Shown here: positions 1-64,000 of the stretch, piece by piece
Layout of the letters: each line of letters opens with the position of its first letter
How positions within the stretch are numbered: the stretch's first letter is position 1
Virus record (IMG/VR): IMGVR_UViG_3300033121_002354
Location: 1 to 64,000 of that record
DNA: 64,000 nucleotides
From: a virus
Taxonomy: Duplodnaviria > Caudoviricetes
Reading direction: 5' to 3' (one strand)
The notes under the pieces: model-generated
What the model was told of the DNA's origin: nothing
The model's database searches: none
The model's input: the letters and a program-made list of their open reading frames with translations, nothing else
Made by a program: the position numbers and the translations under genes

Positions 1-225
1 TGGACTGCAGACATTCACGTTTCTTCTCGTATGGACCCCGATACCGTGCTTGTCGTAGCTTCACCTGACACAGTTGGTGCATTCCCGGTTCGTCAAGATA
101 TTACTGTGCTTCCAGCAGATGATCCTAAGAAATTACGCCTCGGATGGGTAATTTATGAGGAAGTAGGCATTGTGATAATGAACGACTATTCTGCTTCAAA
201 AATTGAAGTAACTGCAGGTACGTAA
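1..225 (+). CDS. C-terminal part of probable major capsid protein (5' partial)
   Basis: Frame open from base 1 (WTADIHVSSRMDPDTVLVVASPDTVGAFPVRQDITVLPADDPKKLRLGWVIYEEVGIVIMNDYSASKIEV); resembles C-termini of large-phage capsid proteins; followed by a strong terminator. Confidence 0.6.
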   Translation, partial: WTADIHVSSRMDPDTVLVVASPDTVGAFPVRQDITVLPADDPKKLRLGWVIYEEVGIVIMNDYSASKIEVTAGT

Positions 226-276
226 TCACTAACTAAAAGTGCGTTTTTAGTAATGAAAACGCATTTATTGATGCTT

Positions 277-311
277 AAAAGGGCAATCCGAAAGGGTTGC
301 CCTTTTCTTTT
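277..311 (+). terminator. Intrinsic terminator
   Basis: AAAAGGGCAATCC-GAAA-GGGTTGCCCTTTT stem with a GNRA loop, then T-rich tail. Confidence 0.85.
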
Positions 312-521
312 GTATATACATCTAGGCATTTTTATACGTCATCACTTATTTGATAAAGTATATACAGTTTTACAATTCTGTATATACACAATAAAATAGC
401 TAAAAGGATTCTGATTATAAAAAATGTATATACACAAACAATGAATCATTGAACACATTTGTAAACACGCTTATGAACACGTTTTTTGAGAAAATAAATT
501 GTATCGTAAAATGTATATACA
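311..521. repeat. Five copies of palindrome TGTATATACA (candidate operator array)
   Basis: Perfect copies at 311-320, 379-388, 425-434, 512-521; one-mismatch copy at 357-366. Confidence 0.75.
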
Positions 522-526
522 GGTGA

Positions 527-1219
527 TTGATGTTCAAAGATGAATGGTACTATTTGGCGGGCGTATATTTTGGGGATGGTCACATATACTATGCAGACTG
601 TTCATATCAATTCACGGTTGTTTCAGAAGATTTAGATCTTTGCACAAATTGTTCTCGTATTACCAACAAGCTGTTCAACAGTCCTGGCACAATAAGTTTT
701 TCTGGTGGTTGTAACAAATTAGTTGTCTGTTCAAAATCGTTGTGCGATGCTTTGCTTGATTGTATGTCCAGTGGTAAATATTGCAATTATAAAAAGCTCA
801 GTAAAATAGAAAAAAAGAATAAGCTTCCCGAATTTTCTTCAACCGAAGAAAGAGACAGTTTTATCACCGGACTTATGGATTCTGACGGATGGATTAGCAA
901 AAGAAAAAATGGCATTTACACAAAATACGAAATTGGATTCAAAAACACAAACATTTTAACTCCAACCTTATATGAAGTATTTTCTGATATTGGTATCAAA
1001 TGTAATAAACTTAACTTTTGTCAAGAAAAAACACTGTTAAGAAATGGCAAACTTTCACACGAAAAAGCCCAATGGAACTGGACAATGAATATTCCAAGCT
1101 TTTTAACCAAAGCTCATTTTGGTATATCACGAAAAATAAATCTTTGTTTAGAATACACAGATTATATTAACAGGAACAAAAATGGAAAAGAACAAAACTA
1201 CATTAATACGTCTTTCTGA
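527..1219 (+). CDS. LAGLIDADG homing endonuclease (two motifs)
   Basis: YYLAGVYFGDG and FITGLMDSDG motifs about 100 aa apart. Confidence 0.85.
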   Translation: MMFKDEWYYLAGVYFGDGHIYYADCSYQFTVVSEDLDLCTNCSRITNKLFNSPGTISFSGGCNKLVVCSKSLCDALLDCMSSGKYCNYKKLSKIEKKNKLPEFSSTEERDSFITGLMDSDGWISKRKNGIYTKYEIGFKNTNILTPTLYEVFSDIGIKCNKLNFCQEKTLLRNGKLSHEKAQWNWTMNIPSFLTKAHFGISRKINLCLEYTDYINRNKNGKEQNYINTSF

Positions 1220-2372
1220 ACGTGACAACAGTCTTCTTGCTATCAAGTCAACTATTTTAGGACTAGACAAGTCCAAGCTAATGAGGGATGGAGCATTTAC
1301 TTATTGGAATGGACGCGGCATAAACGCAGAAGATATGCTTTCCAGGTGGCAAAATGGTGATGCAAATATCAAATCTGCGGTGGTTGATTTGTTGTTTGAA
1401 TATTTTCGCAGACAAGGATATCCCCATAACAAGCTATCTCAACAAAAGCTAATAAAAGAAATGACCAAAATTAGTAATAGTCCTTCTCCATTACTAGAGG
1501 ATGATCACCTTCAAACTACAACTGTGGGCTTATCACTGCCAAATAATTTTCATCGTCACATGGTCAAAGTGCATTGTATGAAAAAACAACTATCTCCTTG
1601 GGATTTATATAACGATGATGTACTATTTAAAGACGCTATCAACAGGTGGATGGAACTAGGCAAAAAACCTTCACACACTGGTTTAAGACGTATTTTGCGT
1701 ACAAGAAATGGGGTACGCTCCGTAGTTAACTTTAAGCCTGTAATAGCCCGCTATATCTACGATACATATGCACCTGCTAACGGAATAGTCCTTGACCCTT
1801 GTGCTGGTTTTGGAGGCCGGTTATCTGGACTAATCTCTACCAATAAGAACCTTTTGTATCACGGCATTGATCCTTGTGGAGATACTGCAAGTGGAAACAT
1901 GAAGATGGCAAGCTTCTTTTCTAAACAACACACTCTATATGGGATGAAATGGAAATTCAAGTTCCGATTTGACCTGGGTTGTGCAGAAGAAGTAATGACC
2001 GAATTAAACGATAACAGTTATGATTTAGTGTTTACAAGTCCACCTTATTTTGACACTGAGAAATACGAAGAAAACAATCCCAATCAATCTTATATTAAAT
2101 TTCCTAATTATGAGAAGTGGAAGAATGGATTTTTGGCTGTGGTTATACAGGAAAGTGCAAGGATATTGAAACCTGGTTGTCATTTAATTTGGAACGTAAA
2201 GAACTACAAAAAAATGAACATTGGAGATGACAGCATTTATTTTGCACAGCTATATGGACTAAAGTTGATCAAAACTTACAAAATGAGACTCATGAACAGT
2301 GAATACAACAGAAAAAAGGTTGACGGGGCTTGCACGTACCACAGTGAACCAATATTTGTATTTCAGAAATAA
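1182..2372 (+). CDS. Amino (N4-C/N6-A) DNA methyltransferase with N-terminal ribbon-helix-helix-like segment
   Basis: SAM-binding VLDPCAGFGGRL; catalytic FTSPPYF; N-terminal KTTLIRLSERDNSLL...DKSKLMRD resembles CopG/RHH. Confidence 0.85.
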   Translation: MEKNKTTLIRLSERDNSLLAIKSTILGLDKSKLMRDGAFTYWNGRGINAEDMLSRWQNGDANIKSAVVDLLFEYFRRQGYPHNKLSQQKLIKEMTKISNSPSPLLEDDHLQTTTVGLSLPNNFHRHMVKVHCMKKQLSPWDLYNDDVLFKDAINRWMELGKKPSHTGLRRILRTRNGVRSVVNFKPVIARYIYDTYAPANGIVLDPCAGFGGRLSGLISTNKNLLYHGIDPCGDTASGNMKMASFFSKQHTLYGMKWKFKFRFDLGCAEEVMTELNDNSYDLVFTSPPYFDTEKYEENNPNQSYIKFPNYEKWKNGFLAVVIQESARILKPGCHLIWNVKNYKKMNIGDDSIYFAQLYGLKLIKTYKMRLMNSEYNRKKVDGACTYHSEPIFVFQK

Positions 2373-2389
2373 CATGTTACAATATTTTC

Positions 2390-2593
2390 ATGGGATATTT
2401 CGCATCTAGATTTCTCGGCAAAGAAATAGATTATTGGAAGCACAGAGCACGCCGTAACTTCTTTAATAAGAAGGTTCTTGAACTGAAAAAGATTGCACAA
2501 GAAATTATTGCCAAGGACAATGATCCTGATTGTACCGTTCATCTTGTTGATGGGTACAGGCAGAAGATAGAAGAAATATCTCAATGGATGTGA
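2390..2593 (+). CDS. Hypothetical protein
   Basis: 67 aa ORF; TGnTACAAT six nt upstream of ATG. Confidence 0.55.
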   Translation: MGYFASRFLGKEIDYWKHRARRNFFNKKVLELKKIAQEIIAKDNDPDCTVHLVDGYRQKIEEISQWM

Positions 2594-2598
2594 TAAAT

Positions 2599-2698
2599 GC
2601 GGGTGCAACATGTGTAACAAAGTACACGGAGCACATGTTGGCATGGAACGCCTCTCGGCTTATGTTGAAGCACGTCGGTTCGAATCCGGCCACCCGCA
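2599..2698 (+). ncRNA. Atypical tRNA-like RNA
   Basis: Acceptor stem GCGGGTG/CACCCGC plus A; T-arm GTCGG-TTCGAAT-CCGGC; D and anticodon arms replaced by a 10-bp stem (CAACATGTGT/GCACATGTTG) and an irregular hairpin. Confidence 0.6.
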
Positions 2699-2717
2699 TT
2701 AAAATGGGGTACAAAGA

Positions 2718-2999
2718 ATGAAAAGGAAAGCAACATATAAAGAATTCAGTTCAAAGAACCTCACTAAAACAAAACAGGCATTGAGGGACGTAGGAATTCT
2801 TTTTATTAAGAAAAAAACGATATCTTATGAAGTTAGTCTTTCCTTGGATGAGTTAAGGAAGGCTGCTATTGACTTTGTAAACACTATTGAGCCTGACAGT
2901 CTTATTAACATATGTGAGCACCAGCAAGTGTATGCTAATTACGGTGGATCAGAATCTGATTCGGTTATAGTTTATTATTGGGAATACGTTAATGAATGA
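2718..2999 (+). CDS. Hypothetical protein
   Basis: 93 aa, part of a coupled gene run. Confidence 0.6.
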   Translation: MKRKATYKEFSSKNLTKTKQALRDVGILFIKKKTISYEVSLSLDELRKAAIDFVNTIEPDSLINICEHQQVYANYGGSESDSVIVYYWEYVNE

Positions 3000-3300
3000 T
3001 ACTATAGACTGGGACGATTTCTCGGAAAGCTTGATTAATATGCAAAAAGAGAAAGAGCGACTTATGTGTATTCTTCCTAAGACTGATGAAGAAGCTGATA
3101 AAATTTTTGCAGAAAACATGTTCAACGAGATACATAACTGTTTTTATGATTTACGTGAAAAAATTGAGTATTATTCAAAACCATCTCATCCTCATATATC
3201 TGCAGCATTTTCTCCATTAGCACAAAAAATATACGGTATGATAATTGATTTTCAGAGAGAATTAAACAAGCTTTCATGGTTCAATGAGGATGGCAAATGA
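2992..3300 (+). CDS. Hypothetical protein
   Basis: 102 aa, overlaps neighbours by a few bases. Confidence 0.6.
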   Translation: MNDTIDWDDFSESLINMQKEKERLMCILPKTDEEADKIFAENMFNEIHNCFYDLREKIEYYSKPSHPHISAAFSPLAQKIYGMIIDFQRELNKLSWFNEDGK

Positions 3301-3524
3301 AAACTGTCGTTGTGCAACATACTTTTGAAGTTGTTCATCAGGTGCCTGATGATTGGTCTGTGGATGACATTGAATTTTTCTTCAATGATTCGTCTTCTTG
3401 TTCAAACAATGTAGTTGATCAGATGCAAAAGCGGCCTGAAGGGTATTGCATGTGTGGCTCGCATTCTGCAAAATATCTAAGGGAAGCTGCAGAAATAGAC
3501 AAGGAAGGTTGGCTTTTAAAATGA
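3297..3524 (+). CDS. Hypothetical protein
   Basis: 75 aa, ATGA overlap, GAGG RBS. Confidence 0.6.
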   Translation: MKTVVVQHTFEVVHQVPDDWSVDDIEFFFNDSSSCSNNVVDQMQKRPEGYCMCGSHSAKYLREAAEIDKEGWLLK

Positions 3525-3886
3525 GTTATAATATTGATAGTGCACAGGTTGTCAGCAACAAGAATGCCAGAATGCGGGTAGCAGATATTCGCATGCTTCT
3601 GGCGGTAATAACAACGCCTGAAAGTTGTTTTCTTAAAAAGTTAGCAAAAAAATATACAGAAGAAACGAATAAGGATGAAGAGATCCCAGTGGATAGTTTT
3701 GAGTGGTGTGGGACGTGGAGTGGAAAAAGTTTTGATGTTCTGGAAAAACAAGTTGCTCCTCTTATTAAGGGCTATTTAGAAGTCGTGTTCGTTTGGGAGG
3801 GTGGAGATGATACTTCTGCTCTCGTTATTGAAAATGGCAAAGTCAAGAATGCAGATGTTGGTTACAAACTAACACTGAAGGAATGA
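3521..3886 (+). CDS. Hypothetical protein (start revised to MSYNID)
   Basis: ATGA overlap with the upstream stop at 3521-3524. Confidence 0.6.
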   Translation: MSYNIDSAQVVSNKNARMRVADIRMLLAVITTPESCFLKKLAKKYTEETNKDEEIPVDSFEWCGTWSGKSFDVLEKQVAPLIKGYLEVVFVWEGGDDTSALVIENGKVKNADVGYKLTLKE

Positions 3887-4230
3887 AGATGAAATTTTCT
3901 GACGTTTATAGTGGTCCCAAGATGTCGGAGTGGTTTCCTTTATCCCAAGATCCTCCTGCTCCCAAGAGCATTGGACTGATAATGGTTCGTGCTACAAGGG
4001 ATGGGCAACCAATTCCTGTGGAAGGTTCTATCAATACTGATGAAGATGGAACCATATACATTAAAGCGTGTGACAATATTTGGTTGTTTGTGCGTTGGCT
4101 TTATGCCAGTTTAAAATTCCGTAACAAGTTATCAGTTCTTCATCCTGCGGCTGAAGCATATTTCGGGATGGAGAATGCTGAAGAATTATATCCTATTGAT
4201 GGTTTACAGTTTTGTTATTGTGAGACATAA
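3883..4230 (+). CDS. Hypothetical protein
   Basis: 115 aa, ATGA overlap. Confidence 0.6.
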   Translation: MKMKFSDVYSGPKMSEWFPLSQDPPAPKSIGLIMVRATRDGQPIPVEGSINTDEDGTIYIKACDNIWLFVRWLYASLKFRNKLSVLHPAAEAYFGMENAEELYPIDGLQFCYCET

Positions 4231-4475
4231 TGACATCATATAAAGATTCATATTGCAATTCAGAAGCATATCAACAAGAGCACAGGTTTTGCCCAAAGTG
4301 TGGATGTGTATCTCATGGGACAACGCTTGTGTGTTGTTATGGGGATAAAGACACAAATAGATCGAGGTGTCACTGTGGATGGCATGGTGAAGTACATGAC
4401 AGAATATCGTTTAGAGTTGAAAATCCGTGTCAGTGTAAATTTTGTATAAGAAAAGATGAAACAACAGGTATATAA
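4230..4475 (+). CDS. Small Cys-rich zinc-finger-like protein
   Basis: CPKCG, CHCGW and CKFC motifs. Confidence 0.55.
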   Translation: MTSYKDSYCNSEAYQQEHRFCPKCGCVSHGTTLVCCYGDKDTNRSRCHCGWHGEVHDRISFRVENPCQCKFCIRKDETTGI

Positions 4476-4884
4476 CTTCGACGGTTCTATTAGCGATTTC
4501 GAGGCTTTGCACGGTTCAGATGTTTGGCCGTTTCCCCTTGCTCCTACCACGATCCCGTTCCATAGTTCAAGAAATCAGTTTGTTCAAAAAGTGTATAAAT
4601 ACGGGCTGCTGTTGGAACTCGACAAATCAACTGCTCGTGTACATGGAAAACTCTTTTGGGACGATATAGTTAACAATATTAACTCAGCCTGTCAGTATAT
4701 TGAAGGGGCTGATGCCATTGTTAAACGCATCATTCTTAGCCCAATTGACCTTGAACGGTTTGTAGACTGCTGTAGTGATCTAGTTAATAAAACTGATCAG
4801 GGCATGTTTATGTGGTCATGTAAGATTATATCTAGAGATATTGAACAAGGTCGTTATGTGTGTGAAGCCGATTTGACGCCCTAA
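4456..4884 (+). CDS. Hypothetical protein
   Basis: 142 aa ORF in gene run. Confidence 0.55.
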   Translation: MKQQVYNFDGSISDFEALHGSDVWPFPLAPTTIPFHSSRNQFVQKVYKYGLLLELDKSTARVHGKLFWDDIVNNINSACQYIEGADAIVKRIILSPIDLERFVDCCSDLVNKTDQGMFMWSCKIISRDIEQGRYVCEADLTP

Positions 4885-4905
4885 GCGGGTGAAATTTTGC
4901 AAGCA

Positions 4906-5293
4906 ATTAACGGAGAAAGATAATGACAAAACGTAGAATTTACAACTATGCCAAAATAGGAGAACCAAACTACACTCTTGGTGGGAATGTTTTTAAAGAT
5001 ATTACTGGCAATCCTGATCCTTTCGGACAAAGCATAGCCATCAAAACTATCCAATCTAAATTCGAAAGAATGGGTTTTAAATGCAAAGTAGAAGCTCCAC
5101 TTTGTGACATCATCATTAAAAATGATGACCCAGATTTTAGGGCAACTCGTGAATTTACTTTATCGATTGAGCATGAAAATGAGCAAGAACAAGACGTTTT
5201 GTTGCTTTTGCAACAGGCGGACGAAATGTTTGCACGGCTGGGGTATATTGGATCACCCATACATACATTAACGGAGAAAGATAATGACAAAAC
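4906..5293 (+). repeat. 27-bp direct repeat covering RBS and start codon of two adjacent genes
   Basis: ATTAACGGAGAAAGATAATGACAAAAC at 4906-4932 and 5267-5293. Confidence 0.9.
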
Positions 5294-5312
5294 TAACACA
5301 GGCAATGGTTGA
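4923..5312 (+). CDS. Hypothetical protein
   Basis: 129 aa, GGAG RBS. Confidence 0.6.
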   Translation: MTKRRIYNYAKIGEPNYTLGGNVFKDITGNPDPFGQSIAIKTIQSKFERMGFKCKVEAPLCDIIIKNDDPDFRATREFTLSIEHENEQEQDVLLLLQQADEMFARLGYIGSPIHTLTEKDNDKTNTGNG

Positions 5313-5778
5313 CGAGTATTTAACTACTGATTCTATCTCTGTGTGTAAAACCATTGAAAACGTTATTATTAAAAGAATAGATGAAGTATTAAGGTTTATT
5401 TTTGGAAAGAAGCTAGAGTGTTGGTATTTTCATGATGCTCCAGAAGGAAGTGTTGGAGAATTGGATAAACATTGCCTAAAAAAAAGTTATTGGATAGACT
5501 TCTGTAGTTCGTTCAAGGGCGGTTATCCAAAAGGTGTACTTGGATATTACGCAGAAAGTGTCCCATATGACTTTTTGTTCATGTCTAATGAAGACATTTT
5601 AAAATCTATTAAAGAAGACGAGGAAGAAGAAGAGAAAAAGAAGATGCTCGTTAAAAAAAAGGAAGATGAGAAAAAATTAAAAACTAATGAAAAAATAAAG
5701 AAAGCTCTTGATAAACTCTCTAAAGACGATATAAAGATATTGGGTTTAGCAAAAACAGCAAAAGAAGTAGGGCAGTAA
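5284..5778 (+). CDS. Hypothetical protein with K/E-rich coiled-coil tail
   Basis: 164 aa, GGAG RBS. Confidence 0.65.
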   Translation: MTKLTQAMVDEYLTTDSISVCKTIENVIIKRIDEVLRFIFGKKLECWYFHDAPEGSVGELDKHCLKKSYWIDFCSSFKGGYPKGVLGYYAESVPYDFLFMSNEDILKSIKEDEEEEEKKKMLVKKKEDEKKLKTNEKIKKALDKLSKDDIKILGLAKTAKEVGQ

Positions 5779-5914
5779 AATGTTTAAGCGGTTAAAGAAC
5801 AAAATCAGAGACACAGAGGTAGAGTGGGACGTATGGGTTTGGCCTATACTTATGATTATATACCTATCTTGGATAGCAAGATATGTATTAATTCTAAAGG
5901 ATTAGGAGTTTATA

Positions 5915-6286
5915 ATGGCCAACATAGAGATTACGCTGGAACAATTGAAGGTCGATTATGATTGGGCACAGGTTTTTGCTGATGAAAACGATGGTAATGT
6001 TAGCAAAACTGTACAAGTAGCACCTCCTGGTGTTGGTGTATCTGATGCTGAGATGACCAGAGAAGATGTACAAGAGATTATTGCAGCAGTTAACGGGGAA
6101 AATGATGGCAATGAATGGTTGGGATTATTTCATTTAAAAGATGGAAGATATCTGGTTGCAACAGGTGGGTGTGACTATACTGGTTGGGATTGTAGAGCGG
6201 GTAATTGTTTGATTGTTTGTTCTAGTATGGAAGATATACTACAGTTTGGGTTAAGTGCCGTTCAAAAAGAAAGACTTGAGTTATGA
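5915..6286 (+). CDS. Hypothetical phage protein
   Basis: AGGAG RBS; GENDGNEW...GGCDYTGWDC motif. Confidence 0.7.
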   Translation: MANIEITLEQLKVDYDWAQVFADENDGNVSKTVQVAPPGVGVSDAEMTREDVQEIIAAVNGENDGNEWLGLFHLKDGRYLVATGGCDYTGWDCRAGNCLIVCSSMEDILQFGLSAVQKERLEL

Positions 6287-6837
6287 ACAGACGTGAGTTC
6301 ATCAAATCTGCTGCAACCAAAGAAATACGTTCTTATGAAAGCATTAAGTTAAGTGTTCCGTGCGGAACTTATCGAGATCATTCAGGAAGAATATACAAAG
6401 ATGTGCAACATAGGTTCCCGGAGATTACGATCAAAGAGTTCGAGGATGGTTATCGTGTTGTTGATATAAATGATGATGATCATTTTGTTCCGAATGTTTC
6501 CAGCTATACTAAAATGACAGAAATATTAGAAAAATATTCCAATAATGAAAAAATAGTTATTACAACAGAATATGATGATTGTTGGGAGCAGCCATTAAAA
6601 GGTGGAAATGAATGCAGACTGTCTATAGTTGAGCTTCAATATAAGGATTTCATTCAATCTATACAGTTCAGAGGTGGCCGCAAAAGCGATTGGACATTTA
6701 ACTATATTGGCAGATACTGTATATATTTATATGCCAATATGACTATTCCGGTTAACGTAATGATCTCAATGCTGAATAAAATAACAAAAGAGTTAGTACC
6801 AGCACGCTATGATATATTAAAACGTGGTGGATTCTGA
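6283..6837 (+). CDS. Hypothetical protein with twin-arginine-like N-terminus
   Basis: MNRREFIKSAA; no clear hydrophobic h-region. Confidence 0.6.
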   Translation: MNRREFIKSAATKEIRSYESIKLSVPCGTYRDHSGRIYKDVQHRFPEITIKEFEDGYRVVDINDDDHFVPNVSSYTKMTEILEKYSNNEKIVITTEYDDCWEQPLKGGNECRLSIVELQYKDFIQSIQFRGGRKSDWTFNYIGRYCIYLYANMTIPVNVMISMLNKITKELVPARYDILKRGGF

Positions 6838-6892
6838 TATAAAAAAATAAAAAATAGGATTTAAGTTTTATTAAAGAAAGGACTAAAAGAAG

Positions 6893-7159
6893 ATGGATAT
6901 ATATACTTGCCCATTAAATTACACGTTAAAAGAAGCTTTTAAAGAAAACAGAATACAATCTGGGTATTTATTGTTATTTAAAGATGGAACAAAAATACTA
7001 GTTGGTGATGCAACGTTGTTTCATGCTCCATCTGAATCTGATGCTGGAATTGGATGGGGTGATTTCTGTGATAAAGTAATTGATACAATTATAAAACTTG
7101 ATATACCAAATGTAATATCATACAACAAAAGGAGTAAAAATGAAACATTGAAAATATAA
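6893..7159 (+). CDS. Hypothetical protein
   Basis: 88 aa, AAGGA RBS. Confidence 0.55.
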   Translation: MDIYTCPLNYTLKEAFKENRIQSGYLLLFKDGTKILVGDATLFHAPSESDAGIGWGDFCDKVIDTIIKLDIPNVISYNKRSKNETLKI

Positions 7160-7209
7160 ATCTTTAGAATATAAGATTTTTTTGGAAAATCTAGTATAAT
7201 TATATACAG

Positions 7210-7806
7210 ATGTGGTTTAAAAAATGCCAAGCATTAATGTCTTTAAAGGAACATATTGTTAATGATCCAAATTTCAAGTCGTGGTTTGGAAATAGTAAAG
7301 TAGTAGATAAATTAGGCAAACCATTAATAGTCTATAAAGGAATGTATCCTTATGACTATACTAAAGAAAAACCATTAAAATCTAATCAATATGAATTAGA
7401 TTTCAGTCAACGTGGACCTGAATTAGATACTATAAAACGACCATCACCATTTCCAACATTTGATAAAAAAGATCAAGAACCAGTTAATGTAGCAGGATTT
7501 TTTACGGATGATCCAAAAATAGCTGCAAGTTTTGCATTTACATTTACTAAAGGAGCTGTATTTCCAGTATTTCTAAGAATAGAAAACCCAAAAATATTTG
7601 ATGCCAATGGTGCTCCATCGGGGACACTTCAATTTGAAGCACCTGGGAAACCATTTAGAGATGCTGTTAGAAGTGGACAATACGATGGGGTTTTTATATT
7701 AAATACAAAAGATGAAGGAAATGTTTTTATTCCATTAAAACCCAATCAAATCAAATCTGCAATCCATAGCAAATTTAACTTTAATGACCCACGATTTGCA
7801 TACTAA
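7210..7806 (+). CDS. ADP-ribosyltransferase-like protein (ART-PolyVal type domain)
   Basis: FKSWFGNSKVVDKLGKPLIVYKG...GFFTDDP...VFPVFLRIENP...GQYDGVFI...PNQIKSA follows the ART-PolyVal pattern. Confidence 0.7.
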   Translation: MWFKKCQALMSLKEHIVNDPNFKSWFGNSKVVDKLGKPLIVYKGMYPYDYTKEKPLKSNQYELDFSQRGPELDTIKRPSPFPTFDKKDQEPVNVAGFFTDDPKIAASFAFTFTKGAVFPVFLRIENPKIFDANGAPSGTLQFEAPGKPFRDAVRSGQYDGVFILNTKDEGNVFIPLKPNQIKSAIHSKFNFNDPRFAY

Positions 7807-7905
7807 ATAAAAAAAATATATTAATTTGCGGTCCCAGGAAGGAATTTTTCTTTTTATTCCGAATAGTAAAGTTCCAAGGGAATGTCTCCCTTAAAAGAGA
7901 GTATC

Positions 7906-7974
7906 ATGAACGTAACTAATCCATCTCCGGTTGACTTAGAACGGGAACATCCCGATAGGAGATGGATTATCTAG
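7906..7974 (+). CDS. Leader peptide A (MNVTNPSPVDLEREHPDRRWII); not in ORF track
   Basis: 22 codons after AAGAGAG; in-frame alternative ATG at 7882; stop codon lies within attenuator segment 2. Confidence 0.7.
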   Translation: MNVTNPSPVDLEREHPDRRWII

Positions 7975-8041
7975 GCTTTTTAAGAGCATGTACGCCTTAA
8001 GCCCTGATAATCCTGAATAAAAGGTTATCAGGGTTTTTTTT
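7917..8041 (+). promoter_or_regulatory. Ribosome-dependent transcription attenuator A
   Basis: 1:2 = 7917-7928/7958-7969 (12 bp perfect); 2:3 = 7964-7978/7999-8013 (13 of 15); 3:4 terminator = 7999-8012/8023-8036 plus T8. Confidence 0.75.
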
Positions 8042-8057
8042 GTTCAGGGATAATATC

Positions 8058-8294
8058 ATGAAAAAAATAAAACAAATTTCAGAAAATTATGGAGCAATTC
8101 ATTCTCGTAGAGTTTATCTTTTAGATTGCACCAAAGAAGAAAAACAACAACTAAAAGATGCATTAGCGATGTTTGCTAAAATAGAAAAAATTCTAGGAGT
8201 AAAACGCAAAAATGCAGATTGGACAATGTTGCATAGCTACGGTTTTAATCAAGATGGAGTTTATGTAACAGTAGATCAGGGAGCATGTGGATGA
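8058..8294 (+). CDS. Hypothetical protein
   Basis: ATG at 8058 with AGGGA RBS; first gene after attenuator A. Confidence 0.55.
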   Translation: MKKIKQISENYGAIHSRRVYLLDCTKEEKQQLKDALAMFAKIEKILGVKRKNADWTMLHSYGFNQDGVYVTVDQGACG

Positions 8295-8464
8295 TTAACA
8301 AAGAAAGACCTCAAGCCCTTATTCTGAAAGATGAGGATGGCTCAATTTATAAAGCCATTCATGAGGCTTTGTCAATTGGTCAGAAAGTGTATCTATTAAA
8401 ATATCAGGAAGATTATGTGGATAATATTTTAAAGAATGCAAGACGTATTCTTTCTGAAGAATAA
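8291..8464 (+). CDS. Hypothetical protein (57 aa, not in ORF track)
   Basis: ATGA overlap, GGAG RBS; MINKERPQALILKDEDG...RILSEE. Confidence 0.5.
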   Translation: MINKERPQALILKDEDGSIYKAIHEALSIGQKVYLLKYQEDYVDNILKNARRILSEE

Positions 8465-8477
8465 AAATGAAATTTGT

Positions 8478-8551
8478 GGGGCCGTAGCTCAATTGGTTAG
8501 AGCATCCGCTTGTCACGCGGAAGGTTGCGAGTTCAAGTCTCGTCGGTCTCG
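8478..8551 (+). tRNA. tRNA-Asp(GTC)
   Basis: Full cloverleaf; anticodon arm TCCGC-TTGTCAC-GCGGA; no encoded CCA. Confidence 0.95.
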
Positions 8552-8570
8552 TTTGAAAAGTGAATAATAT

Positions 8571-8644
8571 GCTCCCATCGTCTAGCGGTCTAGGATGCCT
8601 GGCCTTTCAAGCCGGGGGCGTGAGTTCAAATCTCACTGGGAGTA
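8571..8644 (+). tRNA. tRNA-Glu(TTC)
   Basis: GCTCCCA/TGGGAGT; CTGGC-CTTTCAA-GCCGG. Confidence 0.93.
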
Positions 8645-8649
8645 TTCAT

Positions 8650-8720
8650 TGGCTTATGGTGTAACGGTAGCACGGGAGATTTTGAATCTTTTAGTCAAGG
8701 TTCGAATCCTTGTAGGCCAG
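8650..8720 (+). tRNA. tRNA-Gln(TTG)
   Basis: TGGCTTA/TAGGCCA (U1-A72); GGAGA-TTTTGAA-TCTTT. Confidence 0.93.
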
Positions 8721-8724
8721 TTAC

Positions 8725-8797
8725 AGTCTCGTAACTCAATTGGCAGAGTGTCTGCTTTACATGCAGAATGTTACAGGTTCAAGTCCTGTCGAGACTA
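8725..8797 (+). tRNA. tRNA-Val(TAC)
   Basis: AGTCTCG/CGAGACT; TCTGC-TTTACAT-GCAGA. Confidence 0.95.
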
Positions 8798-8802
8798 AAT
8801 AC

Positions 8803-8876
8803 CAGAGCGTAGCCTAGTTGGTTCAGGCACTTGATTTGGGGTCAAGACCACGCAGGTTCGAGTCCTGCCGCTCTGA
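8803..8876 (+). tRNA. tRNA-Pro(TGG)
   Basis: CAGAGCG/CGCTCTG; CTTGA-TTTGGGG-TCAAG. Confidence 0.95.
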
Positions 8877-8878
8877 TT

Positions 8879-8952
8879 GTGACTGTAGCTTAATTGGATA
8901 GAGCACTGCCTTGTGACGGCGGGGGTTGTCGGTTCAAATCCGACCAGTCACC
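8879..8952 (+). tRNA. tRNA-His(GTG)
   Basis: GTGACTG/CAGTCAC, C73; CTGCC-TTGTGAC-GGCGG; base at -1 is T. Confidence 0.93.
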
Positions 8953-9338
8953 TTTAGTTCTTTAAAAGTTGGACGTTTCCATTTTGTTATAGAGTTTGTC
9001 AAGCCGGATTCAGAACTAATTATTGGTGACTTGCCAGTATAAATGGTACTAAATGCAACTTTGATACAATGTTTATTTTCATCGTAAAAGCATTCATAAT
9101 AATCGGAAGTGTTTAAATAGGCAAGTAAACTGGAAATTTGGTCACGTGTAAATACAATGTGTTCAATATATTCAACCCATCCTAAATCGATTCCAATTTC
9201 TGTCTCACTAATCAAACATATCCAAGAGAGTGTTCTATTTGCGAGTTTTTCAAGAGCATCTTTAAAATATTTCCATCTGTTTTCTGGTTCAATTAATTCG
9301 TCCAAAAAATGTGCTATTTTAAAATCTATATTTTCCAT
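8934..9338 (-). CDS. Hypothetical protein
   Basis: 134 aa; GTATAAT-N5-ATG upstream; 3' end overlaps tRNA-His on the opposite strand. Confidence 0.6.
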   Translation of the reverse strand: MENIDFKIAHFLDELIEPENRWKYFKDALEKLANRTLSWICLISETEIGIDLGWVEYIEHIVFTRDQISSLLAYLNTSDYYECFYDENKHCIKVAFSTIYTGKSPIISSESGLTNSITKWKRPTFKELKVTGRI

Positions 9339-9357
9339 GTGTAATTATACATTCTAA

Positions 9358-9449
9358 TACCGGGAGCAAGATTTGAACTTGCGATCTGCTGATTATGATT
9401 CAGTTGCTTTAAGCCACGGTATTCTCAGTTCAAATCGGAGCAGAGACAT
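9358..9449. pseudogene. Two tRNA 3' fragments fused back to back
   Basis: Minus 9358-9415: D-loop GG through ATCATAA loop, T-arm GCAAG-TTCAAAT-CTTGC, TCCCGGT-A. Plus ~9414-9448: CCACG-GTATT-CTCAG-TTCAAAT-CGGAG-CAGAGAC-A. Both lack 5' acceptor strands. Confidence 0.6.
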
Positions 9450-10099
9450 TATAAAACTTCAAGTGCTTTATCAAGCATAATTTTGACTAAGTTGCTATCT
9501 ACCTTTCCTTTAGTGATTTTCATAATTTTCCCTAAAAGAAATGGTTTAATTTTATCTCCTTTTTTTCCTTTAAAGTCTGCAATAGCTTCTGGATTTTCTG
9601 AAATAACTTGAGTTATTATATTAGGTAAATCACTTCTATTTTCTATAAAAAGATTGTATTTTTCTGCTATTTGCATTGGCATTTCTTTTGAAGCTAAACA
9701 TTTTTCAGCGATTATAGCGGCATTTTGTGGAGAAATTTTAGATTCATCAACCATAGATGCTATTTGTATAAAATGATCTACAGACAGTTTAAGTCCACTA
9801 ATTTTGCAGTTTTGTTTTTTGGCTATATTTGTCCAGAATCCCAAAAATTGTTTAATAACTATATTTGGATTTACTTTTGTACACAGATACATAAACAAAT
9901 CTACTGTGTCTAGATCTGTATTTATGACTACAACTTCTTTTTGCGTTAATTTATAGAGATCACATAATTGTTTATCTCTTTGGATTGGAGTTATAAATTT
10001 ATTTTTAGCGATTCTATTTTCTAATGATTCGTATGGTGTTTTTGGGGTAGAATCTGTTAATTCTTTTAATTTATTTTGTAAAAATTCTTTATATTCCAT
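9449..10099 (-). CDS. Stand-alone GatB C-terminal (GatB/YqeY) tRNA-binding domain protein
   Basis: KISPQNAAIIAE...IITQVISENPEAIADFKG...FLLGKIMKITKGKVDSNLV matches the GatB helical/tail region; no catalytic N-terminal domain. Confidence 0.8.
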   Translation of the reverse strand: MEYKEFLQNKLKELTDSTPKTPYESLENRIAKNKFITPIQRDKQLCDLYKLTQKEVVVINTDLDTVDLFMYLCTKVNPNIVIKQFLGFWTNIAKKQNCKISGLKLSVDHFIQIASMVDESKISPQNAAIIAEKCLASKEMPMQIAEKYNLFIENRSDLPNIITQVISENPEAIADFKGKKGDKIKPFLLGKIMKITKGKVDSNLVKIMLDKALEVL

Positions 10100-10116
10100 G
10101 TTTAATTATACTATAA

Positions 10117-10189
10117 TAGTGGCGACTGGAATCGAACCAGTGACTTTTGGATTATGATTCCAATGTTCTTCCAACTGAACTACGCCACT
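10117..10189 (-). tRNA. tRNA-Met(CAT), elongator type
   Basis: AGTGGCG/CGCCACT; TTGGA-ATCATAA-TCCAA; Ile2 identity not excluded. Confidence 0.88.
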
Positions 10190-10193
10190 ATAA

Positions 10194-10281
10194 CTGCGGG
10201 AGTTGGAATCGAACCAACGTGGGAGACAAGCTCCGAACGGTTAACAGCCGTTTGCAGACTACCAACATCTGCGGTCCCGCA
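10194..10281 (-). tRNA. tRNA-Asn(GTT) with long variable arm
   Basis: TGCGGGA/TCCCGCA, G73; AACGG-CTGTTAA-CCGTT; V-arm GGAG-CTTGT-CTCC. Confidence 0.85.
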
Positions 10282-10282
10282 T

Positions 10283-10354
10283 TGGGAATCACCAGAATCG
10301 AACTGGTCTAATCGGTGCTTCAAACCGATGCTCTACCGTCTAAGCTAGATTCCC
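10283..10354 (-). tRNA. tRNA-Phe(GAA)
   Basis: GGGAATC/GATTCCC; TCGGT-TTGAAGC-ACCGA. Confidence 0.92.
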
Positions 10355-10359
10355 GTAAA

Positions 10360-10431
10360 AGCTAACGGTGGGAATCGAACCCACGTAGTCCTGTTTACGA
10401 GACAGGTGCATAACCACTCTGCCACATTAGC
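10360..10431 (-). tRNA. tRNA-Thr(CGT)
   Basis: GCTAATG/CGTTAGC; CCTGT-CTCGTAA-ACAGG. Confidence 0.92.
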
Positions 10432-10437
10432 GTTAAA

Positions 10438-10509
10438 TGGAGCCACAGGGAGTCAAACCCTGAATTTCGCTGTGCAAGAGCGATATTTTATCAGTTAAAT
10501 TATGGCCCC
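10438..10509 (-). tRNA. tRNA-Ala(TGC), divergent D and T loops
   Basis: GGGGCCA/TGGCTCC with G3:U70; TCGCT-CTTGCAC-AGCGA; T-loop TTTGACT. Confidence 0.85.
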
Positions 10510-10513
10510 AAAA

Positions 10514-10586
10514 TTGGTGCGGGTGGAATTGGACCACCGACCTATTTGTTATCAGCAAATTGCTCTACCAACTGAGCTACGCACCA
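10514..10586 (-). tRNA. tRNA-Ile(GAT)
   Basis: TGGTGCG/CGCACCA; ATTTG-CTGATAA-CAAAT; T-loop TCCAATT. Confidence 0.9.
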
Positions 10587-10659
10587 AGTGAGTGATGGGA
10601 GTCGAACCCATATGATTTTGCTTGGCTAGCAAATGCCTGACCAATTAGGCTACACTCAC
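10587..10659 (-). tRNA. tRNA-Gly(GCC) with A33
   Basis: GTGAGTG/CACTCAC, U73; TTTGC-TAGCCAA-GCAAA. Confidence 0.8.
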
Positions 10660-10664
10660 AATAC

Positions 10665-10692
10665 CGGGCACGAAAGGATTCGAACCTTTTGC
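10665..10692 (-). pseudogene. 3' fragment of split tRNA (probably Ser)
   Basis: AAAGG-TTCGAAT-CCTTT-CGTGCCC-G; acceptor strand pairs with GGGCATG at 11596-11602. Confidence 0.8.
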
Positions 10693-10702
10693 AAAAAAAA
10701 AA

Positions 10703-10791
10703 CGGCGTGAGAAGGATTCCAACCTTCAAATCACTTTTGTGATCCGTCGAATAGCAATCGACTTCCCCGCAGCAATGAGGACAGTCACGCC
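10703..10791 (-). tRNA. tRNA-Ser(GCT), divergent
   Basis: GGCGTGA/TCACGCC, G73; GTCGA-TTGCTAT-TCGAC; long V-arm GATCAC-AAAA-GTGATT; atypical D-arm and T-loop TTGGAAT. Confidence 0.8.
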
Positions 10792-11510
10792 ATATTGATT
10801 AGTTCTTTTTTTCCAAATGTTCCATTTTTCATGCCGTAAATTTCGTTTTTACGTAATACTATTAATTTGTGCGGAAAATACAACCATTTTGCTCTGTCCT
10901 TTTCTGTTGCATATCCTTTAACTTCTATATAGCATTCTAAATCTTTTATAAAAAAATCTGGAGTGTAAAATCTGTATTTCCCATCAAAATAGTAAATAAA
11001 TCTATTTTTGTTGCGTTGCCAATAAAACGCCCATTCATCTAAACTTTGTGCAGTTTTTAATTCCCATGTTCCATCTACCATTATTTTTCCTGCAATCTGG
11101 CTATTGTATTCTATTTTTTTGCACCTTCCAGCTTTAGGCAACCATCCTGCAGCATATCGCTTGTTTATTGACTCGCTAATTTTTTGACACCTTTCTTTTT
11201 CTTTTTCAGCAGTCTGTCCTAGACCAGAGCATCGACCGCGTAAAGCGGCAGACATTTTTTCTCTAATTTCTTTTGCTCTTTCTGATCCATAAGATTCTTC
11301 ATAACTCTTACCTTTGTTTGGTGGCTCTTTTCCTAAACGTGGTCTATGAGGCTCAGTTTTGTTTTTAAGGAATAGAGGAATATGCCCTTTTTTACTCTCA
11401 CTATCTTTTTTCCTTTTTGCAGGGCATTTATTTACATTTTCAGAGCAACAATAATTTCCATTTTTAAATTGGTGAATCGCGTCTAATCCACAACCATAAT
11501 TACACTTCAT
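10785..11510 (-). CDS. Putative homing endonuclease (NUMOD-like DNA-binding region plus PD-(D/E)XK domain)
   Basis: N-terminal CNYGCG...CCSE..CP; PPNKGKSYEESYG.ERAKEIREKMS; FYTPDFFI...YIEVKG. Confidence 0.75.
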   Translation of the reverse strand: MKCNYGCGLDAIHQFKNGNYCCSENVNKCPAKRKKDSESKKGHIPLFLKNKTEPHRPRLGKEPPNKGKSYEESYGSERAKEIREKMSAALRGRCSGLGQTAEKEKERCQKISESINKRYAAGWLPKAGRCKKIEYNSQIAGKIMVDGTWELKTAQSLDEWAFYWQRNKNRFIYYFDGKYRFYTPDFFIKDLECYIEVKGYATEKDRAKWLYFPHKLIVLRKNEIYGMKNGTFGKKELINMA

Positions 11511-11512
11511 TA

Positions 11513-11543
11513 GATTCTCCTAAAACATATTATTAGGAGAATC
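11513..11543 (-). promoter_or_regulatory. Hairpin sequestering the endonuclease RBS
   Basis: GATTCTCCTAA-9 nt-TTAGGAGAATC, perfect 11-bp stem ending 2 nt before ATG. Confidence 0.75.
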
Positions 11544-11567
11544 GTTTAAATATCCTGTATAAATATT

Positions 11568-11602
11568 CAAACTGCTGGTTTCACCCGCTCACCCACATGC
11601 CC
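11568..11602 (-). pseudogene. 5' fragment of split tRNA (probably Ser-GCT)
   Basis: GGGCATG-TG-GGT-GAGCGGGTGAA-ACC-A-GCAGT-TTG, breaking in the anticodon loop. Confidence 0.8.
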
Positions 11603-11605
11603 AAA

Positions 11606-11693
11606 CGGATGGAGGAGGAGTCGAACCCCCAAACCCCCTTTCAGAGATTGTCGCTTTTCAAAAGCGGTGGGCCTGCCAATGCCCAATCCATCC
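11606..11693 (-). tRNA. tRNA-Ser(TGA)
   Basis: GGATGGA/TCCATCC, G73; CGCT-TTTGAAA-AGCG; long V-arm. Confidence 0.9.
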
Positions 11694-11699
11694 AGAAAA

Positions 11700-11783
11700 T
11701 GCACAGTGATGGACTCGAACCACCGCAGCCCCGAAGGGCATCTGAGATACAGTCAGACGCAATTGCCGCTCTGCCAACTGTGC
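11700..11783 (-). tRNA. tRNA-Tyr(GTA)
   Basis: GCACAGT/ACTGTGC; TCTGA-CTGTATC-TCAGA; V-arm GCCC-TTCG-GGGC. Confidence 0.9.
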
Positions 11784-11811
11784 AAAATATATTCACTTTT
11801 TAAAGATCTAC

Positions 11812-11882
11812 AGACACAGGTGAGAGTCGAACTCACGATCACAGTTTTGCAGACTGTTGCCTTGCCACTTGGCTACTGCGTC
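11812..11882 (-). tRNA. tRNA-Cys(GCA)
   Basis: GACGCAG/CTGTGTC, U73; ACAGT-CTGCAAA-ACTGT. Confidence 0.95.
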
Positions 11883-11889
11883 AGTACAC

Positions 11890-12033
11890 AAAAAAAGCCC
11901 CGATAAACTTTTTTGTTTACCGGAGCTTGCTGTGCCTTTGTGATTTCAGCCAATCTACATTAGGCGTAGCTCCGGTGCGTTAGTGGCGGCGTTATTACCG
12001 CAACTATACCCTGTAAATGAGCTACACATAATG
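11890..12033 (-). promoter_or_regulatory. Ribosome-dependent transcription attenuator B
   Basis: 1:2 = 12019-12033/11958-11972 (14 of 15); 2:3 core ACCGGAGCT 11968-11976 / AGCTCCGGT 11919-11927; 3:4 terminator 11915-11928/11895-11908 (14 bp) plus T7, ending 7 nt before tRNA-Cys. Confidence 0.85.
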
Positions 12034-12050
12034 GACTGCTGACGTTTCAT
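11955..12050 (-). CDS. Leader peptide B (MKRQQSIMCSSFTGYSCGNNAATNAPELRLM); not in ORF track
   Basis: 31 codons; ATG 6 nt after a -10 box; composition mirrors the downstream tRNAs. Confidence 0.82.
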   Translation of the reverse strand: MKRQQSIMCSSFTGYSCGNNAATNAPELRLM

Positions 12051-12056
12051 GCTTGT

Positions 12057-12085
12057 ATACTACCCTATTTTTCGTCCTGGGGCAA
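12057..12085 (-). promoter_or_regulatory. Sigma70-type promoter of leader B / tRNA operon
   Basis: TTGCCC-17 nt-TAGTAT-6 nt-ATG (leaderless). Confidence 0.65.
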
Positions 12086-12320
12086 GTAAAATCCTTTAAA
12101 AATTTTTGAACATCTTTTGATTTTATTTTTCATCTATTTTATATTTCGAAGATGAAAAAGATAAATATTGATGAGTTAAGCGATTTTCGTGGAACTTTAG
12201 GAGAGTTTAGAAGAATCGTAAATCGACTTATAAAAAAATATGGAACAGAATCTAAGATCGAATTTGACGCTGGATATAACAATGTAGAAGTTCTTATACA
12301 GACAGAAAAAAAGGAATAAT

Positions 12321-12707
12321 ATGGAGTTAGACCCAATTATAGAAGAATGTCGTGATCTTTTAAAAGATAATAAATATGAAATAACAGAGAATGGTCTTAC
12401 ACTCACTGTGATTATGCATATGTCTTTGCCAAAATTAAGAGCAGACATAAGAGACGTTCATTTTAAGGGTGATTTTAATAATTTCTTATTTCCATCTATT
12501 TTAAGCACTATAAACATAAGAATAGTAGGACAGGGTTTGGAAGAAACGATATTAAAACTTAGTGGTTTTAAAGAGCGTGTTAAGAAGTTCAAAAAGAAAT
12601 TAGGAGAAGTTGCATTTGCTTATGATGAAAAAAACTGGGATCAGGTCCGTAATATGGTTGTAGATAAAGCAGTTAACTTGCATCAAAAATCAATGGGATA
12701 TGTATAG
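12321..12707 (+). CDS. Hypothetical protein
   Basis: 128 aa, AAGGA RBS. Confidence 0.6.
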   Translation: MELDPIIEECRDLLKDNKYEITENGLTLTVIMHMSLPKLRADIRDVHFKGDFNNFLFPSILSTINIRIVGQGLEETILKLSGFKERVKKFKKKLGEVAFAYDEKNWDQVRNMVVDKAVNLHQKSMGYV

Positions 12708-12908
12708 TTAGTCTATATATCTTATATTTGGGCAAGGAGGTTCATTGTGGCTTTTGGCATATATTTATTATGTTTAATTGATTTTGGGATATTAGCAGCT
12801 TTGTGTGGTATTTTGTATTTTATGTGGTTATTTTATACAAAGATTTTCAATCAAGATGGGACAATAGATATTTCTGAAGTTTTTCCTACGAGTTGGTTAA
12901 TGAAATAA

Positions 12909-13367
12909 TTACTCATTTTCTTTTGCCACTAAATTCCAGCCATTATTATATGAGTAATAAGAGATTATGTCCTCTTGTACAACTTTAATCAACGTACAAG
13001 ATGACATGGGTACAGTAATGCAGCATATGCTTCCTTGTTGCGGAAGCATATCAAAATATGTCAGTTTACCATTATCGTATTTTACTGTTATGCTAAAATC
13101 GAAAGGATTTTTGTTTCTAGTAACATTTTCGTAGGAATGAAAATACCCTGCTTTTTCTTCATATTCTGAGTGAGAAGGACATTTCTCTGGCAGATTAAAA
13201 CATAGTTTTTCATCGCCATGAAACAACGTTACATCTGTTTCCCTAAGAGAAATAAGGAAGTGAGCCATTTCCTTATGACTCATTCCTTTAACTGTATTAG
13301 CTGCAGCTTTTGGTATTTGTGGTACAGCTAACGCTACGCTGGTCGCTATAAATTCTCTTCTGTTCAT
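12909..13367 (-). CDS. Hypothetical protein with Tat-like signal
   Basis: MNRREFIATSVALAVPQIPKAAA; GAGGT RBS. Confidence 0.65.
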   Translation of the reverse strand: MNRREFIATSVALAVPQIPKAAANTVKGMSHKEMAHFLISLRETDVTLFHGDEKLCFNLPEKCPSHSEYEEKAGYFHSYENVTRNKNPFDFSITVKYDNGKLTYFDMLPQQGSICCITVPMSSCTLIKVVQEDIISYYSYNNGWNLVAKENE

Positions 13368-13416
13368 CTTAACCTCTTTGGGTGGAATTGTTGCGGTTTA
13401 ATCGTATAATATGTGT

Positions 13417-13800
13417 ATGAAAACATTCATATGCAACTTATGTGGAAAGAGACATCGTTTAACCAGAGAAGATACATGGGTCCATAAGTGTGGTCTTGTG
13501 GTAGTTGGCACTAAATATGACAAAAGCACTATAGTTGAAGATCGCACTTTTGAATTCAAGAAAGTAACATTCTATCAAGAACAAGATAGAGCTTCCATGA
13601 ACTCGTTATTTGTAGAGTTAGTAAAACGGGGAGCCAATCCAAAGGAATTGTCTATTGGGTGTGGCAATCCGTTTTATGGCAAAATATACAACAAAACTCT
13701 TGTTGTTCATACCAATGAGAACTTGGCAATTCCGTTGTTCTGGGATGATTTCGTAGTATTAAAAGAGCCAAGTCTTGAAATAACAGACTTATACGACTAG
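13417..13800 (+). CDS. Hypothetical protein with N-terminal zinc ribbon
   Basis: CNLCG...HKCG; ATG 6 nt after TATAAT. Confidence 0.6.
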   Translation: MKTFICNLCGKRHRLTREDTWVHKCGLVVVGTKYDKSTIVEDRTFEFKKVTFYQEQDRASMNSLFVELVKRGANPKELSIGCGNPFYGKIYNKTLVVHTNENLAIPLFWDDFVVLKEPSLEITDLYD

Positions 13801-14379
13801 TTTTTGTTTTTTCGCGGCTGCAGCCTTCTTAAATTCTCCGAGATAGCTTGCATATGGTTCCATGTCGTTGCACGATCTTAAAAATTGGATGATCAAATTT
13901 ATAGTTGTTGATATCTTTTTACCTCTCATTGAGATCAATATAGCCTCTCCCATATTTCCGAAGCAAACCGTTCCAGAATTGAATACGTGTGGATGATGCA
14001 TTACGTATCCGTCGTATCTAATTGTTTGTGTTTTGTTTATAACATTAATTGCCCCTGTTGTTTTTATTTCGATCAAAAATTCTCCTATGGGGCAATTTCC
14101 AATTGAAATCATGCTGGTCGTGACACTGATTGTGTTGTTGTCGATAGAAACATCGGTTATCATTGGGCTTTTTATAAGTTTAGAAAATTCAGCTTCTAAT
14201 ATAGCATCATCGGTACTGGTTTGTTCAAAACCCATTATTCGTCTAATTTGGTTTATTGTGTCAGATATCTGGGTTAAAACCTTTTCTGCATTATCTTTAT
14301 GGTTCTTTATAGATTTGGTGTTACCCGGTTCGCATGTGCATAGAGATGTAAAAAGGTGCAGTTCTGTATCTTCTGTCAT
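13789..14379 (-). CDS. Prokaryotic E2 (ubiquitin-conjugating)-like protein
   Basis: HHPHVFNSGTVCFGN resembles the E2 HP-x-x...G-x-x-C signature. Confidence 0.55.
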   Translation of the reverse strand: MTEDTELHLFTSLCTCEPGNTKSIKNHKDNAEKVLTQISDTINQIRRIMGFEQTSTDDAILEAEFSKLIKSPMITDVSIDNNTISVTTSMISIGNCPIGEFLIEIKTTGAINVINKTQTIRYDGYVMHHPHVFNSGTVCFGNMGEAILISMRGKKISTTINLIIQFLRSCNDMEPYASYLGEFKKAAAAKKQKLVV

Positions 14380-14388
14380 TTTTTATCC

Positions 14389-14991
14389 TTATTTCTCTAT
14401 TGGTTTAAACACTGGCCACAGGTCAATTGGAGCAAATGCGGATTCTTCTTTGTACGAAGAAATGTGTTGTATACACAACTTTATCGCCAGAAGGAAATTT
14501 TTGGACCCAATTATTTCTGGAAGGGCTTTGACGATATTCCCGACCACCACTGTATTAAACAGTATGTTTGGGTGATCAAATTTTACATTCTGCTCGAATA
14601 ATTTGTGGAATACTGGCATAGTTTTGTTTTCAAACATAACATAACCATTTTTTGTTATTTTGATAAGAAAATTTCCCAAAAAGTATGTAGTATCCTTATG
14701 TTTTATTTTTATAGGGGCGGTTGTTACGGTGATATACGATGCTGTCAGTTCTATATTTTGAATTTTTGGATCTTTTTTGAGTTCTTTTAATTGTCTCTTT
14801 ATGTCTTCGGCTGTAGGATTCTTTGACAGTTTATCGAACCAGTATACGCTATTATGTTGTAATCCTGACAGTTTTGATACTGCGTCGGCTAATTTCTGAT
14901 AATTATCCTTTGAGTTTCTTTGGCATAATTGAACAAATTTAATTTTTAAATCTTTTTTAACTTGTTTGCTTAGCTTGACCATGCTGTCCAA
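14389..14991 (-). CDS. Paralog of the E2-like protein, lacking the Cys
   Basis: ITVTT...LGNFLIKI...ENKT...DHPNILFNTVVVGNI aligns with the neighbour. Confidence 0.55.
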   Translation of the reverse strand: MDSMVKLSKQVKKDLKIKFVQLCQRNSKDNYQKLADAVSKLSGLQHNSVYWFDKLSKNPTAEDIKRQLKELKKDPKIQNIELTASYITVTTAPIKIKHKDTTYFLGNFLIKITKNGYVMFENKTMPVFHKLFEQNVKFDHPNILFNTVVVGNIVKALPEIIGSKNFLLAIKLCIQHISSYKEESAFAPIDLWPVFKPIEK

Positions 14992-15027
14992 TCCTTTTTT
15001 TTAACAACTGGGACTGTATAATGTCAT

Positions 15028-15717
15028 GTGGAAATTATCGACCTTTTTACGCCAGAAAACATTGAATCTGTTTCTGACATTACCTTTTCAGAAATAGAAC
15101 CTCTTTATTGGTCTCTTGAAGATTCCATGTACGATAACAAGTTTAAAACTGCAAAGAGTATATTTAATATGCTTTGTTGTATTAGCAAACATAAAAAAGC
15201 TTTACTTTTCAGCGTGTTGTCCGCTGACAAAATAAAGAGGATTAAACAGATAGGGTGCGAAATTTACTCTGGGCAGTCGCTAGTCGAACAAAATTTCGTT
15301 GAAATTAAACTGCCTACTTCATCCAAAGAATTGCTGTTTAAAAAAGAGGCAGAGCTGAGAGATTACATTTATAATAATCCAGAGGTTTTGTTTGATATAG
15401 ACAAAAAAATAACCAAAGTCAGAAAAGAAGTCAAGGTTGAAGGGGGTTATTCCTGCGATTTGACTGCAGAATCCGATATTTTTTATGCAATTGAATTAAA
15501 ATTAAAACAGAGCACTCATAGCGTAGTTTCTCAGATAGATAAATATTGCTTTTATTTCTATCGCACTCTAAGATATGATCATTACAAAAGGGTGCAAGGG
15601 GTAACTATAGCCAACGGTTATGACGTTTGGAGTATAAACGAGTTAAGAAGAAATGGCATATTAGTATATGACGTTATTCAAACTGATAGTGGAATTAAAT
15701 TACAAAGCTTTAATTAA
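15028..15717 (+). CDS. NucS/EndoMS-like PD-(D/E)XK endonuclease
   Basis: EAELRDYIYNNPE...KEV...CDLTA...AIELK...VVSQIDKY. Confidence 0.7.
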   Translation: MEIIDLFTPENIESVSDITFSEIEPLYWSLEDSMYDNKFKTAKSIFNMLCCISKHKKALLFSVLSADKIKRIKQIGCEIYSGQSLVEQNFVEIKLPTSSKELLFKKEAELRDYIYNNPEVLFDIDKKITKVRKEVKVEGGYSCDLTAESDIFYAIELKLKQSTHSVVSQIDKYCFYFYRTLRYDHYKRVQGVTIANGYDVWSINELRRNGILVYDVIQTDSGIKLQSFN

Positions 15718-15725
15718 AGGAGAAG

Positions 15726-16004
15726 TTGGTGAGGAAACCTAGTTTTCGTTCCATGTTTTTATTTGTATCTACCATCGTATTAATGCTTACGACGGCAGCA
15801 GTTATAGGTTATAATTTTTATAATGTTGTAGAAAATGATTTATTTGAAGACGTAAAAACTACGGCTGATATTCATCAAATAATCAGGGTTTGGGGATTTA
15901 ATATTTGCATATGCATTTTAGTATCCGGTATTTGTATTATTGGGTGGTTGTCCAAAATGACAAAATGCCTGTATGCAATTAAAGGACGCCTAGAAAAAAC
16001 GTAG
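15726..16004 (+). CDS. Small membrane protein (2 TM)
   Basis: Two hydrophobic segments; AAGGAG RBS. Confidence 0.6.
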   Translation: MVRKPSFRSMFLFVSTIVLMLTTAAVIGYNFYNVVENDLFEDVKTTADIHQIIRVWGFNICICILVSGICIIGWLSKMTKCLYAIKGRLEKT

Positions 16005-16020
16005 TATTGTATAATCTATT

Positions 16021-16266
16021 GTGAAGTTAGTATTTATTATTTTTTTACAACTTGGGACTTTCATACCAGACAGCCAACCATGTTATGAAATTCCAACTGT
16101 TCCGCTGACCACTCAACCATCAACGGTAGAGGTGGACTTAATTGACTTATTGCGAGCTATGAATGCTCGTATGTTGGAAATGAGAATACGTATATATGAA
16201 TTACAAAGGCAATTAGATTTTTCTCATAATCCGGTAATGAAAACAAACAACTCTATACAAATTTAA
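16021..16266 (+). CDS. Hypothetical protein
   Basis: GTATAAT-N5-GTG; hydrophobic N-terminus. Confidence 0.55.
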   Translation: MKLVFIIFLQLGTFIPDSQPCYEIPTVPLTTQPSTVEVDLIDLLRAMNARMLEMRIRIYELQRQLDFSHNPVMKTNNSIQI

Positions 16267-16276
16267 GGAAAATGAA

Positions 16277-16504
16277 ATGGCAAAAAAGATACAATCTATT
16301 TATCAGCAAGAATTTAAAGCTCCCAAGACATCAGAAAATTTTACCAAATTAGCTTACAATGATTATGTAATAACTTTCAACAAAGAAACTAACAGATATG
16401 TACTAAAGAAATCTGATGCTTTTATTATATCTGATGGTGGCGTTGACAACATTAAGAATTTTTGCCAGCAATGCTGGTCTATTCCTGTAACTGTTTGGAG
16501 TTAA
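16277..16504 (+). CDS. Hypothetical protein
   Basis: 75 aa, AAGGA RBS. Confidence 0.55.
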   Translation: MAKKIQSIYQQEFKAPKTSENFTKLAYNDYVITFNKETNRYVLKKSDAFIISDGGVDNIKNFCQQCWSIPVTVWS

Positions 16505-17508
16505 TGTTTGGAAACAAACCTCAGCCATTGAGTAGTTGATTGGTCGTTGTGTTTGTTTAGTCCGTGTTTGTTTAACCATTGAATATTATATTTCTTCCAT
16601 TTCCAGGCGAATTTAAGAGCATCAGCAATATCTTCTGAAGAGTTTGGATCTGCTATATAAAAATTGCTCATCCATGTTATATCTGGTGAACCAATTATTG
16701 GAATGTCATTTACAACAAAATCTGCAGCTACTATATTAAAGCTTTCTGAATAACTTACTTGCAGTCCTAAATCCATTTGTCTTACTAGTTCTATGAAATA
16801 TTTATGGTCTTGCCATTGATGCTGTATAAGCTCGTGTCCATTTATTGGAAATGTAGCCAATATATTTTTAAATACTTCTTCTCCACGTTCTATTCTCGTA
16901 GCATTTATATGATAACGCAGTTTTTTGCCAATTTTATTAGCAAATTGAATAGCTGCAAATGCTTGAATTAATTGATTCTTGAGGGGGCGAATTGCACCGA
17001 AACAGCCAACATCAACATATTTTCTGTTGGGATTTTTCTTTGTTTTTTTACCATCATAACAAACATTGTATATATTGGGCAAGTATGCCGTTTTAATATT
17101 CAATGTTTTTTGGAGATCATTAACAAAAGGTATTGAATTAGCTGCCAATATTATTCTTGAATCTAGCTCTTGATATTTTCTAATCCAATCTATTGCAATT
17201 CCTTCTGTCGAAATAAAGGGGGTTTTACTATGAATTCTTACAATCCATTTAACCTTCGGATGTAACTTAGTTAAGATTCTAAATTTTTCTGGAATAACCC
17301 ACAATGCTTCTATAACTACGTGGGTTGGCTTGAAATCGAATACTTCTTTATCTATACAGTTATTATCAACTACACTTACCACTTTGGCTTCAATGCCGTG
17401 TTCTTTCAATTCTTTTGCAACAAACACTGCAGAGTTGAATAGTCCTATGGAATTTCCATAGCTGTTGATTCTCTTTTTAGATATAAAAAGTACTTTAGTT
17501 TTACACAT
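16501..17508 (-). CDS. GT-B (family 4-like) glycosyltransferase
   Basis: GAIRPLKNQ and DLGLQVSYSESFNIVAADF motifs. Confidence 0.7.
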   Translation of the reverse strand: MCKTKVLFISKKRINSYGNSIGLFNSAVFVAKELKEHGIEAKVVSVVDNNCIDKEVFDFKPTHVVIEALWVIPEKFRILTKLHPKVKWIVRIHSKTPFISTEGIAIDWIRKYQELDSRIILAANSIPFVNDLQKTLNIKTAYLPNIYNVCYDGKKTKKNPNRKYVDVGCFGAIRPLKNQLIQAFAAIQFANKIGKKLRYHINATRIERGEEVFKNILATFPINGHELIQHQWQDHKYFIELVRQMDLGLQVSYSESFNIVAADFVVNDIPIIGSPDITWMSNFYIADPNSSEDIADALKFAWKWKKYNIQWLNKHGLNKHNDQSTTQWLRFVSKH

Positions 17509-17816
17509 ACCATTGATCTACTCCTTTAAATAAGGATTTCTTTGTGGATTGGTGTTTTTTATTAAAAAACCGCTTTATTTATCTAAAAAATCAGCATAGT
17601 TCATGTATAATTGTTCGTTAAGAACGCAATAAAAATTTACTTTAAAAAAGGGAGTACAAATGTTTGTAGAATTTATGACACCAATAAAACAACACAAAAT
17701 AACCATCAACGCAGAGAGTATTTCTGCGTTTTGGGTGGATGAGTTGGGAACAGCAATAAGTATTGCTGGCAGGATTGTTATCGTGCAAGAGAATTACGAG
17801 GAGGTTCGAGAGAAAC

Positions 17817-18086
17817 TTAAATCTTTTCAATAGGGTCGAGTTCTTTAGACTCTACGGTTGTTGCCTCTCTTTTCATGCTAGTTCTTTTCTTTAGCTGCTT
17901 TCTAAGACTGGAAACTTCTACATACAGCCATAAATCGCTCAACAACAGAAAGATAATAAACAGTCTATTGATCATGAAATCTGAATTCATTTTCAAAACT
18001 ACGCAAACAGTTACTGCTATTGTAAATGCTTCAATAACTCGCTGAATCTTCGACATGTTGGCTCCTTGGAACAAAAAAGAAAACAT
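17817..18086 (-). CDS. Small membrane protein
   Basis: Two hydrophobic segments; likely start at the internal MSKIQ after AAGGAG. Confidence 0.5.
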   Translation of the reverse strand: MFSFLFQGANMSKIQRVIEAFTIAVTVCVVLKMNSDFMINRLFIIFLLLSDLWLYVEVSSLRKQLKKRTSMKREATTVESKELDPIEKI

Positions 18087-18330
18087 TGTTCATTCAAGTT
18101 TTTTCGTTTTAGGTAACTATTCCATTTGACCTTTTATCAGTTTTGTTTTATATTTTGATAGCTAATCAGTCTCCCCTTGCTGGGGAGTAAAAATACGCTT
18201 CTTTCCTCCTCCGCAACTGCCTGTTGGTCATAACAATGATCAACAGGCATTGTTGTTCATTGTCCTCCCAGTAGTATTTGAACAGCCTTTTGTCAAAGGA
18301 AACTGGTTTAAAAAGAAGAAAAACAAAACA

Positions 18331-19962
18331 ATGTGGACTTACAAAGTATCTGCAAATGCTCCAAACAACCCAGATGTAAGGGATTTGTACAGAGATCCCA
18401 ATAAGCTAGAACAATGGAAGAAGCAAAACGCAGAAAAGTCTAAGTTTTTTGTTACTCCACTAGTTGACAACATTTTTAAAGTTCATAGACCTGGCAAATT
18501 AACAAGTCCACGCGGGTATGTTGATCCCAACAAAATCAAAGAATATTCTGTTTTAGCTAAAAATTTTGGCGTAACAGATGCATTCGTCCTACTTCCTGAT
18601 GCCGATATGGACGAGTATTATGGATACTATGCTTCCGGTACAAAGGCAATAAAAAAAGGGAGTGGCAAGGAAGTCCTTTTTACCATTTATCAAAGAAATG
18701 GTATAACTCCCCACCATTATCCAATTCCTGATTACGGAATCCCTAATCTAAAAACTGTTGCTGTTTGCTGCAAAGATTTAGACGAAACAAGTAAGAAGGC
18801 AAAAGAAAACAATTCTAAAGTAATTGTCCATTGCTCTGCTGGAATTGGCAGAACTGGATTAATTACAAGCTGTTATTTGGTTTATACAGACAGACTCAAC
18901 ATTGACCAAATAATTCAATATGAAAGAGCAAATAGTCCAGAAGATTTTGCAAATCTAAACAGCATGCAAAAGCTGATAAAGTATGATACTAACAGCCAAT
19001 TTGATTTAATTTGCAGGTTTGCTGGAATAAAGAAGAAGCTTGGTGCTGTTGATTTGGCGAGCGAAGAAGGTTTAGCATACTTAGAAAAAGAAGATCAACT
19101 TTTTACAGAAAAACAGAAACAGAAGAAACCAGTTTTGCCGTCATTCAACCACTCAATGGTCCCTACTGACGATGGTTATGACAGCAGCGAATGGGATATG
19201 ATTGAAGTTGCTCCCGGAGTTTGGAAGACTGTCAACAAAAGTTATGATGTAGGCAACGATGATTCTGGACAAACTGATTATGAGGCATTTTTTGATTCTT
19301 TGCCAGTAGGTGGTCAAAAAGCAAAAGCAAAAGGGAAAGGGAAATCCAAACAGTTTGAGTCAACAATAAAAATTACTAATGTTGAGGGAAATCTTTACCG
19401 ATCTTCCAGACCTGGATATCCCTCAAATAATGTCCCCAAAGAAAAAGCGATGGCAGACATTGAACAGATGAAGAAGCAAGGCATTACGGATGTAGTCTGT
19501 TTGTTAAGCAGCGAAGATATGAGTCGTTATTATGGAGACAATGTTCTTCCTCAGCTTTACATGAAGAATGGAATCAATTTTCATAATTTCCCAATTAAGG
19601 ATTTTGGCACGCCAAGTGTGGATGATGCTACAAGAACTTGTAGAACCATTGATAAACTTGTAAAGTCTGGCAAGAAGACATTAGTCCACTGTTCTGCTGG
19701 AATTGGCAGAACTGGATTGGTGATTTCTTGTTATCTTCTTTATTCTGGACTGGTTAAGCCAGACGATAATACCAAGAATAATCCGCTTGCTGCCCATGTA
19801 AGAGCCGAAACAAGCCAACAGGAACGATTTATTTCTGATTTTGCTGACTTAATAGACCAATCATCAGAACCGGCTCCGGTACAGCCAAATGTGCAGTCAG
19901 AGCCTCAAGTTGAACCTCAGCAACAAATTACGGAGGATAACACTAAACCGCCAAATGAATAA
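18331..19962 (+). CDS. Tandem dual-specificity/tyrosine protein phosphatase
   Basis: Two VHCSAGIGRTG P-loops, each preceded by PIPDYG or PIKDFG; start revised to ATG 18331. Confidence 0.9.
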   Translation: MWTYKVSANAPNNPDVRDLYRDPNKLEQWKKQNAEKSKFFVTPLVDNIFKVHRPGKLTSPRGYVDPNKIKEYSVLAKNFGVTDAFVLLPDADMDEYYGYYASGTKAIKKGSGKEVLFTIYQRNGITPHHYPIPDYGIPNLKTVAVCCKDLDETSKKAKENNSKVIVHCSAGIGRTGLITSCYLVYTDRLNIDQIIQYERANSPEDFANLNSMQKLIKYDTNSQFDLICRFAGIKKKLGAVDLASEEGLAYLEKEDQLFTEKQKQKKPVLPSFNHSMVPTDDGYDSSEWDMIEVAPGVWKTVNKSYDVGNDDSGQTDYEAFFDSLPVGGQKAKAKGKGKSKQFESTIKITNVEGNLYRSSRPGYPSNNVPKEKAMADIEQMKKQGITDVVCLLSSEDMSRYYGDNVLPQLYMKNGINFHNFPIKDFGTPSVDDATRTCRTIDKLVKSGKKTLVHCSAGIGRTGLVISCYLLYSGLVKPDDNTKNNPLAAHVRAETSQQERFISDFADLIDQSSEPAPVQPNVQSEPQVEPQQQITEDNTKPPNE

Positions 19963-20239
19963 GACTTATAAAATACTGGTAACATTAATTACATTAACAT
20001 TTTCGTGTTGCAATAAATCTATTTATTATGGTCCAGCACAGTATTCTCCAGCAACAGTTGTTGCTGTCTCTGATCACTTTATTGCAGTCGATACTGGTTT
20101 TGCAAAAATGTACAGCGAACGTATAAGTGGCGACTTTGAGGTTGGTGACATTGTAGACGTAGACTTTAGACCAGCATTTTTAGAATGTGGAAATCAGTCA
20201 ATTCTTCTTACTCACGAAATACTTGATATCAACAAATGA
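19955..20239 (+). CDS. Putative lipoprotein/secreted protein
   Basis: MNKTYKILVTLITLTFSCC signal-like N-terminus. Confidence 0.5.
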   Translation: MNKTYKILVTLITLTFSCCNKSIYYGPAQYSPATVVAVSDHFIAVDTGFAKMYSERISGDFEVGDIVDVDFRPAFLECGNQSILLTHEILDINK

Positions 20240-20340
20240 GAAAATTAATAACGATAAAAATGTGGGAGCTTTATTTGATCATATTTATTTCATTTCTGAG
20301 TGGCTTTCTAGTTGCTATGATCATAATGTTGGGCAAGTAA

Positions 20341-20550
20341 TTAATACACATTTTCCTTATCAATAAATGCATCTATGGACCACGACTGAAAATCTGGTTC
20401 AATTACTATCCATTTATCTCCATTTGACATCTTAACTTCCGTACATTCCTTCCCGTGCAATTCTACCTTCTTAAATGAACAAATATGTCTCTGGTTTAGG
20501 ATAACCGTGTCGGTTTCATGTTCATTCACTATTATTTTAGCCACAACCAT
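20341..20550 (-). CDS. Hypothetical protein
   Basis: 69 aa, GAGGT RBS. Confidence 0.55.
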   Translation of the reverse strand: MVVAKIIVNEHETDTVILNQRHICSFKKVELHGKECTEVKMSNGDKWIVIEPDFQSWSIDAFIDKENVY

Positions 20551-20584
20551 TGCTTAAACCTCTATTTCATTGTATATTATTTAT

Positions 20585-20839
20585 ATGATATGCAATCAAT
20601 GTGTGCAAGAAGGAAAACGTAGTCAGGTTCGATATGTTGAAACTCGTTCGTCGTCGGCATACGATTTAGATTGTTACTATGACGAAGATGGCAAACAACA
20701 TTGGCATGACAACAGAAAGACTACAATAGAATATGTTTGCAGCAATGGTCACAAAATATTTAAATCCGATGAAAATTGGCCTTGTGAAGTTTGTGGATTT
20801 GAATGGAAGGACAAAGCACAACCAATCAAGGGGGAGTGA
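20585..20839 (+). CDS. Small Cys-rich protein
   Basis: CNQC...CSNGH...CEVCG. Confidence 0.55.
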   Translation: MICNQCVQEGKRSQVRYVETRSSSAYDLDCYYDEDGKQHWHDNRKTTIEYVCSNGHKIFKSDENWPCEVCGFEWKDKAQPIKGE

Positions 20840-20845
20840 TGAAAT

Positions 20846-21079
20846 ATGAATCTGTTTAGAGAATTAGAGCACAATATTTACCAACCTACAGAACTCAGCA
20901 GAAAAGAATTAAATCTCAAACAAAAACTAGATTCTTTACGAGTTAAGCAAAAGTCTATCAAGGACAAGATCGAGGCAGCAGAAAAAACCTGCGAACATAA
21001 AGTGTTTTATGATGAAAGAGGATTCATTCACGATTTGAGATACTGTGGAGTATGCGGTTTGTGCATAGAAATGATTTAG
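20846..21079 (+). CDS. Small coiled-coil/zinc-finger protein
   Basis: CEH...CGVCG. Confidence 0.55.
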   Translation: MNLFRELEHNIYQPTELSRKELNLKQKLDSLRVKQKSIKDKIEAAEKTCEHKVFYDERGFIHDLRYCGVCGLCIEMI

Positions 21080-21093
21080 TATGAGAGGACGAA

Positions 21094-21414
21094 ATGAAAA
21101 AGAAATACATGAGAGCAGATGATTTCTTTCCAAATCCTCAGAAAACCACAATAATTGAGGATGTTAGAAAGACAATTCAAGAAGATAAAGAACGTGGCTG
21201 CGATGCACGGAATCTGATGTCACTCACGACTGATGAACAAAATGTTATGAATTCAATTGTAGATGCTTGGCATGGATACATCCGCCTTGAGTCTCAACAT
21301 CCAGATGACATTCACGAATTTAGGCATGCAATACATAGGTTACAGCATTTGTTAATGATCCGTCATATACGGAGAGAGTTTCCAGATACGTATCCAAGCT
21401 ACCCAAATGGATAA
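21094..21414 (+). CDS. Hypothetical protein
   Basis: 106 aa, GAGGA RBS. Confidence 0.6.
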   Translation: MKKKYMRADDFFPNPQKTTIIEDVRKTIQEDKERGCDARNLMSLTTDEQNVMNSIVDAWHGYIRLESQHPDDIHEFRHAIHRLQHLLMIRHIRREFPDTYPSYPNG

Positions 21415-21667
21415 GGACAAAATGGCAAAACAAAAGAAAAAGATTACTACAAAAATCATAAAAATAGATGAAGAATTGTGTCCTTCTCAGGAAATTTTGA
21501 TTAACGGAATACCAGCAGACCTATGGTATATCGAGGGTGAAGACGAGCCTACTGTAGAGTTGACATCCTTCTTTCATTTTCGACTTTCTGAAATTAAAGA
21601 ACTGGTGGAAGTAATGACTAAATTCGACAAAGATTCAAGAAAAGCACTGGATAAAGCAATGAAATAG
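21407..21667 (+). CDS. Hypothetical protein
   Basis: 86 aa, overlaps upstream stop. Confidence 0.55.
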   Translation: MDKDKMAKQKKKITTKIIKIDEELCPSQEILINGIPADLWYIEGEDEPTVELTSFFHFRLSEIKELVEVMTKFDKDSRKALDKAMK

Positions 21668-21822
21668 GGAGACAACATGAAAGTGTTTGTTGTAAGTTTG
21701 TTAGCAAGCTTTGTCTTGACTTGTCCGTGGTTGCATCCTGCTGCATGGATTGTATATTGCGGAATGGGTCTTTTTATAGTTGGATACTTTGGTATTCTGA
21801 TGAGATCGGTGACGGGGCATAA

Positions 21823-22098
21823 TTGAATATGAAATTCAGAACTATTCAAGAAATAAAAGTAGATCTTATAAACGCTAGACACCAATACGATGTTTTGCAA
21901 CGTGAACTACAAGAATTACAAGCTGCTTGCAAACACGATGCACCAAAAACTGTAAAAACACACATGTCAGCAGGTTATATAGAAAAATTCTCAACCTGTC
22001 CATTGTGTGATACTGTATTTAACGTCCCGTGTTGTCACGAATGTGGCAAAGAAGTTGATTCTGGAAACGTATGTAATGATCATAAGGGGTTTGATTGA
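21823..22098 (+). CDS. Small coiled-coil/zinc-finger protein
   Basis: CKH...CPLC...CHECG. Confidence 0.55.
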   Translation: MNMKFRTIQEIKVDLINARHQYDVLQRELQELQAACKHDAPKTVKTHMSAGYIEKFSTCPLCDTVFNVPCCHECGKEVDSGNVCNDHKGFD

Positions 22099-22628
22099 TG
22101 AATCGTAGAGAACTTATTAAGGCTGGATTTGGATTGGCAGTTTTAGGCACCAAATCTCTTTTTGCTGCTAACATCGACAAAACTAGCATTCCAGTTTTTA
22201 ATCCGACATATCCTTTAGACACTACAATTCCAAAACACTTAGGACATGGAGATGTATTATTCGTACAATTTTTGTCTACCAAACCCTGGAAAATGGTTAA
22301 CAACTCTTTAAAAGATTATTATTGGCATGGAGCATATCCACTTTATTGTGGCTCTAATAATATTGTGTGTGGCAAAATTTATTTAACTCCAAGTGAAACA
22401 GGGCATTATCGTGGGTGTGCATGGATAGATGCCGTTGAACGTCCAATGCTTTGCAAAGGAATACAAGATGGATATGTGACTTTTATTTCAATTGAAAAAG
22501 ATGCAGCTATCTTTACTACATCTGAAAGTTTTTCTTCTATTTGCATGAAGACCATTCCAGACACATGTCGTATCGGCCCAGTAAGACCAGAAGTAGCAAG
22601 AAAAAAGCAAAAACAACATGAAAATTGA
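22095..22628 (+). CDS. Protein with Tat-like signal peptide
   Basis: MNRRELIKAGFGLAVLGTKSLFAA. Confidence 0.65.
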   Translation: MMNRRELIKAGFGLAVLGTKSLFAANIDKTSIPVFNPTYPLDTTIPKHLGHGDVLFVQFLSTKPWKMVNNSLKDYYWHGAYPLYCGSNNIVCGKIYLTPSETGHYRGCAWIDAVERPMLCKGIQDGYVTFISIEKDAAIFTTSESFSSICMKTIPDTCRIGPVRPEVARKKQKQHEN

Positions 22629-22833
22629 TATTAATGAAGTTAAAAATATCCAAAAAAGAATGGATGAGATAAATTCTGTCCCAATAGAACACATCCAGTG
22701 GATGGATGGTGATAAAGAAATTATTGTATCCAGTGAACACATTAAAGAATGGAAGTTTATCGGTCTAGACAATATGTCTTTTATATCTACTGGATTTTTA
22801 GAGGAAAGAAATGACAATAGAGAAACTGATTGA
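22618..22833 (+). CDS. Hypothetical protein
   Basis: 71 aa in coupled run. Confidence 0.5.
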   Translation: MKIDINEVKNIQKRMDEINSVPIEHIQWMDGDKEIIVSSEHIKEWKFIGLDNMSFISTGFLEERNDNRETD

Positions 22834-22999
22834 TATATTAAAGAAATACCCAACAGATTCCGATGTTTATTGTGGTAATGGTGAGTGGTTGGAAATTTTT
22901 CCATCCGAAAATAAAGATATAGCCTGCCTAAACTTATGGACAGAAGAAATAAGAATTCAAACTAATTCAGTTCTTAGACGTGATCCAGAACAAAAATGA
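22811..22999 (+). CDS. Hypothetical protein
   Basis: MTIEKLIDILKKYP, a common phage small-protein start; GAGGA RBS. Confidence 0.55.
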   Translation: MTIEKLIDILKKYPTDSDVYCGNGEWLEIFPSENKDIACLNLWTEEIRIQTNSVLRRDPEQK

Positions 23000-23107
23000 A
23001 CAAGGATTCTATCTACGGCTCGATATGTTTACTTTTAATAGGCTTTTGCTCTATTTTAATAGTTGTTGGTTTTTGGCAGATAGTAATTTCTATTATATTA
23101 TTAAAAT

Positions 23108-23839
23108 GTGAGTAAAGTACTATGCATATCCATGACGTATGACAGCAGACTCACTACCCTCCCATTGATTATATCTAATATGCGTCAACAGTCTATATAT
23201 GCAGACTTGTGCATATGGAGCAATTGTACCAAAAATCTTCATCTAGATAATGACATTCTGCTTTTTAAAGGAAATAACCAATGCGGACTAATGCAAAGAT
23301 TTTTGCCCGCTTTAGTCTCAAATCATGAATATGTGATGTATAGAGATGATGATTTGCTTGTGGGTACTAAATTCCTAGAAAATGCCATATCCGAAATAGA
23401 AAAAGATTACAAAATAATAGTTTCCGCAAGTGGCTCTATAATTCCACATCCAATATCACAAGAATCAGTGCAGAACAGGATAGAAATATTAGGGTACAGA
23501 ATACACAACAAAGATAACATTCAGGTAGATATTATCAATTCTGGATGTTTTGTTTGCCACAGAAAGATGCTTGAAAAAATATTCTGTTTGTCTACTCCTG
23601 TACTTTTTAATTGTGTGGACATAGTTTTATCTGTTGCACATTCCATGCTCAACATGGGTACTCTTATAGTTCCAAAACACAATAGTCCAGATGACGGAAT
23701 TTTAGAATATCTAGAAACACACAATAGCGGAGTAAATTCCAAACCTGTGTTTGCTCAAGAAAGGTCTGAAATGATTTTAAATCTTATAAGACAGGGATGG
23801 AAACCTGATTCGTGGCTTAATTACAGGGGGACAAAATGA
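23108..23839 (+). CDS. GT-A fold glycosyltransferase
   Basis: EYVMYRDDDLL (DxD) and QVDIINSG motifs. Confidence 0.65.
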   Translation: MSKVLCISMTYDSRLTTLPLIISNMRQQSIYADLCIWSNCTKNLHLDNDILLFKGNNQCGLMQRFLPALVSNHEYVMYRDDDLLVGTKFLENAISEIEKDYKIIVSASGSIIPHPISQESVQNRIEILGYRIHNKDNIQVDIINSGCFVCHRKMLEKIFCLSTPVLFNCVDIVLSVAHSMLNMGTLIVPKHNSPDDGILEYLETHNSGVNSKPVFAQERSEMILNLIRQGWKPDSWLNYRGTK

Positions 23840-24549
23840 TTGAAAAGTATATATTTTTGCCAGGACTTTCACGCTGTGGAACAACATTTATTTCTAACTG
23901 GATGCTCAAAAATTCACAGGTAGCATTAATTCCCGAGAGTTATCTAATTCCGAAGATGCACAGATTAGTAAATCCACAGTTTTACCCCAAAGAAGATAGA
24001 TCTCAAACCAAAATAACATACAAAAACGCTAGAGCACTTACAGATTCTGTTTACAACGATCTTGCTGGTGATAAAACCATCATCTTAGACAAGAGTCCGG
24101 GCAATTTAAAGATAGCTTGGGATTCAAGAAATATAAAGATAACCGATGTTATTAAGTGTATATATCCCGAAGCACTTAGCATGGTTATTTATAAAGATGG
24201 CAAGGATTTTGTATATTCATATCTAAACCTTCCTTGGGCCGGATCGATACTGACAACTGAACAAATAATTGATATTTGGGTTAAAAGTGTAAAAACAATT
24301 ATGGATGGACTTGGAGAAACACTGATAATTCGCTACGAAGATATACTTGAGAATCCAGACAGAATCAAAAATTCTATTTGCTCATTTTTGGGTATAGAAT
24401 TACCACCTTTAGACCCTTGGGTAAACCCAATTAATACAAAACATAGCGTGTATAATAAAGAACGGTGGAAAACTCTTGATTCTCACGTTTTAAAAACAAT
24501 GAAAATCATGAATCCTTTTTTAGAAAAAATGGGATATGAAACCATATGA
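23836..24549 (+). CDS. Sulfotransferase
   Basis: 5'-PSB GLSRCGTT; DKSP; YKDGKDFVYS; IRYEDI. Confidence 0.8.
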   Translation: MIEKYIFLPGLSRCGTTFISNWMLKNSQVALIPESYLIPKMHRLVNPQFYPKEDRSQTKITYKNARALTDSVYNDLAGDKTIILDKSPGNLKIAWDSRNIKITDVIKCIYPEALSMVIYKDGKDFVYSYLNLPWAGSILTTEQIIDIWVKSVKTIMDGLGETLIIRYEDILENPDRIKNSICSFLGIELPPLDPWVNPINTKHSVYNKERWKTLDSHVLKTMKIMNPFLEKMGYETI

Positions 24550-26351
24550 ACCACAATAGACCATTCTACGGAAAACAAATTTCGGTTATCATACCGTGTA
24601 TGGACAGGACAGAAATGTTGCAGTCCACACTGTCTAGGTGGTTTGAGCAGATATACAAGCCGTGTCAAATAGTAATTGTTGACTATTCATCCAAAAGAAG
24701 TATTTTCTCCGAAGTAAAAAGATATACGGAGAGATACAGAAAAACATTAGACTATCAAAAGGACTATTCAACTGCTGATTGTTTGTTGCTAGAAGTCCGG
24801 GGCAAGCAATATTTCAATATGTCACATGCAATTAATTACGGCGTTGCTAGAGCAAGCTGTGAAGTAATAAGCGTTGCTGGCACAGACACTATGCCATCCC
24901 CGTTTTACATTGACACAGTAATGATGGCTCTTGAGGAGAAATCTTTTACGAGATGCATGAATGGAAGGCTGTCTTTTTCTAAAAAGGCTTTTGACGAAAT
25001 CAATGGCTTTCCAGAAATGTTTGAATATTGGGGTGGAGAAGATGATGTAATATCAAACCAGTTAGTGAATATAGGGTTTAAACTCGTAGACCTTGACGGG
25101 TTTATGGCTCATAACTTGCAGAATTTTGAGAGTGATTCTTTTCCGTTCTTGCAAAAAAATCCTCGTATCGTAAACAGAGCTTTTGGCACCAAAACCCCAC
25201 AAGAGGGTGCCAATATTAATATGGCTCGTTATATGAAATACATGGATAAGGTTGCCACAAAAAATAACTATTATGATTCCTATGGACAAGCAAATCCAAT
25301 TTTAATTAAGCCAGAAGACGATATTAGCGAAGGCGAAAAGCAGCCAGATATACTTAAACGCTCCGTTTCTTTGCTGGAAGTAAAAGACAAGAGTTATTTC
25401 GGAGCATTATGCGGTGTTTTTATCCCCTGCATGAACAGAAATGATGACATCGCAGAAAATCTGCCACATTGGATTAACCAAATCTATCAGAATAAAAAGA
25501 TTGTAATTATTGATTACAACAGCTCTGTACCCGTGTTTGAGTCTGTTAAAAAGATTTGTGAAACCCTGAAAAAGAAACTTAGTTATAACACAGATCATCC
25601 TGAAGCAGATGTTGTTGTTTACAGAATGGATGGTTATGAATTTTTCAATATATCACATGCTTACAATTACGCCATAAAGAAAACAGAATGTGATATAGTT
25701 TGTACTGTTTGTGGTGATTCATCTCCTTGGGATTACTATTTGAATATTTGCATGAATCTGGTAAAAGATGACAACATACTCCAATTCCATTGGGGACTTC
25801 ATACTATCACCAAATCCAACTGGAGAAGACTAAACGGACATCAAGAATTTCTATACGGTTGGGGGGCAGAAGATGATGATTTTAGGCTAAGGGCTCAAAT
25901 GATGGATTTGAGATTGCTTATTCTGCCGAAACACATAGTGTATCACAAGGAACAGACAGCCGAAGACAAAGCTAGATACAGAAAAGTTCAGTCTATTACA
26001 GAAAGCAGCCTTTTAAATACGCAAATGTTTTCAGTATACAGAGCTAAACACGGCTTTGTAGGCAACTACAATCTTCCCATTGGCGAATCCAATCCTGTAA
26101 AGTTCGTACCTGCAGGCGAAGAGAAAATGGTGCACTTTTGGGGTTGCAAATGCCCTGAAAAGGGTATAGAAGCAGCACAAGAACCCATAAAGTATCATGA
26201 AACATTTAAGGTGTTTTATATATGCAGTCCTGAAACAGTTGACTGGCATTTAATTACAGATGGGAAGAAGTTTGAATGTGTTGACTTTTTTATAAATAAG
26301 AATGAATCTCTTGACAAGTATTTGTATCAAGTATCTATTTTAGCCGTCTAA
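24546..26351 (+). CDS. Tandem GT2/GT7-like glycosyltransferase (two repeats)
   Basis: Two copies of IPCM.R...VDY.S...FN.SHA.NY...NG..E....WG.EDD. Confidence 0.85.
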   Translation: MNHNRPFYGKQISVIIPCMDRTEMLQSTLSRWFEQIYKPCQIVIVDYSSKRSIFSEVKRYTERYRKTLDYQKDYSTADCLLLEVRGKQYFNMSHAINYGVARASCEVISVAGTDTMPSPFYIDTVMMALEEKSFTRCMNGRLSFSKKAFDEINGFPEMFEYWGGEDDVISNQLVNIGFKLVDLDGFMAHNLQNFESDSFPFLQKNPRIVNRAFGTKTPQEGANINMARYMKYMDKVATKNNYYDSYGQANPILIKPEDDISEGEKQPDILKRSVSLLEVKDKSYFGALCGVFIPCMNRNDDIAENLPHWINQIYQNKKIVIIDYNSSVPVFESVKKICETLKKKLSYNTDHPEADVVVYRMDGYEFFNISHAYNYAIKKTECDIVCTVCGDSSPWDYYLNICMNLVKDDNILQFHWGLHTITKSNWRRLNGHQEFLYGWGAEDDDFRLRAQMMDLRLLILPKHIVYHKEQTAEDKARYRKVQSITESSLLNTQMFSVYRAKHGFVGNYNLPIGESNPVKFVPAGEEKMVHFWGCKCPEKGIEAAQEPIKYHETFKVFYICSPETVDWHLITDGKKFECVDFFINKNESLDKYLYQVSILAV

Positions 26352-27562
26352 AGAACAACTGGGCTGTAACCAATTCTGGTTAAAGTGTCATTCATAATCA
26401 TCATTTCTTTTTTCTGATCAATGGATAGATTTTTCCACAGATCGGGGCAATGACTTTTGTTGTCTGTATTAATTGGTGTTTTCCAAGGTTCGATATCTTG
26501 GTGGTGTTCTAGTCCACAGAATTCTGTTATTTTCTTAGATATTTCTGGATTGTTTATTATGTCTTCGTATTTAATATGAATTGTGTTATACGTTGAATCA
26601 CTTTCTGTATTTATCATTTCGTTTATAATCTCAATCCATCTTGTACACCAACGTTTTAATCCCCCTTCTGCCCAAGGTTCGTTACTCCACCTTCTAATGC
26701 AAGATTCTATTACCGACTTTCCATCTCTGTATATGTGTACAAATTTGGAGTTTGGCAATATTTGCAGTGTAGTTTTTCTGTTTGCAAAATGAAGCGGGGT
26801 ATGATCGACCAGTACAGATCGGCAACCAAATTGTCTTTCTGAAAAGAGATTGTATGCCAAATCATTAAGTAGTGAAAGTATTACATCTTCTCTGAAATTT
26901 ACCCATGCCAAAGGTTGAGCATTGGGTCTTTCCCTTAAGAATGGAAACAGTTTCATCATTAAATGTGTTTCTGGACCAGAAAAACATAAAGGGTGAGCAG
27001 TTAACCATTTCATTAACCATGTAGTGCCGCACCTGCCAGAGCCAATAATGAATATGTGCTTATCTATTGCATTATGATTCTCGTGAATTGGCAGATATTT
27101 TTTACATCTTAATTTAAAAGAGTCATCGTGAAAACCTGCTCTAGTTGCTAATAAGGTCCAGTTATTATCTTTGTAGGCTTCAATAACTTTGAATGGTTCA
27201 TTAGCTCTAGTCACTCCCAAATGTTCGGTGCCTGATTCTCTGTAAAAGGCTATGTTTTCTCCAAATTTATAGTTGTAGTTTTTAAAAGTGTCTTTGGTTG
27301 TACGGGCTGGAATAAGTGGGCATTTTAGAGTGACTGATTTTATTTCTTTATTTTCTTGAAAGAAACTGTATAGATTTTGCAGTTTTGCTATGTTTGGTGT
27401 TTCGGTAAGAAAGAAGTTGTATGGCCAAACAATAGATTCTTCTGGAAGTTCTTCCTTACTTTTAACTACACGTATCGGTATATCACAAAACTCTTTAATT
27501 GAAGAAATTGTTTTTTCTAAGATATCTTCCTTGTTTTCTTCGTATAGTATGAAGATTTTCAT
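26348..27562 (-). CDS. Sulfotransferase with N-terminal extension
   Basis: FIIGSGRCGTT; HTP; YRDGKSVIES; KYEDI. Confidence 0.85.
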   Translation of the reverse strand: MKIFILYEENKEDILEKTISSIKEFCDIPIRVVKSKEELPEESIVWPYNFFLTETPNIAKLQNLYSFFQENKEIKSVTLKCPLIPARTTKDTFKNYNYKFGENIAFYRESGTEHLGVTRANEPFKVIEAYKDNNWTLLATRAGFHDDSFKLRCKKYLPIHENHNAIDKHIFIIGSGRCGTTWLMKWLTAHPLCFSGPETHLMMKLFPFLRERPNAQPLAWVNFREDVILSLLNDLAYNLFSERQFGCRSVLVDHTPLHFANRKTTLQILPNSKFVHIYRDGKSVIESCIRRWSNEPWAEGGLKRWCTRWIEIINEMINTESDSTYNTIHIKYEDIINNPEISKKITEFCGLEHHQDIEPWKTPINTDNKSHCPDLWKNLSIDQKKEMMIMNDTLTRIGYSPVVL

Positions 27563-27972
27563 TTTTTCTTTTTAAGTGAATCTTGGGCAAGCTTAACAGA
27601 CAATGGGTCGTTTGCCAATGCTTTAATTATTTCAGTCTTGTCTACTTCCATTTGTCTGCCGCCCAACGTTCTTCCTTGTTTTATTATGTGTCGAGGATCT
27701 GGCTTGTCTTTGGGCACTCCAACATCGGATGAACCGAAAGCTTTAATTCTATTTCTTCGTGCTCTTTCTGGATCTTTTACCTTTTTTTTGTGATCATTTT
27801 CTTTATTTTCTTCTCGGGTTGGCTTAAAGCCTTTGGAAGCAAAATATGGCATTGAAATTTGTTTCACTAATGGTTTTTTGCATTTTTCGCAATTAAATTG
27901 ATCATCGCAAGACATGGAGTGTTGTATCTCGTATAGCTTTTTACATTTTTCGCACAGGTACTCATAAAACAT
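27559..27972 (-). CDS. FmdB-family zinc-ribbon protein
   Basis: YEYLCEKC...QHSMS....CEKC....KQIS. Confidence 0.8.
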   Translation of the reverse strand: MFYEYLCEKCKKLYEIQHSMSCDDQFNCEKCKKPLVKQISMPYFASKGFKPTREENKENDHKKKVKDPERARRNRIKAFGSSDVGVPKDKPDPRHIIKQGRTLGGRQMEVDKTEIIKALANDPLSVKLAQDSLKKKK

Positions 27973-28048
27973 TTTTTTATCCCTTCAAGAATACTTAATT
28001 ATACAAGGAAGGAATTATTTTTTGTGTAGAGTAGATGTATAATACGTT

Positions 28049-28396
28049 ATGAATAACAATAACAATGTTAATAACACTCCTCATCCCCCAACCATCATTG
28101 ACACAGATACTGTCACTCCAAAACAAGTTCGGCGTTTAGATGATTTTTCTCGTGAGATAATAAAAGGTCTTATGTCGCGTTATGAGCATCTTTTTGATGA
28201 CAAAATACCCGACAAAAAGATTATTGTTAGTGAGTGGCTGGATGTTAACAAGCTAGATGTGCCACAATTTTATCCATTTAAGGACTTAAATTACATTATT
28301 TTTAGAGACAAAAGTAACGGTGAAGATGGCTGGACTATCCGAATAAAAAATGGCTTCACAATGTTGGTTGAAGCCAAGTATAAAAAAACAGTATAA
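28049..28396 (+). CDS. Hypothetical protein
   Basis: GTATAAT-N5-ATG. Confidence 0.6.
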   Translation: MNNNNNVNNTPHPPTIIDTDTVTPKQVRRLDDFSREIIKGLMSRYEHLFDDKIPDKKIIVSEWLDVNKLDVPQFYPFKDLNYIIFRDKSNGEDGWTIRIKNGFTMLVEAKYKKTV

Positions 28397-28407
28397 AAGG
28401 TTTAACC

Positions 28408-28749
28408 TTGAAAGAAGAACTGATCGATAAAATATCCAAATCTAATCCCACCAAGGTTAAATACTATCTTGATGTGTTTGACCGAGTTCTTCTGCAATCA
28501 GTAGTTTTCCATGTTTTAGACGTAGAAAGTATAAAAAAAGTTCTAGATCTTTGTGACAGATTAATTAGATCAGAAATAAACCTAGAAGTTACCAACTTAA
28601 CCAAACTTATGAAAGAAACGGATTTAGGAGTTTCTTTGGCTCAATTAAAGCCAGATTCTGACGGCGAATCCTTGCGTTTAAGCAATATTGAGGCGGCTAA
28701 AATAGCCAGAGAAGTAGCTAATTACAACTATTTAAATAGAGAAGACTAA
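28408..28749 (+). CDS. Hypothetical protein
   Basis: 113 aa, AAGGT RBS. Confidence 0.6.
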   Translation: MKEELIDKISKSNPTKVKYYLDVFDRVLLQSVVFHVLDVESIKKVLDLCDRLIRSEINLEVTNLTKLMKETDLGVSLAQLKPDSDGESLRLSNIEAAKIAREVANYNYLNRED

Positions 28750-28767
28750 GAAAGGGATTATCACAGA

Positions 28768-29208
28768 ATGGAAGTATATGAAACATGTAAGGAAGATGAA
28801 GTTACTCCTAAAATTTTTAGTAGAGGCTATAAGGCAATGACGAAAGCTATCGCAACGGAAAAGAAAGTACTTTTTCAGCATCCATTATTTATAATGTTTA
28901 TTACTCTTTTGTGCTCTTTGGGATTTACAACTGCCAAAGAATACGCACTGTTAAGTGCAAGAGATGCAAGACAAGATGAGTTCAATAAAACATCCAAGGA
29001 AGACAGAGACAATATCAGATCTTCTGTAGTAAAAATAAGCGAAAATCTTCTAGCGTTAAGCCAGACACAACTAGTTATTCAAGAACGACAAACCGCTGTC
29101 ATTCAAGCAACGAACGAAAACAAGCAAACCCTGAAAGAAATCCAATCAAAACTAGATCACGTTTCAAGACGGTACGAAGAGGCAGAAAAGCCCAAAAATC
29201 CACTGTAA
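28768..29208 (+). CDS. Single-TM coiled-coil protein
   Basis: TM segment LFIMFITLLCSLGF followed by coiled coil. Confidence 0.6.
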   Translation: MEVYETCKEDEVTPKIFSRGYKAMTKAIATEKKVLFQHPLFIMFITLLCSLGFTTAKEYALLSARDARQDEFNKTSKEDRDNIRSSVVKISENLLALSQTQLVIQERQTAVIQATNENKQTLKEIQSKLDHVSRRYEEAEKPKNPL

Positions 29209-29547
29209 TTATTTTTCACGTTTATTAAACAAATATTCTTCTAAGCAATGGAGTAACCAATTTGCTCCAAACATGCTTAACACATCGTAAATCAGCCCAA
29301 AACACGTATTATTTGCTGCAAAACACAAAGAAACCCAAAAACCAGAACACATAGGGCAATGCCAGATAGCATGCCATATTTGATGAAGAAGATTTGGATA
29401 TCCGTTTATTTTGGCCGCCTCAAATCTCTTCTCTACAAAATCTCTTTTGCACGCCATAATAACAGATTTGGTTAATATAAGAGTAACAGAAAAAACACAT
29501 AAAGATTTTATAATCCATAACTCTATCACGACTTCCTCCTGCAACAT
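29209..29547 (-). CDS. Membrane protein with CPMCSGFW motif (DUF1360-like)
   Basis: Hydrophobic segments and CxxCxxxW. Confidence 0.6.
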   Translation of the reverse strand: MLQEEVVIELWIIKSLCVFSVTLILTKSVIMACKRDFVEKRFEAAKINGYPNLLHQIWHAIWHCPMCSGFWVSLCFAANNTCFGLIYDVLSMFGANWLLHCLEEYLFNKREK

Positions 29548-29619
29548 TCTTCTTTGTCACATTTAAACACTGCAAATGCAATTAGGTAGTAATATAAATA
29601 CTTAATTTTTTCAACCATG

Positions 29620-30192
29620 TTACTTTCCTAACAATATAACATTTCCGTTATTAAACACTGTCAATAGACCGAAAGAAGATGGACAAACATTGCAAATGTC
29701 ACAATCAAACTGTCTTGAAAAAACTACAAGGTCAGATTTACAATCCAAAATAGAAAGCGTATCTTTGTCACATACTATTTCCATTTTTTGCTTGCCATCA
29801 AAATAATACAAGCCTCTATCAATTTCAGGCACGAATACTGCTTCTGTTAAGTCCGAACCAAGACAAAAACGGGTATCACCCGAAAGGATGATTATATAAT
29901 TATCATCACATGAGACGTTTTTAATATGGTTAAACGTCTTGGACGTAGTTATGTGTTTTAAGTCTGTCCCATATAAAGATAAAAAGTCTTGGTTATTTAT
30001 TGTGTTTTTTATAAGGATGTCGTTTCTAAATTTTGCAGCATAATTACATTTTATGGATGTTTTCTGGAATCCCACATATAACACATTATTAGTTGTATAC
30101 GCTATTGTGTTATTTACTACAAATAAACAGTCGGCATCTCCAAGTTCTTTTGTTTCTTGGTTTATCTCATAAAGAAAATTGTCAGCTAACAC
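29620..30192 (-). CDS. Beta-propeller-like protein (true start uncertain)
   Basis: Beta-rich; frame stays open upstream to about 30312 without a canonical start. Confidence 0.5.
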   Translation of the reverse strand: MLADNFLYEINQETKELGDADCLFVVNNTIAYTTNNVLYVGFQKTSIKCNYAAKFRNDILIKNTINNQDFLSLYGTDLKHITTSKTFNHIKNVSCDDNYIIILSGDTRFCLGSDLTEAVFVPEIDRGLYYFDGKQKMEIVCDKDTLSILDCKSDLVVFSRQFDCDICNVCPSSFGLLTVFNNGNVILLGK

Positions 30193-30269
30193 ATAAAATG
30201 AAGAATTATAAAAGACAATATCACAATGCGTTATTTCTTTTCCAAGCTGTTTTTCCCAAAGTGCGTTAT

Positions 30270-31202
30270 TTAGTTGATAATATTTAATTTCTTGTATACT
30301 CCAGAATGTGTTTTAACAACTGGACCATTTATAACGCTAATGGTTTTTGCTCCTGGTATTTTAGTATAAAACAACATCTTTCCCAATGAAGTGTCAAAAA
30401 CACCCAAATTGGAATCAACCAAAAATAAGCCATAGTTTTTATGGAAAAATACTTTTTGTACTGGATTAGTGCCTTTAATTTCGTATTTTACGTTTTTTGA
30501 AAAAAGATCATAACAAACAATTGAATTGTCAGATGAAAAATACAATAAATCTTTGTGTATTCCGCAAAGGCCAGAAATGTTCCACTCTATAAGACTTATG
30601 TTTTCTAGTGTTTCATTGAAAAGTTTAATTTGCCCATTTGTGGCGTATATCAGTGTGTTATTTTTTGTGACCATTCCTTGTTTTATATACTCGGTCTCGA
30701 ATCTTTTCGAAGTGTTATTACAATCAAAATCAAAACCGTTCAATGTTGATTCACTGTGAGAAACAAAAATTCTGTTGTTTGTGCAAACAAATTCAAATGA
30801 TTTATCTGGAAATGTACATGTTTGAGACAGACGTTGGCCAGAGAAGTTGTATACACATACAGAATAAGAATTATGAAATTTAACTGCTATAATTATTTTA
30901 TCTTCAAACACAAAAATTGGTGTTGCAATTTTCCCGACTGTTTCTATTATTTGCAAATTCTTCATGCACAAGATATGGTTGTCGTTTAATAGTATTACAA
31001 GATTACTTTCGTCCCCGTAAGTTTCATGCTTATTTACCAAGTGGGATGTGGGAATCTTGAGATCGTTAACGTATATAAAACCATTAACGTGTTTAACTTT
31101 TAAATTATCACTGTCATATAGTATTGATTTATCGTAATCTACCAAAGACATTTCAGACATGGGCAGCCTCTGTGTTAAATACGTAATTCTTCTCGCTATC
31201 AA
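30270..31202 (-). CDS. Beta-propeller (PQQ/BamB-like) protein
   Basis: Repeats such as LYFSSDNSIVCYDL and LGVFDTSLGK. Confidence 0.55.
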   Translation of the reverse strand: MIARRITYLTQRLPMSEMSLVDYDKSILYDSDNLKVKHVNGFIYVNDLKIPTSHLVNKHETYGDESNLVILLNDNHILCMKNLQIIETVGKIATPIFVFEDKIIIAVKFHNSYSVCVYNFSGQRLSQTCTFPDKSFEFVCTNNRIFVSHSESTLNGFDFDCNNTSKRFETEYIKQGMVTKNNTLIYATNGQIKLFNETLENISLIEWNISGLCGIHKDLLYFSSDNSIVCYDLFSKNVKYEIKGTNPVQKVFFHKNYGLFLVDSNLGVFDTSLGKMLFYTKIPGAKTISVINGPVVKTHSGVYKKLNIIN

Positions 31203-31635
31203 TCACTATAATTTTGTAATCAATAATTGCTATTTTTGGAAGTGTTGCCCGTTGTAAAGGGTGTTTTGTTATGGTAAAATCGTCTAAAGAAAATTCACAA
31301 ATACAGTAATGAGACAATCCAGACTTATTAATTTGTACAGGTACTACCAACGGGAATATAAGCACATTATTTTTGTAATGTATAATTTGGTCAGTTACAA
31401 AGCCGTTCAAATGATATTCGTAAACAATTTTGTTAGTAAACCTGTCTATACAACGAAGAAAACCACTAGTATCTGCGTAGACAACAAAAGTATGATCAAA
31501 GAACGGTTTGGCAGAAACGGGTTGTGGAATTGAAATACCAAAAATTTTGTCCAAGCAATCGTCTAGTATTACTAGGGCATCCTTTGAAAAAAGGAGTATT
31601 TCTTTGAGTTTTTCATTAGTTATAATATCGTGCAT
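31153..31635 (-). CDS. Beta-propeller-like protein
   Basis: VVYADTSGFLRCIDRFTNKIVY; GTATAAT-N5-ATG at 31635. Confidence 0.55.
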   Translation of the reverse strand: MHDIITNEKLKEILLFSKDALVILDDCLDKIFGISIPQPVSAKPFFDHTFVVYADTSGFLRCIDRFTNKIVYEYHLNGFVTDQIIHYKNNVLIFPLVVPVQINKSGLSHYCICEFSLDDFTITKHPLQRATLPKIAIIDYKIIVIDSEKNYVFNTEAAHV

Positions 31636-31663
31636 GACCAATTATACCTTTGAGTTTTAAGTA

Positions 31664-32317
31664 ATGGGTTGGTTAAAAAAGACAGCATCTACTACCGTAT
31701 TATATCACACTTCAGAAATACCGTATTTTTTGTGTGATGAGTATGCGATTATTTGTGACAACAACAGATTCACAGACAATATTATTAGAAGCGACAATTA
31801 TTGTGGAATAATAATCCCCAAAACAGCTATAAAAAGAATTTGTTCTAATTCATGGTGTATAAAAGAATTTCCTGCAAAGATTGAATCGTCTAATATCGAA
31901 TATTTATTTAATCGCCCTAAAAATACCCAAAGCGATGTTTCTGATGTGGACATATTAATTTTTGCAGCAGAAGGAGTGTCATCTGCCTACTTAAAAGGAA
32001 TTGAAAAACTGTCCTCTGAGTATGACCATACGTTTATGGTTTCACAAGAACCTGTAGCAAACGAAGTTTTAAGAGAAATGGATGACGTTATAGGAGAAGA
32101 CAATCACTTCTACTGTACAGGAAAATCTTGGCACAATCCCATCATTTCTATTCTGGATGTCATTTGCAATGAAAAAAGCAGAGATACCAATTGGGGTAAA
32201 AACATACCAGACACAGAAATAACCATCGCCGGTTTGAGAGGACAGGATCTAGAAAAAGTAGATGATACAATTAAAGACCTAAATCTAACAGACAAAATAC
32301 AGGTAAAACTATTATGA
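31664..32317 (+). CDS. Hypothetical protein with MGWLKK N-terminus
   Basis: 217 aa; first gene of a long + strand block. Confidence 0.65.
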   Translation: MGWLKKTASTTVLYHTSEIPYFLCDEYAIICDNNRFTDNIIRSDNYCGIIIPKTAIKRICSNSWCIKEFPAKIESSNIEYLFNRPKNTQSDVSDVDILIFAAEGVSSAYLKGIEKLSSEYDHTFMVSQEPVANEVLREMDDVIGEDNHFYCTGKSWHNPIISILDVICNEKSRDTNWGKNIPDTEITIAGLRGQDLEKVDDTIKDLNLTDKIQVKLL

Positions 32318-33720
32318 TAGTACAAAGTGCAACCAACAGCACAATATATTTTGAAGACATAGATCTAAGCATCTTTCCAGAGACTAATACAAGCATTGAC
32401 CAAATCACTCTTGCAAAGTCTTTGGGGTTGCAAAAATCAATAAAAGATGGTTTGCTGAAGGTTGTTAAATGGGACAAAAAGAATACCTTGGAGAAAGCAA
32501 TAGTAAACAGTATCCGTCCCGTCACTAAACAAACAAAGAAGGATACCATCCATGTCGAAAATATGCCCCTAAAAGGCATTCCTGTTTGCATTAAAGGCAT
32601 TTTCTACGAAGCTGGCGGATATGGCAAGGTAAATCGTTATTTAGCCAAAAGCTTAAAAGAACTTGGGTTTGTTGTGTCAATTGACCCAATTAAGGGACAA
32701 AACCAATTAAACGAAGATGAGTTAACAGAAGTGATAGAAATGGAAGAGACAAAGCTTCCAAAAGACCACATCAAAATTGACAGTATTATTCCCTCCTTTA
32801 CTGAAATGTCCAGTGGCAAACACAGAATAATCTATACAACGATTGAAGCACATAGTATTCCTGATAAATTTGCCCAAATTTGCGATAGCTACCAAACAAT
32901 TATTGTTACATCTCCATTTGCAAAATCTGTGTTAGAGAAGAAGTTGCCTAATCGTGAAATTTTTGTAATACCCACAGGCGTAGATCCAGACTATTACAAC
33001 GAAAGTATACGTCCCATTCAATTCAACCCCCCATTAAAGAAATTTGTGTTTTTGTCAGTATTTGGATGGAGCTACCGAAAAGGATACGATTTATTATTCA
33101 AGAGTTACTTTAACGAGTTTTCTGCCGAAGATGACGTAAGTCTTTTAGTGTTAAGCAGATATATGCAAAGCACAAAGCCTGCATCCAAAAACAAGATACT
33201 TGAAGATATTGAAAATATTGCCAAAGGCATAAAAAACAGTGATGATTTACCGCATTTTCAGGTTGCTTCTAATATTTTTTCAGAGAAAAATCTGGCTAAA
33301 ATCTACAAAAGTTGTCATGCTTTTGTGCTTGTGTCTCGTGGCGAATCGACATGCTTGCCTCCTTGTGAAGCTTCGTTGTGTGGGTTGCCAGTTATCATGA
33401 CTGATTGTTGCGGGCAAAAAACGTGGCTTAATAACAAAAACTCTTATTTACTTCCTATTGATAAACTAGAAATGGTACAACCCGGAACAAGTTCGTTGCA
33501 TTATTGGGACAATGAACTTTTCCCATCCTTAAAAAGCAAAGAATGTATATCGAATTTGTCTACCATAATGAGACACGTATACACAAACTACGAAGAGGCA
33601 AAAAACAAGAACAAAAACCTTCAGAAGTTGCTACTGTCTAAATTCCAGTGGAAACATGCTGCATTACAAATGAAAGATGTACTTGAGGATATATGGAAAA
33701 AACGATTTTCGCAAACATAG
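32314..33720 (+). CDS. GT4 glycosyltransferase
   Basis: SYRKGYDLL; HAFVLVSRGESTCLPPCEASLCGLPVI. Confidence 0.9.
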   Translation: MIVQSATNSTIYFEDIDLSIFPETNTSIDQITLAKSLGLQKSIKDGLLKVVKWDKKNTLEKAIVNSIRPVTKQTKKDTIHVENMPLKGIPVCIKGIFYEAGGYGKVNRYLAKSLKELGFVVSIDPIKGQNQLNEDELTEVIEMEETKLPKDHIKIDSIIPSFTEMSSGKHRIIYTTIEAHSIPDKFAQICDSYQTIIVTSPFAKSVLEKKLPNREIFVIPTGVDPDYYNESIRPIQFNPPLKKFVFLSVFGWSYRKGYDLLFKSYFNEFSAEDDVSLLVLSRYMQSTKPASKNKILEDIENIAKGIKNSDDLPHFQVASNIFSEKNLAKIYKSCHAFVLVSRGESTCLPPCEASLCGLPVIMTDCCGQKTWLNNKNSYLLPIDKLEMVQPGTSSLHYWDNELFPSLKSKECISNLSTIMRHVYTNYEEAKNKNKNLQKLLLSKFQWKHAALQMKDVLEDIWKKRFSQT

Positions 33721-34472
33721 TTTCCGAAGATAAATTCATTGTTTATCATGATGACGCGGCGTATGAAAATACGTTAGACAATCTAGATCAATATACGCAT
33801 GTACTTGTGTTTAAGAAGGTTATGTATTTAAAAGATTCACAATTTATATCTTTTATTAGTTCTTCGGTTTGTCCCAATACAAATGTTGACTATGTACCTG
33901 ACTTAAATACGTTGTTTGCTTTTTACGACCAAAAAATGAATAAGCTTTTTATTTGTGACAGATATGGCATTATTAACATTGAAATGTCTTCGGAAAACTG
34001 GATTACTAAATTACCAAAGTTTTTTGGATATGTGATATCAGCCGACAAACTAACTATTAATCAGTTTAAACTAATGTTGCAGAAAAAATGGGAGCCTGCA
34101 AAAGTCGCTCCAAAGGTAAATGCACCAAAACCAAAGCCAGAGAATTCTTCCAAAAAAGAGTATTTGCATACCAGACTTAGCGGCAAGATTAATGTCTTAT
34201 CCATAAAAAGAAAAGATGGAAGACCGCTAGAATTTGATGGAAAATATGATTTTGTGAACGTTAATGATTTGCCATCAAACTATATGACCAACAGGGAAAT
34301 TCTGAAGTTGTTTAAAGAGAAAAAGATAGAGTTAGTAGATGAGAATTATTACAGAACGCATAAAAATAAATATGTGAAACTAACTAACGAACTCATTATA
34401 AATAAGTCTGTAAGCAAGTACGATCCGGCACAATCACCTATAGCCGCAGAGATGGAAATAGACGGAGATTAG
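33693..34472 (+). CDS. Hypothetical protein
   Basis: 259 aa, GAGGA RBS. Confidence 0.65.
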   Translation: MEKTIFANIVSEDKFIVYHDDAAYENTLDNLDQYTHVLVFKKVMYLKDSQFISFISSSVCPNTNVDYVPDLNTLFAFYDQKMNKLFICDRYGIINIEMSSENWITKLPKFFGYVISADKLTINQFKLMLQKKWEPAKVAPKVNAPKPKPENSSKKEYLHTRLSGKINVLSIKRKDGRPLEFDGKYDFVNVNDLPSNYMTNREILKLFKEKKIELVDENYYRTHKNKYVKLTNELIINKSVSKYDPAQSPIAAEMEIDGD

Positions 34473-34484
34473 GTATAATTGCAT

Positions 34485-35582
34485 GTGCAGTGCAACTATC
34501 ACCTTTATCTTAATAACACTGGCTATTCTTGTTCATCCCAAGACTATTTAATAGCGATTTTACAAGCTAATCCCAGCTTGGATTTGAGAATAAAAATAAT
34601 TAACAACAGGATTTTGGGAGTTTCCCCAGAAAGAAATGATCTATTTTTAAAATTATCACAAAAGGAATTGTCAGAGGAACATGCATCAATTTATCACTGT
34701 ATTCCTACGGCATATCCAAAAGATGACAAAAGCAAGGTAAAAATAGGTTTCACTGTTTACGAAACCATTGATCCGCCCAAAGAATGGATACACGAAATGA
34801 ATAAGATGGATTTGATTATTACTCCATCTCATTTCAATAAAAATGTGTTTGTAACAGGGGGACTAAAAACAAAATGCGAAGTTGTGCCACACTGTTTCAA
34901 TCCTGCATTATTTAATGACGAAGTAAGGTGCAATGGCAGATATAACAAGTTTACTTTTCTATCTATGGGGACGTTTCGAAAGAGAAAGAATTTTGATCTT
35001 TTAATAAACGCATTTTATGATGGGTTCACTAACAAGGATAACGTGTGTCTTTTGATAAAGACTGATAAAGGCAAACAGATGGGGCATTTGGTTAATTCTA
35101 TTAAGGCAGATAATTACAAAAGTAAGGATACTGCTCCAATTTATGTGGATGATGAAATACTGGACTTTGAAGACATTCCATCTTTTATGAAGAAGGCAGA
35201 TGTATTTGTTTCACCTTCGGCTGGAGAGGGTTTTTGTCTGCCAAGTATGCATGCTTTGGCTCTCAATATTCCAATTATAGTCACAAAATATGGAGGAGCC
35301 TTAGAATACGCCAAACCAGAGTTTAGCACCTACTTTATTCCGTATGGATATACCAAAAAACCAGTTTTGGATGGCTTTCCTCAGTTTGCTAACAAAATAT
35401 GGCCCGACATTAAAGTGTCAGAAGTAAGAGACAAAATGCTGTTTGCCTATCATTCTTTATCAGCTCTACAAAAAATCACGAGAGATGGATACCAATTTGT
35501 ACATGACCACTTTAATTACAAAATTATTGGGCACAGATTTGTTAACGTAGTTGAGGAAACAATTAATGCACATATCTCTTAA
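34485..35582 (+). CDS. GT4 glycosyltransferase
   Basis: RKRKNFDLL; DVFVSPSAGEGFCLPSMHALALNIPII; GTATAAT-N5-GTG start. Confidence 0.9.
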   Translation: MQCNYHLYLNNTGYSCSSQDYLIAILQANPSLDLRIKIINNRILGVSPERNDLFLKLSQKELSEEHASIYHCIPTAYPKDDKSKVKIGFTVYETIDPPKEWIHEMNKMDLIITPSHFNKNVFVTGGLKTKCEVVPHCFNPALFNDEVRCNGRYNKFTFLSMGTFRKRKNFDLLINAFYDGFTNKDNVCLLIKTDKGKQMGHLVNSIKADNYKSKDTAPIYVDDEILDFEDIPSFMKKADVFVSPSAGEGFCLPSMHALALNIPIIVTKYGGALEYAKPEFSTYFIPYGYTKKPVLDGFPQFANKIWPDIKVSEVRDKMLFAYHSLSALQKITRDGYQFVHDHFNYKIIGHRFVNVVEETINAHIS

Positions 35583-36633
35583 TCCGCCAAGCGGTTTAGA
35601 TAATTCCTATTTTGATGTTGAATTCACTATAAATTTCGACAATTCTCTAAAACATAAACCGACAAAAATTAAGTTGTTCAACGAAATTCAACAGCTTAAC
35701 ATATTAGCCACGAATAATTGTGTAATTAGAAATAACGAAATTGTTTGTGATAAAACTCCATCAATTTTGTCTGGGTATATAAACCTTTTTAACGATGACA
35801 AAATGAACCAAAAACTGTCCACATATGTAAAAATGGCTATAAAATGTACAGTTGATGATCTAACCACTAAAGAAACTTTTACTAGCGACACAGTGTTTTA
35901 TAACGAAAGCTTTTCTGTAGATCAACAAATATTGCCATTTTCGTTAAAAGTCCCCGAAGAAACTGATTTTACCGAAGACATTTTGATCACTATTACTACA
36001 GACAAAGAAATGAAACTCCATTTACAACTAGAGTCTGCTCACAAAGAGTTTGATTTTCATGTAGTAACCAAGAATGGTACTACTGACATAAAAATTCCTA
36101 GAGAAATGATTTTTCATGAAATAATTACTGATGAAAGTGAAAAAATATCTTTTAACTATCTTAAGGAAAGCGGGATTACCCCTTTTAACACTGTAAATAG
36201 AAAAAAGATAAAAATCCCAAATTGCACAACCAAGGTAGTCAGCACAAATCTTGTGTTAAACCCACAAACTAGAAAAGGACCATTAGGCAACGATTTAGAC
36301 GAAACAGAATTTATTCTAAGTGACAGATATTTTGTTCCGGTTATCAAGGATTACACAAACCTGAAAACGCCTGTTAAAAACATAAAAACTATTTATGGCA
36401 ACATTTTTAAAAATGAGATCTTAGAAACACAAAATACCGATTTAATGCCAGAGCCAACAAAAAATAATACTAAGCCCATAATAAAGAGCGAAGATAGTTT
36501 CTTTAAACACGTTTTTAACACTTACAATTCAAAGTCGAGACAGGTTTCTCCTCAGCAAGCCTTAAAACTTGATAAACCCGACACACATACAGGAGACTGT
36601 GGATGCAAACGAAAAAAGACCCAATTGTCTTAA
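35551..36633 (+). CDS. Hypothetical beta-rich protein
   Basis: 360 aa; C-terminal GDCGCKRKK; likely start at the internal MHISL. Confidence 0.65.
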   Translation: MRKQLMHISLNPPSGLDNSYFDVEFTINFDNSLKHKPTKIKLFNEIQQLNILATNNCVIRNNEIVCDKTPSILSGYINLFNDDKMNQKLSTYVKMAIKCTVDDLTTKETFTSDTVFYNESFSVDQQILPFSLKVPEETDFTEDILITITTDKEMKLHLQLESAHKEFDFHVVTKNGTTDIKIPREMIFHEIITDESEKISFNYLKESGITPFNTVNRKKIKIPNCTTKVVSTNLVLNPQTRKGPLGNDLDETEFILSDRYFVPVIKDYTNLKTPVKNIKTIYGNIFKNEILETQNTDLMPEPTKNNTKPIIKSEDSFFKHVFNTYNSKSRQVSPQQALKLDKPDTHTGDCGCKRKKTQLS

Positions 36634-37457
36634 ATGAAACTCAAAAAACGTTGTTTGACAGATTGGCATCCGTAGCACCAGTTTATGCATATGGACCATA
36701 TCTACAAAACATTTTAAAGGGTCTCCCAAACAAGTATCAACCCGTATCTTTGAATCTGATTTCTCCTCAACGACTGGATGAAGAAACGTCGCAATTAATT
36801 GAAAGCAAGTTTTCTCCATTATTTTCTCCAGTCAAAAACGACAGCATGTATTTCTTTTATCACGAAGGCATAAACTTTGTGTGGCTTTTTATGCCAGATT
36901 TTAATCCAAATATCATAAACACTCAAAATGGTATTACAATAGACCAGGTGTTTTTAAACTTAAACACTTATTCTTTGTTGGACCCAACCAGTGCAGGCAT
37001 CTCTGATATAAAAAACGATCCAATCATTATAAGGACTACAGCAGCAAAAGATAAGTGGGACAACGATTTGGTTGCCAATATCCTTATTAAGATAAGTTAT
37101 TTCCAAAAAAGCGAAGTGTCAGAAGAAGATTTGAAAATTATAAATAATATAGACAACTTATCTATACCAGATCTATCAGTCATATTGTGGATGCCATACC
37201 CTTCTAATACTATAAGATTTTTGCTTAATAATACAAAAAATGGCATGAACACAATATTTGATTCATTGTTGCGTTTGGCTCCCAACCTAGAAGTTGCTGT
37301 TCCAGAAACAGTATCTCCTAAGCAGGTTTTTTCACCTAAAAATCTTAAATTATTAGATGTTTACATAGATTATTTTGAAAATCAAAAAGTAGCACTCAAA
37401 AATAATCACAGAGAAAAAACCTTGCTAAAAATTCTACTACATGGGGAAAAAGTTTGA
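36603..37457 (+). CDS. Degenerate CCA-adding enzyme / poly(A) polymerase head-like protein
   Basis: VYAYGPYLQNILKG and GITIDQVFLNL....LLDPTSAGISDIKN..IIIRT track class II nucleotidyltransferase motifs, but catalytic residues are replaced. Confidence 0.55.
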   Translation: MQTKKDPIVLNETQKTLFDRLASVAPVYAYGPYLQNILKGLPNKYQPVSLNLISPQRLDEETSQLIESKFSPLFSPVKNDSMYFFYHEGINFVWLFMPDFNPNIINTQNGITIDQVFLNLNTYSLLDPTSAGISDIKNDPIIIRTTAAKDKWDNDLVANILIKISYFQKSEVSEEDLKIINNIDNLSIPDLSVILWMPYPSNTIRFLLNNTKNGMNTIFDSLLRLAPNLEVAVPETVSPKQVFSPKNLKLLDVYIDYFENQKVALKNNHREKTLLKILLHGEKV

Positions 37458-40400
37458 GCTGCATAGACCAATGTACAGTTGGACAAATATGCACGCAAAC
37501 ATTTCCGCCCAAATGTTCTCCATTAGTTAATCAGTCGTGCATGTCATCGTGCCTGAGTTTGATACAAACTCCACCGCCAGGAACCGGTCCATTTGGACCG
37601 CCGCCAACTCCACCGAATACACCACCTCCACCTGCAGATTATTGCAGTGGCACATGCAACTGGGAAATTCCAACATGCCTAGACAATCCTTTTGATAGCA
37701 GCACAACAGGATCTTCAAGCACAGCCAGTTCGTGCGTAGCAGAAGAATGCAGTTCGGGCTGTTGTTGCTGTGATTCGCTTGTAGTTGCTGACATAATTAA
37801 ACCGCGTTGTTATGACAGAGTAACTGTTTCTTGCAACTCTGACGGAACAGCTACAGGTGGCCCAAATAGCGTGCCATTCCCGTTGAGTTGCGACAGTTGT
37901 TTCGAAGCGTGCGATTTAATAATTAATGATCCAAATGGGTGCAGCAAACTTTCTACACTTTCATGGTGGGATTTAGGAAATACCAGTTGCTCTTGCGAAT
38001 GTAAGAATTTATCTGTTGTTGATGGCTGCTTATTGCATTGTGCTTATTGCGGGAAATGCGATGCTGAAATCACTATACAGAATAGCCCATGTGAATATAA
38101 GCTAATAGTATCTCCAAGCTCTGACTGTTGCACAGACAACAAAAAAGAAACAGTACAGATAATATTTTTTAACGTGGGCAGTTATAACAATTCGGTTTCT
38201 GGACCAGATCCATTAGTTAAACCAGAAGAGATTCTTCTTTTTCAGCAAAAATTATCAGAACTTAGAACTATATGCACGAATAACGGGATAAACATTTATG
38301 GAGATAACGGTCTACAAGATGGCATAACTAAAGGCAGAGCTTTTTGTGATCCTGGTCCGTGCTGTCCAGATGCTATATATGCAAACGAAACAGAAGCTGC
38401 AGCTTATATAATGGGCAATTTGCAAGCCGTTGAACCACCACAAAGAATAGAAATTGTCATTCTTGTACACGGATTTATTTCAGATTCTTCACAAGATGCT
38501 TGTACAGACATAAACTGGCCTGGATATCCTTCTGACTTCTTTAAATGTCTAGAAACACATAATGCAAAAATATCCACTATTGAATTTAACCGGAATATGA
38601 CGGATTCGTATTTCTCTTCTTTACCGCAAAATGTTGGAGCTAATGAAAATTGTGGCTCTGGAACTATGGGATATCAAAATTGTCGCCCTTCCAGTTTCTG
38701 GCCATCTGACAAGGTAATTGGAAGCATTGCTGCGGGTCCAACAGAGGACCAGTATGATGAATTATGGGCATTAATTACTAGACAAAAACCAATTACTAGT
38801 TGCGACTGTATTGATTCAGAGCCAAAAGTTTTCACTTTTGATAAAAAAGATTGCTCCCCCCGCACTTTTGATGTATGCGGAACAACGATAGTCATTGACA
38901 CCGAAGATATAAACATGGTTTGTTGTGAAGATATCGGCTGTGAATGTTCACAGCCATGTTGTACACCACCACCAAATAGCTGTGCTTGTGGCACAAATTG
39001 CACGGAAGTTTGTAGTAATGGGACAAAACTTTTTCCAAGTTTGTCTGCTGCTATAGAAGCAGTATGGGGAGAATGCAAGTCAAATGCCATTAGCGAAGAT
39101 GATAATGGATGCATAAAAGTCAGAATGAACTCTAATATTGTACAGATTTGCAAAGCTGATATTGAAGCACAAGTAACAGCAGCTTGGTTAGAATGTGAAG
39201 AATGTACTGGTCCTGACTGCGGATCGTGTATCGGTCCAGATTGTCCGTGTCCACCTGGAAATTCTGATTGTAACGGTCCATGCACAGGACCAGATTGTCC
39301 TGATTGTCCCGAAGGAGATCCAGATTGTAATAACTGTACTGGTCCAGACTGCAATAATTGTGATGGGCCAGATTGCCCAGATTGTCCACCTGGAGATCCA
39401 GATTGCAACACCTGTATTGGTCCAGACTGTGATATACCAAATGGACCCGGACCAGATGATGATTGCATAGGGACCAATTGTGATGGTTCTGGTTCGAATC
39501 CTCCACCTAACTTAGTGTGTACTGCAGATGAAACAATCAGTCCGAATGACGACTGTTTTTCTGTTAGACATCCTGATGTTGTTGTTCTAAATAACGGAAT
39601 TGGATTGGTTGCTTTTGAAGATGATTCAGATCCTTCTGTCATAAAAATAAAGCAATTTAAAACAAGTATCGAAAACAAGGTGCAGGCAAACCGTACATTA
39701 AGATTTGGAAGATTACAAAATCCATCAAAATGGATTATTACACAATCTGGACTTTATAGGGTAAAACTTTACCTATATGAAAATATAAGCAATGTTCAGG
39801 TTGGAGATGGGATTTTCTTTTTCAACGGACCATTAGCCAAACAAGCGTTTATCTTGACCACTGTAAGCAGTGACTCTACTGGAGACTATTTAGAATTCAG
39901 TATCAATCCAACAAATGGTTTTGAGTTTAGTGGTAGCTATGAATCTAAAACAGATGACAGATATGATGTACAATGGATAACTTACGACCAGAATGACACA
40001 GGACTTATTGGAGACAGACCACTTCCGACTGGGGTCGAGGCAGATTTGGACGCCACAAAAGAAGATGTGGATTCAATACTTATATTGCCTCCCCATTACT
40101 TTGATGGCAAGAAAGTTCCAGTTGCATATCCAAGGATTACGAACAGCGATAACTACGATAATAATTCAGAAAATTCACAGTTTGTGTATGTTGCATATCA
40201 AGCCTTAGAAAATAAAACATGGAGAATATACTTAAGGCAACTTCGATTGTCAGAGTTTAAAAAGTCAGCAGATGTACTACTAACTTCTGACAACATTTCC
40301 AGTGTAACACCAGAAAATACAAACGAAATCGTTTGGACATGTAAGTCAACATGTATAAGTTATGATTGCGAATCAGAAACTAAAATTGCCACCATTACTT

Positions 40401-41671
40401 CGGTATGGACTGCAGCCACGACGGAAGGCATTGACATATACAATTGCGACTTAAGAAGTGGTGAAAACTTTTTCTGCAATCAATCATTTGAAAAAAACAA
40501 ATTAACCATTTTGGTTTCTCAGACAACAGTTTCTACAGAAAAATGTCCAACTTCTAAAAATCTTCAAAAATGGAACAGAGAAGATACAGTTTCTACGCCT
40601 GTACCAGAGTTTATTTCAGACACAGACCAAAACGAAATAAGCAATTGGGCAAATAGCCATTTCAATTTTGGCGTTACTTCAAGCGAAAATGTAACGATCA
40701 ACTCTTTAAGATGTCAACTTTTATATTCTCAGTCACAAACTGGTGGCTGGTGTACATTCAAAAATGAAATAATAGGTACTCTTAATCAATATAAGGGCTT
40801 GTATGTTTCTGATCCGATTTTAATATCGTCACCAAACCAAAACAGCATTCATCCCAAGATAAAAATAGACTATCTTAACAGGCTTTTTATTTCTTATTGT
40901 GAAGTTTCTGGAAATGATCAGGACATCATTGTAGTAGGTACAAATACTCCAGAAAATGTGTTGCCTATAGGTACTGATTTTAGGCGAAAAAGCGACTTTT
41001 TGGGATTTGATAGTGAATTCAAATTCTTTTATGACAAAACTGATTTCACTTATCGAAGAAGAGTTACTTTGGGTGGACTAAACCAATATCCTGATATGTG
41101 GATTGACCTAAACAATGTTGTGCATATAGTTTGGCAATCCAATGTTGATCTCGACTGGGAAATCTATTATGCAAATTCGGATGACGAGTTTACTCCAGAA
41201 AGAATAACAAAACAACAAAGCAAGTCTTTACGTCCCTCAATTACGGGGGATAACAGCGGCAATCTAGTCATTGTATGGCACGATGATAGGTTTGGTGTCT
41301 GGGAAATTATGGCAGCAGTCAAGCCAGGATCTCGTATTAGACCACTATACCAACAAAATGAATACATAGCCTCGATGATTAATAATTATCAACACACAAT
41401 AGATTATGTGCCTTTTACAATAACTAATGATACTGATTCAGTAATGTGTTTCACTGATTTATATGTTTCATTTTATCAAGATCGCACACTTACAATTGGA
41501 CCTTTGTTAACTGTACGTAAATCTGATTTTCCTTTTGCATTCTCTGTTGTTTCTAGTGATCCAACTTATCCTTCTGTGCCAGACAAAATTTGTTTGCAAC
41601 CGGGTGAGTCAATCAATTTGCAAATGACATTAACTCCAGAAATTTTTACTAGTGGAGTAATTAGTCCATGA
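37454..41671 (+). CDS. Very large protein: Cys-rich N-terminal half, beta-propeller C-terminal half (probable virion surface protein)
   Basis: CxGPDC repeats; HIVWQSN...WEIYYA and VIVWHDDRFG.WEI blades. Confidence 0.75.
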   Translation: MSCIDQCTVGQICTQTFPPKCSPLVNQSCMSSCLSLIQTPPPGTGPFGPPPTPPNTPPPPADYCSGTCNWEIPTCLDNPFDSSTTGSSSTASSCVAEECSSGCCCCDSLVVADIIKPRCYDRVTVSCNSDGTATGGPNSVPFPLSCDSCFEACDLIINDPNGCSKLSTLSWWDLGNTSCSCECKNLSVVDGCLLHCAYCGKCDAEITIQNSPCEYKLIVSPSSDCCTDNKKETVQIIFFNVGSYNNSVSGPDPLVKPEEILLFQQKLSELRTICTNNGINIYGDNGLQDGITKGRAFCDPGPCCPDAIYANETEAAAYIMGNLQAVEPPQRIEIVILVHGFISDSSQDACTDINWPGYPSDFFKCLETHNAKISTIEFNRNMTDSYFSSLPQNVGANENCGSGTMGYQNCRPSSFWPSDKVIGSIAAGPTEDQYDELWALITRQKPITSCDCIDSEPKVFTFDKKDCSPRTFDVCGTTIVIDTEDINMVCCEDIGCECSQPCCTPPPNSCACGTNCTEVCSNGTKLFPSLSAAIEAVWGECKSNAISEDDNGCIKVRMNSNIVQICKADIEAQVTAAWLECEECTGPDCGSCIGPDCPCPPGNSDCNGPCTGPDCPDCPEGDPDCNNCTGPDCNNCDGPDCPDCPPGDPDCNTCIGPDCDIPNGPGPDDDCIGTNCDGSGSNPPPNLVCTADETISPNDDCFSVRHPDVVVLNNGIGLVAFEDDSDPSVIKIKQFKTSIENKVQANRTLRFGRLQNPSKWIITQSGLYRVKLYLYENISNVQVGDGIFFFNGPLAKQAFILTTVSSDSTGDYLEFSINPTNGFEFSGSYESKTDDRYDVQWITYDQNDTGLIGDRPLPTGVEADLDATKEDVDSILILPPHYFDGKKVPVAYPRITNSDNYDNNSENSQFVYVAYQALENKTWRIYLRQLRLSEFKKSADVLLTSDNISSVTPENTNEIVWTCKSTCISYDCESETKIATITSVWTAATTEGIDIYNCDLRSGENFFCNQSFEKNKLTILVSQTTVSTEKCPTSKNLQKWNREDTVSTPVPEFISDTDQNEISNWANSHFNFGVTSSENVTINSLRCQLLYSQSQTGGWCTFKNEIIGTLNQYKGLYVSDPILISSPNQNSIHPKIKIDYLNRLFISYCEVSGNDQDIIVVGTNTPENVLPIGTDFRRKSDFLGFDSEFKFFYDKTDFTYRRRVTLGGLNQYPDMWIDLNNVVHIVWQSNVDLDWEIYYANSDDEFTPERITKQQSKSLRPSITGDNSGNLVIVWHDDRFGVWEIMAAVKPGSRIRPLYQQNEYIASMINNYQHTIDYVPFTITNDTDSVMCFTDLYVSFYQDRTLTIGPLLTVRKSDFPFAFSVVSSDPTYPSVPDKICLQPGESINLQMTLTPEIFTSGVISP
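39193..39490 (+). repeat. Coding repeat region (C-x-G-P-D-C and P-x-G-D-P-D-C)
   Basis: Recurrent GGTCCAGATTG/GACTG units encoding CTGPDC, CIGPDC, CDGPDC. Confidence 0.85.
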
Positions 41672-42945
41672 CTAACATAACTACCACTACACAGTCAGGA
41701 TATGCTCCTTTAAGCGTTAGTTTTACTTTTACAACTAACAAAACTGTGTCTGCATCTTTATGGAATTTTGGAGATGGAGAAACAAGCACCGAAACCAATC
41801 CAACTCACTACTATACTTGTCCTGGCATTTATTCTGTGTCTCTAGTCATAAATTCAGGTACAGTTGATGAGGACAGCAGTTTTAAAAGCAATTTAATTAT
41901 CGTTTTACACCACAGTCCAACGATGCCAAATGAATCTTGTTGTTTAGGGCCATACGAAATTGATTGCATTGACTGTACATCTGGATCAGGTACTCAGTTT
42001 GTTGACTCAACAAAACTTTACAGAACGTGTAAAAATGTTTCATGTTCTAAAACCTGCCAAGAGATTTATGGCGATATCTACACAATCATAGATGATAATG
42101 ATAACTGTCCTTCTTGCAAGGAATGTTATTTAGAGCACAAAACAACATTAGGCAGAATTTATACAGTAATTCCATCTGCTTGTTCAGTATTTATAAGTGG
42201 ATATGACTTCTCACAGGACTGTGGAGAATGTCTAGGACAAGCTGAAGAGTTTTGTTTTAGTATGGATTTATGTGAACAAAACAGTTCATGTGCAACTATT
42301 TTCTCTTTTGATAATCACACTTTCTCAATTAGAGGTACTAAATCTACATGTACAGACGGATTTGATTGTGGAGATTGCTGGATAGCTCCTAATGCTTTCT
42401 CAGAGAGTGTTTTTGGAAACGTGCCATCAACATCGACCTGTATAGATGAAGAAGAAACAGCCACAACCACCACAGAGACCAGTCCAGACATTTTGTGGCA
42501 CAACATACCATCTGGGGATAGCGGAATAGGAGTTGATTGTAATGCTGAAAACGAAATAACATCAGCATCAGAAGCACAAAGTCAACAACATCCCGTTATT
42601 GACACAATGCCATCTGGCGATGCAATCATTGCATTCGAGGAACGAGTAGACGGAGCTATCAATAAAATATCTTTATCTGAAATAAAAACTACCGTAAAAA
42701 ATTCAGTGTTAGCTTGGAGATCTCATAGTGGTGGTACGCTGGTAAATCAAGGTTCTTTAAGTGGAATAATTACATTTAGAATATACGAAAAAGCAAAAGT
42801 AGAGGTTGGACACGGCATAGGATTTTTAAGTGGTCCATTGGCCGGAAAAACTTACGAAGTTCTTTCTGCTACACAGGTATGGGATGAAAACGATTTTTAT
42901 TGGGAAGTAACATTTAATTCTGACAACCCGTTAGGAGATTCATAA
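41668..42945 (+). CDS. PKD domain plus Cys-rich protein
   Basis: GYAPLSVSF...WNFGDGETSTETNPTHYY..PGIYSVSL canonical PKD. Confidence 0.8.
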   Translation: MTNITTTTQSGYAPLSVSFTFTTNKTVSASLWNFGDGETSTETNPTHYYTCPGIYSVSLVINSGTVDEDSSFKSNLIIVLHHSPTMPNESCCLGPYEIDCIDCTSGSGTQFVDSTKLYRTCKNVSCSKTCQEIYGDIYTIIDDNDNCPSCKECYLEHKTTLGRIYTVIPSACSVFISGYDFSQDCGECLGQAEEFCFSMDLCEQNSSCATIFSFDNHTFSIRGTKSTCTDGFDCGDCWIAPNAFSESVFGNVPSTSTCIDEEETATTTTETSPDILWHNIPSGDSGIGVDCNAENEITSASEAQSQQHPVIDTMPSGDAIIAFEERVDGAINKISLSEIKTTVKNSVLAWRSHSGGTLVNQGSLSGIITFRIYEKAKVEVGHGIGFLSGPLAGKTYEVLSATQVWDENDFYWEVTFNSDNPLGDS

Positions 42946-45900
42946 TATCTGATTTAATCGTAAATGCTGGTAACAACATAACTGTCGCTACGGGAGTTTT
43001 TACACGTACTGCAATTATTTCTCCTGTTAGTGGTACAACCGTTGTTTGGTCTCAACTTTATGGGCCAATCGTGCCCATTACGTCAGAGGACGAAACTCTT
43101 ACTGTTACTCTAAACGATGCAGGAACTTACAAATTTAGAGCAACAGTATCTTGTCCTGCTTGTACACCAGAATCAGCATTCAGTGATGTCGTTGTTACTG
43201 TTGTAGACAATCTGCTTACCGATGTAAGCATAACCGCAAGCAGTGAGTCGATTGACCTTCAAAGTACTACTGTTACTACGCTAACTGCGTCTGTCACCCC
43301 TTCGGCTACTGAGGTAGAAAAATGGGAATGGGTTGAAAGCAGCGGAAATCCAGAATATGTTTTAACCCAAACGCAAAAATCTAGTGATTCAATAATAGTT
43401 TCTTTTAAAGAACCTGGAATATACCAATTTGAAGTTTTTGCAACTTCAAGCGGAATAACTGTAAGTGGTGGCATATCTATTACAGTAAGCGGCAACTCGA
43501 TTACTGAATCGGTCAATCTTCCGTCTTTTCCAACTTCTGATAGCTTATATAATGTTAAGTACTTTGTTTTTGATCAGAATGACACAGGACTATTTGAGCC
43601 ATCAGACATAGACCTGTCAGATGTTTTAAATTTGCCTTTACACACTTACCAATACGGGAACAAGTCTGTTACTGCTCCATGTGCATACCCATCTGTTTGT
43701 ACTGCGAAGAATAACCTTTTAATGATAAACAACGAACAATATATTTTTGTTGTTTATCAAGCATTTGTACTTGGAAAGTGGCAAATTTATTTACGTCAAA
43801 TTCGAATATCAAAACTCGATCAAGAAAATCCAAGATATTTACCACCATATGATTTTGCAGATGGAAGTAGTCCATCTTTTCACTATCTTTCTGAATCACC
43901 ACAAACTATTGTGTATATTCCTGTGGCTTTTTACACAATAAACTTAGGTGACGAAATTATTACTCGCGTTATTTATGAAATGGAAATTGAAGACGGCAGA
44001 CTTGTACTAGAAAGGGATTTTAGCGGTAACGATCCAACATATTTGAACAGAGCAAGAGTTTTAATAAGTTACAGCGGAGACTTATCTTCTTATTGGATAA
44101 ATAACAAAAACACTTTCGCATTTACAAGCGAATTACCAAACCTTCATGGAGACAATATTGTACCACCATTTGATTTGATAAGCTCAATGATTTATGGAGT
44201 ACATCCAGTGCAAAGATTGGGGCAATTTAGTAAATGGGTGTTCTTCGCACAGGCCGGAGATCTGGTTTTTGATGATCCCAACGGGTATGGTTCTGGCGGC
44301 ACAAGTGTTACTCATCCAGTTTTAGTTGCCAAAAGTTCTGGACATTGCACTCGTCCTAAAACGTTTTTAAACGCAAATAACGAGCTAATGGTCGCATACG
44401 AAGACACTGCTAGCGGAATCCCTCAAATAAAAATAACAGGGACTGGAGATTTTTGTGGAGACAGTCTGTACGGACCAACCGGAAGTTATTTAACCAAATT
44501 TTTCCAGTCGTCTGACTTTAAATTTTCACATACAGTAACAAGAGAGGGGATCAACCAGGTTCCAGATATTTTTGTTGATGACTCAAATATAACTCACATG
44601 TGTTGGCAATCAAGTAAAGATGCGGATTGGGAAATTTATTATGCTAACAGCAAAGACTATTTCAATCCAGTTCGAATTACCAAATCAAAAGGAAGATCAA
44701 CGAATCCCAAACTGGCTGTAAATTCTCTTGGTATTTACATAACATACCATGATAACAGATTTGGTGAATATGAAATTTTGGTTTCAAAAAAGCTTCAAAA
44801 TCAACCAACTCCTCTTTTGCAACAAGAAGGATATTTGGCTTCACTAAGAAACGGTTATTCTCATTATATAAATACATTGGAGTTCATTGTAAAAAACACC
44901 AGAAACTATGATACTAATATTGGAATTAAACTAGAGTTCTATGATAATAGAGTGTTTTTTGGCTCAAGGACAGAAATTGTTTCAACAGCATTAAATCCAG
45001 ACAATTTTCAATTAACAGATGATTCGTTTGTGGTAGATTTTGCTACAGGCGTTTTTGTGGCTCCCGGTCATGCACGGAAAGTGCTGTTTGTTGTTGGAAA
45101 TTCTTCTTTCAATTTTAGTCCAAATCAAACATATTTTGTAAAAATTTCATTTGTTTTTCATGACGGCACTGAAGAAGTGTCAATACAGCCAATTAGTTTT
45201 TCGTGTACTACATGCAATATACCAGTAGAAAGTCGCTGGACAAGTTCGGCCTCTGGATATTCGGATATAAGAATTACAGATTCTGCAGGAAACAGCGTAA
45301 GACCAACAATCACCAGTCTAAAAAATGATACAATTCTTATACTGTGGGAAGACTTCAGATTCAGCAACGAAAGTCAAGTATTAGGGGCACTAATAGACGA
45401 CAGAAACGATATTTTAAAATCAAGCGGAAGTCAAAACTGGTTTGATTACAACTACAACATTAGTGGGCTACAACCAAATGTTACAAACGATTTATTTGGG
45501 CGTACCATTACCACTTACAGCAAAACAGGTACTTCTGCTGGTCAACTGCCAGTAACAACAGTTTCTTATAAGCTTTGTGATTTTATACAAGAAGCAACAG
45601 CTCCAAATCAAAATTCTAAAATTTGTGCAGTGCCTTTTTCTGACACACAAAATACGGAAGATTCCCAAATCTATAACTTGGCACGCATAAAAAGAGCAGA
45701 TATTAACTACTTTACCATAAACAATGATTCATCTTTTACGCCTGTTGTATCAAAACGAAATATTAACATAACACTAATTGGGTCGCCAGATTTGGTTGCT
45801 TACAGGGTAAAAAACGAAAATGATACTGTTTATGGTGAATGGATCAATTTTAGTCCAGAAATAAACAATTACACAACAGAATTTAAATGGGTTTTGTCTC

Positions 45901-46514
45901 CTAATTCTGGAAGCAAAACAGTATGTATACAAACAATTACTTATGCAGGCAAGACAACCCCCATAAGTATAAACGTCATAGCCGACTTTGTTAAGCAAGA
46001 ATACAGTATTGAAATCACTAAAGAAGATGACTCTTTATTTCCTGAATATAATGGTCGTTTTGTGGTTTCTCCATTAACAAGTGATAGTATAAAAGTAAAA
46101 GTAAAGATTTTTACTCAAAATGAGTTAACACAACCACCAGTTTTTGATGTTGTTCACCAAGGATTTGCTAATCTAGCTAACATAACGACAGAACTTGTAG
46201 ATAGTTCAGACTCTTTTGTTTATGTTGGATATTTTACTTTATACAAAGAAGATGGCAAGCTTTTCAAAGATGGTGTTGCTCAAATAGTTTTAAGATTTTT
46301 TGATACAACCGAAGTTAAAAAGTCTGCAATTCAAAAAGACAATTTTAACGTATTTTCTGATATTACACAAACAAACTCCACGGATGACTTAGAAGCATAC
46401 AGAAATCAAACCAGTAATTTGATAGGAATACAGCCTGACAGTCGATATTTGCTGGAAGATCCATATTTTGCCTTTGGTGATCCTTACTATATAAAGAAGG
46501 AGAACTTACAATAA
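42942..46514 (+). CDS. PKD/Ig plus beta-propeller protein, paralog of the 37454 gene (start extended upstream of 43071)
   Basis: Frame open from 42924; AGGAG then ATA at 42942; VNAGNNIT PKD start; DQNDTGL and YQA....W.IYLRQ.R.S shared with the 37454 protein. Confidence 0.75.
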   Translation: MISDLIVNAGNNITVATGVFTRTAIISPVSGTTVVWSQLYGPIVPITSEDETLTVTLNDAGTYKFRATVSCPACTPESAFSDVVVTVVDNLLTDVSITASSESIDLQSTTVTTLTASVTPSATEVEKWEWVESSGNPEYVLTQTQKSSDSIIVSFKEPGIYQFEVFATSSGITVSGGISITVSGNSITESVNLPSFPTSDSLYNVKYFVFDQNDTGLFEPSDIDLSDVLNLPLHTYQYGNKSVTAPCAYPSVCTAKNNLLMINNEQYIFVVYQAFVLGKWQIYLRQIRISKLDQENPRYLPPYDFADGSSPSFHYLSESPQTIVYIPVAFYTINLGDEIITRVIYEMEIEDGRLVLERDFSGNDPTYLNRARVLISYSGDLSSYWINNKNTFAFTSELPNLHGDNIVPPFDLISSMIYGVHPVQRLGQFSKWVFFAQAGDLVFDDPNGYGSGGTSVTHPVLVAKSSGHCTRPKTFLNANNELMVAYEDTASGIPQIKITGTGDFCGDSLYGPTGSYLTKFFQSSDFKFSHTVTREGINQVPDIFVDDSNITHMCWQSSKDADWEIYYANSKDYFNPVRITKSKGRSTNPKLAVNSLGIYITYHDNRFGEYEILVSKKLQNQPTPLLQQEGYLASLRNGYSHYINTLEFIVKNTRNYDTNIGIKLEFYDNRVFFGSRTEIVSTALNPDNFQLTDDSFVVDFATGVFVAPGHARKVLFVVGNSSFNFSPNQTYFVKISFVFHDGTEEVSIQPISFSCTTCNIPVESRWTSSASGYSDIRITDSAGNSVRPTITSLKNDTILILWEDFRFSNESQVLGALIDDRNDILKSSGSQNWFDYNYNISGLQPNVTNDLFGRTITTYSKTGTSAGQLPVTTVSYKLCDFIQEATAPNQNSKICAVPFSDTQNTEDSQIYNLARIKRADINYFTINNDSSFTPVVSKRNINITLIGSPDLVAYRVKNENDTVYGEWINFSPEINNYTTEFKWVLSPNSGSKTVCIQTITYAGKTTPISINVIADFVKQEYSIEITKEDDSLFPEYNGRFVVSPLTSDSIKVKVKIFTQNELTQPPVFDVVHQGFANLANITTELVDSSDSFVYVGYFTLYKEDGKLFKDGVAQIVLRFFDTTEVKKSAIQKDNFNVFSDITQTNSTDDLEAYRNQTSNLIGIQPDSRYLLEDPYFAFGDPYYIKKENLQ

Positions 46515-46541
46515 ATTTGTAAATAATAGCCTTCCATTGGA

Positions 46542-48140
46542 TTGTTTGTCGCAATGAACATTGTATACGCCCCCAATTTAGTTAGTCCATTAGGAAATGA
46601 AACTTTTAACTTTGGTCAAGTTAACATTTCTTGGAACGTCATTGATCCACCAACTTCCGTAGAAACAATTGAGTTAACCGATATTCATTACGAAATAGAA
46701 TATGCTGACGAATTCAAAGAAGAAAACACTGTATGGCACACCATCACAAAAAGAGTTCCAGGTACAAGCGATTCGTTTACTTGGACAGTCGGAAGAATGA
46801 TCAAGACAGAAAATGCCAGAATACGAATAAGGGCCAAGTCTGAAACACTTAATCAATTTTCAGAGTATAGCCAATCAGTAGAAAATTTTACTGTAAATAT
46901 TCACAAAATATCTCCACCTGCTATTATGGCACCAATTTCAGGCAAAAGCTATTCAGATTATGTAACGATTATAATTGATAATAGTCAAGTCATAAACACA
47001 TACAATCAGAAAACCTTGTACAATTTAGACTACTATTCTGAAAAAAATGGGATAGAGTGGACTTCAATCCTTTCTCATTTTTCTGCGGGTGTGAATGTTG
47101 TACGCTGGAACATTGATTCTCTTCCTGCTGGAGACGATTACCAGTTAAGACTTACAGTACACGATGACCAGAAATTGCAAACTGCCATAGTTATCGTTGA
47201 CAATATTAAAGTGTCCAACCCTGGATTATTCATCATAGATACAACTCCACCACAAGCAGTTATAGAATTAAGCGATTTTACATCTTTTGCTACCAACAAA
47301 CTAGACCATGTAATCAATGTCTACGCAGAAGACGCATCAACAGACATAAAATCGTTACAACTCAAGGAAACAAAAATAAGTTCATTGCTAACTCTCGGCC
47401 CCATAACAACTACAGACTCAACAGAAACTGACACAACGACTGATCCTTGTGATTTTAGTCCAATTCCTTCAGTTTCGTTTACTCCAAAAGTACCTTGGAC
47501 TTTTAAAGATGAAAGTGGGCAGAAAAAATTAGAAGCTTTGTTAGTTGATTATGCTGGCAACAAATCGTGTACAAAAGAAGACGAGGTTTTTATCCCGATA
47601 TATCGCGGGACCATAACCTTGACAGATGTTGTAGTAACAATAGAAACCGTATCAAAATTAACAGTCGCTAATGGGCAAACATCCTTGTCTAACATTGAAG
47701 TTGAATCTGCTTATGTAGGACGGTCAGATGGAGCTTTATTAAGACTTTCACCATCTCCTAAAGTGGCATATACTTTTAATGACGAAATTACGTCTATTGT
47801 GCTTTTTAACGAGCTTATTTTTGTTGCGACATACAACAATGATTTAGATGAAAGCAATTTATATTCATATACATATACACAAACTCCTACCCTAATTGAG
47901 ACATTTACAGATCAACAATCCAAAATAACTTCTATGTCCACTTTTAACAATGTGCTGTACATAGGCATGTCCAACGGAAAACTTGTGCAGTTTGACAATT
48001 CTTCTTTTTCGACAATTCACACTTTTGACAATTCGATAAAGGTGTTAAATGGAGATGAAAGGTATTTATATATAGGATTTTATACGAGCGATAATTTATA
48101 TACTTTTGACGGAACTAATTTTTATGAGTTAACGCTATGA
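46542..48140 (+). CDS. FN3/Ig plus beta-propeller structural protein
   Basis: ISWN...YEIEY...RIRIRA; IDTTPP; VDYAGN; propeller blades at C-terminus. Confidence 0.7.
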   Translation: MFVAMNIVYAPNLVSPLGNETFNFGQVNISWNVIDPPTSVETIELTDIHYEIEYADEFKEENTVWHTITKRVPGTSDSFTWTVGRMIKTENARIRIRAKSETLNQFSEYSQSVENFTVNIHKISPPAIMAPISGKSYSDYVTIIIDNSQVINTYNQKTLYNLDYYSEKNGIEWTSILSHFSAGVNVVRWNIDSLPAGDDYQLRLTVHDDQKLQTAIVIVDNIKVSNPGLFIIDTTPPQAVIELSDFTSFATNKLDHVINVYAEDASTDIKSLQLKETKISSLLTLGPITTTDSTETDTTTDPCDFSPIPSVSFTPKVPWTFKDESGQKKLEALLVDYAGNKSCTKEDEVFIPIYRGTITLTDVVVTIETVSKLTVANGQTSLSNIEVESAYVGRSDGALLRLSPSPKVAYTFNDEITSIVLFNELIFVATYNNDLDESNLYSYTYTQTPTLIETFTDQQSKITSMSTFNNVLYIGMSNGKLVQFDNSSFSTIHTFDNSIKVLNGDERYLYIGFYTSDNLYTFDGTNFYELTL

Positions 48141-49309
48141 TAGAATTTTATTACACTAGTCTTGTTGAAAAAAGTTCTCAGAGTACTCCATCAAACAGTA
48201 TTGGCGGACACATTAGTACCAATACTGTATACACAGAAAACGCTATAACTGCAGATGTACAAACTGATTCTGCAGATATTGCCCTGACTACTGCTCCCAC
48301 TAGCAGTGGATATGTCAATATTGACACAGAGGTTTTGTCATTTTCTTCATTCGAAAATACGCAATTAAGCGATTTATCTCGCGGCATAGGGACCGGAATA
48401 TTTCCTCATGACAATGGTAGTTCTGGTTATATTTTGAGTGTAGATAATTTGTTTGATGAAAAAAATAATTCTTTAGTCCAATATAGGTGTGTTGTATTAA
48501 AAAACACCTCAATTGCATTAAGTAGTCTTAAATTGTTCATGTTACAAGAAAATAGTAACAACCCACAAATTGATATAGGAATAGAAGTACCGAAACACCA
48601 AAAAATAACAGGAAGCATTACATCAATTACATCTAGTACTAGCATCAAAGATACATCACTCAATGGATTATATGAATCCGATTTTCTGTCTGGTTCGATA
48701 TTGACGATTTTAACCGGCACAGCAGCAGGACAATATGTTGTTATAGACACAAATAGCAGTGATGGCACAATCAACTTTTCTTCGGCTATTACAGGACTGA
48801 CTGTAGGCAATACATACAAAATTGATCCGGCTCCATCGCAAAGAATTATAAACGGCATAACACAACCTTCGTCAAATAGTGGGTTGTTTACAGGTTTTTC
48901 TGGTGATGGTGGGATTTTAGAACTTGATAACTTTTTAGAGGATTCGATTCTTTATATCTGGATAAAGAAAACTTTAACAGAGAACAAAAAAGCAGAAGGC
49001 AACACTTCTTCAACAATTTTGGCTGGTTATGTACCACAAGGAATTACGGTTGTCAGCGTTTCTATAACTGGAGCATTTGAATCTTTGTGGACATTTTCAG
49101 ATGCGGTTACAGTAGTTGATGCGAATGGTGGAGATTTTTATATTGATGCTGAAGTATCTCAAAGCATTACTGCGGTTAATAGTACGCAATTACAGATTGT
49201 CTTTTTTGATCCAGTTGAAGGGTTAACAACATGGACAATTACAGAATTGGCATCTGTAGTTGGTGTAAATAGTGACATTATTACTCCTCAGTCAGGAGCA
49301 ATAACATGA
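48137..49309 (+). CDS. Putative structural protein
   Basis: S/T-rich beta protein in structural block; SNSIGGHIS and QYRCVVLKN. Confidence 0.6.
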   Translation: MIEFYYTSLVEKSSQSTPSNSIGGHISTNTVYTENAITADVQTDSADIALTTAPTSSGYVNIDTEVLSFSSFENTQLSDLSRGIGTGIFPHDNGSSGYILSVDNLFDEKNNSLVQYRCVVLKNTSIALSSLKLFMLQENSNNPQIDIGIEVPKHQKITGSITSITSSTSIKDTSLNGLYESDFLSGSILTILTGTAAGQYVVIDTNSSDGTINFSSAITGLTVGNTYKIDPAPSQRIINGITQPSSNSGLFTGFSGDGGILELDNFLEDSILYIWIKKTLTENKKAEGNTSSTILAGYVPQGITVVSVSITGAFESLWTFSDAVTVVDANGGDFYIDAEVSQSITAVNSTQLQIVFFDPVEGLTTWTITELASVVGVNSDIITPQSGAIT

Positions 49310-50340
49310 TATACATATCCAACTTATTAGGGCTTTGGCGTTTTAATAACAGCATGTCAGACGAAGCACTGAACAACGATTTTGTTCTAAACAATGACAA
49401 CTCTTCTTCACTGGGCATATCTGTTGCTGGCTCTTTTGACACAATTAGCAAATATGACATATTTAAAAGTAAAAATGTCAACACTAAAGCTCTTGTACTA
49501 GAAGATGTTTCTTATGAAGCTACTGATACTTTGATAAATGAAGATTTTACTATTGCTTTTTGGTATAAGTCTGAGACAGTTATTGGTTTCACAAGAAACA
49601 TAATCTCTAAAGATTTAGAAACAAAAACGGTCCCTATTATAGCAAAATCTGATAAGACGACCAATGATTTAAGTGAATCTGTTACAAATTGCTCTTTTTT
49701 TGTAATAGAAAGATCGCATTCTTCTACGGAAAATCAAATTGCTGTAGGAACAAGTTCTACAGGAACCAATATTGTATATGCTTATTCTTCTCCATACACT
49801 CCCGGAACTCACTTGGTACTTATAACATATGATTCTTCTAACAACAGGACAAGAATAGACATTGATGGCATTGAAGGAACTTGGACGAATACAGCAGAAT
49901 TAAATGTATCTACATCAACATTGAAAATAAATTCTATAAATCCAAACTATTTACACCATCAAGCAAGTGGATTAAGCAGAGCTATTTCTGAATTATATAT
50001 AAAAAAGGAAATTGCCAAAACACATGAGTCCAGCAGATTATATACATATGGCATAGATTATGTAGTTGACAAAACGTTGGCTCGAATGCAATTTGCTAGC
50101 TTTCCAATGCTTTTAACACAACCAAGTACAATTACTACAACCAGAATTATTGCAGAAGGAAGCAACATATATGCCGCCCGAAGTAATGGTGTCCTGTTAA
50201 AAGGAGCACAAAACTATTGGGACACAGAACTAACCTTTGATTCAAACAAGAAAAATACCCTTTTAAATAAAAGTGATACAGGTACAATATCCTTTGCTTC
50301 TGATGGAGTAACCGTAAATGGAGCGATAATAAGCATATAA
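49306..50340 (+). CDS. LamG/concanavalin-like domain protein
   Basis: LLGLWRFNN; FTIAFWYK; HLVLITYD....RIDIDG. Confidence 0.7.
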   Translation: MIYISNLLGLWRFNNSMSDEALNNDFVLNNDNSSSLGISVAGSFDTISKYDIFKSKNVNTKALVLEDVSYEATDTLINEDFTIAFWYKSETVIGFTRNIISKDLETKTVPIIAKSDKTTNDLSESVTNCSFFVIERSHSSTENQIAVGTSSTGTNIVYAYSSPYTPGTHLVLITYDSSNNRTRIDIDGIEGTWTNTAELNVSTSTLKINSINPNYLHHQASGLSRAISELYIKKEIAKTHESSRLYTYGIDYVVDKTLARMQFASFPMLLTQPSTITTTRIIAEGSNIYAARSNGVLLKGAQNYWDTELTFDSNKKNTLLNKSDTGTISFASDGVTVNGAIISI

Positions 50341-53300
50341 TGTCTACTACAATCAATAATATAAGAATAAACAATGTAGATCCAGAGATCGTTGATGTAT
50401 ACACAAAATTGCATCCATTTTTCTCTTGGGATTTTGAGTCTAACGCTGCAAGTATTGCACAGCACGCTTTTGAAATAAAAATAGGTACATATAACAGATA
50501 TGTTGGTAGTGAGCTTTTTGAGGGGAATATAGTATCATCTGTTGTTGAATCTACTGTTTCTAGTTATGAATATACAAACTACGATCTGAAAAGGGGCACA
50601 ACTTATTACGGACAAGTTAGGGCATGGGATTCAGAATTCGTATTAGATGTTGATACCAGTCAAAACAGAAAACACCTTTCTAATTGGTTGACTTTTTCTT
50701 TCAAAGTTAATCAACTGCCATATGTTACCAACGCAAAGATATCACCAAGTCACCCATTTTCTTCCGAAGATTTATCGGTTTCATACAAATATATCGATGC
50801 CGATAGTCATGAGGAATTTGGCACAAAAATAAGATGGTATAAATTTGGTGTACTACAAGAGTCATTTAATGATCTTCAAACGCTTCCAAGTAAAAACATA
50901 ACCATTGGAGACACTTGGAGTGCAAAAATAATTCCTTTTGACGGTCTTGAATATGGAGTCCCTTCAGAAACAAACGCTGTAGAGATAGAGTCTTCTCCAG
51001 CAGAATTTACTACTCTCGAAATACTCCCCGCTGACCCAAACATTCACGATCTACTGAAAGTCAATTATGAATTTGATAATTCAAATCCATATCTCAATCC
51101 AGATAGCGTTATAGTAGATTTTGTGTGGTACGTTAACGACGTAGAACAAACGGAGACCGGACAAACTGTTAGATTGTCATTGGCAAAAGATGATGTCGTA
51201 AAAGCAAAACTAAAAATATCGTATTTAGGGTCTATTATTTCAGAATCCGAAACAGACGAAGTAACAATATCTGATGCTTCGTGGAAAATTTTTGATTTAA
51301 AAGTGAACGGTTATAAAGAGCCAATAGGTTTAACAGATTTAGCTCCTTTAGTGACATGGAAAGTATTTAAGTCGCAAGAAACATCAAAAGAGTTGCCAGC
51401 TTATTTCAGGCTTCTTATAACCAAAACTCCATCTTTGCAAACTCCCGTATTTGATACTGGAGCTATAGAATACACAACGAACTCTTATCAAATAGAAGAC
51501 CTTGATCGTGGACAAACATATTTCGTCCATGTTGGTGTTGGTGATACTAGCAGCGATCTATTGTATGAAACAATAGAAATTGTCACAAGTGGATCATCTT
51601 GGAAAGAGAACGTACTAAACAATGTTGGTTGGACTGTCGAGTTTAAATTTAAGTTAGTAGATTCAGCCGATACAAATTTTCAATCTGTCTCTATTCATGA
51701 CGGAACAAAGTTCTGTTTGCTTTCGCTGTACAAAAACAAAATCAAGTTCTTTTCCGTAGATGAATATGAGTATGACATTCCAACAGAAAATCCATTTACC
51801 GAATTTCAGGTCGTAAGAATCACAGGATTTAATAGCGATTGCCAATTGTATTTTAATAACAATTTAGCCCTCGATTTAAGTGGCAAACTAAATTCTTTAT
51901 CACAAGCAAAGAGACTAGAATTTGGAGATATGAATCCTGCCATTGCAACTTCTGGAGTTTGGAGCTTTTTTAGATATTCTACTTCTGGAGCATTCAACGT
52001 AGACACTCTTAGTGATGATAACGATTTTGATTTTTATGAAGTAGTAAACATTCAAAATGGCTCAATCGAAGATTTCAAGAACGGCTTTATCGCTTGGAAT
52101 CCAGATTCTTCGAGTGATTCCTCTGTAATATTTACTCTGAATGAAAATTCAAAAGAGGTAGTACTCCCAACTGTTAATCGCAATTTTTCTCCTATAACAT
52201 CCATTTTTATAGACAAAAACAACAACAAATATATAGCAAGTGCTAACGGCATAAGAGCACTGTATGGTTCCAAACATGAACCTGACTACTTTTTAGACAC
52301 AAGTTTGGGCACTCTGACCATATCGGACTTCGATGTAATTTCGAACATAGAAGAATCTGATCTAAGTGATGTTCAGTATTTTTCTAATGATTCTTTGTAT
52401 ATTGATACGACCGCAAGTAATATAAATGAATACGATCCATCATCTGTATCTCACACTATTCACTATTTGTCACAAAGAGCACCTGGACATAAGTGGTTTG
52501 ATAACGTAGATAACGCTAAGGGATGGCAAGTTGAGCTGACTTTTAATCTTTTAAAATTAGAACAGGAGCCATTCGTAGAAGATGATCTCACCAAGGATGG
52601 AGTGGGAATCTATATAAATGATGGAGCCCACCAAGAAACTATAACTTTTTCTCAAAATTCCATCACGTTACAAAATGCAAACATTTTTGTGAATGTGAAT
52701 GCAAGTCTAACTAGAGTTTACAGAATTGTTGGTCAAGGGAATAACATAAAAATATATCAACGACTTGCAAGTGTTTCTGCTGGAAACGAACAATTGCTGT
52801 TAGACGGGACTGGACTTTTTACAGAAACTGCTACACCGGCAGCAAACAGCAGAAAACCAAAAATGGCAGTTGACAGTGACAACAATTATCACGCTGTATG
52901 GGGAGATGATTCTGGCGGAAAAGGTTCAATTCTTTATTCTAAATTTAGTGGAGGTGAATGGGGAAAAACCGAAGTCGTAGTAGAATCTGCAGCATTTACT
53001 CTCAAAAATCCAGATATATATATAAACACCGACAATAACATCTATGTTGTTTACGAAGATTTGTCTTATAACCGTCCTGAAATAAGTGTGAGCATAAAAG
53101 ACACTGTAGGATGGAATCCAAAAATACGATTAACAAGCATAAATTCCAAGAAGAACGGGCCAAAAATTACCGGAGACAGTTTTGGGAATATTTATGTTGT
53201 ATGGGAAGATGACCGAAATGGACACTCTGAACTATTTTGTGCAATCCGCAACAAACAGTTGTTAGCTTGGAATTCTAGTGCTCAATTTGGGAATGATACA

Positions 53301-56300
53301 AATATTGTTAGTTACACTACTAAAGATTTAAACCTAAAGAATAAGTCTGTTGATTTCAGAAACCCATCGCTAGTTTTTGCTTATCCAAAAGTGTATGTTG
53401 CATTCGAAGCAGATTTTGGAGATTCATCAGCCATCTATGTAAGTACGTTTGACATATTGGCAAAAGATTGGTTTTCATCTGGATTTCCACAATTCAAAAC
53501 CGATGGAACATTATCTGGTACAGGAACTAGTATACTAGTAAGTGACCTAGAAAGAAATTGTGTTAAACCAGATATTACTACAGCAACAACCAGTCAAGTT
53601 GTGATAGTGTGGGAAGACAGAACAGAAAAAGTTGCACAAATATGGGGCAAAGCTTTATTTGTTGCAGATGACTCCGAATTAACGCCTGCCACACAAGTAA
53701 CTCACCGTTCTGTTTCGTGCAGAAATCCGGTAGTGTCATCCATTATTCCGAATGATTCTGTTTCTATCTTTTTTGAATCATACAACAAAATCGTTTCTTC
53801 GAATGAAGTTATAGACATAATAGGGACTGATGAAGGCACAAAAATTGATTACAACGAGCTTGGAGAAATATTCCACAGCTCTTACAATGGTGTATCAGGG
53901 ATATTTTTCGGCTCCGCTACAGGATTTGATGATGATGTAGTTTTAACCGGAAACGACAATAAAGCCTTTAATCCTGCAGCAGTCAAAAAGTCGGCTTCAA
54001 GCTCTTTCATTATTACATATGACTATTTTAAAAATAGTGGTGATACAACACTTGAGAGCAAAGAACATCCAGAATTTTATTTAATAGGTGATGCAACAGT
54101 TACAGACGACACTGGACTAAATTCTGTTTCTTTTGAAACAAATAGCACATCCACAGTTTCTATCCTTAATACAAAAGAATTTGCCATAGGCGATATATCT
54201 GATTCATTGTCTACCAAAATGCAAATCAAAAACTTAAAAATGTATTTTGGATATAGTGACAAGCCATTATCAGTACTTGCAATAAATGAATCTTCTGCAC
54301 CAACTTGGCCAGATGACAGAGTTTTCGATGTGTTTGCTGACGTAACTGGCGGAATTTTGTCAGGGACATTTTCTGGCTTAACCTATTTTAACACCAAAGA
54401 TTCGTCTATAAAGTTGATACCCCTTGAAACAGGCAAGACCAATTTCACTATTACAGCAATCAATTACTCTAAAAACGGAATATGGTTTGTTGGTACTGAT
54501 ACAGCGGTATACTTTTCAGTTGATGGTGGTCAAAATTGGTCAAGTCAGGCTTTGGACTACGTACAAGAAATTGCAATGGATAGCAATGGAAATGCTGTAG
54601 TTGTAACAGTTAGTGGCATTTACACTATTTCTATTAATATTGCTCAAAATACTGTTTCTTCGCTTACTCCTCGTATTTTGCGTACAAACCTAAGAACTGT
54701 TGCCGTTGATGAAAATGATATCATTTGGGCAGGAGGAGATGACGGATTAATAAGAATTGATGAAAACAATTCTGTCATTTCATTTAATTCTTCTAATGGG
54801 CTGTCTTCGAACCATGTTAACGACATAGTTATCGTCAATAAGGCAAACAGATTTATTGCAACCGCAAACGGCATAAATAAAATGAGCGGTTTTGCGTTTG
54901 AGGCGATAAACACGTCAACTCACGATATAGGAAGCAACAATATCCTTAGTTTGGCCTATAATTCAACAACTAAAAGTTTGTGGTTTTCTGCTCTAAATAA
55001 GTTGTACGAAATGACATTTAGAGATCCAGGAACAGACCGCATACCGGATGAAATAGAAGAATATGATACAGAAATATCTTTGAATGAATCATATGACAAA
55101 TCTACATATTTTATTTTAGATACAGACCTTCTTGTTTCAGATGGTACTACGCTAGAAATTAATTCAGAATCTTCAAAGGTGTACATCAACAAAAACTTGA
55201 TTGAGTTTGGCTACACCATTGATTCTAAGAATAAGTCAATAGTTTTTGATGCAGATATTAAGCCAGATGACATTGTAGAGATACAAATATCTAATAAACT
55301 GAAAGTGTTTAAGGATTTCGACCAGAACAAAATAGAGAAAGAAATTTCTGGAGAATACAAAACTGTCATTTCAAAGCTTGCTATCACTAGCCAAGGACAG
55401 CTTTTAGCTCTTTCAAATTCACAAAATTCTTCTCTTTTTGCTCACGCAGGCACAGCTAGCATTCCTTTTACAATTACGACCATTGACAGAGATAAACCAG
55501 CAGCCTGCTTACAACTAGTGGATCAACTTTCCAAAAGTAAGTTTAGATTCAAAGTTTTGGCTTCTGATGAAACAACCAATGTAGATAAAATGATTGTTTC
55601 AATCTATGACAATTTTACATCCGATGGAGAAACCCCGCTAGATTATGTGCCATACAGTCAGTTTGTCGTGCAAGATATAGGCGAAACACTAAACGAATTT
55701 TCTACTTCCTTGGATATCCCATCTACAGCAACAATAGGCACAAATGAATATAGCGTCGGCAAAGGAAAATTTCTAGCTACCCTAACATTTGGTCAAGTAA
55801 CTTATATATATGCCATTACTAGTAGTCCTGTAATAGTTTTCAGGATGAATACAGCAGAAGAAGTTTGGACCCCAATATGTGCAATCGCAAATGGTAGTAG
55901 CGATATTAAAGTGAACGCCGTTGAAACAGTCAGTAACGCCCTGTATATCATGACAGGAAGCAGTACTCAATCTAATAGGGGACAAATATATAAATGTGCT
56001 GATGGAGAAAACTTCATAACTGTTGGGACTATTGGCAACAATGCAAACTGTTTGACCGTAAGTCAGGACAATACAATATTTTTTGGTAACGATGCCGGTA
56101 CTATATATTCCTATACAAATGGGTCTTTGTCTCAATCTTATACAGGCATAGGGGCTACAATAAATTCTTTGGGAGTTATAGAAAACAGTCTAATTGCTGC
56201 TACTGGCAATTCTGGAAGACTTTATTTGATAAGCATGGAAACCGGAGATGTATCAATAATATATCAGTCTAAAGAAACTAATATATCAGATTTGTTAATA

Positions 56301-56459
56301 AGTGATACAATTTTCATTTCTGGGTCAGATTCCAGCATTGTTTATAGTAGTGACTTAAAGGATTTTTCATTCGAAAAAGACTATCAAAGTATTACAGGAA
56401 ACACTTTAAAACTTTATTCTGTTGACACAACCTCTGTTACAGATGTATTAGAGACATAA
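50340..56459 (+). CDS. 2039-aa Ig/LamG/beta-propeller structural protein
   Basis: LKRGTTYYGQVRAWD FN3-like; two GW.VE.F lectin-like modules; IYVVWEDDRNG and GLSSNHVNDI propeller repeats. Confidence 0.75.
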   Translation: MSTTINNIRINNVDPEIVDVYTKLHPFFSWDFESNAASIAQHAFEIKIGTYNRYVGSELFEGNIVSSVVESTVSSYEYTNYDLKRGTTYYGQVRAWDSEFVLDVDTSQNRKHLSNWLTFSFKVNQLPYVTNAKISPSHPFSSEDLSVSYKYIDADSHEEFGTKIRWYKFGVLQESFNDLQTLPSKNITIGDTWSAKIIPFDGLEYGVPSETNAVEIESSPAEFTTLEILPADPNIHDLLKVNYEFDNSNPYLNPDSVIVDFVWYVNDVEQTETGQTVRLSLAKDDVVKAKLKISYLGSIISESETDEVTISDASWKIFDLKVNGYKEPIGLTDLAPLVTWKVFKSQETSKELPAYFRLLITKTPSLQTPVFDTGAIEYTTNSYQIEDLDRGQTYFVHVGVGDTSSDLLYETIEIVTSGSSWKENVLNNVGWTVEFKFKLVDSADTNFQSVSIHDGTKFCLLSLYKNKIKFFSVDEYEYDIPTENPFTEFQVVRITGFNSDCQLYFNNNLALDLSGKLNSLSQAKRLEFGDMNPAIATSGVWSFFRYSTSGAFNVDTLSDDNDFDFYEVVNIQNGSIEDFKNGFIAWNPDSSSDSSVIFTLNENSKEVVLPTVNRNFSPITSIFIDKNNNKYIASANGIRALYGSKHEPDYFLDTSLGTLTISDFDVISNIEESDLSDVQYFSNDSLYIDTTASNINEYDPSSVSHTIHYLSQRAPGHKWFDNVDNAKGWQVELTFNLLKLEQEPFVEDDLTKDGVGIYINDGAHQETITFSQNSITLQNANIFVNVNASLTRVYRIVGQGNNIKIYQRLASVSAGNEQLLLDGTGLFTETATPAANSRKPKMAVDSDNNYHAVWGDDSGGKGSILYSKFSGGEWGKTEVVVESAAFTLKNPDIYINTDNNIYVVYEDLSYNRPEISVSIKDTVGWNPKIRLTSINSKKNGPKITGDSFGNIYVVWEDDRNGHSELFCAIRNKQLLAWNSSAQFGNDTNIVSYTTKDLNLKNKSVDFRNPSLVFAYPKVYVAFEADFGDSSAIYVSTFDILAKDWFSSGFPQFKTDGTLSGTGTSILVSDLERNCVKPDITTATTSQVVIVWEDRTEKVAQIWGKALFVADDSELTPATQVTHRSVSCRNPVVSSIIPNDSVSIFFESYNKIVSSNEVIDIIGTDEGTKIDYNELGEIFHSSYNGVSGIFFGSATGFDDDVVLTGNDNKAFNPAAVKKSASSSFIITYDYFKNSGDTTLESKEHPEFYLIGDATVTDDTGLNSVSFETNSTSTVSILNTKEFAIGDISDSLSTKMQIKNLKMYFGYSDKPLSVLAINESSAPTWPDDRVFDVFADVTGGILSGTFSGLTYFNTKDSSIKLIPLETGKTNFTITAINYSKNGIWFVGTDTAVYFSVDGGQNWSSQALDYVQEIAMDSNGNAVVVTVSGIYTISINIAQNTVSSLTPRILRTNLRTVAVDENDIIWAGGDDGLIRIDENNSVISFNSSNGLSSNHVNDIVIVNKANRFIATANGINKMSGFAFEAINTSTHDIGSNNILSLAYNSTTKSLWFSALNKLYEMTFRDPGTDRIPDEIEEYDTEISLNESYDKSTYFILDTDLLVSDGTTLEINSESSKVYINKNLIEFGYTIDSKNKSIVFDADIKPDDIVEIQISNKLKVFKDFDQNKIEKEISGEYKTVISKLAITSQGQLLALSNSQNSSLFAHAGTASIPFTITTIDRDKPAACLQLVDQLSKSKFRFKVLASDETTNVDKMIVSIYDNFTSDGETPLDYVPYSQFVVQDIGETLNEFSTSLDIPSTATIGTNEYSVGKGKFLATLTFGQVTYIYAITSSPVIVFRMNTAEEVWTPICAIANGSSDIKVNAVETVSNALYIMTGSSTQSNRGQIYKCADGENFITVGTIGNNANCLTVSQDNTIFFGNDAGTIYSYTNGSLSQSYTGIGATINSLGVIENSLIAATGNSGRLYLISMETGDVSIIYQSKETNISDLLISDTIFISGSDSSIVYSSDLKDFSFEKDYQSITGNTLKLYSVDTTSVTDVLET

Positions 56460-56460
56460 A

Positions 56461-57861
56461 ATGAGCAATACAACACTAATTAGTAACAAAAATTTATTGT
56501 TTAAGAAGACCGATAACGGTTGGGAATTGGTGTTGAAAAATGCCGAAACAATAAACGACGTAATTGATAACAAACTAAACACATTTGGTGGGCTATTTGT
56601 TATCTCTGACGGAAAAGTAATGAAGTGGTCCACTTTCGTTCCTAAAAAGAAAATTTACCTCAAAGTAAAAGATGAGGCTGGTAATGTTAGTGATATTTCT
56701 GATTGTTCTGTGGTAAGTCTTGACCTAAAATCAATTAAAGAATTCAGTCCAAGTTCCAGAATTCTTGACATTGATGAGTACGGCAATGTTGTTTACTCGT
56801 ATGATTCTCCAGAAGATAACACTTTTTATGGTGGAAACCTAATTGACACTGAAGTTGGAGTATATGAATCAGAAGTTTTTAACGGGACTAATGACCTGGT
56901 TTCTTGGAGAACTATTACTTGGACATCTGTAGAACCAGAAAACACAGAACTAAACCTTCAAATACGTTATGGTGACAGTACTGACGATATTTTGGACCAA
57001 GAATGGTCAAGCAATCTAGTAAAAGACATAGACGGATTTGTTGCAATAGATTATGTCCGCAAACAATTTATTCAATTTAGAGCAATTCTAAAATCACGAG
57101 TAAAAGATATAAGTCCGTCTTTGACCTCTGTTACAATAAAGAACTTGACTTCAAGGGCTACTCACTTTTTTACTACAAACTTTGTTCTTTCTTCAAGAGT
57201 TAAATCTGGACTTTTAACAGATAATCACGTAATACCAGTAAATGCAGATATCATATATGGCATAAATACAAAGAACAGTGTAGATTTTTCAGATTATCAA
57301 ATAATTGAACCAAACAGATTGTTTACCACGGATGCCAAACAATTTGGAAACAATCTAAGAATTGGAATAAAAATAATTTCTCCATCGTTGCCATTGCCAG
57401 TTTCAGAAGACCCATATAACAGCATAACACATGTTTGTAACATAGGTTTTAATTTTAAAAATGATACATCCAGTAACAAAACATATGACTTTAGAGTAAG
57501 GTTTTATAACGATGTAAACAGAACACAGTTAACGTATTCATTCTTCTCTGGAAACAACCAGACAGGATGGACATACGGAGTGAATTCCAATTTTCCAAGT
57601 ACTGGACTGCCTATTTCGGCAGGCAGTACAACTGCTGTTTCCTTTGTGCCCGGAAACACACTGGGATCACAGGTTTGGTATTTAGTAATAGATGCTTTTG
57701 ATGGTTCTGATTTTGGTACTGTGAATGACAACTCTTCATATGTATGTTCGAGTTGTACAGATTCTGAGTATGATCCTTATTGCTCTGAGCAACCCAAAGT
57801 AATGAACTTGGCAGTCGTTTTTACCCTGGATTCAGGAGAACAGGTGCAATTAAACATATGA
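56461..57861 (+). CDS. Putative structural protein
   Basis: KVKDEAGN; GVYESEVF...W....P.NT.L..Q.R...QFIQFRAIL...SPSLTSVTI module. Confidence 0.65.
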   Translation: MSNTTLISNKNLLFKKTDNGWELVLKNAETINDVIDNKLNTFGGLFVISDGKVMKWSTFVPKKKIYLKVKDEAGNVSDISDCSVVSLDLKSIKEFSPSSRILDIDEYGNVVYSYDSPEDNTFYGGNLIDTEVGVYESEVFNGTNDLVSWRTITWTSVEPENTELNLQIRYGDSTDDILDQEWSSNLVKDIDGFVAIDYVRKQFIQFRAILKSRVKDISPSLTSVTIKNLTSRATHFFTTNFVLSSRVKSGLLTDNHVIPVNADIIYGINTKNSVDFSDYQIIEPNRLFTTDAKQFGNNLRIGIKIISPSLPLPVSEDPYNSITHVCNIGFNFKNDTSSNKTYDFRVRFYNDVNRTQLTYSFFSGNNQTGWTYGVNSNFPSTGLPISAGSTTAVSFVPGNTLGSQVWYLVIDAFDGSDFGTVNDNSSYVCSSCTDSEYDPYCSEQPKVMNLAVVFTLDSGEQVQLNI

Positions 57862-58076
57862 ACTGGTTAAAGTTATCTCAAACACCAGTCGTTTTTTCTG
57901 GAACGTATCAACAGTGGAATGGTAGAGACGAAATTGGAGAATTAAGCGTTCATATAAATGGAAAACTATACAAATTTCTTCTTCATCCCTCAGAAAAAGC
58001 ACGATTTGAAACACTTTTAAGATACAACAAGGGTCGTGCATTAGCGTATTTGCGTCAGTTTGAAAGAACTCAATAA
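57858..58076 (+). CDS. Small protein with MNWLKLSQ N-terminus
   Basis: 72 aa; overlaps both neighbours. Confidence 0.6.
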   Translation: MNWLKLSQTPVVFSGTYQQWNGRDEIGELSVHINGKLYKFLLHPSEKARFETLLRYNKGRALAYLRQFERTQ

Positions 58077-61000
58077 TGCCCCTTTTTACCGAACAATACC
58101 ATTTGGCAAGTTTTCTCCAAGGAGATGTATATTCTAGTACCCTTGACGCTGCCAGAATGATTTGCTGTGATAACCAACTGTCTCTAATTAGTGACATAAT
58201 TCAAGATGGCGTAATTTCTGGCTGGGAAGTGTCTTCAGAGAATTTTCCAGTAATCACTGTTGCTCCCGGTTCGGGAATGGTAGATGGGTTTTTCGTATCT
58301 ACACAGAACTCTGTTAATTTCACGCTTGAATCTAATACTACATCATACGTATTAATAAAAAGAATTTCTGATCTTACGGTTGCAAATGGATGCGTAAGTG
58401 ACTTGTTACAAATCATTTACACCGATCTTACTGCTCCAGCCTCTCCTTCTGGATTGTCGGCTGTGAACAACTATCTAAACTCAAATGCTCCTTCAAATTC
58501 CATGATTATTGACCTGTCTTGGAATAGTAATTCAGAAACAGACTTTTCTCACTATAACATATATAGAAGTACTAACAATTCTGATTTTGATTTTGTCTCC
58601 GAATCTGAAAGCAGCACTTTTTCGGACTCTTTGTTACAAGAAGATACTACATATTATTACAAAGTGTCTTCGGTAGACACTAGCGGTAACGAGTCTTCTT
58701 TTTCTGCAGCCAGCGTAACCACTCCGATAACAACATTTTTGCCACCGAATCCAAAAAACGTAGTTATCTATCCATCAAATGAATCTATAAGTGTCTGTTG
58801 GGAAGAACCAGCAAACTTTTCTACGGATCTAATCTCGAACTATTTAATCACATATAGTCTTTTAGACACTGATAACTCTGTAATCTCCACCAAATCAATA
58901 TCGGTTAATTCAAGTGCTGTCTGTGAAAAAATAACATTGCTTGAAAATAATCATAAATACCTGATTACTTTATATACAGTTGATACTCAATCAAGACAGT
59001 CAACGGGGCTTACAAGTATTTCGATTCCAACAAATGGACTAAATGACCCCCAAAACGTTTTAGCGTCTAGCTCTGCAACAGAATCAGCAGCAAATGTAAA
59101 GCTCAGTCTTTCATGGACTCCACCAGGAGACGAGTACAGCACAAGCACAAACTTGAAATACAGAATATACACAACCATTGACAAATATGGAACAACCGAA
59201 TCACGCCCTGTAGAAACAACAATTGGGCAGACATCTATTGATTTAAGACTAATAAATTATAGTACTGGATACAGGTCTATTCCTGAGCAGTCTGTTGTTA
59301 CTACGAGAATAACAACTTTGCAGCTAGATGGGAAAGAAAGCAAAGGAATACTTGTAAGAACTAAAATAGGTAAGTACACTACCCCACAAAAAGTAAGGAA
59401 TCCAAATGCGTCTTTTGATTTGAAAAAAATTACTGTTACGTGGGGAAATAACTCTGACACTTACAAAGTAAAAGTAACAACATACAAAAAGCAAGCCAAT
59501 GAGCCTTACAGTGATTATGCGTTTGTTTCTGAGGTTGTATTGCAGAATACCAACGTATTTATTGTTGATACACCAGATCTAGATTTTACTTACAAATTTG
59601 TACTTACACCAATTGATAAATATGGCACAACTGGAGAAAGTTCATCTTTGACCATTGATATACCCGCAGCAACTGAACTGCAGGACATATTAGCACCAAA
59701 CAATTTTGTCGGTTCTGGTTTTGATGGCATTATAAATCTGAAATGGCAGCGTCCTACAGATGAAAACAATTTAATCACCAAATTTCTTGTGTATAGAGCA
59801 CAAGGAGAAGGAGTGTTGGACTTTGCAGAGTTTTCTCTAATAGATGAGCTGTCTCCTAATATAACTCACTATTCTGATTACGGTGTTGATCCCGACCAAA
59901 CATACACATATTTTATAGTTTCAGAAGATTTGTATGGAAGACAATCCTTAAATCCGTCAAATGGATATTACAACATAAATACAGTATCTGTTTCTGCCCC
60001 AATTAGTTCGGGACTAGAACCAGTTGTTGGACACGTATCTTTAGCAGGTAACGATATCGTTCTTGAATGGTCCAATTTGCCAGGTGAAACTTTTGATTCA
60101 TTTGAAATACTCCGCTCCATAGATAACAGAAATAGCTGGATATCTATAGCAACTGTAAACACCGAAGAGTTGACCACTGACTATTCTTATACAGATACCA
60201 ATATTGCCACAACAAATGGACAGAAATTTTATTATGTAATAAGAAAAATAAGTAACAATTCTTCAGTTGTTATTTCTGGAGATTTAACTGAAGAGAACAC
60301 TCTTTTAATAGCAACTGCGATTACAAGTGATTCTTCTGTCACTACCAACAACGATGTAAAAAGAAACTTGGCCAATCTTCATGATCCCATAATTGAAAAA
60401 ACTGATGCATCCCTTCTTCTTCATAGGCATGGTGGTAGCAAGTCATTTGATCCAGAAAAAGTTGATCTAAATTCAAGCTTGATAGTTACCGATTGGACAA
60501 CAACAGATGGAAAAACGTGGAAAACTACAGAAGATATTTCGGAAGGAGAAATATACGACCTTTCTGTAAACAGCGAATTTCCAACCGTAATTTATAAAGT
60601 GTTTTCAGATGAAAGCAAGATTTTGTTTGCTGATCCAATATCAACCACGAGCTTGTTGAAGTTAACAGTATATGGGATTAATGAGGTTTCCAATATACTG
60701 TCTGTTGACAAGTTTGACAATATACATGCAAGACAAATCGCTTTAGGGAGATTGACTCTTGATCAATTGCCAGATCTAGATCATAACGGGGTCACCAAAG
60801 AACCTATTTACCCAATTAGATCTACTCTTAAGATGTATGACACACACACTTATCAATCAAATGCATCAGATAAATTATTTGGTGATGCAACTACTTTTTT
60901 TGCTATTACTGATAAATCGGCAATTGTAGAGGAATTTCAAAGTTTCGATAATTCAACTGTCGGCACAACTGTTTTGTTTAACAATCCAGAAAACGACAGC

Positions 61001-64000
61001 TACACCATTGACAACATTGTTAGTGGATCTTCAGAAGTTACGGTAGAACAAGCATTTGATGGAGATAAATCTTATAAGGTAACAATAAAATTTAAGGATA
61101 CACAGCCCCAACGCTGGGTCAAATTAAACACCTCCGGTTTTAATCCTGTAGTAAATCTAAGCAAGCATCTTGGTTTCAGAATCATGGTGATGAGTGGGTC
61201 TTTTTATCTTGGCATTGGAGTTAGAAAATCAGAAAACGGAGAAACGACACCAGGAAGTGACGGAGGAATTACAAATTCCCAAGGAAAAATAGGGGATATA
61301 GAATTTGTTGGTGTTACGGAAGTAACAGAATATGGCGACCTTTTGGTCCCAAAAGGACAGTACTTGTTGTCTGAAAGACCCGGGTTCTGGAGAGATGTAC
61401 AATTTGATTTTACGGAAAACGTACATGCTTTTACTGGAGATGGAAATTTAAGCACTACAACTGGATATGCAACACTTGAACATCTAGCCATAACCGTTAA
61501 CACCGATGAAGAAATAGTGTTTTTTATAGACTCAATCGAGCAACGTTCAGATATTTTAGCCGGGTCAACAAGCAACGGGCTAATGACATCAGACAATTTT
61601 GGGCAAAGCTGGAGCGTTTTAAGATATACAGAAACGCCAATACACAAATTTTATAAAGCCTCAATTAATGGATTTTTGTGGGGAATTTCGTCCAAAAAGG
61701 TTTATTATTCGTCAAATACAGAACAATGGTTTGAAATCCCCGGCATTGAAAATGTTCACTTTGTTTATGACATCGTTGAAGACGTTGATGGCGATATGTT
61801 TGTTTCTACAGATAAGGGCGTCTTCATTTTAAGAACGGCAACATATTCGGCGTTTTTTGAATTGACAAAAACAAAATATGTAACTTCTTTGTCTTCTTCT
61901 ACTTATGCAATTTGGTATACATATCCATATGTGTATGTAAGTACTGATTTTGGTATTTTTAAGTCACAAGATAAGGGAGAAAAATGGACTGATTCTGGAT
62001 TTTTAAGTGATGATCCAGAACCAATTTTGCAAGTATCACTTCAAGACACAGATTTAATTGCTATAAGCGAAACATCGGTTTACAGAAAACTGTTAAACGA
62101 AAGTAAGTTTGTCTCATTGTCAAATATTACTGAAAGTATTGATACGGTTACATCTTTGTGGAAATTTGACCTTAAAAACAACTCTATATTTGTTTCTACA
62201 AATGATGGTATTTATACAAACGTACTTGATGTTTTGTTTGATCCTACGGTTTTAACGGCAGAATTTGATAGAGTGTTTCCAGAAACTGAAACAAACAATA
62301 TTCCTCAGCCTGCAACTGAAATAAAAAATATAAACAACAACCTATTTATTGCGACAGAAAACAAACTTTTTGTCTCTAATGATACAGTTAATTTAGTCAC
62401 AAATTATCAGTCTAAGGACAGTCCCAGATTTTTTGTAGATGGAAACGAAATAAAAACAAATTACACATATAGCTGTTTTAATAATGTGCTTTCTCTAAAG
62501 ATCGCTCCCGGTCTGCTATCAACAGTAGAGGGTGAACAACTACCAAGAAAGAAATATCAATCATCAACACAATGGGCTCAAAGAGATATTAATGCAGATG
62601 TATTAATTTATCTCAATGGAGTTCCAACTTGGATAGATTTTGCTTTTGACACAACCGATTTTACTCAGAAAGTACAAGATATATTAGACAATCTTTCTGG
62701 AAGTACGGAACCAGAATTGCGTGTCATACAAAGTGGGAACGTTATATTAACTCCCCTAGTAACAACCAAGACTGTTTCTCAGTTTTTGTCTGACTATAGC
62801 TATTTAATATCAACTAACGACAGCATGCCGGTTACAACGTTAAACGGGGCCAACAACACAAATAGGCAACCAAAAACAGTTGATGTATTTAGTATATTAA
62901 GTGTTTCTGATTTGGGTTATACATCTACGCTGTCTTCTTTGATCGACTTTGATTCATTTGTTAGAGCATTTGAAGGTGGATACCTAGAGTCAGAACTGCA
63001 GTCTAAATTATCTACTGCAAAATCAAACGGAGCCGGAACACAATATGATTTAGCAGTTAAAACTGTAATTGACAAATTAAATACTAAAACAAGTTACACA
63101 ATTGATACAAAAGCAGAGATCGAAACAGAGCTTGGTTTTAGTGCCAAAAACAGTACAGGAATAATCATTGATGCAAATCACGGATTGTTTGATTTTACTA
63201 CCTATTTATCAACTAACAAAACCTCGTTTAAAAAAGAAGACAAACTAACAGTATCTATATTCGGATGTACTATAAGCAACATAGGAATAAATTCTCACGA
63301 CCAAATCGAAGACGGTTTTGAGTTTGTAAACAGTGGAATGCATAGTAGCCTAACAGATGTTGTTACGGGCAACTTTATTAAAAACGGAATCTTCTTAGAT
63401 AGACAATTTGGAACACTGGAAGAGAATACTACCAGTTATATCAAAAGTTATTATAAAAGCATCTCTTCGGGGTCTTATGACGTTTTAAATTCTACTGTCG
63501 ATTATGCACTTGTATCTAGCAACAAAGAAGTAGAAATACCAGAAATAGTATTGAGTACACTATGGATTACAGACGAATACCTTGGAAACAGATTGTGGAT
63601 AGGAACAGATGTTGGTATTTTGGAGTACGAATTTGTTAGCGGCAGCCTTAATTACTCTAGACTTATCACAATAAATTCAGAATATGTGTACATAAATCAG
63701 CTTCTGCAACAAAACGATTCTATTCTTGTTTGTACAAACACGACCATTTTTGAAACATTTGATTTTGGGACAACATGGACCGAACTTAATACAAAAAACC
63801 TTCCTTCACAAATTAACAACATTGGAGTTGCCAATGGTACAATAATAGCTGCAACATCTGAAGGTTTGTGGTGGTCGCCAAGTGACCAATTCGGTTTTAG
63901 TAAAGCCGCCCTAACCACATCAAGCAGACTTGCTGGCCAAAACAAAATAGATAGCGAATTGGCTTTCATAGGGAACATAATTAATTTGGAGTGTAATAAT
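58076..64000 (+). CDS. Very large FN3-repeat / BNR-propeller protein (3' partial; absent from ORF track because it runs off the end)
   Basis: TAATG coupling; MPLFTEQYHL...DLTAPASPSGL...LSWNSNSETDFSHYNIYRS; S.D.G..W-like boxes (TSDNFGQSW, SQDKGEKW); frame not checked codon by codon over its whole length. Confidence 0.75.
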   Translation, partial: MPLFTEQYHLASFLQGDVYSSTLDAARMICCDNQLSLISDIIQDGVISGWEVSSENFPVITVAPGSGMVDGFFVSTQNSVNFTLESNTTSYVLIKRISDLTVANGCVSDLLQIIYTDLTAPASPSGLSAVNNYLNSNAPSNSMIIDLSWNSNSETDFSHYNIYRSTNNSDFDFVSESESSTFSDSLLQEDTTYYYKVSSVDTSGNESSFSAASVTTPITTFLPPNPKNVVIYPSNESISVCWEEPANFSTDLISNYLITYSLLDTDNSVISTKSISVNSSAVCEKITLLENNHKYLITLYTVDTQSRQSTGLTSISIPTNGLNDPQNVLASSSATESAANVKLSLSWTPPGDEYSTSTNLKYRIYTTIDKYGTTESRPVETTIGQTSIDLRLINYSTGYRSIPEQSVVTTRITTLQLDGKESKGILVRTKIGKYTTPQKVRNPNASFDLKKITVTWGNNSDTYKVKVTTYKKQANEPYSDYAFVSEVVLQNTNVFIVDTPDLDFTYKFVLTPIDKYGTTGESSSLTIDIPAATELQDILAPNNFVGSGFDGIINLKWQRPTDENNLITKFLVYRAQGEGVLDFAEFSLIDELSPNITHYSDYGVDPDQTYTYFIVSEDLYGRQSLNPSNGYYNINTVSVSAPISSGLEPVVGHVSLAGNDIVLEWSNLPGETFDSFEILRSIDNRNSWISIATVNTEELTTDYSYTDTNIATTNGQKFYYVIRKISNNSSVVISGDLTEENTLLIATAITSDSSVTTNNDVKRNLANLHDPIIEKTDASLLLHRHGGSKSFDPEKVDLNSSLIVTDWTTTDGKTWKTTEDISEGEIYDLSVNSEFPTVIYKVFSDESKILFADPISTTSLLKLTVYGINEVSNILSVDKFDNIHARQIALGRLTLDQLPDLDHNGVTKEPIYPIRSTLKMYDTHTYQSNASDKLFGDATTFFAITDKSAIVEEFQSFDNSTVGTTVLFNNPENDSYTIDNIVSGSSEVTVEQAFDGDKSYKVTIKFKDTQPQRWVKLNTSGFNPVVNLSKHLGFRIMVMSGSFYLGIGVRKSENGETTPGSDGGITNSQGKIGDIEFVGVTEVTEYGDLLVPKGQYLLSERPGFWRDVQFDFTENVHAFTGDGNLSTTTGYATLEHLAITVNTDEEIVFFIDSIEQRSDILAGSTSNGLMTSDNFGQSWSVLRYTETPIHKFYKASINGFLWGISSKKVYYSSNTEQWFEIPGIENVHFVYDIVEDVDGDMFVSTDKGVFILRTATYSAFFELTKTKYVTSLSSSTYAIWYTYPYVYVSTDFGIFKSQDKGEKWTDSGFLSDDPEPILQVSLQDTDLIAISETSVYRKLLNESKFVSLSNITESIDTVTSLWKFDLKNNSIFVSTNDGIYTNVLDVLFDPTVLTAEFDRVFPETETNNIPQPATEIKNINNNLFIATENKLFVSNDTVNLVTNYQSKDSPRFFVDGNEIKTNYTYSCFNNVLSLKIAPGLLSTVEGEQLPRKKYQSSTQWAQRDINADVLIYLNGVPTWIDFAFDTTDFTQKVQDILDNLSGSTEPELRVIQSGNVILTPLVTTKTVSQFLSDYSYLISTNDSMPVTTLNGANNTNRQPKTVDVFSILSVSDLGYTSTLSSLIDFDSFVRAFEGGYLESELQSKLSTAKSNGAGTQYDLAVKTVIDKLNTKTSYTIDTKAEIETELGFSAKNSTGIIIDANHGLFDFTTYLSTNKTSFKKEDKLTVSIFGCTISNIGINSHDQIEDGFEFVNSGMHSSLTDVVTGNFIKNGIFLDRQFGTLEENTTSYIKSYYKSISSGSYDVLNSTVDYALVSSNKEVEIPEIVLSTLWITDEYLGNRLWIGTDVGILEYEFVSGSLNYSRLITINSEYVYINQLLQQNDSILVCTNTTIFETFDFGTTWTELNTKNLPSQINNIGVANGTIIAATSEGLWWSPSDQFGFSKAALTTSSRLAGQNKIDSELAFIGNIINLECNN

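Follow-up and report, generated by a model that had tools for sequence, protein, structure and literature searches.

In the enterobacterial leader-peptide attenuators (trpL, hisL, leuL, pheL) a short ORF near the promoter carries control codons, its RNA can form 1:2, 2:3 and 3:4 helices, the last of which is a terminator with a U-run, and its stop codon is placed such that a terminating ribosome can mask segment 2; all of these features, the promoter and the masking as predictions, are shared by the phage leaders described here. Some of these attenuators are multivalent, thrL responding to Thr and Ile and the ilvGMEDA leader to Ile, Leu and Val, that is, to two or three amino acids. Leader-peptide attenuation also acts on a gene of the translation apparatus at the pheST attenuator of E. 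coli, which responds to charged tRNA, and T-box riboswitches, which control translation-related genes, sense tRNA charging through a terminator/antiterminator switch. Among tRNA genes, the trn operon of Anabaena sp. PCC 7120 is a long, stress-induced accessory array which is silent by default and induced by impaired translation (PMC8421152). Promoter-level control there depends on direct repeats and on the repressor TrcR (PMC8421152, PMC10272220), and both papers leave a leader or attenuation unmentioned. Phage tRNAs are reported to counter tRNA-targeting immunity, namely anticodon nucleases, retron effectors and PARIS (PMC10264068, PMC11555353, PMC11464382), and on that account counter-defence is a plausible reason for a phage to make tRNAs on demand; the text of PMC10264068 mentions neither an attenuator or leader nor a terminator or promoter in connection with phage tRNA genes. 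Our literature searches found no published account of trp-operon-style (leader-peptide) control of tRNA genes, in agreement with the first-pass annotation of this DNA, which knew of no multi-amino-acid attenuator for phage tRNA arrays.

The window analysed here comprises 64,000 nucleotides (positions 1 to 64,000) of the 113-kb record IMGVR_UViG_3300033121_002354, from a large, uncultured phage. ARAGORN identified exactly 17 tRNA genes in two convergent arrays, with which Rfam was concordant, and the isotypes were exactly those listed by the first-pass annotation (Table 1). Array B holds 11 tRNAs for 10 amino acids and is interrupted between Ser(UGA) and Ser(GCU) by an endonuclease-like ORF of 726 nt (11510-10785, minus strand); it may also contain internal promoters. 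The stretch 8934..10099 on the minus strand is likely the distal part of operon B. Besides the tRNAs, a GatB_Yqey-domain protein lies downstream of leader B and two small ORFs lie downstream of leader A. The latter pair, which occupies 8058-8464 upstream of array A, is a caveat that had been omitted earlier; its first member (8058-8294) is missing in a strain variant.

Table 1. Coordinates of the leaders, predicted RNA helices, tRNA arrays and neighbouring genes.
Feature	Position	Strand	Basis or remark
Promoter-like site TTTGCA-N16-TATATT, possible leader A transcript start	7795..7822	+	consensus scan, weak
Leader A ORF, MNVTNPSPVDLEREHPDRRWII then stop, 22 codons	7906..7974	+	ORF list
Leader A 1:2 helix, 12 bp (7917-7928 / 7958-7969)	7917..7969	+	MFE and centroid folds
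Leader A antiterminator 2:3, 13/15 bp (7964-7978 / 7999-8013)	7964..8013	+	duplex -17.4 kcal/mol
Leader A intrinsic terminator, 3:4 hairpin 8002-8033 + U8 at 8034-8041	8002..8041	+	fold
Two small ORFs between terminator A and tRNA-Asp	8058-8294 (78 aa), 8285-8464 (59 aa)	+	no family
tRNA array A: Asp(GUC), Glu(UUC), Gln(UUG), Val(UAC), Pro(UGG), His(GUG)	8477..8952	+	ARAGORN, Rfam
ORF, 134 aa	9338-8934	-	downstream of tRNA-Met-like gene
D-arm-reduced tRNA-Met-like gene	9420-9358	-	Rfam tRNA 33 bits; ARAGORN mt mode, Met(CAU)
GatB_Yqey-domain protein, stand-alone	10099-9449	-	Pfam 6.5e-24
tRNA array B, in transcription order: Cys, Tyr, Ser(UGA), Ser(GCU), Gly, Ile, Ala, Thr, Phe, Asn, Met	11882-10116	-	ARAGORN, Rfam
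Leader B intrinsic terminator, 14-bp stem 11928-11895 + U7 (11896-11890)	11890..11928	-	fold
Leader B antiterminator 2:3, 9 bp: ACCGGAGCU (11976-11968) / AGCUCCGGU (11927-11919)	11919..11976	-	duplex -17.9 kcal/mol
Leader B 1:2 helix (12041-12019 / 11972-11947)	11947..12041	-	fold
Leader B ORF, MKRQQSIMCSSFTGYSCGNNAATNAPELRLM then stop, 31 codons	11955..12050	-	ORF list
Promoter-like TTGCCC-N17-TAGTAT	12057..12085	-	putative, read from sequence; unlisted in consensus scan

Folding and shuffling bore out the claim that each array is preceded by a short ORF, by 1:2, 2:3 and 3:4 helices that exclude one another, and by a terminator, which is strong in both cases. An antiterminator duplex as good as the native one arose in 1 of 1000 dinucleotide shuffles for each leader, the duplex and the leader MFE together were equalled in none of 1000, and the whole regions folded with z-scores of -3.7 (A) and -5.5 (B). 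The stop codons, proposed to lie on or beside segment 2, are both inside it (7972-7974 in leader A, 11957-11955 in leader B). Behind leader B the U-run ends 7 nt before tRNA-Cys (11882), and thus array B has no room for a promoter of its own behind the terminator. We modelled the switch by folding each leader with a ribosome footprint masked and the A site moved codon by codon. In this model leader B can build its antiterminator while the A site is anywhere from codon 2 to codon 21, and no longer from codon 23 onwards; in leader A the permissive range is restricted to codons 2-16, and in both leaders the antiterminator is gone at the distal codons and at the stop. Helices, terminators, stop placement and the masking model together support the proposed likeness to trp/his/leu-type attenuators.

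The leader B peptide is laid out as MKRQQ-SIMCSSFTGYSCGNNAATNA-PELRLM, and every one of its control codons 6-25 (12035-11976) belongs to the set C, Y, S, G, I, A, T, F, N and M, of which none is absent, as had been read from the sequence. Among 6153 stop-to-stop segments in the six frames of the 113-kb record, this 20-codon core ranks first as the longest run in the array-B set (the next is 18) and is the sole segment with 10/10 array-B amino acids; it lies directly upstream of array B on the correct strand. Most of the amino acids occur 1-4 times each, with no single-residue runs, and the Ser codons come from both boxes, in keeping with tRNA-Ser(UGA) and tRNA-Ser(GCU) in the array. All ten occur within codons 6-22, while codons 23-25 lie past the modelled sensing zone. 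No Shine-Dalgarno sequence precedes leader B. The putative -10 element ends 6 nt before the ATG, so that the transcript would have little or no 5' UTR and translation would have to rely on a leaderless start, which, like the three codons past the sensing zone, counts against the attenuator reading.

The match of leader A to array A is modest and weaker than that of leader B. Nine of its 12 control codons 6-17 (PSPVDLEREHPD) fall in the set D, E, Q, V, P, H and cover 5/6 array-A amino acids, Gln being missing; 136 of 122,200 genome windows reach this enrichment (about 1e-3 per window), among them by chance a stretch of a real gene, 75 aa long, at 3297. Codons 8-20 are indeed free of array-B residues, as claimed, but these boundaries were chosen post hoc, and the array-B residues N, T, N and S stand in codons 2-7, so that the sensing zone holds them along with L and R. 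The statement of the first-pass annotation that the two leader cores split the amino acid alphabet is thus partly an artefact of boundary choice. R18, R19 and W20 lie inside segment 2, outside the sensing zone, and therefore no 'missing' Arg or Trp tRNAs are needed. A weak SD-like GAGAG is found at -9..-5 of leader A. Codon-level match to the array anticodons was not above chance (43 observed vs 36.9 expected, z = 1.56), and for array B the Thr codons ACA/ACU stand against tRNA-Thr(CGU) and GGG against tRNA-Gly(GCC); the match between leader and array is at the level of amino acids, not codons.

We found no close relative of the phage and no homologue of leaders A and B. Recurrence was sought in a sample of viral contigs drawn independently of the leaders, with loci picked only by a T-run followed by a canonical D-arm and leader ORFs chosen by geometry alone. 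Ten unique blocks were preceded by a terminator, and in 8 of them the leader included all isotypes of the tRNAs that followed, where 0.9 would be expected (Poisson-binomial P = 2.4e-8); a cross-match permutation test gave p = 5e-5. Leader composition thus co-varies with tRNA content, which had been proposed as a check. For instance, contig L115 has a Phe-Glu-Asp-Ala block with the leader FDFAFFAAEED and a Cys-Val-Leu-Leu block with LVPSVLCLLLV, and L077 has a Phe-Tyr-Ser-Trp-Cys-Ser-Leu-Leu block with CLYWSLFS; further matched loci are L060, L068 and L057, and one more case, L135, whose Thr-Asn-Pro-Ser-Ser block has the leader NTTNSSTAP, came from a smaller replicate scan. In most matched loci the antiterminator partner ends just 5' of the leader stop codon. 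Between the homologous leaders of L115 and L075 the control codons are kept with one synonymous change and the flanks diverge, and in the terminator stem a C>T change is compensated by a G>A change. Two complete positive records are without the DnaE-type polymerase of this phage, which argues that the device occurs in more than one lineage. Against the attenuator reading, many phage tRNA blocks are without such a leader, including five examined loci and most scanned blocks.

From these observations we argue, with a probability of about 0.7, that a ribosome-mediated (leader-peptide) attenuator governs the transcription of each tRNA array; the leaders would be translated and read-through would depend on stalling. 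RNA polymerase would start at the promoter just 5' of the 22- or 31-codon ORF. A ribosome reaching the distal codons or the stop would mask segment 2, the 3:4 terminator would form and the tRNAs would stay untranscribed; if a ribosome never loads, the 1:2 helix would hold segment 2 and the 3:4 terminator would again prevent tRNA transcription. When an aminoacyl-tRNA is scarce, the ribosome would stall on a matching control codon, allowing 2:3 pairing in place of the terminator, and polymerase would enter the array. Since the control codons represent 10/10 array-B and 5/6 array-A amino acids, each leader would act as a multi-input OR gate that responds whenever one or more of the tRNAs in its set runs short. 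This reading, offered earlier, is supported by the architecture and the co-variation of composition, with the match of leader A only modest; the trigger in nature may be anticodon nucleases, starvation or something else. Restored supply would switch expression off again, making tRNA synthesis demand-driven and self-limiting, and the phage probably makes the array tRNAs only when ribosomes are short of them.

The same attenuator hardware could instead serve timing or autoregulation, sensing the general translation state of the host, such as shut-off or ribosome availability, or feedback from phage tRNAs rather than shortage of specific host tRNAs brought about by defence nucleases or starvation. 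The amino-acid-level match fits a general sensor of charged tRNA better than a detector of specific isoacceptor loss, and in the masking model accumulation of phage tRNAs would necessarily close the circuit, so that feedback is built in. However, a general sensor needs no block-by-block listing of its own isotypes, and a classical attenuator without translation terminates instead of reading through, and we consider this purpose unlikely. Less probable still is that the ORFs are untranslated and the regions are structured 5' RNAs, acting as processing or stability hairpins or binding a protein or tRNA directly in a T-box-like manner, with terminators leaky by default. Folding far better than shuffles, the missing Shine-Dalgarno sequence at leader B and the 5' processing which phage tRNA precursors require would all suit such RNAs, yet an in-frame run of 20 codons made of exactly the ten array amino acids would go unexplained, as would the same relation in unrelated loci; the control codons, moreover, are conserved with a synonymous change as the sole one (L115/L075), and no Rfam family, T-box included, matched at E<=1.

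AT-rich DNA is full of short ORFs, and leader A taken alone, with its odds of about 1e-3 per window and an equal stretch in the gene at 3297, might be a chance ORF beside an ordinary terminator, the arrays having promoters of their own. Such coincidence is already strongly disfavoured by the first rank and full coverage of leader B, by antiterminators matched in only 1/1000 shuffles for each leader, by the 7-nt gap before tRNA-Cys and by recurrence in independent loci (P about 2e-8), and we hold it to be very improbable. Least credible is that the short ORFs encode functional micropeptides whose composition is unrelated to regulation: they are intact and adjoin promoter-like sites, but across loci no peptide conservation extends past the control residues, the leader sequence varies with the tRNA set, and segment 2 determines what the C-terminal parts can be.

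Compared with the known systems, the leader-peptide attenuation that we favour has no match by sequence or Rfam model: the Rfam leader families (Trp, His, Leu, Thr, Phe and others) gave no match in 7800-8050 or 11885-12090, and cmscan of 7000-13000 at E<=1 returned tRNA-type and spurious hits only, with none to the T-box model. T-boxes bind one uncharged tRNA through a specifier codon without a ribosome, whereas the signal of the phage leaders lies in an in-frame ORF. The trn operon of Anabaena is cellular and controlled at its promoter, while the phage arrays are proposed to be gated by leaders. The pheST attenuator has one amino acid as input and a protein-coding synthetase target; here the product is tRNA and the input the whole roster of the array. 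Enterobacterial leaders contain runs of one amino acid and target biosynthetic enzymes, the classical scope also including synthetases, in contrast to the leaders described here, which are phage-borne, list up to ten amino acids and precede tRNA genes. The phage leaders are thus predicted to work like members of the attenuator family, but outside its described targets.

Using ARAGORN and Rfam we recovered 17 tRNAs in two convergent arrays, exactly as they had been listed in the first-pass annotation, and no further tRNA was detected in the whole 113 kb of the record. Array A, on the plus strand, carries the tRNAs for Asp, Glu, Gln, Val, Pro and His, and array B, on the minus strand, carries eleven tRNAs with Cys first and Met last; upstream of each lies a short ORF with alternative helices and a terminator (leader A and leader B), and the amino acids of each array are referred to here as set A and set B. 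The phage has a GC content of ~35% and for most of its proteins no PHROG or Pfam family was found. The window makes up the first 64 kb of this IMG/VR virus record; with a CheckV completeness of 23%, the record probably represents part of a very large phage genome. Coordinates of the leaders and of neighbouring features are collected in the table.

Features of the two leaders and of the tRNA region (1:2, anti-antiterminator helix; 2:3, antiterminator helix)
Feature	Positions	Strand	Details
ART-PolyVal ADP-ribosyltransferase domain gene	7210-7806	+	Pfam 1.9e-12; directly upstream of leader A
Leader A ORF	7906-7974	+	MNVTNPSPVDLEREHPDRRWII, then stop
Leader A 1:2 helix	7917-7928 with 7958-7969	+	12 bp
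Leader A 2:3 helix	7964-7978 with 7999-8013	+	13/15; segment 2 contains stop codon
Leader A terminator	8002-8033	+	plus U8
Two small ORFs between terminator A and tRNA-Asp	8058-8294, 8285-8464	+	
tRNA-like gene	9358-9420	-	63 nt; CAU anticodon; reduced D-arm
Stand-alone GatB_Yqey-domain protein	9449-10099	-	Pfam 6.5e-24; within tRNA operon
tRNA-Asn(GUU)	10194-10281	-	88 nt; long paired variable arm
tRNA 3' half	10701-10660	-	T-arm plus acceptor
tRNA 5' half	11604-11566	-	
Leader B terminator	11928-11895	-	14-bp stem + U7
Leader B 2:3 helix	ACCGGAGCU (11976-11968) with AGCUCCGGU (11927-11919)	-	9 bp
Leader B 1:2 helix	12041-12019 with 11972-11947	-	stop codon inside
Leader B ORF	12050-11955	-	MKRQQ-SIMCSSFTGYSCGNNAATNA-PELRLM, then stop
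Promoter-like TTGCCC-N17-TAGTAT	12085-12057	-	ends 6 nt before ATG at 12050

Some features of the tRNA region were noticed in passing. The tRNA-like gene shares its strand with array B and follows the GatB_Yqey gene; it scored 33 bits with the Rfam tRNA model, was missed by standard ARAGORN and was called as tRNA-Met in mitochondrial mode. The variable arm of tRNA-Asn(GUU) is unusual for Asn, and its best Rfam score was tRNA-Sec-like, below threshold. Between the two tRNA halves lie an inserted 241-aa endonuclease-like ORF and tRNA-Ser(GCU); when joined in silico, the halves gave a class-I-length tRNA fold with the anticodon UGA, UGU or UUU, depending on the junction chosen.

The 20 central codons of leader B were found to encode only C, Y, S, G, I, A, T, F, N and M, as the first-pass annotation had claimed, and all ten of the array's amino acids are present among them. 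In the six-frame translation of the record (213,715 residues in 6153 segments) this core is the longest run in set B (20; next 18) and the only run covering 10/10 of the set. Ser codons come from both boxes (UCC/UCA and AGC/AGU), in agreement with the presence of two tRNA-Ser genes, and the leader RNA folds with z = -5.5. The gap between the U-run of the terminator and the start of tRNA-Cys is only 7 nt, and therefore transcription of array B must come through the terminator.

Furthermore, we compared the geometry of each leader with 1000 shuffles in which dinucleotides were preserved. For each leader, 1/1000 shuffles gave a duplex with the 5' arm of the terminator that equalled the native one; an equally stable leader fold was seen in 3/1000 (B) and 8/1000 (A), and both jointly in none of 1000. 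The effect of a ribosome was modelled by folding only the RNA downstream of its leading edge (A site +13) in a transcript ending before segment 4; an earlier mask measure, which counted any upstream partner of segment 3, was non-discriminating and was replaced by this folding of the 2:3 helix. In leader B the modelled helix was present for A-site codons 2-21, half lost at codon 22 and absent from codon 23 on, and all ten set-B amino acids fall within codons 6-22. In leader A it was present for A-site codons 2-16 and absent from codon 18.

Nine of codons 6-17 in leader A encode P, V, D, E or H, which was equalled by 136 of 122,200 genome windows, and a genuine 75-aa gene at 3297 matches its enrichment in set A by chance. 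Leader A also lacks Gln, and two small ORFs intervene before tRNA-Asp. Thus, leader A is not carried by composition alone, and its case rests on geometry together with the parallel to leader B. Leader A is a looser roster than would be expected if the two leaders split the amino acid alphabet, as had been proposed, with N2, T4, N5, S7, L11 and R13 inside its sensing zone. The idea that L, R and W in leader A predict 'missing' Arg, Leu and Trp tRNAs did not survive, since R18, R19 and W20 belong to segment 2 and fall beyond the modelled sensing zone, and the 113 kb contain no tRNAs beyond the 17. A stretch rich in set-A residues at 3306, considered as a third leader, turned out to be part of the 75-aa gene, in an overlapping gene chain.

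We also looked for relatives of the phage, and no close one was found in GenBank phages, IMG/VR or a large protein collection. Searching 50,697 phage records by blastn with the region and leader B returned generic tRNA matches only. IMG/VR scans with the ART-PolyVal neighbour identified relatives of 41-49% identity at 9 loci, all lacking tRNAs nearby, and those with the GatB_Yqey protein or with the DnaE-type polymerase gave no matches. The GatB_Yqey protein found only itself in a word-indexed search of a 5.8-billion-protein collection (216-aa query, near lengths only), tblastn with the polymerase reached at most 34% identity, and an exact 24-mer of leader A was unmatched in metagenome contigs. 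The coding sequence of this replicative polymerase is divided between two neighbouring ORFs of 382 and 641 aa (L017:16077-19150, a stretch of the same record at ~98,077-101,150), which match successive parts of a single PHROG polymerase profile. A near-identical strain was present in a wastewater metagenome run. In this strain 7912-7924, inside leader A, is swapped for 181 nt, a net gain of 168 that stays in frame (multiple of three), and 40 nt stand in place of 8041-8300, so that the first small ORF is gone; the start region of leader B is retained with a single change at position -1.

Contigs from other viruses were drawn blind to leaders (T7, 8-30 nt, canonical D-arm), yielding 116 loci. 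Scanning these by composition, we found at L115 a Phe-Glu-Asp-Ala block behind MRTFANIFDFAFFAAEEDCF... and a second block, Cys-Val-Leu-Leu, behind MNNFTNILVPSVLCLLLVDQ..., and at L077, an unrelated complete phage record of 128 kb, Phe-Tyr-Ser-Trp-Cys-Ser-Leu-Leu behind MFNFVQPCLYWSLFSH..., where Ser and Leu each use both of their codon boxes. Further cases were L060 (F, L, G, D, W, A), L068 (F, P, A, W, Q, I), L057 (A, I, F, E, D, K) and L041. L077 also has a Pro-Gly block (9328-9624 and upstream) after an ORF starting MPGG and a strong terminator, an arrangement that resembles the same device in minimal form. So that ORFs were not chosen by composition, we adopted a geometry-only rule, taking blocks of at least 3 isotypes with a terminator at most 110 nt upstream of the first tRNA, and the ATG-ORF of 10-60 codons with its stop nearest the terminator. 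Among the unique blocks so obtained, 8/10 leaders contained every isotype of their own block against 0.9 expected from 11,282 pooled short ORFs (Poisson-binomial P = 2.4e-8; sets swapped among leaders, p = 5e-5), and in one of the two non-covering blocks the rule had taken a nested ORF and not the matching one. The co-variation of leader composition with tRNA content, for which the first-pass annotation had suggested looking elsewhere, was thus found. A second, smaller scan with another D-arm gave one non-matching block and L135, with Thr-Asn-Pro-Ser-Ser behind MKTLNTTNSSTAPVNLGGLLL, both Ser boxes and a terminator 8 nt before the array.

In most of the positive loci, the sequence pairing best with the terminator's 5' arm stops just short of the leader stop codon. 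L075 is a homologue of the first L115 cassette; between the two the control codons are kept with one synonymous change, the flanks have diverged and the terminator stem carries a compensatory C>T / G>A pair. The DnaE-type polymerase of the present phage is absent from two of the positive records, both complete (128 kb and 310 kb), which argues that the device spans different lineages. Matched leaders were absent at five unrelated tRNA-rich loci of large phages, found by a tRNA-Cys D-arm pattern, so the match is not automatic; they were also absent from most blocks in the sampled contigs, and the device is not universal.

The match was then considered at the level of codons, for amino acids whose codons the array anticodons read only in part. 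Array tRNAs read leader codons 43 times against 36.9 expected, an excess that was not significant (z = 1.56), and the description of the leaders as 'codon-matched' was dropped. In leader B, ACA/ACU codons face tRNA-Thr(CGU) and GGG faces tRNA-Gly(GCC). Hence, the match is one of amino acids, and of codon boxes for Ser and Leu, but not of individual codons.

Combined together, these results confirm the observation of leader-gated tRNA arrays, strongly for B and moderately for A, and support the attenuator interpretation as far as sequence logic and comparative statistics go. We put at about 70% the probability that the leaders are classical ribosome-mediated attenuators acting as a multi-input OR gate. 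A ribosome stalled at any control codon would let transcription continue into the array; transcription would terminate if the leader were translated smoothly or not at all, and accumulation of the tRNAs would make the circuit limit itself. Ribosomes might be starved by tRNA-cleaving defences (PMC10264068, PMC11555353, PMC11464382), by host tRNA decay, by amino-acid limitation or by a codon-usage mismatch with the AT-rich phage. A wider reading, which we hold tentatively and somewhat short of even odds, is that in several unrelated lineages of large phages the tRNA genes are grouped into modules, each with its own 'roster' leader listing the amino acids of the module; supply would be per-module, demand-driven and self-limiting, switched on when the matching host tRNAs are cleaved by anticodon-nuclease defences, degraded in infection or uncharged. 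Such leaders would sense tRNA-targeting immunity by way of the ribosome, and would be the first known case of attenuators controlling tRNA genes.

With a leader spelling out the amino acids of the array and a terminator as gate, these tRNAs would be conditional tools and not constitutive supplements. The reason why phages carry tRNAs, and the use they make of them, have been debated for decades, with codon compensation, host tRNA decay and escape from tRNA-cleaving defences as the proposals, and the leaders offer a directly testable read-out of what the phage senses. For annotation, a systematic search for matched short ORFs upstream of tRNA blocks is feasible; for engineering, leaders of this kind may serve as compact, modular sensors of decoding capacity.

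In full-text literature searches, no description of tRNA genes regulated by leader-peptide attenuation was found. Among regulated tRNA arrays in print, the closest is the Anabaena trn operon, where control is exerted by a repressor acting on promoter repeats (PMC8421152, PMC10272220). Rfam leader and T-box models did not match the phage leaders. All the structural features tested are shared with the trp, his, leu, thr and ilv leaders and the pheST attenuator, and the phage leaders would work alike, whereas their targets, tRNA genes, lie outside those described for this family. The input width of thr and ilv leaders is two or three amino acids; the phage leaders would extend trp-type attenuation, a textbook mechanism, to a new target class with up to ten amino acids as input.

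Follow-up and report, generated by a model that had tools for sequence, protein, structure and literature searches.

Enterobacterial leader-peptide attenuators include multivalent versions, namely thrL (Thr/Ile) and ilvL of ilvGMEDA (Ile/Val/Leu), alongside trpL and hisL, and non-cognate codons are a normal component of such classical leaders. In Escherichia coli, the aminoacyl-tRNA synthetase genes pheST are likewise placed under a leader-peptide attenuator. T-box riboswitches bind uncharged tRNA directly, display a conserved T-box sequence and a specifier loop, and need no translation. The tRNA genes themselves are usually thought to be promoter-controlled, and discussions of phage tRNAs mostly cast them as constitutive aids to codon usage or as spare copies for counter-defence. 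Enterobacterial leader-peptide attenuators have been modelled (PMC1183508), and His leaders have been described upstream of hisS paralogues in bacilli (PMC2965389). Among cellular tRNA clusters, the long array of Anabaena PCC 7120 (the trn operon) is stress-induced and controlled by the repressor TrcR (PMC8421152, PMC10272220); these two papers make no mention of attenuation, a leader, or a terminator in connection with it. In our full-text literature search, we found no report of tRNA genes or arrays being regulated by leader-peptide attenuation, either in phages or in cells.

Here we analyze a locus (7906-8041) of an uncultured phage that, judged from its sequence, is probably a ribosome-mediated (leader-peptide) transcription attenuator gating two small ORFs and a six-tRNA array (array A). 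An earlier sequence-only reading had placed an attenuator before this Asp-Glu-Gln-Val-Pro-His array, and the proposal is now supported by the helix topology, the placement of the leader stop codon, shuffling tests, the leader composition, a second leader (leader B) before the other tRNA array of the phage (array B), and further, independent cases in an unrelated megaphage.

Genomic context and tRNA inventory

The virus record comprises 113,039 bp with 35.9% GC, and the window, i.e., the whole stretch of DNA that was analyzed, is its first 64 kb. All 17 tRNA genes of the record are confined to 8.4-11.9 kb, where they form two convergent arrays (Table 1); an endonuclease gene is inserted between the two tRNA-Ser genes of array B. 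The region between the arrays holds a gene for a GatB_Yqey-domain protein and a 134-aa ORF without a family. The former is a stand-alone version of the domain (9449-10099, minus strand, 216 aa; Pfam E = 6.5e-24) flanked by both arrays. A 63-nt tRNA-like element (9358-9420, minus strand; Rfam tRNA, 33.3 bits) is located downstream of array B, in the interval that separates this gene from the 134-aa ORF; it was missed by ARAGORN, presents a CAT anticodon loop, and is apparently devoid of a D arm.

The absence of Arg, Leu, and Trp tRNAs from the window, reported in the sequence-only reading, extends across the 113-kb record, which contains no tRNA-Lys either. The ORF at the right end of the record (111843-113039, minus strand) is truncated by the record end, and a contig of 176,423 bp carries the same proteins according to a protein database. 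The 113-kb record thus probably represents part of this 176-kb contig, and its tRNA inventory may therefore be incomplete.

Table 1. Positions of the two tRNA arrays and of the elements described upstream of them
Feature	Position	Strand	Remarks
ART-PolyVal gene	7210-7806		Upstream of leader A
Weak sigma-70-like promoter match	7795-7822	+	TTTGCA-16-TATATT, 9/12 matches; candidate start of the leader transcript
TTGC-N3-CCCAGGA box	7826-7839	+	Upstream of leader A
Leader A ORF	7906-7974	+	22 codons, ATG at 7906, TAG at 7972-7974; encodes MNVTNPSPVDLEREHPDRRWII
Segment 1 (anti-antiterminator strand)	7917-7928	+	Within leader codons 4-8
Segment 2	7958-7969	+	Perfect 12/12 helix with segment 1
Segment 2'	7963-7977	+	Overlaps segment 2; pairs 13/15 with segment 3
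Segment 3	8000-8014	+	5' arm of the terminator, alternatively antiterminator partner of segment 2'
Intrinsic terminator A	8003-8041	+	Stem-loop 8003-8033, T8 at 8034-8041
78-aa ORF	8058-8294	+	First gene past terminator A; also predicted as a gene in an identical contig from Logan
59-aa ORF	8285-8464	+	Overlaps the stop of the 78-aa ORF; ends 13 nt before tRNA-Asp (8477)
Array A	8477-8952	+	tRNA-Asp(GTC), Glu(TTC), Gln(TTG), Val(TAC), Pro(TGG), His(GTG)
Array B	10116-11882	-	tRNA-Cys, Tyr, Ser, (endonuclease gene), Ser, Gly, Ile, Ala, Thr, Phe, Asn, Met
Terminator B	11895-11928	-	14 bp, 12 nt upstream of tRNA-Cys; strongest of the genome
Leader B	11955-12050	-	31 codons; central 20 residues all in the 10-amino-acid set of array B

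Nested alternative helices upstream of array A

The leader A ORF could also start at an alternative in-frame ATG at 7882, which would give a leader of 30 codons. Its sequence and the adjoining terminator can form three mutually exclusive helices, 1:2, 2:3, and 3:4, with region folding energies of -23.7, -23.3, and -19.8 kcal/mol, respectively, wherein the antiterminator shares bases with the 5' arm of the terminator. Segments 2 and 2' together (7958-7977) span the codons from R18 to the stop, such that the TAG falls inside segment 2'. The predicted ribosome-free fold is 1:2 plus 3:4. The leader ORF, the 12-bp 1:2 helix, the 13/15 2:3 helix, and the terminator with its T8 tract, as originally described from the sequence, are all present with small coordinate corrections; the length of 14 bp given for the terminator is approximate, its stem consisting of 9 + 3 bp with one bulge, or of 15 pairs if the A-U and G-U pairs with the T tract are counted.

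The entire leader A region folds at -57.6 kcal/mol (z = -4.27), and an equally stable fold was seen in 0/200 shuffles. When terminator A was held fixed and the 94 nt upstream of it were shuffled with dinucleotides preserved (n=1000), the 2':3 antiterminator duplex (-17.7 kcal/mol) was matched in nine shuffles and the 1:2 duplex (-21.1 kcal/mol) in three, and none of the 1000 contained both an antiterminator and a 1:2 helix that were as good. A genome-wide census of hairpins with T6 or more recovered only nine terminator-like structures, of which the two strongest are those upstream of arrays A and B (terminator A ranks second); the same two also have the best upstream antiterminator complementarity among the nine. 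Searches against Rfam returned tRNA as the sole family at the gathering score in the window, and neither the His, Trp, Thr, and Leu leader families nor the T-box matched in 7800-8060 at E ≤ 1. The antiterminator of leader A is also devoid of a UGGN bulge.

Promoter searches of this locus returned no convincing candidate. A Shine-Dalgarno-like GAGAG located 4 nt before the leader A ATG is weak, and about one-fifth of the genes of the phage have such an element. The candidate promoter for the leader transcript (Table 1) overlaps the stop of the ART-PolyVal gene, and similarly weak 9/12 matches occur downstream at 8025-8054 and 8396-8425, which are a possible independent promoter for the tRNAs.

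A simpler account would have terminator A serve as the ordinary terminator of the ART-PolyVal transcript, with the hairpins before it unrelated, the leader untranslated, and array A transcribed from a promoter downstream of 8041. The location of terminator A downstream of a protein gene, the weak ribosome-binding site of leader A, and the promoter-like matches at 8025-8054 and 8396-8425 fit such an account, as does a composition signal in the leader that is moderate (p about 0.002-0.005; see below). However, the 200 nt that separate the ART-PolyVal stop from terminator A contain an ORF and two nested, mutually alternative helices, which together were unmatched in the shuffles. Moreover, this genome has few strong terminators, and the best two precede tRNA arrays, where they are accompanied by the best antiterminator complementarity, while the promoter-like sites in the leader A region are not enriched over shuffles. 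A leader of like design before array B (see below) further counts against this account, which we hence regard as unlikely.

Codon content and modelled sensing window of leader A

Stalled ribosomes were modelled by masking a footprint of -15 to +12 nt relative to the A-site codon, with folding restricted to the RNA lying 3' of the ribosome. A variant of the procedure, in which the whole leader was folded with only the footprint masked, was dropped; it allowed pairs enclosing the ribosome and mostly returned the terminator. When the modelled ribosome stalls at codon 8 or at any of codons 11-16, antiterminator pairing prevails over the terminator even in an equilibrium fold that includes segment 4; stalls at codons 9 and 10 are borderline, and from D17 (codon 17) to the stop, segment 2 is covered and the terminator forms. 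The modelled sensing window thus delimited comprises codons 8-16 (7927-7953; PVDLEREHP) and is defined by structure rather than composition. Seven of its nine codons specify amino acids in the array A set, whose background frequency in the phage proteins is 0.275 (binomial estimate for at least 7/9, about 0.0025).

A recount upheld the composition figures of the sequence-only reading: 9/12 of the core codons 6-17 specify P, V, D, E, or H; the complete set of array A (D, E, Q, V, P, H) accounts for 16/61 codons; and leader A contains no Gln codon, though array A has a tRNA-Gln. Only 5/2223 small ORFs in the genome reach at least 9/12 residues in this set. A blind scorer placed leader A at a rank of 0.0054 among 2581 small ORFs, with residues 8-17 as its best window and a terminator found behind it, so that over both composition checks the empirical rank among small ORFs is 0.002-0.005. 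By itself, the composition of leader A provides a moderate signal. Over its full length, 10/22 residues belong to the set of array A and 7/22 to that of array B, the latter including four early codons (N, T, N, S). By standard wobble, 8/10 of the in-set codons (V3-D17) are readable by array A anticodons, the exceptions being GTT (V9) and CCC (P16).

The only out-of-set codons in the sensing window are L11 (TTA) and R13 (CGG). Of all Arg codons in the phage, CGG is the least used (3%); at R13, in the middle of the sensing window, it lies in a 5-bp mini-hairpin (7942-7954, plus strand; CGGGA/UCCCG) formed with codons 16-17. We infer that the rare CGG may be a built-in (programmed) pause, and L11 together with R13 may render the switch sensitive to host tRNA-Leu and tRNA-Arg as well, whereby the loop of attenuator A may also sample the host-supplied Leu(TTA) and rare Arg(CGG) tRNAs.

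In the sequence-only reading, the leader codons for Leu, Arg, and Trp had been taken to predict missing Arg, Leu, and Trp tRNAs, i.e., to report tRNAs that once belonged to the operon or lie elsewhere. Two of these codons, L11 and R13, do fall inside the modelled sensing window, the record is devoid of Arg, Leu, Trp, and Lys tRNAs, and more tRNAs may exist on the 176-kb contig of which it is probably a fragment. Against this, segment 2 encodes R18, R19, W20, I21, and I22, and the helix therefore fixes the identity of all five. Modelled stalls at R18-I22 favor termination; hence, these codons cannot induce and predict no lost tRNAs. Furthermore, classical leaders carry many non-regulatory codons, and the sole extra tRNA-like element nearby (9358-9420) has a CAT anticodon, which is not that of an Arg, Leu, or Trp tRNA. 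The prediction of missing tRNAs accordingly fails for the codons of segment 2, and we consider this interpretation of the leader as a whole highly improbable.

A reciprocal leader upstream of array B

All 20 residues in the core of leader B belong to the amino acid set of array B, with each of the ten amino acids represented, and none belong to that of array A. No other of the 87,833 stop-free windows across the six frames contains such a 20-residue run, and leader B has a rank of 0.0004 by the blind scorer. Nine bases of the 5' arm of terminator B can pair with the end of leader B. The two leaders are thus reciprocal, their compositions differing as their arrays differ.

Both leaders are also preceded by a TTGC...CCCAGGA box. 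The heptamer CCCAGGA has only two copies in the 113-kb genome, each upstream of a leader in the same orientation; the two boxes conform to TTGC-N(0-3)-CCCAGGA, and the counterpart before leader B is at 12085-12075 (minus strand). Upstream of leader B, TTGCCC is at the same time the -35 that goes with a TAGTAT -10; the latter ends 6 nt ahead of the leader ATG, and the leader B mRNA may therefore be leaderless. As a shared element, the box could act as a promoter or an operator, or it could be a chance occurrence; it was found post hoc, with the probability of chance estimated at ~0.04, and its significance is uncertain.

The shared box bears on a further alternative, namely, that the RNA switch is real but is set by the overall translation rate, as it is in antibiotic-sensing leaders, by direct binding of tRNA, or by an antiterminator protein of phage or host origin that binds the RNA at the 12-bp hairpin. 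The perfect 12-bp hairpin could indeed be a protein-binding site, the box is common to both leaders, and the presence of the out-of-set L11 and the rare CGG at R13 in the sensing window means that any slowdown of translation would induce read-through. Nevertheless, the leaders differ exactly as their arrays differ, for which a generic sensor has no need; the region yields no match to the T-box or any other Rfam family at E ≤ 1 and has no UGGN bulge; and the homopolymeric runs of Gln and Lys in leaders ahead of the corresponding tRNA blocks of a megaphage (see below) point to isotype-specific sensing. On balance, a switch of this generic kind appears rather unlikely.

Relatives of the locus and independent cases

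Among the searches that we ran, the sole match to the leader A locus was a 100% identical contig, and no syntenic relative was recovered. The exact DNA pattern of helix 1:2 gave no match, and the GatB_Yqey protein and the polymerase used as single queries gave none either; a word-indexed protein search with the 216-aa protein returned only itself, and a scan of the JGI metagenomes with a two-sequence profile returned nothing. A protein-pattern scan of IMG/VR with the ART-PolyVal protein retrieved nine loci, none with tRNAs. HMMER searches with the 216-aa GatB_Yqey protein recovered a best relative with 42% identity on a phage-like 6-kb contig without tRNAs (L014). The phage has no close cultured relative: BLAST searches against cultured phages yielded isolated tRNAs only, and the best protein identity was ≤34%.

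The DnaE-type DNA polymerase of this phage is encoded by two adjacent ORFs of 382 and 641 aa (G000 98077-101150; L012:14077-17147). Its relatives with 44-60% identity were found on Logan and ENA contigs, and the stretches and short contigs that were read hold no tRNAs. An identical split of the polymerase is shared by relatives in this identity range (L018, L020, and L021), and it consequently looks like a lineage trait and not a sequencing break.

For independent cases, tRNA-rich phages were picked among distant IMG/VR relatives of the polymerase, and the leader scorer was run blind on them. The megaphage IMGVR_UViG_3300014205_000170 (518,809 bp, with 55 tRNA matches) furnished two. In the first (L049:4936-5078), an ORF with a run of seven Gln codons (six CAA and one CAG) and a terminator are positioned 62 nt before four tRNA-Gln genes, whose anticodons are TTG (three copies) and CTG (one copy). 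In the second (L050:4699-4829), an ORF with five consecutive Lys codons and a terminator are positioned 59 nt before four tRNA-Lys(TTT) genes. We describe these cases as analogous rather than syntenic because the DnaE-like polymerases of this phage and the megaphage are only 24% identical. The matched-leader design is, at the level of sequence, recurrent. It is not universal, since matched leaders were found neither in a 22-tRNA IMG/VR phage (L048) nor in the T4-like phages S-H9-2 and EniLVp02, and most other tRNA blocks of the megaphage are without obvious leaders.

Two small ORFs between terminator A and the tRNAs

The two small ORFs noted in the sequence-only reading between terminator A and the first tRNA (8058-8464) resolve into overlapping ORFs of 78 and 59 aa (Table 1), both of which are predicted by independent gene callers. 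Two protein genes thus separate terminator A from its tRNAs, while none do so in attenuator B, a point against the attenuator reading. No terminator is present between the small ORFs and array A, and the second ORF stops 13 nt before tRNA-Asp, which makes their co-regulation with the array, as had been suggested, plausible; co-transcription of the ORFs with array A is, from this gene arrangement, likewise plausible. The additional suggestion that the two proteins act in a response to tRNA depletion drew no support from comparisons: searches of Pfam and PHROG assigned neither ORF to a family, no homologue was found, a word-indexed protein search with the 78-aa ORF returned itself only, and the ESM Atlas gave no usable lead for either. 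Structure prediction, which had been recommended for these proteins, was also uninformative as to function, with AlphaFold pLDDT values of 46.9 and 74.6, the latter for a single helix.

Proposed mechanism and implications

Taking the leader-peptide attenuator as the preferred reading, we infer translation of the leader, coupling of transcription and translation, a promoter, and a physiological trigger. Transcription would begin upstream of 7906 or reach the leader by read-through from the ART-PolyVal gene. With no ribosome on the leader, or with a ribosome running to the TAG at 7972, segment 2 would be paired with segment 1 or covered; with segment 2 thus sequestered, the terminator (8003-8033 plus T8) would form and transcription would end at ~8041. 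A ribosome stalled with its A site on codons 8-16 would instead break helix 1:2 and leave segment 2' free to pair with the 5' arm of the terminator, allowing RNA polymerase to read into the ORFs and tRNA genes. The tRNAs of array A would hence be made when those very tRNAs, or their charged forms, run short. Such a loop would supply tRNAs upon shortage because seven of the nine window codons are decoded by array A tRNAs. Possible causes of shortage include phage-induced turnover of host tRNAs and host anticodon nucleases.

More generally, we give roughly even weight to the proposal that phages carry decoding-capacity sensors, with each array placed behind a leader spelled in its own amino acids, thereby closing a feedback loop on tRNA supply. 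The triggers of such sensors could be host anticodon-nuclease defences or the phage-driven loss of host tRNAs. If this is true, a phage would measure the decoding of specific codons and supply the matching tRNAs on demand, and a textbook attenuation mechanism would extend to a new class of regulated genes. It would also imply a testable link between host tRNA depletion, whether by defence nucleases or by shut-off, and phage tRNA expression, and the composition of a leader could show which tRNAs an array backs up. Viral metagenomes are amenable to systematic searches for matched leaders.

Comparison with known attenuation and tRNA-regulatory systems

Like thrL, ilvL, trpL, and hisL, the proposed attenuator A displays a short leader ORF with codons for multiple amino acids, alternative 1:2, 2:3, and 3:4 helices, a stop codon beside segment 2, and an intrinsic terminator before the genes that it would regulate. 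Unlike in those operons, the genes concerned here are those for tRNAs together with two small ORFs rather than for biosynthetic enzymes; moreover, the element is phage-encoded, its codon set tracks the roster of the tRNA array, and it shows no sequence similarity to any Rfam leader family. With the pheST and hisS leaders it shares the control of a component of the decoding apparatus via slow decoding of cognate codons; however, in those systems the component is a synthetase and a single amino acid is sensed, whereas in attenuator A it would be the tRNAs themselves, with five to six amino acids.

The resemblance to T-box riboswitches lies in an antiterminator/terminator switch that would report tRNA status and control translation-related genes; unlike them, attenuator A has no T-box match, and an ORF spans its sensing region. 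As in the Anabaena trn operon, an accessory tRNA array is proposed to be silent by default and turned on when translation is impaired, but the Anabaena operon is cellular and is controlled by a protein repressor at its promoter, whereas attenuator A is phage-borne.

With respect to the Gln and Lys leaders of the megaphage, the latter have single-amino-acid, his-leader-like runs before blocks of the same isotype, with the terminator and tRNA block within about 60 nt, while attenuator A has a mixed and weaker roster and, unlike them, two ORFs between its terminator and the tRNAs. Nevertheless, they are alike in being phage-encoded and in presenting the same succession of a short cognate-rich ORF, a terminator, and then tRNAs.

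Follow-up and report, generated by a model that had tools for sequence, protein, structure and literature searches.

A canonical tRNA-Ser gene of a giant phage probably broken at its anticodon loop by an endonuclease gene carrying its own tRNA-Ser(GCT)

The window analysed here, that is, the whole stretch of 64,000 nucleotides taken from the viral record IMGVR_UViG_3300033121_002354, contains a giant-phage locus on its minus strand in which two orphan pieces of a tRNA-Ser gene flank an endonuclease ORF and an odd tRNA-Ser gene (Table 1). The 5' piece reads GGGCATG / TG / GGT-GAGCGGGTGAA-ACC / A / GCAGT / TTG from 11602 to 11568. In the 3' piece, a T-arm (AAAGG-TTCGAAT-CCTTT, 10689-10673) is followed by the acceptor strand CGTGCCC (10672-10666) and by G73 (10665), and neither a variable arm nor the 3' strand of the anticodon stem is present. 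The acceptor strand of the 5' piece (11602-11596) pairs with that of the 3' piece at 7 out of 7 positions, through 6 Watson-Crick pairs and 1 G.U. Between both pieces, the 5' end of the intact tRNA-Ser(GCT) overlaps the stop codon of the ORF (ATG GCG TGA). An earlier note, made without database searches, had described a split tRNA-Ser with fully pairing acceptor strands, a PD-(D/E)XK endonuclease gene between its pieces and an intact but "very divergent" tRNA-Ser(GCT) overlapping the ORF stop. All three descriptions held, and every element of the split gene was found where that note had placed it.

Table 1. Features of the locus, named according to the cassette interpretation proposed in the text.
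Feature	Positions	Strand	Remarks
Orphan 5' piece, class II (Ser-type) tRNA	11568..11602	-	35 nt, sequence read; dead remnant; acceptor strand, D-arm, 5' strand of the anticodon stem, then T32 T33 (G)
Cassette leader	11511..11567	-	11-bp hairpin at 11543-11513
Endonuclease ORF	10785..11510	-	241 aa, PD-(D/E)XK
Cassette-borne intact tRNA-Ser(GCT), class II	10702..10792	-	called by ARAGORN
Cassette trailer	10691..10701	-	T-run then GC; separates the intact tRNA from the orphan 3' piece
Orphan 3' piece	10665..10690	-	T-arm, 3' acceptor strand, G73

The two orphan pieces were examined as possible remnants of a genuine tRNA gene. The Rfam tRNA model gave a truncated match to the 3' piece (16.6 bits, E 0.075, model positions 43-71) and no match to the 5' piece in the truncated search, and with an nhmmer profile built from 42 distinct phage tRNA-Ser genes the 5' piece went undetected and the 3' piece was recovered only at E 0.33. 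Since this profile proved too insensitive, an empirical alignment test was used instead, in which the pieces were aligned to those same 42 genes and 3000 random segments of the window served as control. Only 13 of the 3000 random segments scored as well as the 5' piece (p ~0.004), and only 3 as well as the 3' piece (p ~0.001). The isoacceptor could not be assigned by similarity, as GCT, GGA and TGA types scored alike and none was singled out. The break had been placed by the earlier note after a G at position 34, and this needs correction: relatives break at nucleotide 33/34, so that the G may belong to the insert, and the anticodon of the broken gene is therefore unreadable. That the substitute has the same anticodon as the gene it replaced is, for the window, inference only; GCT remains a possibility for the broken gene, and GGA would be equally compatible if the G is original. 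A search for a split tRNA with an intron using ARAGORN, introns of up to 3000 nt being permitted, found none, and no Rfam group I or other intron family matched positions 9900-12100 at E ≤10.

The 241-aa protein comprises an N-terminal Cys4 cluster, NUMOD3-like basic repeats and a C-terminal PD-(D/E)XK nuclease domain, whose putative catalytic residues E150, D185, E196 and K198 form the E ... PD ... (D/E)xK motif. A homologue search yielded 260 homologues; the E-D-E-K residues were invariant in the 30 that were aligned, and the Cys4 cluster and the repeats, of the GKxxxNKGKTYEE type, were conserved in the homologue alignment. The protein matched phrog_15137, annotated as 'endonuclease' (3.4e-14), and T7 endonuclease I (1m0d, E 0.0025), with the catalytic E/PD/ExK residues aligned. 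No curated Pfam family model passed for the window protein, the sole match being DUF7487 at 17.3 bits, under the cutoff of 27; precomputed PF05367, PF08722 or PF07460 assignments are on record for some homologues, NUMOD3 (PF07460) for two of them. No GIY-YIG domain was matched in Pfam or PHROGs. The AF2 model (pLDDT 87.5 overall, >95 across residues 131-241) showed an alpha/beta core fold. Foldseek against the PDB returned nothing at E ≤0.001, and its top-ranked matches, though weak (best E 0.04), were PD-(D/E)XK nucleases; VIA-align gave Z values of 8.3 for TnsA, 7.8 for I-Bth0305I (3r3p), 7.7 for Vsr, 5.6 for Hjc and 4.6 for I-Ssp6803I (2ost). Motif and fold thus make it very likely that the protein is a PD-(D/E)XK nuclease of the T7 endonuclease I-like branch, there being no data on enzyme activity.

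The divergence of the intact tRNA-Ser(GCT) was confirmed by its score of just 10.9 bits on the Rfam tRNA model (RF00005), whose gathering score is 29. At minimum free energy it nevertheless folds into a clean class II cloverleaf (-35.6 kcal/mol, z -3.5) with a 7-bp acceptor stem, 5-bp anticodon and T stems, 7-nt loops and U33. The core is non-canonical, with C8, a D-loop lacking GG and the T-loop TTGGAAT, and may contain a swapped 19:56 pair. Sequence and fold show serine identity features, namely a 7-bp variable-arm helix and G73, from which charging with serine can only be inferred. Upstream of the ORF, the leader hairpin buries an AGGAG ribosome-binding site directly before the ATG (centroid -15.1 kcal/mol, z -3.3; 0 of 200 shuffles folded as well), and a comparable hairpin abuts the ATG of the homologous ORF in phage PhaxI.

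The head-to-tail arrangement of ORF and tRNA turned out to be a family-wide property. In 47 of the 78 IMG/VR loci, a same-strand tRNA starts between -42 and +10 nt from the stop of the homologous ORF; by ARAGORN, these tRNAs are mainly Asn(GTT) (16), Ser(GCT) (13), Phe(GAA) (9) and Leu(CAA) (4). The search for homologous endonucleases linked to tRNA-Ser that the earlier note had proposed is thus answered by 13 loci among the 47. About 30 of the 78 loci had no adjacent tRNA according to ARAGORN, and it should be considered that this program demonstrably misses odd tRNAs in such arrays (L006, L017). Genomic contexts of the closest homologues were drawn from IMG/VR alone. The RefSeq phages PhaxI and Kuja present the same organization, the family ORF overlapping a tRNA-Met by 10 nt; the PhaxI protein has the accession YP_007002815. 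Protein subfamilies follow the tRNA isotype (Ser, Asn, Phe, Leu, Met): on a tree from a quick IQ-TREE run, isotype required 16 label changes as against a shuffled mean of 32.8, a value reached by 0 of 200 shuffles, and the Phe and Leu members each formed a single clade (support 100 and 99). ORF-adjacent tRNAs scored lower than neighbouring tRNAs on the Rfam model (median 46.5 vs 58.0 bits, one-sided Mann-Whitney p 0.003), a comparison in which isotypes are mixed and loci are not independent. Divergence is not a feature of every substitute, nor does it clearly sit at the break, because some ORF-linked tRNAs are fully canonical (70.9 bits in L042, 67.8 bits in L060) and the cassette tRNA of L016 shares its anticodon stem (GCAGT) with the orphans of L012 and the window.

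The break point also recurs. Immediately upstream of the ORF, many loci retain a 5' tRNA orphan, which each time ends at about nucleotide 33/34. Homologous pieces ending alike were found in L012-L016, L023 and L027 and also in the Asn, Phe and Met subfamilies, where they end after nucleotide 33 (Asn: L030, L034, L041, L042; Phe: L063, L066, L072; Met: L060), and the orphan matches the isotype of the intact downstream tRNA. Loci L012-L016 and L092-L098, whose ORF is 51% identical to that of the window, repeat the window's order of 5' piece (...TT(G)), ORF, tRNA-Ser(GCT) and 3' piece. The halves in L016 retain complementary anticodon-stem strands (ACGGT / ACCGT), and the 3' strand has also been lost in L012 and L096. 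All copies of the L012/L016-type 5' piece in viral contigs (7 of 7) were in the split form. Altogether, the same break point lies beside the same ORF family in at least 9 independent architectures involving four isotypes. These arrays also contain tRNA fragments that have nothing to do with the ORF; for example, L016 carries a duplicate of the 14 nt at the 5' end of Ser(GGA), and L012 a stub made up of T-arm and acceptor.

One pair of occupied and empty sites could be compared directly. The cultured phage PhaxI and its ORF-less relatives SFP10 and BSP101 share flanks that are 93-97% identical; exactly where SFP10 and BSP101 have a single intact tRNA-Met(CAT), PhaxI has an orphan 5' piece followed by the family ORF and then by a different tRNA-Met(CAT). 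In PhaxI, a segment of 808 bp, made up of the leader hairpin, the ORF, the different tRNA-Met(CAT) and the trailer, takes the place of tRNA-Met nucleotides from about 28/34 to 71. Only 6 of 327 related records contained 80% or more of a 2-kb query from PhaxI that covered cassette and flanks. The PhaxI subfamily therefore shows sporadic presence with conserved flanks, as free-standing homing endonuclease genes do. According to the earlier note, an empty-site tRNA with a different anticodon would have refuted its reading; this is not the case in the PhaxI subfamily, both genes being tRNA-Met(CAT). For the window itself, the uninterrupted GGGCATG...CGTGCCC relative which that note had suggested looking for was not found: exact-pattern scans gave 0 hits in viral contigs, whether the 5' or the 3' pattern was used, 0 in GTDB genomes, and in metagenome contigs only one unrelated high-GC contig (L099). 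Among public runs, one contained the stretch in full and is probably its source; a wastewater run and a bioreactor run contained only near-identical bits of the flanking tRNAs, with no contig spanning the cassette, so that the runs speak neither for nor against an empty site. A search with the adjacent 216-aa protein found no syntenic relatives. As no cassette-free relative of the window's phage was found, homing into the site seen in the window is not demonstrated.

The family-wide pattern and the PhaxI/SFP10 pair support a cassette model, in which a free-standing homing endonuclease gene, in head-to-tail fusion with a tRNA-Ser(GCT) of its own, has probably inserted into a canonical tRNA-Ser gene, segment 10691-11567 being the likely mobile cassette that destroyed this resident gene. 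In mechanistic terms, the PD-(D/E)XK domain, together with putative zinc-finger and NUMOD-like DNA-binding modules, would recognise, in a cassette-free phage infecting the same cell, the canonical gene for one tRNA isotype and would cut it at or beside anticodon-loop nucleotide 33/34. The cassette would then be copied from the donor during repair of the double-strand break; the left end would persist as the orphan 5' piece, the right part of the old gene would be resected or left as a stub, and the sequence-divergent tRNA of the cassette, presumably uncut, would assume decoding. The endonuclease message would lie within the tRNA operon and would probably be kept low by the hairpin hiding its ribosome-binding site; cutting by RNase P where the tRNA begins would moreover strip the message of its stop codon, probably lowering expression. 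Such expression control is inferred, and so is site-specific cleavage of the element-free allele, for which the shared break point at 33/34 is the only, sequence-based indication. Thus, the selfish cassette that destroys its target tRNA and supplies a substitute, as first proposed in the earlier note, finds support across the protein family and in the PhaxI/SFP10 pair, and what that proposal assumed about resistance of the substitute and cleavage at the anticodon loop is still inference.

The alternative that survives best, although we consider it unlikely, is that only the endonuclease gene is mobile, its home being the spacer 5' of a resident tRNA-Ser(GCT), so that the intact tRNA is native and the orphans are scars of illegitimate repair after a second tRNA-Ser was cut, or of recombination between tRNA genes. 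In its favour, ORF and tRNA occur without an orphan in L018, L020, L021, L058, L068 and L074, orphan 3' pieces are variable or missing, and in L016 the ORF-linked Ser(GCT) and the neighbouring Ser(GGA) share acceptor stem and 3' flank as paralogues would. Against it, in PhaxI compared to SFP10 a different tRNA-Met comes with the ORF and replaces the resident one between conserved flanks, and the tight ORF-tRNA overlap is kept across subfamilies and isotypes, with protein clades following isotype. It is very unlikely that the pieces reflect ordinary decay of the tRNA array through deletions in old duplicates, with their position around the ORF coincidental and the ORF a resolvase-like gene having no role. 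Megaphage arrays do hold tRNA fragments unrelated to the ORF (L016, L012), and T7 endonuclease I, the protein of solved structure nearest in sequence, is a junction resolvase; decay is opposed, however, by the recurrence of one break point beside one ORF family in those architectures and isotypes, by the PhaxI/SFP10 allele pair and by the sporadic distribution. Finally, the possibility that the pieces are exons of a functional tRNA restored by splicing of an anticodon-loop (group I) intron housing the endonuclease would fit the position of the break, which is the site of bacterial tRNA group I introns, the PD-(D/E)XK homing endonuclease I-Ssp6803I known from such an intron, and the two anticodon-stem strands of L016, but is all but excluded for the window because its 3' piece has neither a variable arm nor the 3' anticodon-stem strand (the 3' strand being lost in L012 and L096 as well), because the ARAGORN and Rfam searches described above gave no split tRNA and no intron, and because the ORF and a complete tRNA fill the interval, so that only about 57 nt and 11 nt would be available to a ribozyme.

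Returning to the cassette model, its bolder version is that the protein family constitutes a 'cleave-and-rescue' drive of natural origin directed at tRNA genes, in which each subfamily cuts the canonical gene of one isotype at 33/34 and installs an uncuttable version; we would not wager on this joint claim in either direction. If true, repeated arms-race rounds could be a main source of the aberrant tRNAs, such as long-arm tRNA-Asn, odd tRNA-Phe and the window tRNA-Ser, and of the tRNA fragments present in large-phage arrays. The cassette model, if right, would define a large and widespread homing endonuclease family (>370 IMG/VR loci, >260 protein clusters), with members annotated merely as 'endonuclease' in cultured Kuttervirus, Kujavirus and T4-like phages, and with a distinctive lifestyle in which the element breaks a tRNA gene and compensates with a linked spare; as this spare pays for the damage, neither intron nor intein would be needed. 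No published description of the cassette was found in the literature searched. The model may also explain orphan tRNA halves and non-canonical phage tRNAs, which annotation pipelines miss or miscall, and would bear on the exchange and diversification of phage tRNA repertoires. The orphan pieces would indicate the likely cleavage site without experiment, and the proteins are candidate isotype-specific DNA endonucleases against highly conserved sequences.

Among known systems, T4 SegB, a free-standing GIY-YIG homing endonuclease of the T-even tRNA gene cluster (PMC2330249; PMC13096335), resembles the window family in being encoded by a free-standing gene in a phage tRNA array, with homologues widely co-located with tRNAs. 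SegB recognises tRNA-gene DNA and drives preferential inheritance of itself and of neighbouring tRNA genes (PMC2330249; PMC13096335); its recognition of the T-psi-C motif enables it to cut many tRNA genes, and its homologues show no isotype preference (PMC13096335). In contrast, the window family has a PD-(D/E)XK fold, an ORF fused head-to-tail to one tRNA, isotype-specific subfamilies and a junction at anticodon-loop nucleotide 33/34, the old gene being left broken. The analogy with SegB drawn in the earlier note is therefore apt for the working mode and fails for family membership, because the nuclease fold differs. In the intronless homing of T4 SegF, SegG and MobE (reviewed in PMC2988022; MobE, PMC2790892), a rival's conserved gene beside the insertion site is likewise cut and the donor's uncut allele co-converted; there, however, a homologous allele replaces the target by homologous repair without debris, whereas the window cassette would install a non-homologous odd isoacceptor and leave the 5' part of the target as an orphan. 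I-Ssp6803I (PDB 2ost), from a cyanobacterial tRNA-fMet group I intron, shares the PD-(D/E)XK superfamily and a tRNA anticodon-loop target, but it is intron-encoded and splicing restores its tRNA, whereas the window has no intron and the structural match is weak (Z 4.6). The 'fractured genes' of the I-Bth0305I type (PMC2677866; PMC3239194) also place an endonuclease gene between broken host-gene halves, and the catalytic fold is a related, restriction-endonuclease-like one (Z 7.8 to 3r3p); those halves, however, encode split inteins that rejoin the protein, whereas the halves in the window are dead and a second complete gene would supply the function. T7 endonuclease I (PDB 1m0d, 2pfj), closest in sequence among proteins of solved structure, is a stand-alone junction resolvase of ~150 aa without N-terminal DNA-binding modules, not mobile and with no tRNA linkage. 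In synthetic Cleave-and-Rescue (ClvR) drives, an essential gene is destroyed by a nuclease to which a recoded version of the gene, one that is not cut, is linked. These drives are engineered, Cas9-based and used in animals, whereas the proposed phage element would be natural and protein-guided and, by analogy, would follow the same logic.

The minus strand of the window carries a tRNA-Ser gene in two remnants (the orphan pieces), with an endonuclease ORF and an intact tRNA-Ser(GCT) between them. This is the layout that an earlier note had read from sequence alone, and it held on our minus-strand reading and on ARAGORN. The orphan 5' piece follows the Ser-type order of GGGCATG, TG, a 3-bp D-stem with the loop GAGCGGGTGAA, A26, GCAGT and TTG, and its GGGCATG pairs with the CGTGCCC of the orphan 3' piece at 7 of 7 positions. 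When compared with 42 distinct phage tRNA-Ser genes, the scores of the 5' and 3' pieces were equalled by 13 and 3, respectively, of 3000 segments drawn at random from the window, and the Rfam tRNA model recognised the 3' piece as a truncated match (model positions 43-71, 16.6 bits); the best argument that the pieces exceed chance is their recurrence in other phages. Since the 3' anticodon-stem strand and the entire variable arm are missing, the broken gene is nonfunctional in the window. At this locus, ARAGORN in intron mode found no split tRNA and no Rfam intron family matched. The G34 that the earlier note had placed at the break is ambiguous, as the G after TT could be the wobble base, in an anticodon GCT or GGA, or already be the insert's first base. 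Similarity to tRNA-Ser types failed to discriminate the anticodon of the broken gene.

Features of the cassette locus in the window, and ends of the 5' tRNA fragments found upstream of related ORFs (L-numbers are fetched loci, mostly from IMG/VR, encoding endonuclease relatives)
Feature	Position or loci	Strand	Description
tRNA-Cys, tRNA-Tyr, tRNA-Ser(TGA)	upstream of orphan 5' piece; Ser(TGA) ends 11605	minus	sequence reading
Orphan 5' piece	11602-11568	minus	35 nt, begins three bases after tRNA-Ser(TGA)
Leader	between orphan 5' piece and ORF	minus	57 nt; sequence reading
Endonuclease ORF	11510-10785	minus	241 codons
tRNA-Ser(GCT)	10792-10702	minus	91 nt; ARAGORN
Ten T's plus GC	between tRNA-Ser(GCT) and orphan 3' piece	minus	sequence reading
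Orphan 3' piece	10689-10665	minus	canonical T-arm, CGTGCCC strand, G
tRNA-Gly	after orphan 3' piece	minus	sequence reading
5' fragment, Asn subfamily	L030, L034, L041, L042		ends ...CT
5' fragment, Phe subfamily	L063, L072		ends ...CT
5' fragment, Phe subfamily	L066		ends ...TT
5' fragment, Met subfamily	L060		ends ...CTC
5' fragment, Ser subfamily	L023, L027		ends ...TT
5' fragment, Ser subfamily	window, L012-L016		ends ...TTG

The only Pfam match of the ORF was DUF7487, below threshold, and PHROGs returned phrog_15137 'endonuclease' (3.4e-14). A search of 5.8 billion proteins recovered 260 relatives, many of them about 50% identical and several encoded on contigs of about 500 kb. In the alignment of 30 relatives, a Cys4 cluster lies at the N terminus, basic repeats resembling NUMOD3 are present, and residues E150, P184-D185, E196 and K198 of the C-terminal domain are invariant. 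The family profile matched T7 endonuclease I, with E150/D185/E196/K198 falling on its catalytic E, D, E and K. In the AF2 model (pLDDT 87.5), residues 128-241 were predicted to adopt a restriction-endonuclease-like fold, for which VIA-align gave Z scores of 8.3 to TnsA, 7.8 to the I-Bth0305I catalytic domain and 7.7 to Vsr. The PD-(D/E)XK assignment thus held on invariant residues, profile match and fold, the activity itself being inferred without cleavage data.

The window covers the initial 64 kb (GC about 35%) of a 113-kb record with an estimated completeness of about 23%, so the source phage should reach roughly half a megabase. The record's tRNA genes, 17 in total, are confined to two arrays (8.4-11.9 kb), and wastewater and bioreactor metagenomes contain near-identical fragments of the flanking array. 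One member, tRNA-Asn(GTT) (10194-10281, minus strand), has 88 nt, a long paired variable arm and just 28.9 bits, obtained on the tRNA-Sec model. Further tRNA-Asn(GTT) genes of 81-85 nt were present in L033 (2503-2587), L043 (2386-2470), L054 (2221-2304) and L023 (2818-2898), three of them directly behind a family ORF; the window's odd tRNA-Asn might once have belonged to a cassette that later lost its endonuclease.

The earlier note had proposed a selfish cassette that destroys its target tRNA gene and supplies a substitute with the same anticodon. Cultured phages provided an occupied and an empty site, in the Met subfamily rather than at the window's own site. The ORF is absent from most Kutterviruses, and only 6 of 327 related records covered at least 80% of a 2-kb query holding the Escherichia phage PhaxI cassette and its flanks. 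Its ORF-less relatives SFP10 and BSP101 carry a single canonical tRNA-Met(CAT) at the locus. Pairwise BLAST aligned SFP10 301-810 with PhaxI 796-1299 (93% identity) and SFP10 854-1348 with PhaxI 2108-2601 (97%). The stretch separating the two aligned segments measures 43 nt in SFP10, corresponding to tRNA nucleotides 28-70, and PhaxI has 808 bp in its place: a leader hairpin, then the ORF, a tRNA-Met(CAT) unlike that of SFP10, and a trailer of 65 nt. Of the old tRNA-Met, PhaxI keeps nucleotides 1-27, an ACT matching nucleotides 31-33, and the last bases C72-A73-CCA. The proposed model fits this pair exactly, and the anticodon is CAT in both states. The PhaxI subfamily protein is 29% identical to that of the window (E 1e-13), where 10691-11567 (877 bp) is likely a similar cassette sitting within what was a canonical tRNA-Ser gene, cleavage being inferred.

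We then asked how regularly the ORF adjoins a tRNA. Family alignment was used to fetch 80 IMG/VR loci from 371 candidate stretches encoding a relative, and in 47 of the 78 with a readable ORF end a same-strand tRNA started at -42 to +10 nt from the stop codon (Asn(GTT) 16 loci, Ser(GCT) 13, Phe(GAA) 9, Leu(CAA) 4; a few further isotypes made up the rest). Overlaps take fixed values because the ORF runs on into the tRNA and terminates at whichever in-frame stop comes first. The TAA within CTGCTAA, the anticodon loop of Ser(GCT), is one of these stops and accounts for the recurrent protein tails ...NAADC; in the window the last codons (ATG GCG TGA) are the first bases of the tRNA. Annotated 'endonuclease' CDSs overlap tRNA-Met by 10 nt in both PhaxI and Vibrio phage Kuja and precede tRNA-Cys by 45 nt in Acinetobacter phage Apostate, and members in three uncultured half-megabase phages sit amid tRNA-Ser or tRNA-Leu genes. 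On a quick maximum-likelihood protein tree, isotype labels changed 16 times, compared with 32.8 when the labels were shuffled (none of 200 shuffles reached so low a count), with a single Phe clade, a single Leu clade and every Ser(GCT) case, the window included, in one 15-row clade; each protein subfamily therefore pairs with one tRNA isotype. In L006 (LR756508, 3001-3760), the family ORF has an in-frame TGA at 3139-3141, possibly recoding, possibly a broken gene, and its TAG stop is overlapped by a tRNA-Ser(GGA)-like cloverleaf, unreported by ARAGORN, whose acceptor stem (AGAGGGT/GCCCTCT) is that of the tRNA-Ser(CGA) upstream.

In many loci a 5' tRNA fragment lies directly upstream of the ORF, its isotype matching the intact downstream tRNA, and the break in all such fragments comes immediately behind nucleotide 33 (±1). 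The insert often starts with TAG and then the T4 late promoter-like TATAAATA; a similar box occurs 10-40 nt upstream of the ORF in L030, L041, L060, L063, L066 and L072 (Asn, Phe and Met subfamilies), and the window has in its place ATATTTATACAGGATATTT, shared with L024. Orphan 3' pieces are less common, and ragged where present (window, L012-L016, L019, L017). The closest relatives, of the L012/L016 types (51% identical protein), repeat the entire window layout with an extra small ORF, and 7 of 7 viral-contig copies of their 5' piece are the split form. The anticodon-stem strands of the L016 halves are still complementary, so the loss amounts to only about three nucleotides of the loop; in L012 and L096, as in the window, the 3' strand is gone. 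The window's target gene probably once followed tRNA-Ser(TGA), and L023 has this order too (Ser(TGA), orphan, ORF, Ser(GCT)).

Several other arrangements were observed. In L016 (3099-3500), the first ~14 nt of tRNA-Ser(GGA) and the upstream GATT are duplicated before a ~93-codon ORF preceding the intact Ser(GGA), apparently another insertion, of a different kind, into a tRNA 5' end; in its place L012 carries an isolated T-arm/acceptor stub (~3160-3190). In L017 (1960-2990), the ORF apparently interrupts the D-loop of a tRNA (GGTGTGT...ACACACC); no complete tRNA was called immediately behind the ORF, and ARAGORN missed two more class II tRNA-like sequences further on. Standard finders under-annotate the tRNA arrays of these phages. 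L023 (3559-3768) matches a group I intron near the tRNA array (52.7 bits; Rfam gathering score 50). The high-GC soil contig L099 (1386-1430) has a tRNA-Ser-like 5' half with the D-arm of the window orphan and no complete tRNA by ARAGORN, likely an unrelated integration-site remnant.

The cassette tRNA-Ser(GCT) has a perfect class II cloverleaf fold with G73 and a 7-bp variable-arm helix, yet it departs from the canonical core (C8, a D-loop without GG, T-loop TTGGAAT) and scores 10.9 Rfam bits against 50-71 for neighbouring tRNAs, which bears out its earlier description as very divergent. ORF-linked tRNAs had a lower median than their neighbours (46.5 versus 58.0 bits, p 0.003), a tendency rather than a rule (L042 and L060 are exceptions), whereas orphan pieces look canonical. 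Immunity of the linked tRNA to cutting is an inference without cleavage data. The anticodon stem of the L016 cassette tRNA is identical to that of the L012 and window orphans, and target recognition must therefore involve more than this stem.

A rival explanation holds that only the endonuclease gene is mobile, the downstream tRNA being native and the orphan pieces accidental scars. The different tRNA-Met inside the PhaxI insert, the ORF-tRNA overlap conserved across subfamilies and the isotype clustering of the protein tree speak for travel of both; it remains possible that the linked tRNA is sometimes a resident gene. Phe-subfamily ORFs are linked to two tRNA-Phe kinds (L058, L068 and L074 versus L063, L066 and L072), and the upstream orphans of 'beta' loci correspond to the 5' half of the 'alpha' type, itself ORF-linked elsewhere, perhaps through reciprocal targeting between cassette variants; L012 and L016 show a comparable criss-cross of anticodon stems.

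Under the cassette model, a double-strand cut placed at nucleotide 33/34 or next to it would best account for the conserved 5' break point, although there are no cleavage data. The 3'-ending strand would survive at the left end, the right side would be resected, and repair off a donor would copy the ORF with its tRNA. Fold analysis showed that an 11-bp hairpin conceals the ribosome-binding site of the window ORF, with a counterpart in PhaxI, and RNase P processing of the linked tRNA would be inferred to take off the ORF stop codon; these signals probably suit a gene that must stay quiet.

We found no description of this family or arrangement in the full-text literature searched, including the PhiSH19/Vi01-family paper (PMC3220722). 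Its build of DNA-binding modules plus nuclease is that of free-standing homing endonucleases, among which it likely belongs, cleavage data being absent. The nearest known system is T4 SegB, a free-standing GIY-YIG endonuclease of the T-even tRNA cluster that recognises a T-psi-C motif and drives inheritance of the adjoining tRNA genes (PMC2330249), and whose homologues are widely co-located with tRNAs without isotype preference (PMC13096335). Unlike SegB, the present family has a different fold, is fixedly fused to one tRNA, is split into isotype-specific subfamilies, and leaves its target physically broken and replaced.

Follow-up and report, generated by a model that had tools for sequence, protein, structure and literature searches.

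A putative leader-peptide attenuator whose core spells the amino acids of a phage tRNA array

Is the transcription of a phage tRNA array governed by the translation of a short open reading frame (ORF) in front of it? The question is raised by a compact cassette of about 200 nt, here called leader B, in which a promoter-like site, a short ORF and a set of alternative RNA helices follow one another on the strand of the tRNA genes. The window analyzed covers the first 64 kb of an IMG/VR virus record with a length of 113 kb. We regard it as probable that leader B is a ribosome-mediated (leader-peptide) transcription attenuator placed before a phage tRNA operon, and the phage would then probably make the tRNAs of this array only when a shortage of them stalls ribosomes.

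Genomic context of the tRNA arrays

The record is classed as a "provirus" and has a CheckV completeness of 23% and a GC content of about 35%. It encodes a PolIII alpha subunit, a DnaB-like helicase, a UvsW-like helicase with an intein and many glycosyltransferases, together with several proteins of 1,100 to 2,500 residues that have no family assignment. This gene content therefore indicates a fragment of a very large uncultured phage. The UvsW-like helicase, at 80851 to 83148 of the record (plus strand), is split by its intein (Intein_splicing, 3.2e-18).

All 17 tRNAs that ARAGORN recognizes in the record are located in two convergent arrays, array A at 8477 to 8952 on the plus strand and array B on the minus strand:

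10116 to 11882, minus strand: array B, downstream of leader B (ARAGORN, Rfam tRNA matches, endonuclease PHROG match)

Array A is composed of Asp, Glu, Gln, Val, Pro and His tRNAs. Array B lies on the same strand as leader B and, according to ARAGORN, contains 11 tRNAs for 10 amino acids, in the order Cys, Tyr, Ser-TGA, an endonuclease ORF, Ser-GCT, Gly, Ile, Ala, Thr-CGT, Phe, Asn and Met, where the tRNA with the CAT anticodon is taken as Met by default.

The endonuclease gene (10785 to 11510, minus strand; PHROG endonuclease, 3.4e-14) separates the two Ser tRNAs and is preceded by an AGGAG ribosome-binding site of its own. At 88 nt and with a long, paired variable arm, the tRNA-Asn (GTT anticodon; 10194 to 10281, minus strand) is unusual for a tRNA of this kind. 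Directly after tRNA-Met comes the gene of a stand-alone GatB_Yqey-domain protein without a catalytic domain (9449 to 10099, minus strand; Pfam, 6.5e-24), which probably belongs to the same operon as array B. In a search of 5.8 billion protein clusters, this GatB-like protein proved to be a singleton and had no homologue of comparable length. On the 3' side of its gene, and on the strand of array B, a 63-nt tRNA-like sequence is found (9358 to 9420, minus strand) that has a CAT anticodon and a reduced D-arm, matches the Rfam tRNA family with 33.3 bits and was missed by ARAGORN. It may be a second Met tRNA, a tRNA of the Ile2 type or the decayed copy of a tRNA.

In both arrays the spacer that comes first (Asp-Glu, 8553 to 8570, plus strand; Cys-Tyr, 11811 to 11785, minus strand) is unusually long, 17 to 27 nt compared with 0 to 5 nt for most of the others. 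Both of these spacers share the motif TTTNAAAAGTGAATAWWWT, which abuts the next tRNA and is too near to it to be its promoter; it may be a processing or binding site. A scan of IMG/VR with this first-spacer motif gave chance matches only, with the exception of two sites upstream of tRNA-Val.

A short ORF behind a promoter-like site

12057 to 12085, minus strand: promoter-like site of leader B, TTGCCC-N17-TAGTAT (sequence; putative promoter function)
11955 to 12050, minus strand: ORF of leader B, 31 codons and a TAG stop (sequence)

On the minus strand, TTGCCC (12085 to 12080) is followed by a 17-nt spacer, by TAGTAT (12062 to 12057) and, after a further 6 nt, by an ATG at 12050. The ORF that begins here encodes the peptide MKRQQ-SIMCSSFTGYSCGNNAATNA-PELRLM and ends with the stop codon TAG at 11957 to 11955; the first tRNA of array B begins 72 nt past this stop. 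An earlier sequence-only reading of the locus had proposed a promoter of the form TTGCCC-N17-TAGTAT with the ATG 6 nt later, and an ORF running from MKRQQ to PELRLM between 12050 and 11955. Both proved correct when the coordinates and the translation were checked again on the minus strand.

The promoter-like site agrees with the sigma-70 consensus at 8 of 12 positions, which is weak by sigma-70 rules, and was missed by a promoter scan. With 6 nt between the -10-like hexamer and the ATG, the mRNA would have little or no 5' leader. No Shine-Dalgarno sequence is present before the ORF of leader B. Among the long ORFs of the phage, 22 of 71 carry such a sequence, against a background of 8%.

The peptide core and the amino acids of array B

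11976 to 12035, minus strand: roster core, codons 6 to 25 of leader B (translation compared with the ARAGORN tRNA set)

Residues 6 to 25 of the leader B peptide read S I M C S S F T G Y S C G N N A A T N A and comprise all ten amino acids of array B and no others. All ten are already present in codons 6 to 21, upstream of segment 2 of the helices described in the next section. The length of this run depends on the tRNA that is taken as Met: if the CAT anticodon belongs to a lysidine-type Ile tRNA, M8 falls outside the set and the run is cut to 17. The match of the 20 core residues with the 10 amino acids of the 11 tRNAs had been noticed from the sequence, and it was upheld by the ARAGORN predictions, by enumeration of amino-acid sets, by a scan of the whole record and by shuffling.

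In the six-frame translation of the 113-kb record, the run of leader B is the longest that stays within the set, and the sole one of at least 14 residues that includes all ten amino acids. A single 20-residue window out of 225,960 lies wholly in the set, and this window is the leader B core. When the peptide is held fixed and all sets of ten amino acids are enumerated, 1 of 184,756 gives a 20-residue run, which is the set of array B itself. The chance that a window is entirely in the set and also has all ten amino acids present is 1.7e-7, assuming independent and identically distributed residues at the amino-acid frequencies of the long ORFs of the phage. For the set match of leader B, the per-locus p is about 5e-6, a value that needs a discount because the scan examined very many windows; one coincidence of such size somewhere among them is conceivable. 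Nucleotide shuffles of the ORF produced a run of at least 20 residues, in any frame, in 2 of 100,000 cases, and base composition is therefore no explanation of the match.

The correspondence does not extend to codons. By standard wobble, the anticodons of array B can read 14 of the 20 codons in the core, where the amino-acid identities and the codon usage of the phage lead one to expect 13.6, which means that the core has no codon-level enrichment over the amino-acid level. The codons outside the reach of the array are Thr ACA and ACU, GGG, GCC (twice) and TCC, and stalls at these codons could therefore not be relieved by the array. The sequence-only reading had cautioned that the match is one of amino acids and that the CGT anticodon does not read the Thr codons ACA and ACT; this holds, and more widely than was claimed. 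Most amino acids of the set occur once or twice in the core, as single or few codons without runs, and specificity would therefore need deep tRNA depletion, not mild starvation. Most classical leaders use runs of regulatory codons. Several rare codons are also present in the ORF.

Three mutually exclusive helices in leader B

11946 to 12042, minus strand: helix 1:2, predicted anti-antiterminator or pause hairpin, from codon 3 to just past the stop (RNAfold)
11919 to 11976, minus strand: helix 2:3, predicted antiterminator (RNAfold)
11890 to 11928, minus strand: helix 3:4, predicted intrinsic terminator with a 14-bp stem, a 6-nt loop and T7 (terminator scan, RNAfold)

The three helices that the sequence-only reading had given for leader B are all present in the RNAfold output. 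Helix 1:2 has a free energy of -39.8 kcal/mol (z -4.8), and 0 of 200 shuffles were as good. Helix 2:3 is built on a perfect 9-bp stem, ACCGGAGCU/AGCUCCGGU, to which the inner pairings GCCU/AGGC and UGU-A-GAUU/AAUC-ACA are added, and it reaches -24.3 kcal/mol (z -3.9 against dinucleotide shuffles). The 3' strand of this helix is the 5' arm of the terminator. Helix 3:4 has -19.8 to -20.1 kcal/mol (z -7.4), and no other terminator-like site in the region ranks above its 14-bp hairpin with T7. The last T of this tract is at 11890 and tRNA-Cys begins at 11882, which confirms the distance of 7 nt given earlier; this distance leaves no room for another promoter. As a whole, the 174 nt of leader B have a folding energy of -67.5 kcal/mol (z -6.9), and the predicted fold consists of the terminator and a long hairpin internal to the ORF. 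An upstream complement of the 5' arm longer than 6 nt occurs at 1 of the 14 strict terminator-like sites of the record, that of leader B. The structural evidence at leader B is independent of the amino-acid match.

Helix 2:3 had been expected to compete with helix 3:4, and it does so, both in energy (-24.3 compared with -19.8 to -20.1 kcal/mol) and by forming in nascent RNA. In the nascent transcript, as long as segment 4 is still missing, a 30-nt ribosome footprint on any of codons 1 to 16 lets 2:3 form fully; with no ribosome on the RNA, 1:2 prevails and 2:3 is not formed. With footprints past codon 16, the model closes 1:2 around the ribosome, which is sterically implausible; by simple geometry, the antiterminating zone would reach approximately codon 20 to 21, with the leading edge of the ribosome at segment 2. 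The UAG is located 11 nt after the segment-2 core, and a ribosome with this codon in its A site covers about half of that core and the inner 2:3 helices. Start, stop and sensing codons of leader B are placed as a classical attenuator needs.

In the full transcript, enforced-pair folds put the 2:3 state 3 to 4 kcal/mol behind the 3:4 state, and a similar ordering of the 2:3 and terminator states is seen in the trp attenuator. The equilibrium fold of the full transcript with a ribosome mask always kept 3:4. Because the outcome of attenuation is settled during transcription, this fold was not used as a test, and the folds of nascent RNA and with enforced pairs were taken as the relevant ones.

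A sister cassette and a common upstream motif

7826 to 8041, plus strand: sister cassette, leader A (sequence, RNAfold)

A second cassette of the same build, leader A, lies ahead of array A. It comprises an upstream motif (7826 to 7843), the hexamer TAGTAA (7864 to 7869) and a 30-codon ORF (7882 to 7974, plus strand), as well as a 12-bp 1:2 helix, a 2:3 helix formed by GGAUUAUC/GAUAAUCC, and a terminator with T8 at 8001 to 8041. As in leader B, the 2:3 helix uses the 5' arm of the terminator; the stop codon comes directly after segment 2, and the 2:3 and 3:4 states are isoenergetic. Between the terminator and the tRNAs of array A there are two small ORFs. The enrichment of leader A for the amino acids of its own array is weak (9 of 12 in the best window, with p of about 0.015 to 0.05 by set enumeration).

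Both leaders display the motif TTGC(N0-3)CCCAGGA[AC]G[AG]A, at 7826 to 7843 on the plus strand and at 12085 to 12071 on the minus strand, with TAGTA[TA] 6 to 12 nt before the ATG. In the 113-kb record, the motif is found only at the two leaders (0.07 expected per window), and CCCAGGA occurs nowhere beyond them on either strand. With this common build and motif, the two cassettes thus look like copies of one design, and both are probably read as leaderless or nearly leaderless mRNAs. A search of IMG/VR with the common motif gave 12 matches, 0 of them next to tRNAs. One of these, at positions 10351 to 10380 of an unrelated contig, is nearly the same element (TTGCCCCAGGACGAA...TAGTAT), and the gene behind it is one that we take to be an aspartate decarboxylase (panD-type). 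The motif and TAGTA[TA] may together represent a promoter type of this phage group.

The gene that ends 76 nt before leader A (7210 to 7806, plus strand) encodes a stand-alone ART-PolyVal ADP-ribosyltransferase domain protein. It has 40 metagenome homologues with 28 to 80% identity (E <= 0.001), and none of those examined adjoins tRNAs.

Relatives and control loci

The contigs of four runs contained only a source-like run and a wastewater strain with about 98% identity, the latter at low depth. In the wastewater run, a 161-nt contig retains codons 1 to 16 of leader B unchanged, and the strain differs at 12051, just upstream of the leader B ATG. At leader A, the same strain shows a 13-nt difference inside the leader (7912 to 7924), and the 260 nt with a 78-codon ORF behind the terminator (8040 to 8301, plus strand) are swapped for 40 nt.

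A divergent homologue of leader B was found neither in INPHARED nor in IMG/VR nor through searches for relatives of proteins of the record. Comparison of the locus with the INPHARED phage collection by blastn returned tRNA-level matches only, and IMG/VR scans with the GatB-like protein, proteins of 128 and 532 residues and PolIII alpha returned nothing. With PolIII alpha as the query, tblastn detected no cultured relative above 34% identity. There were no tRNAs in the flanks (up to 10 kb per side) of a 51% relative of a 1147-residue protein or of relatives of a 570-residue phosphatase with 40 to 48% identity, nor near relatives of the ART-domain protein with 44 to 65% identity. No RNA runs containing the locus are listed.

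About 35 tRNA blocks from Vibrio phage EniLVp02, phage phi92 and six large IMG/VR contigs served as controls, and none of them has a set-matched ORF upstream. The pattern is therefore no general by-product of the surroundings of tRNA genes, nor do all phages have it. Other phages (IMG/VR contigs) often carry a hairpin and a T-run immediately ahead of a tRNA gene, so the terminator alone is no evidence of attenuation. An Rfam cmscan of positions 7000 to 13500, with E up to 1, detected no cis-regulatory leader or T-box at either leader; the matches in this region were the tRNAs and, overlapping with tRNA genes, weak YrlA and Plastid-ycf2 matches below the threshold.

Proposed mechanism

If leader B acts as an attenuator, transcription would start at or just before the ATG at 12050. 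Where no ribosome is loaded, or where the ribosome reads through to the UAG, segment 2 would be engaged in 1:2 or covered by the terminating ribosome. Segment 3 would then pair with segment 4, and RNA polymerase would stop at T7, 7 nt before tRNA-Cys. A ribosome stalled at approximately codons 5 to 21 would instead occupy segment 1, and 2:3 (-24 kcal/mol) would form before segment 4 is made; the terminator would be blocked, and the polymerase would enter array B. Codons 6 to 21 spell each of the ten amino acids at least once, and synthesis of the entire tRNA set would therefore be expected to rise when any of them is decoded slowly. This would amount to a multi-input negative feedback on tRNA supply, in which the shortage sensed in vivo could be one of amino acid, of charging or of tRNA level.

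More tentatively, and with some doubt on our part, the leader may be a roster sensor of damage to the tRNA pool, in which the loss of any of ten host tRNA species would call up replacement tRNAs, and which would be general in a giant-phage clade. Its triggers could be host anticodon nucleases, phage-induced decay of host tRNAs or a mismatch in codon demand, and the composition of the leader would track the content of the array as a general rule in that clade.

Alternative explanations

Each of the three alternative helices is strong by itself, as would be expected of a terminator/antiterminator RNA switch that works independently of translation, with a protein, a tRNA or a small molecule stabilizing 1:2 or 2:3 and with an ORF that is incidental. 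The ligand could be, for example, the GatB-tail tRNA-binding protein of the same operon, and the presence of a GatB_Yqey-domain protein there is in keeping with this idea. So are the lack of a Shine-Dalgarno sequence before the ORF and a codon-level match that does not exceed what the amino acids alone would give by chance. We nevertheless consider such a switch unlikely, as it leaves unexplained both the exact match of ten amino acids and the placement of start and stop codons that fits a ribosome-driven switch, and no T-box or other Rfam cis-regulatory family appears at E up to 1. That leader B is an independent gene of about 165 nt for a structured RNA, with its own promoter and terminator, or a 5' stabilizer, the array being reached by constitutive partial read-through and the peptide being coincidental, is in our judgment rather less likely still. 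In its favor, small RNAs derived from attenuators exist, for example rnTrpL (PMC6614838); terminators just upstream of phage tRNAs are common, and very many windows were scanned. Against this stand the 9-bp complement of the terminator 5' arm, which is unique among the terminators of the record, the same build at the second array and the set match, with its undiscounted per-locus p of about 5e-6.

The behavior of the folding model, in which any slow ribosome in codons 5 to 21 gives 2:3, would also be compatible with a leader that senses general translation capacity through ribosome-polymerase coupling, of the pyrBI type, and not ten specific amino acids. Single codons per amino acid would provide weak specificity, and the several rare codons in the ORF fit in with this. 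General coupling sensors, however, need no particular composition, and the exclusion of the ten other amino acids from the core would go unexplained; we hold this to be very improbable.

The reading that we prefer remains that of a leader-peptide attenuator. If it is true, the decoding speed of a test message would set the supply of its decoders, in a direct feedback loop with ten inputs at once, and this would explain the timing and dosing of tRNA arrays in large phages. It bears on the arms race around tRNA-cleaving defenses, and it predicts that leader composition co-varies with array content across phages.

Comparison with known attenuators and tRNA operons

Attenuators of enterobacteria include the trp, his, leu and phe leaders, and some are multivalent, such as the ilvGMEDA leader (Ile, Leu and Val) and the thr leader (Thr and Ile). 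Like these, leader B has a short ORF between a promoter-like site and the first gene, the alternative helices 1:2, 2:3 and 3:4 and a hairpin-plus-U terminator, with the stop codon beside segment 2 and the putative regulatory codons spread across segment 1 and the loop of 1:2. As in the ilv and thr leaders, more than one amino acid would be sensed. Unlike the enterobacterial leaders, which precede genes for biosynthesis or charging enzymes, leader B has as its targets 11 tRNAs, an endonuclease and a GatB-tail protein. It samples ten amino acids, mostly one to three times, whereas the enterobacterial leaders contain runs of one to three amino acids. Moreover, it is phage-borne, probably leaderless, and matches no Rfam leader family.

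The pheST operon of Escherichia coli, which encodes phenylalanyl-tRNA synthetase, has an attenuator with the pheM leader. It resembles the proposed function of leader B in that leader-peptide attenuation acts on a component of the translation apparatus, with feedback on the decoding of cognate codons, and differs in that a single amino acid is sensed, the target codes for a protein and the operon is cellular. T-box riboswitches bind uncharged tRNA directly, by means of a specifier codon and the T-box motif, and need no translation. The likeness lies in a terminator/antiterminator control that reports on the state of tRNA; a T-box match is absent from the two leaders.

To our knowledge, no tRNA genes have been shown to be under leader-peptide attenuation, and full-text literature searches returned no paper that joins tRNA arrays with leader peptides or attenuation. 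The target class of leader B is new, and no curated leader family includes it.

Two further systems can be compared with leader B. The trn operon of Anabaena sp. PCC 7120, the nearest published system, is induced by stress, and the direct repeats of its promoter are bound by the repressor TrcR; the papers on this operon mention neither a leader peptide nor attenuation (PMC8421152; PMC10272220). There, as would be the case for array B, a supernumerary tRNA array is silent and is switched on when translation is impaired, but in Anabaena the control is exerted at the promoter. In mycobacteria, leaderless short ORFs with polycysteine are reported to act as attenuators (bioRxiv 10.1101/834739). They are, like the proposed leader B, leaderless short ORFs that serve as amino-acid sensors for the genes downstream, and unlike it they respond to one amino acid and have protein-coding targets.
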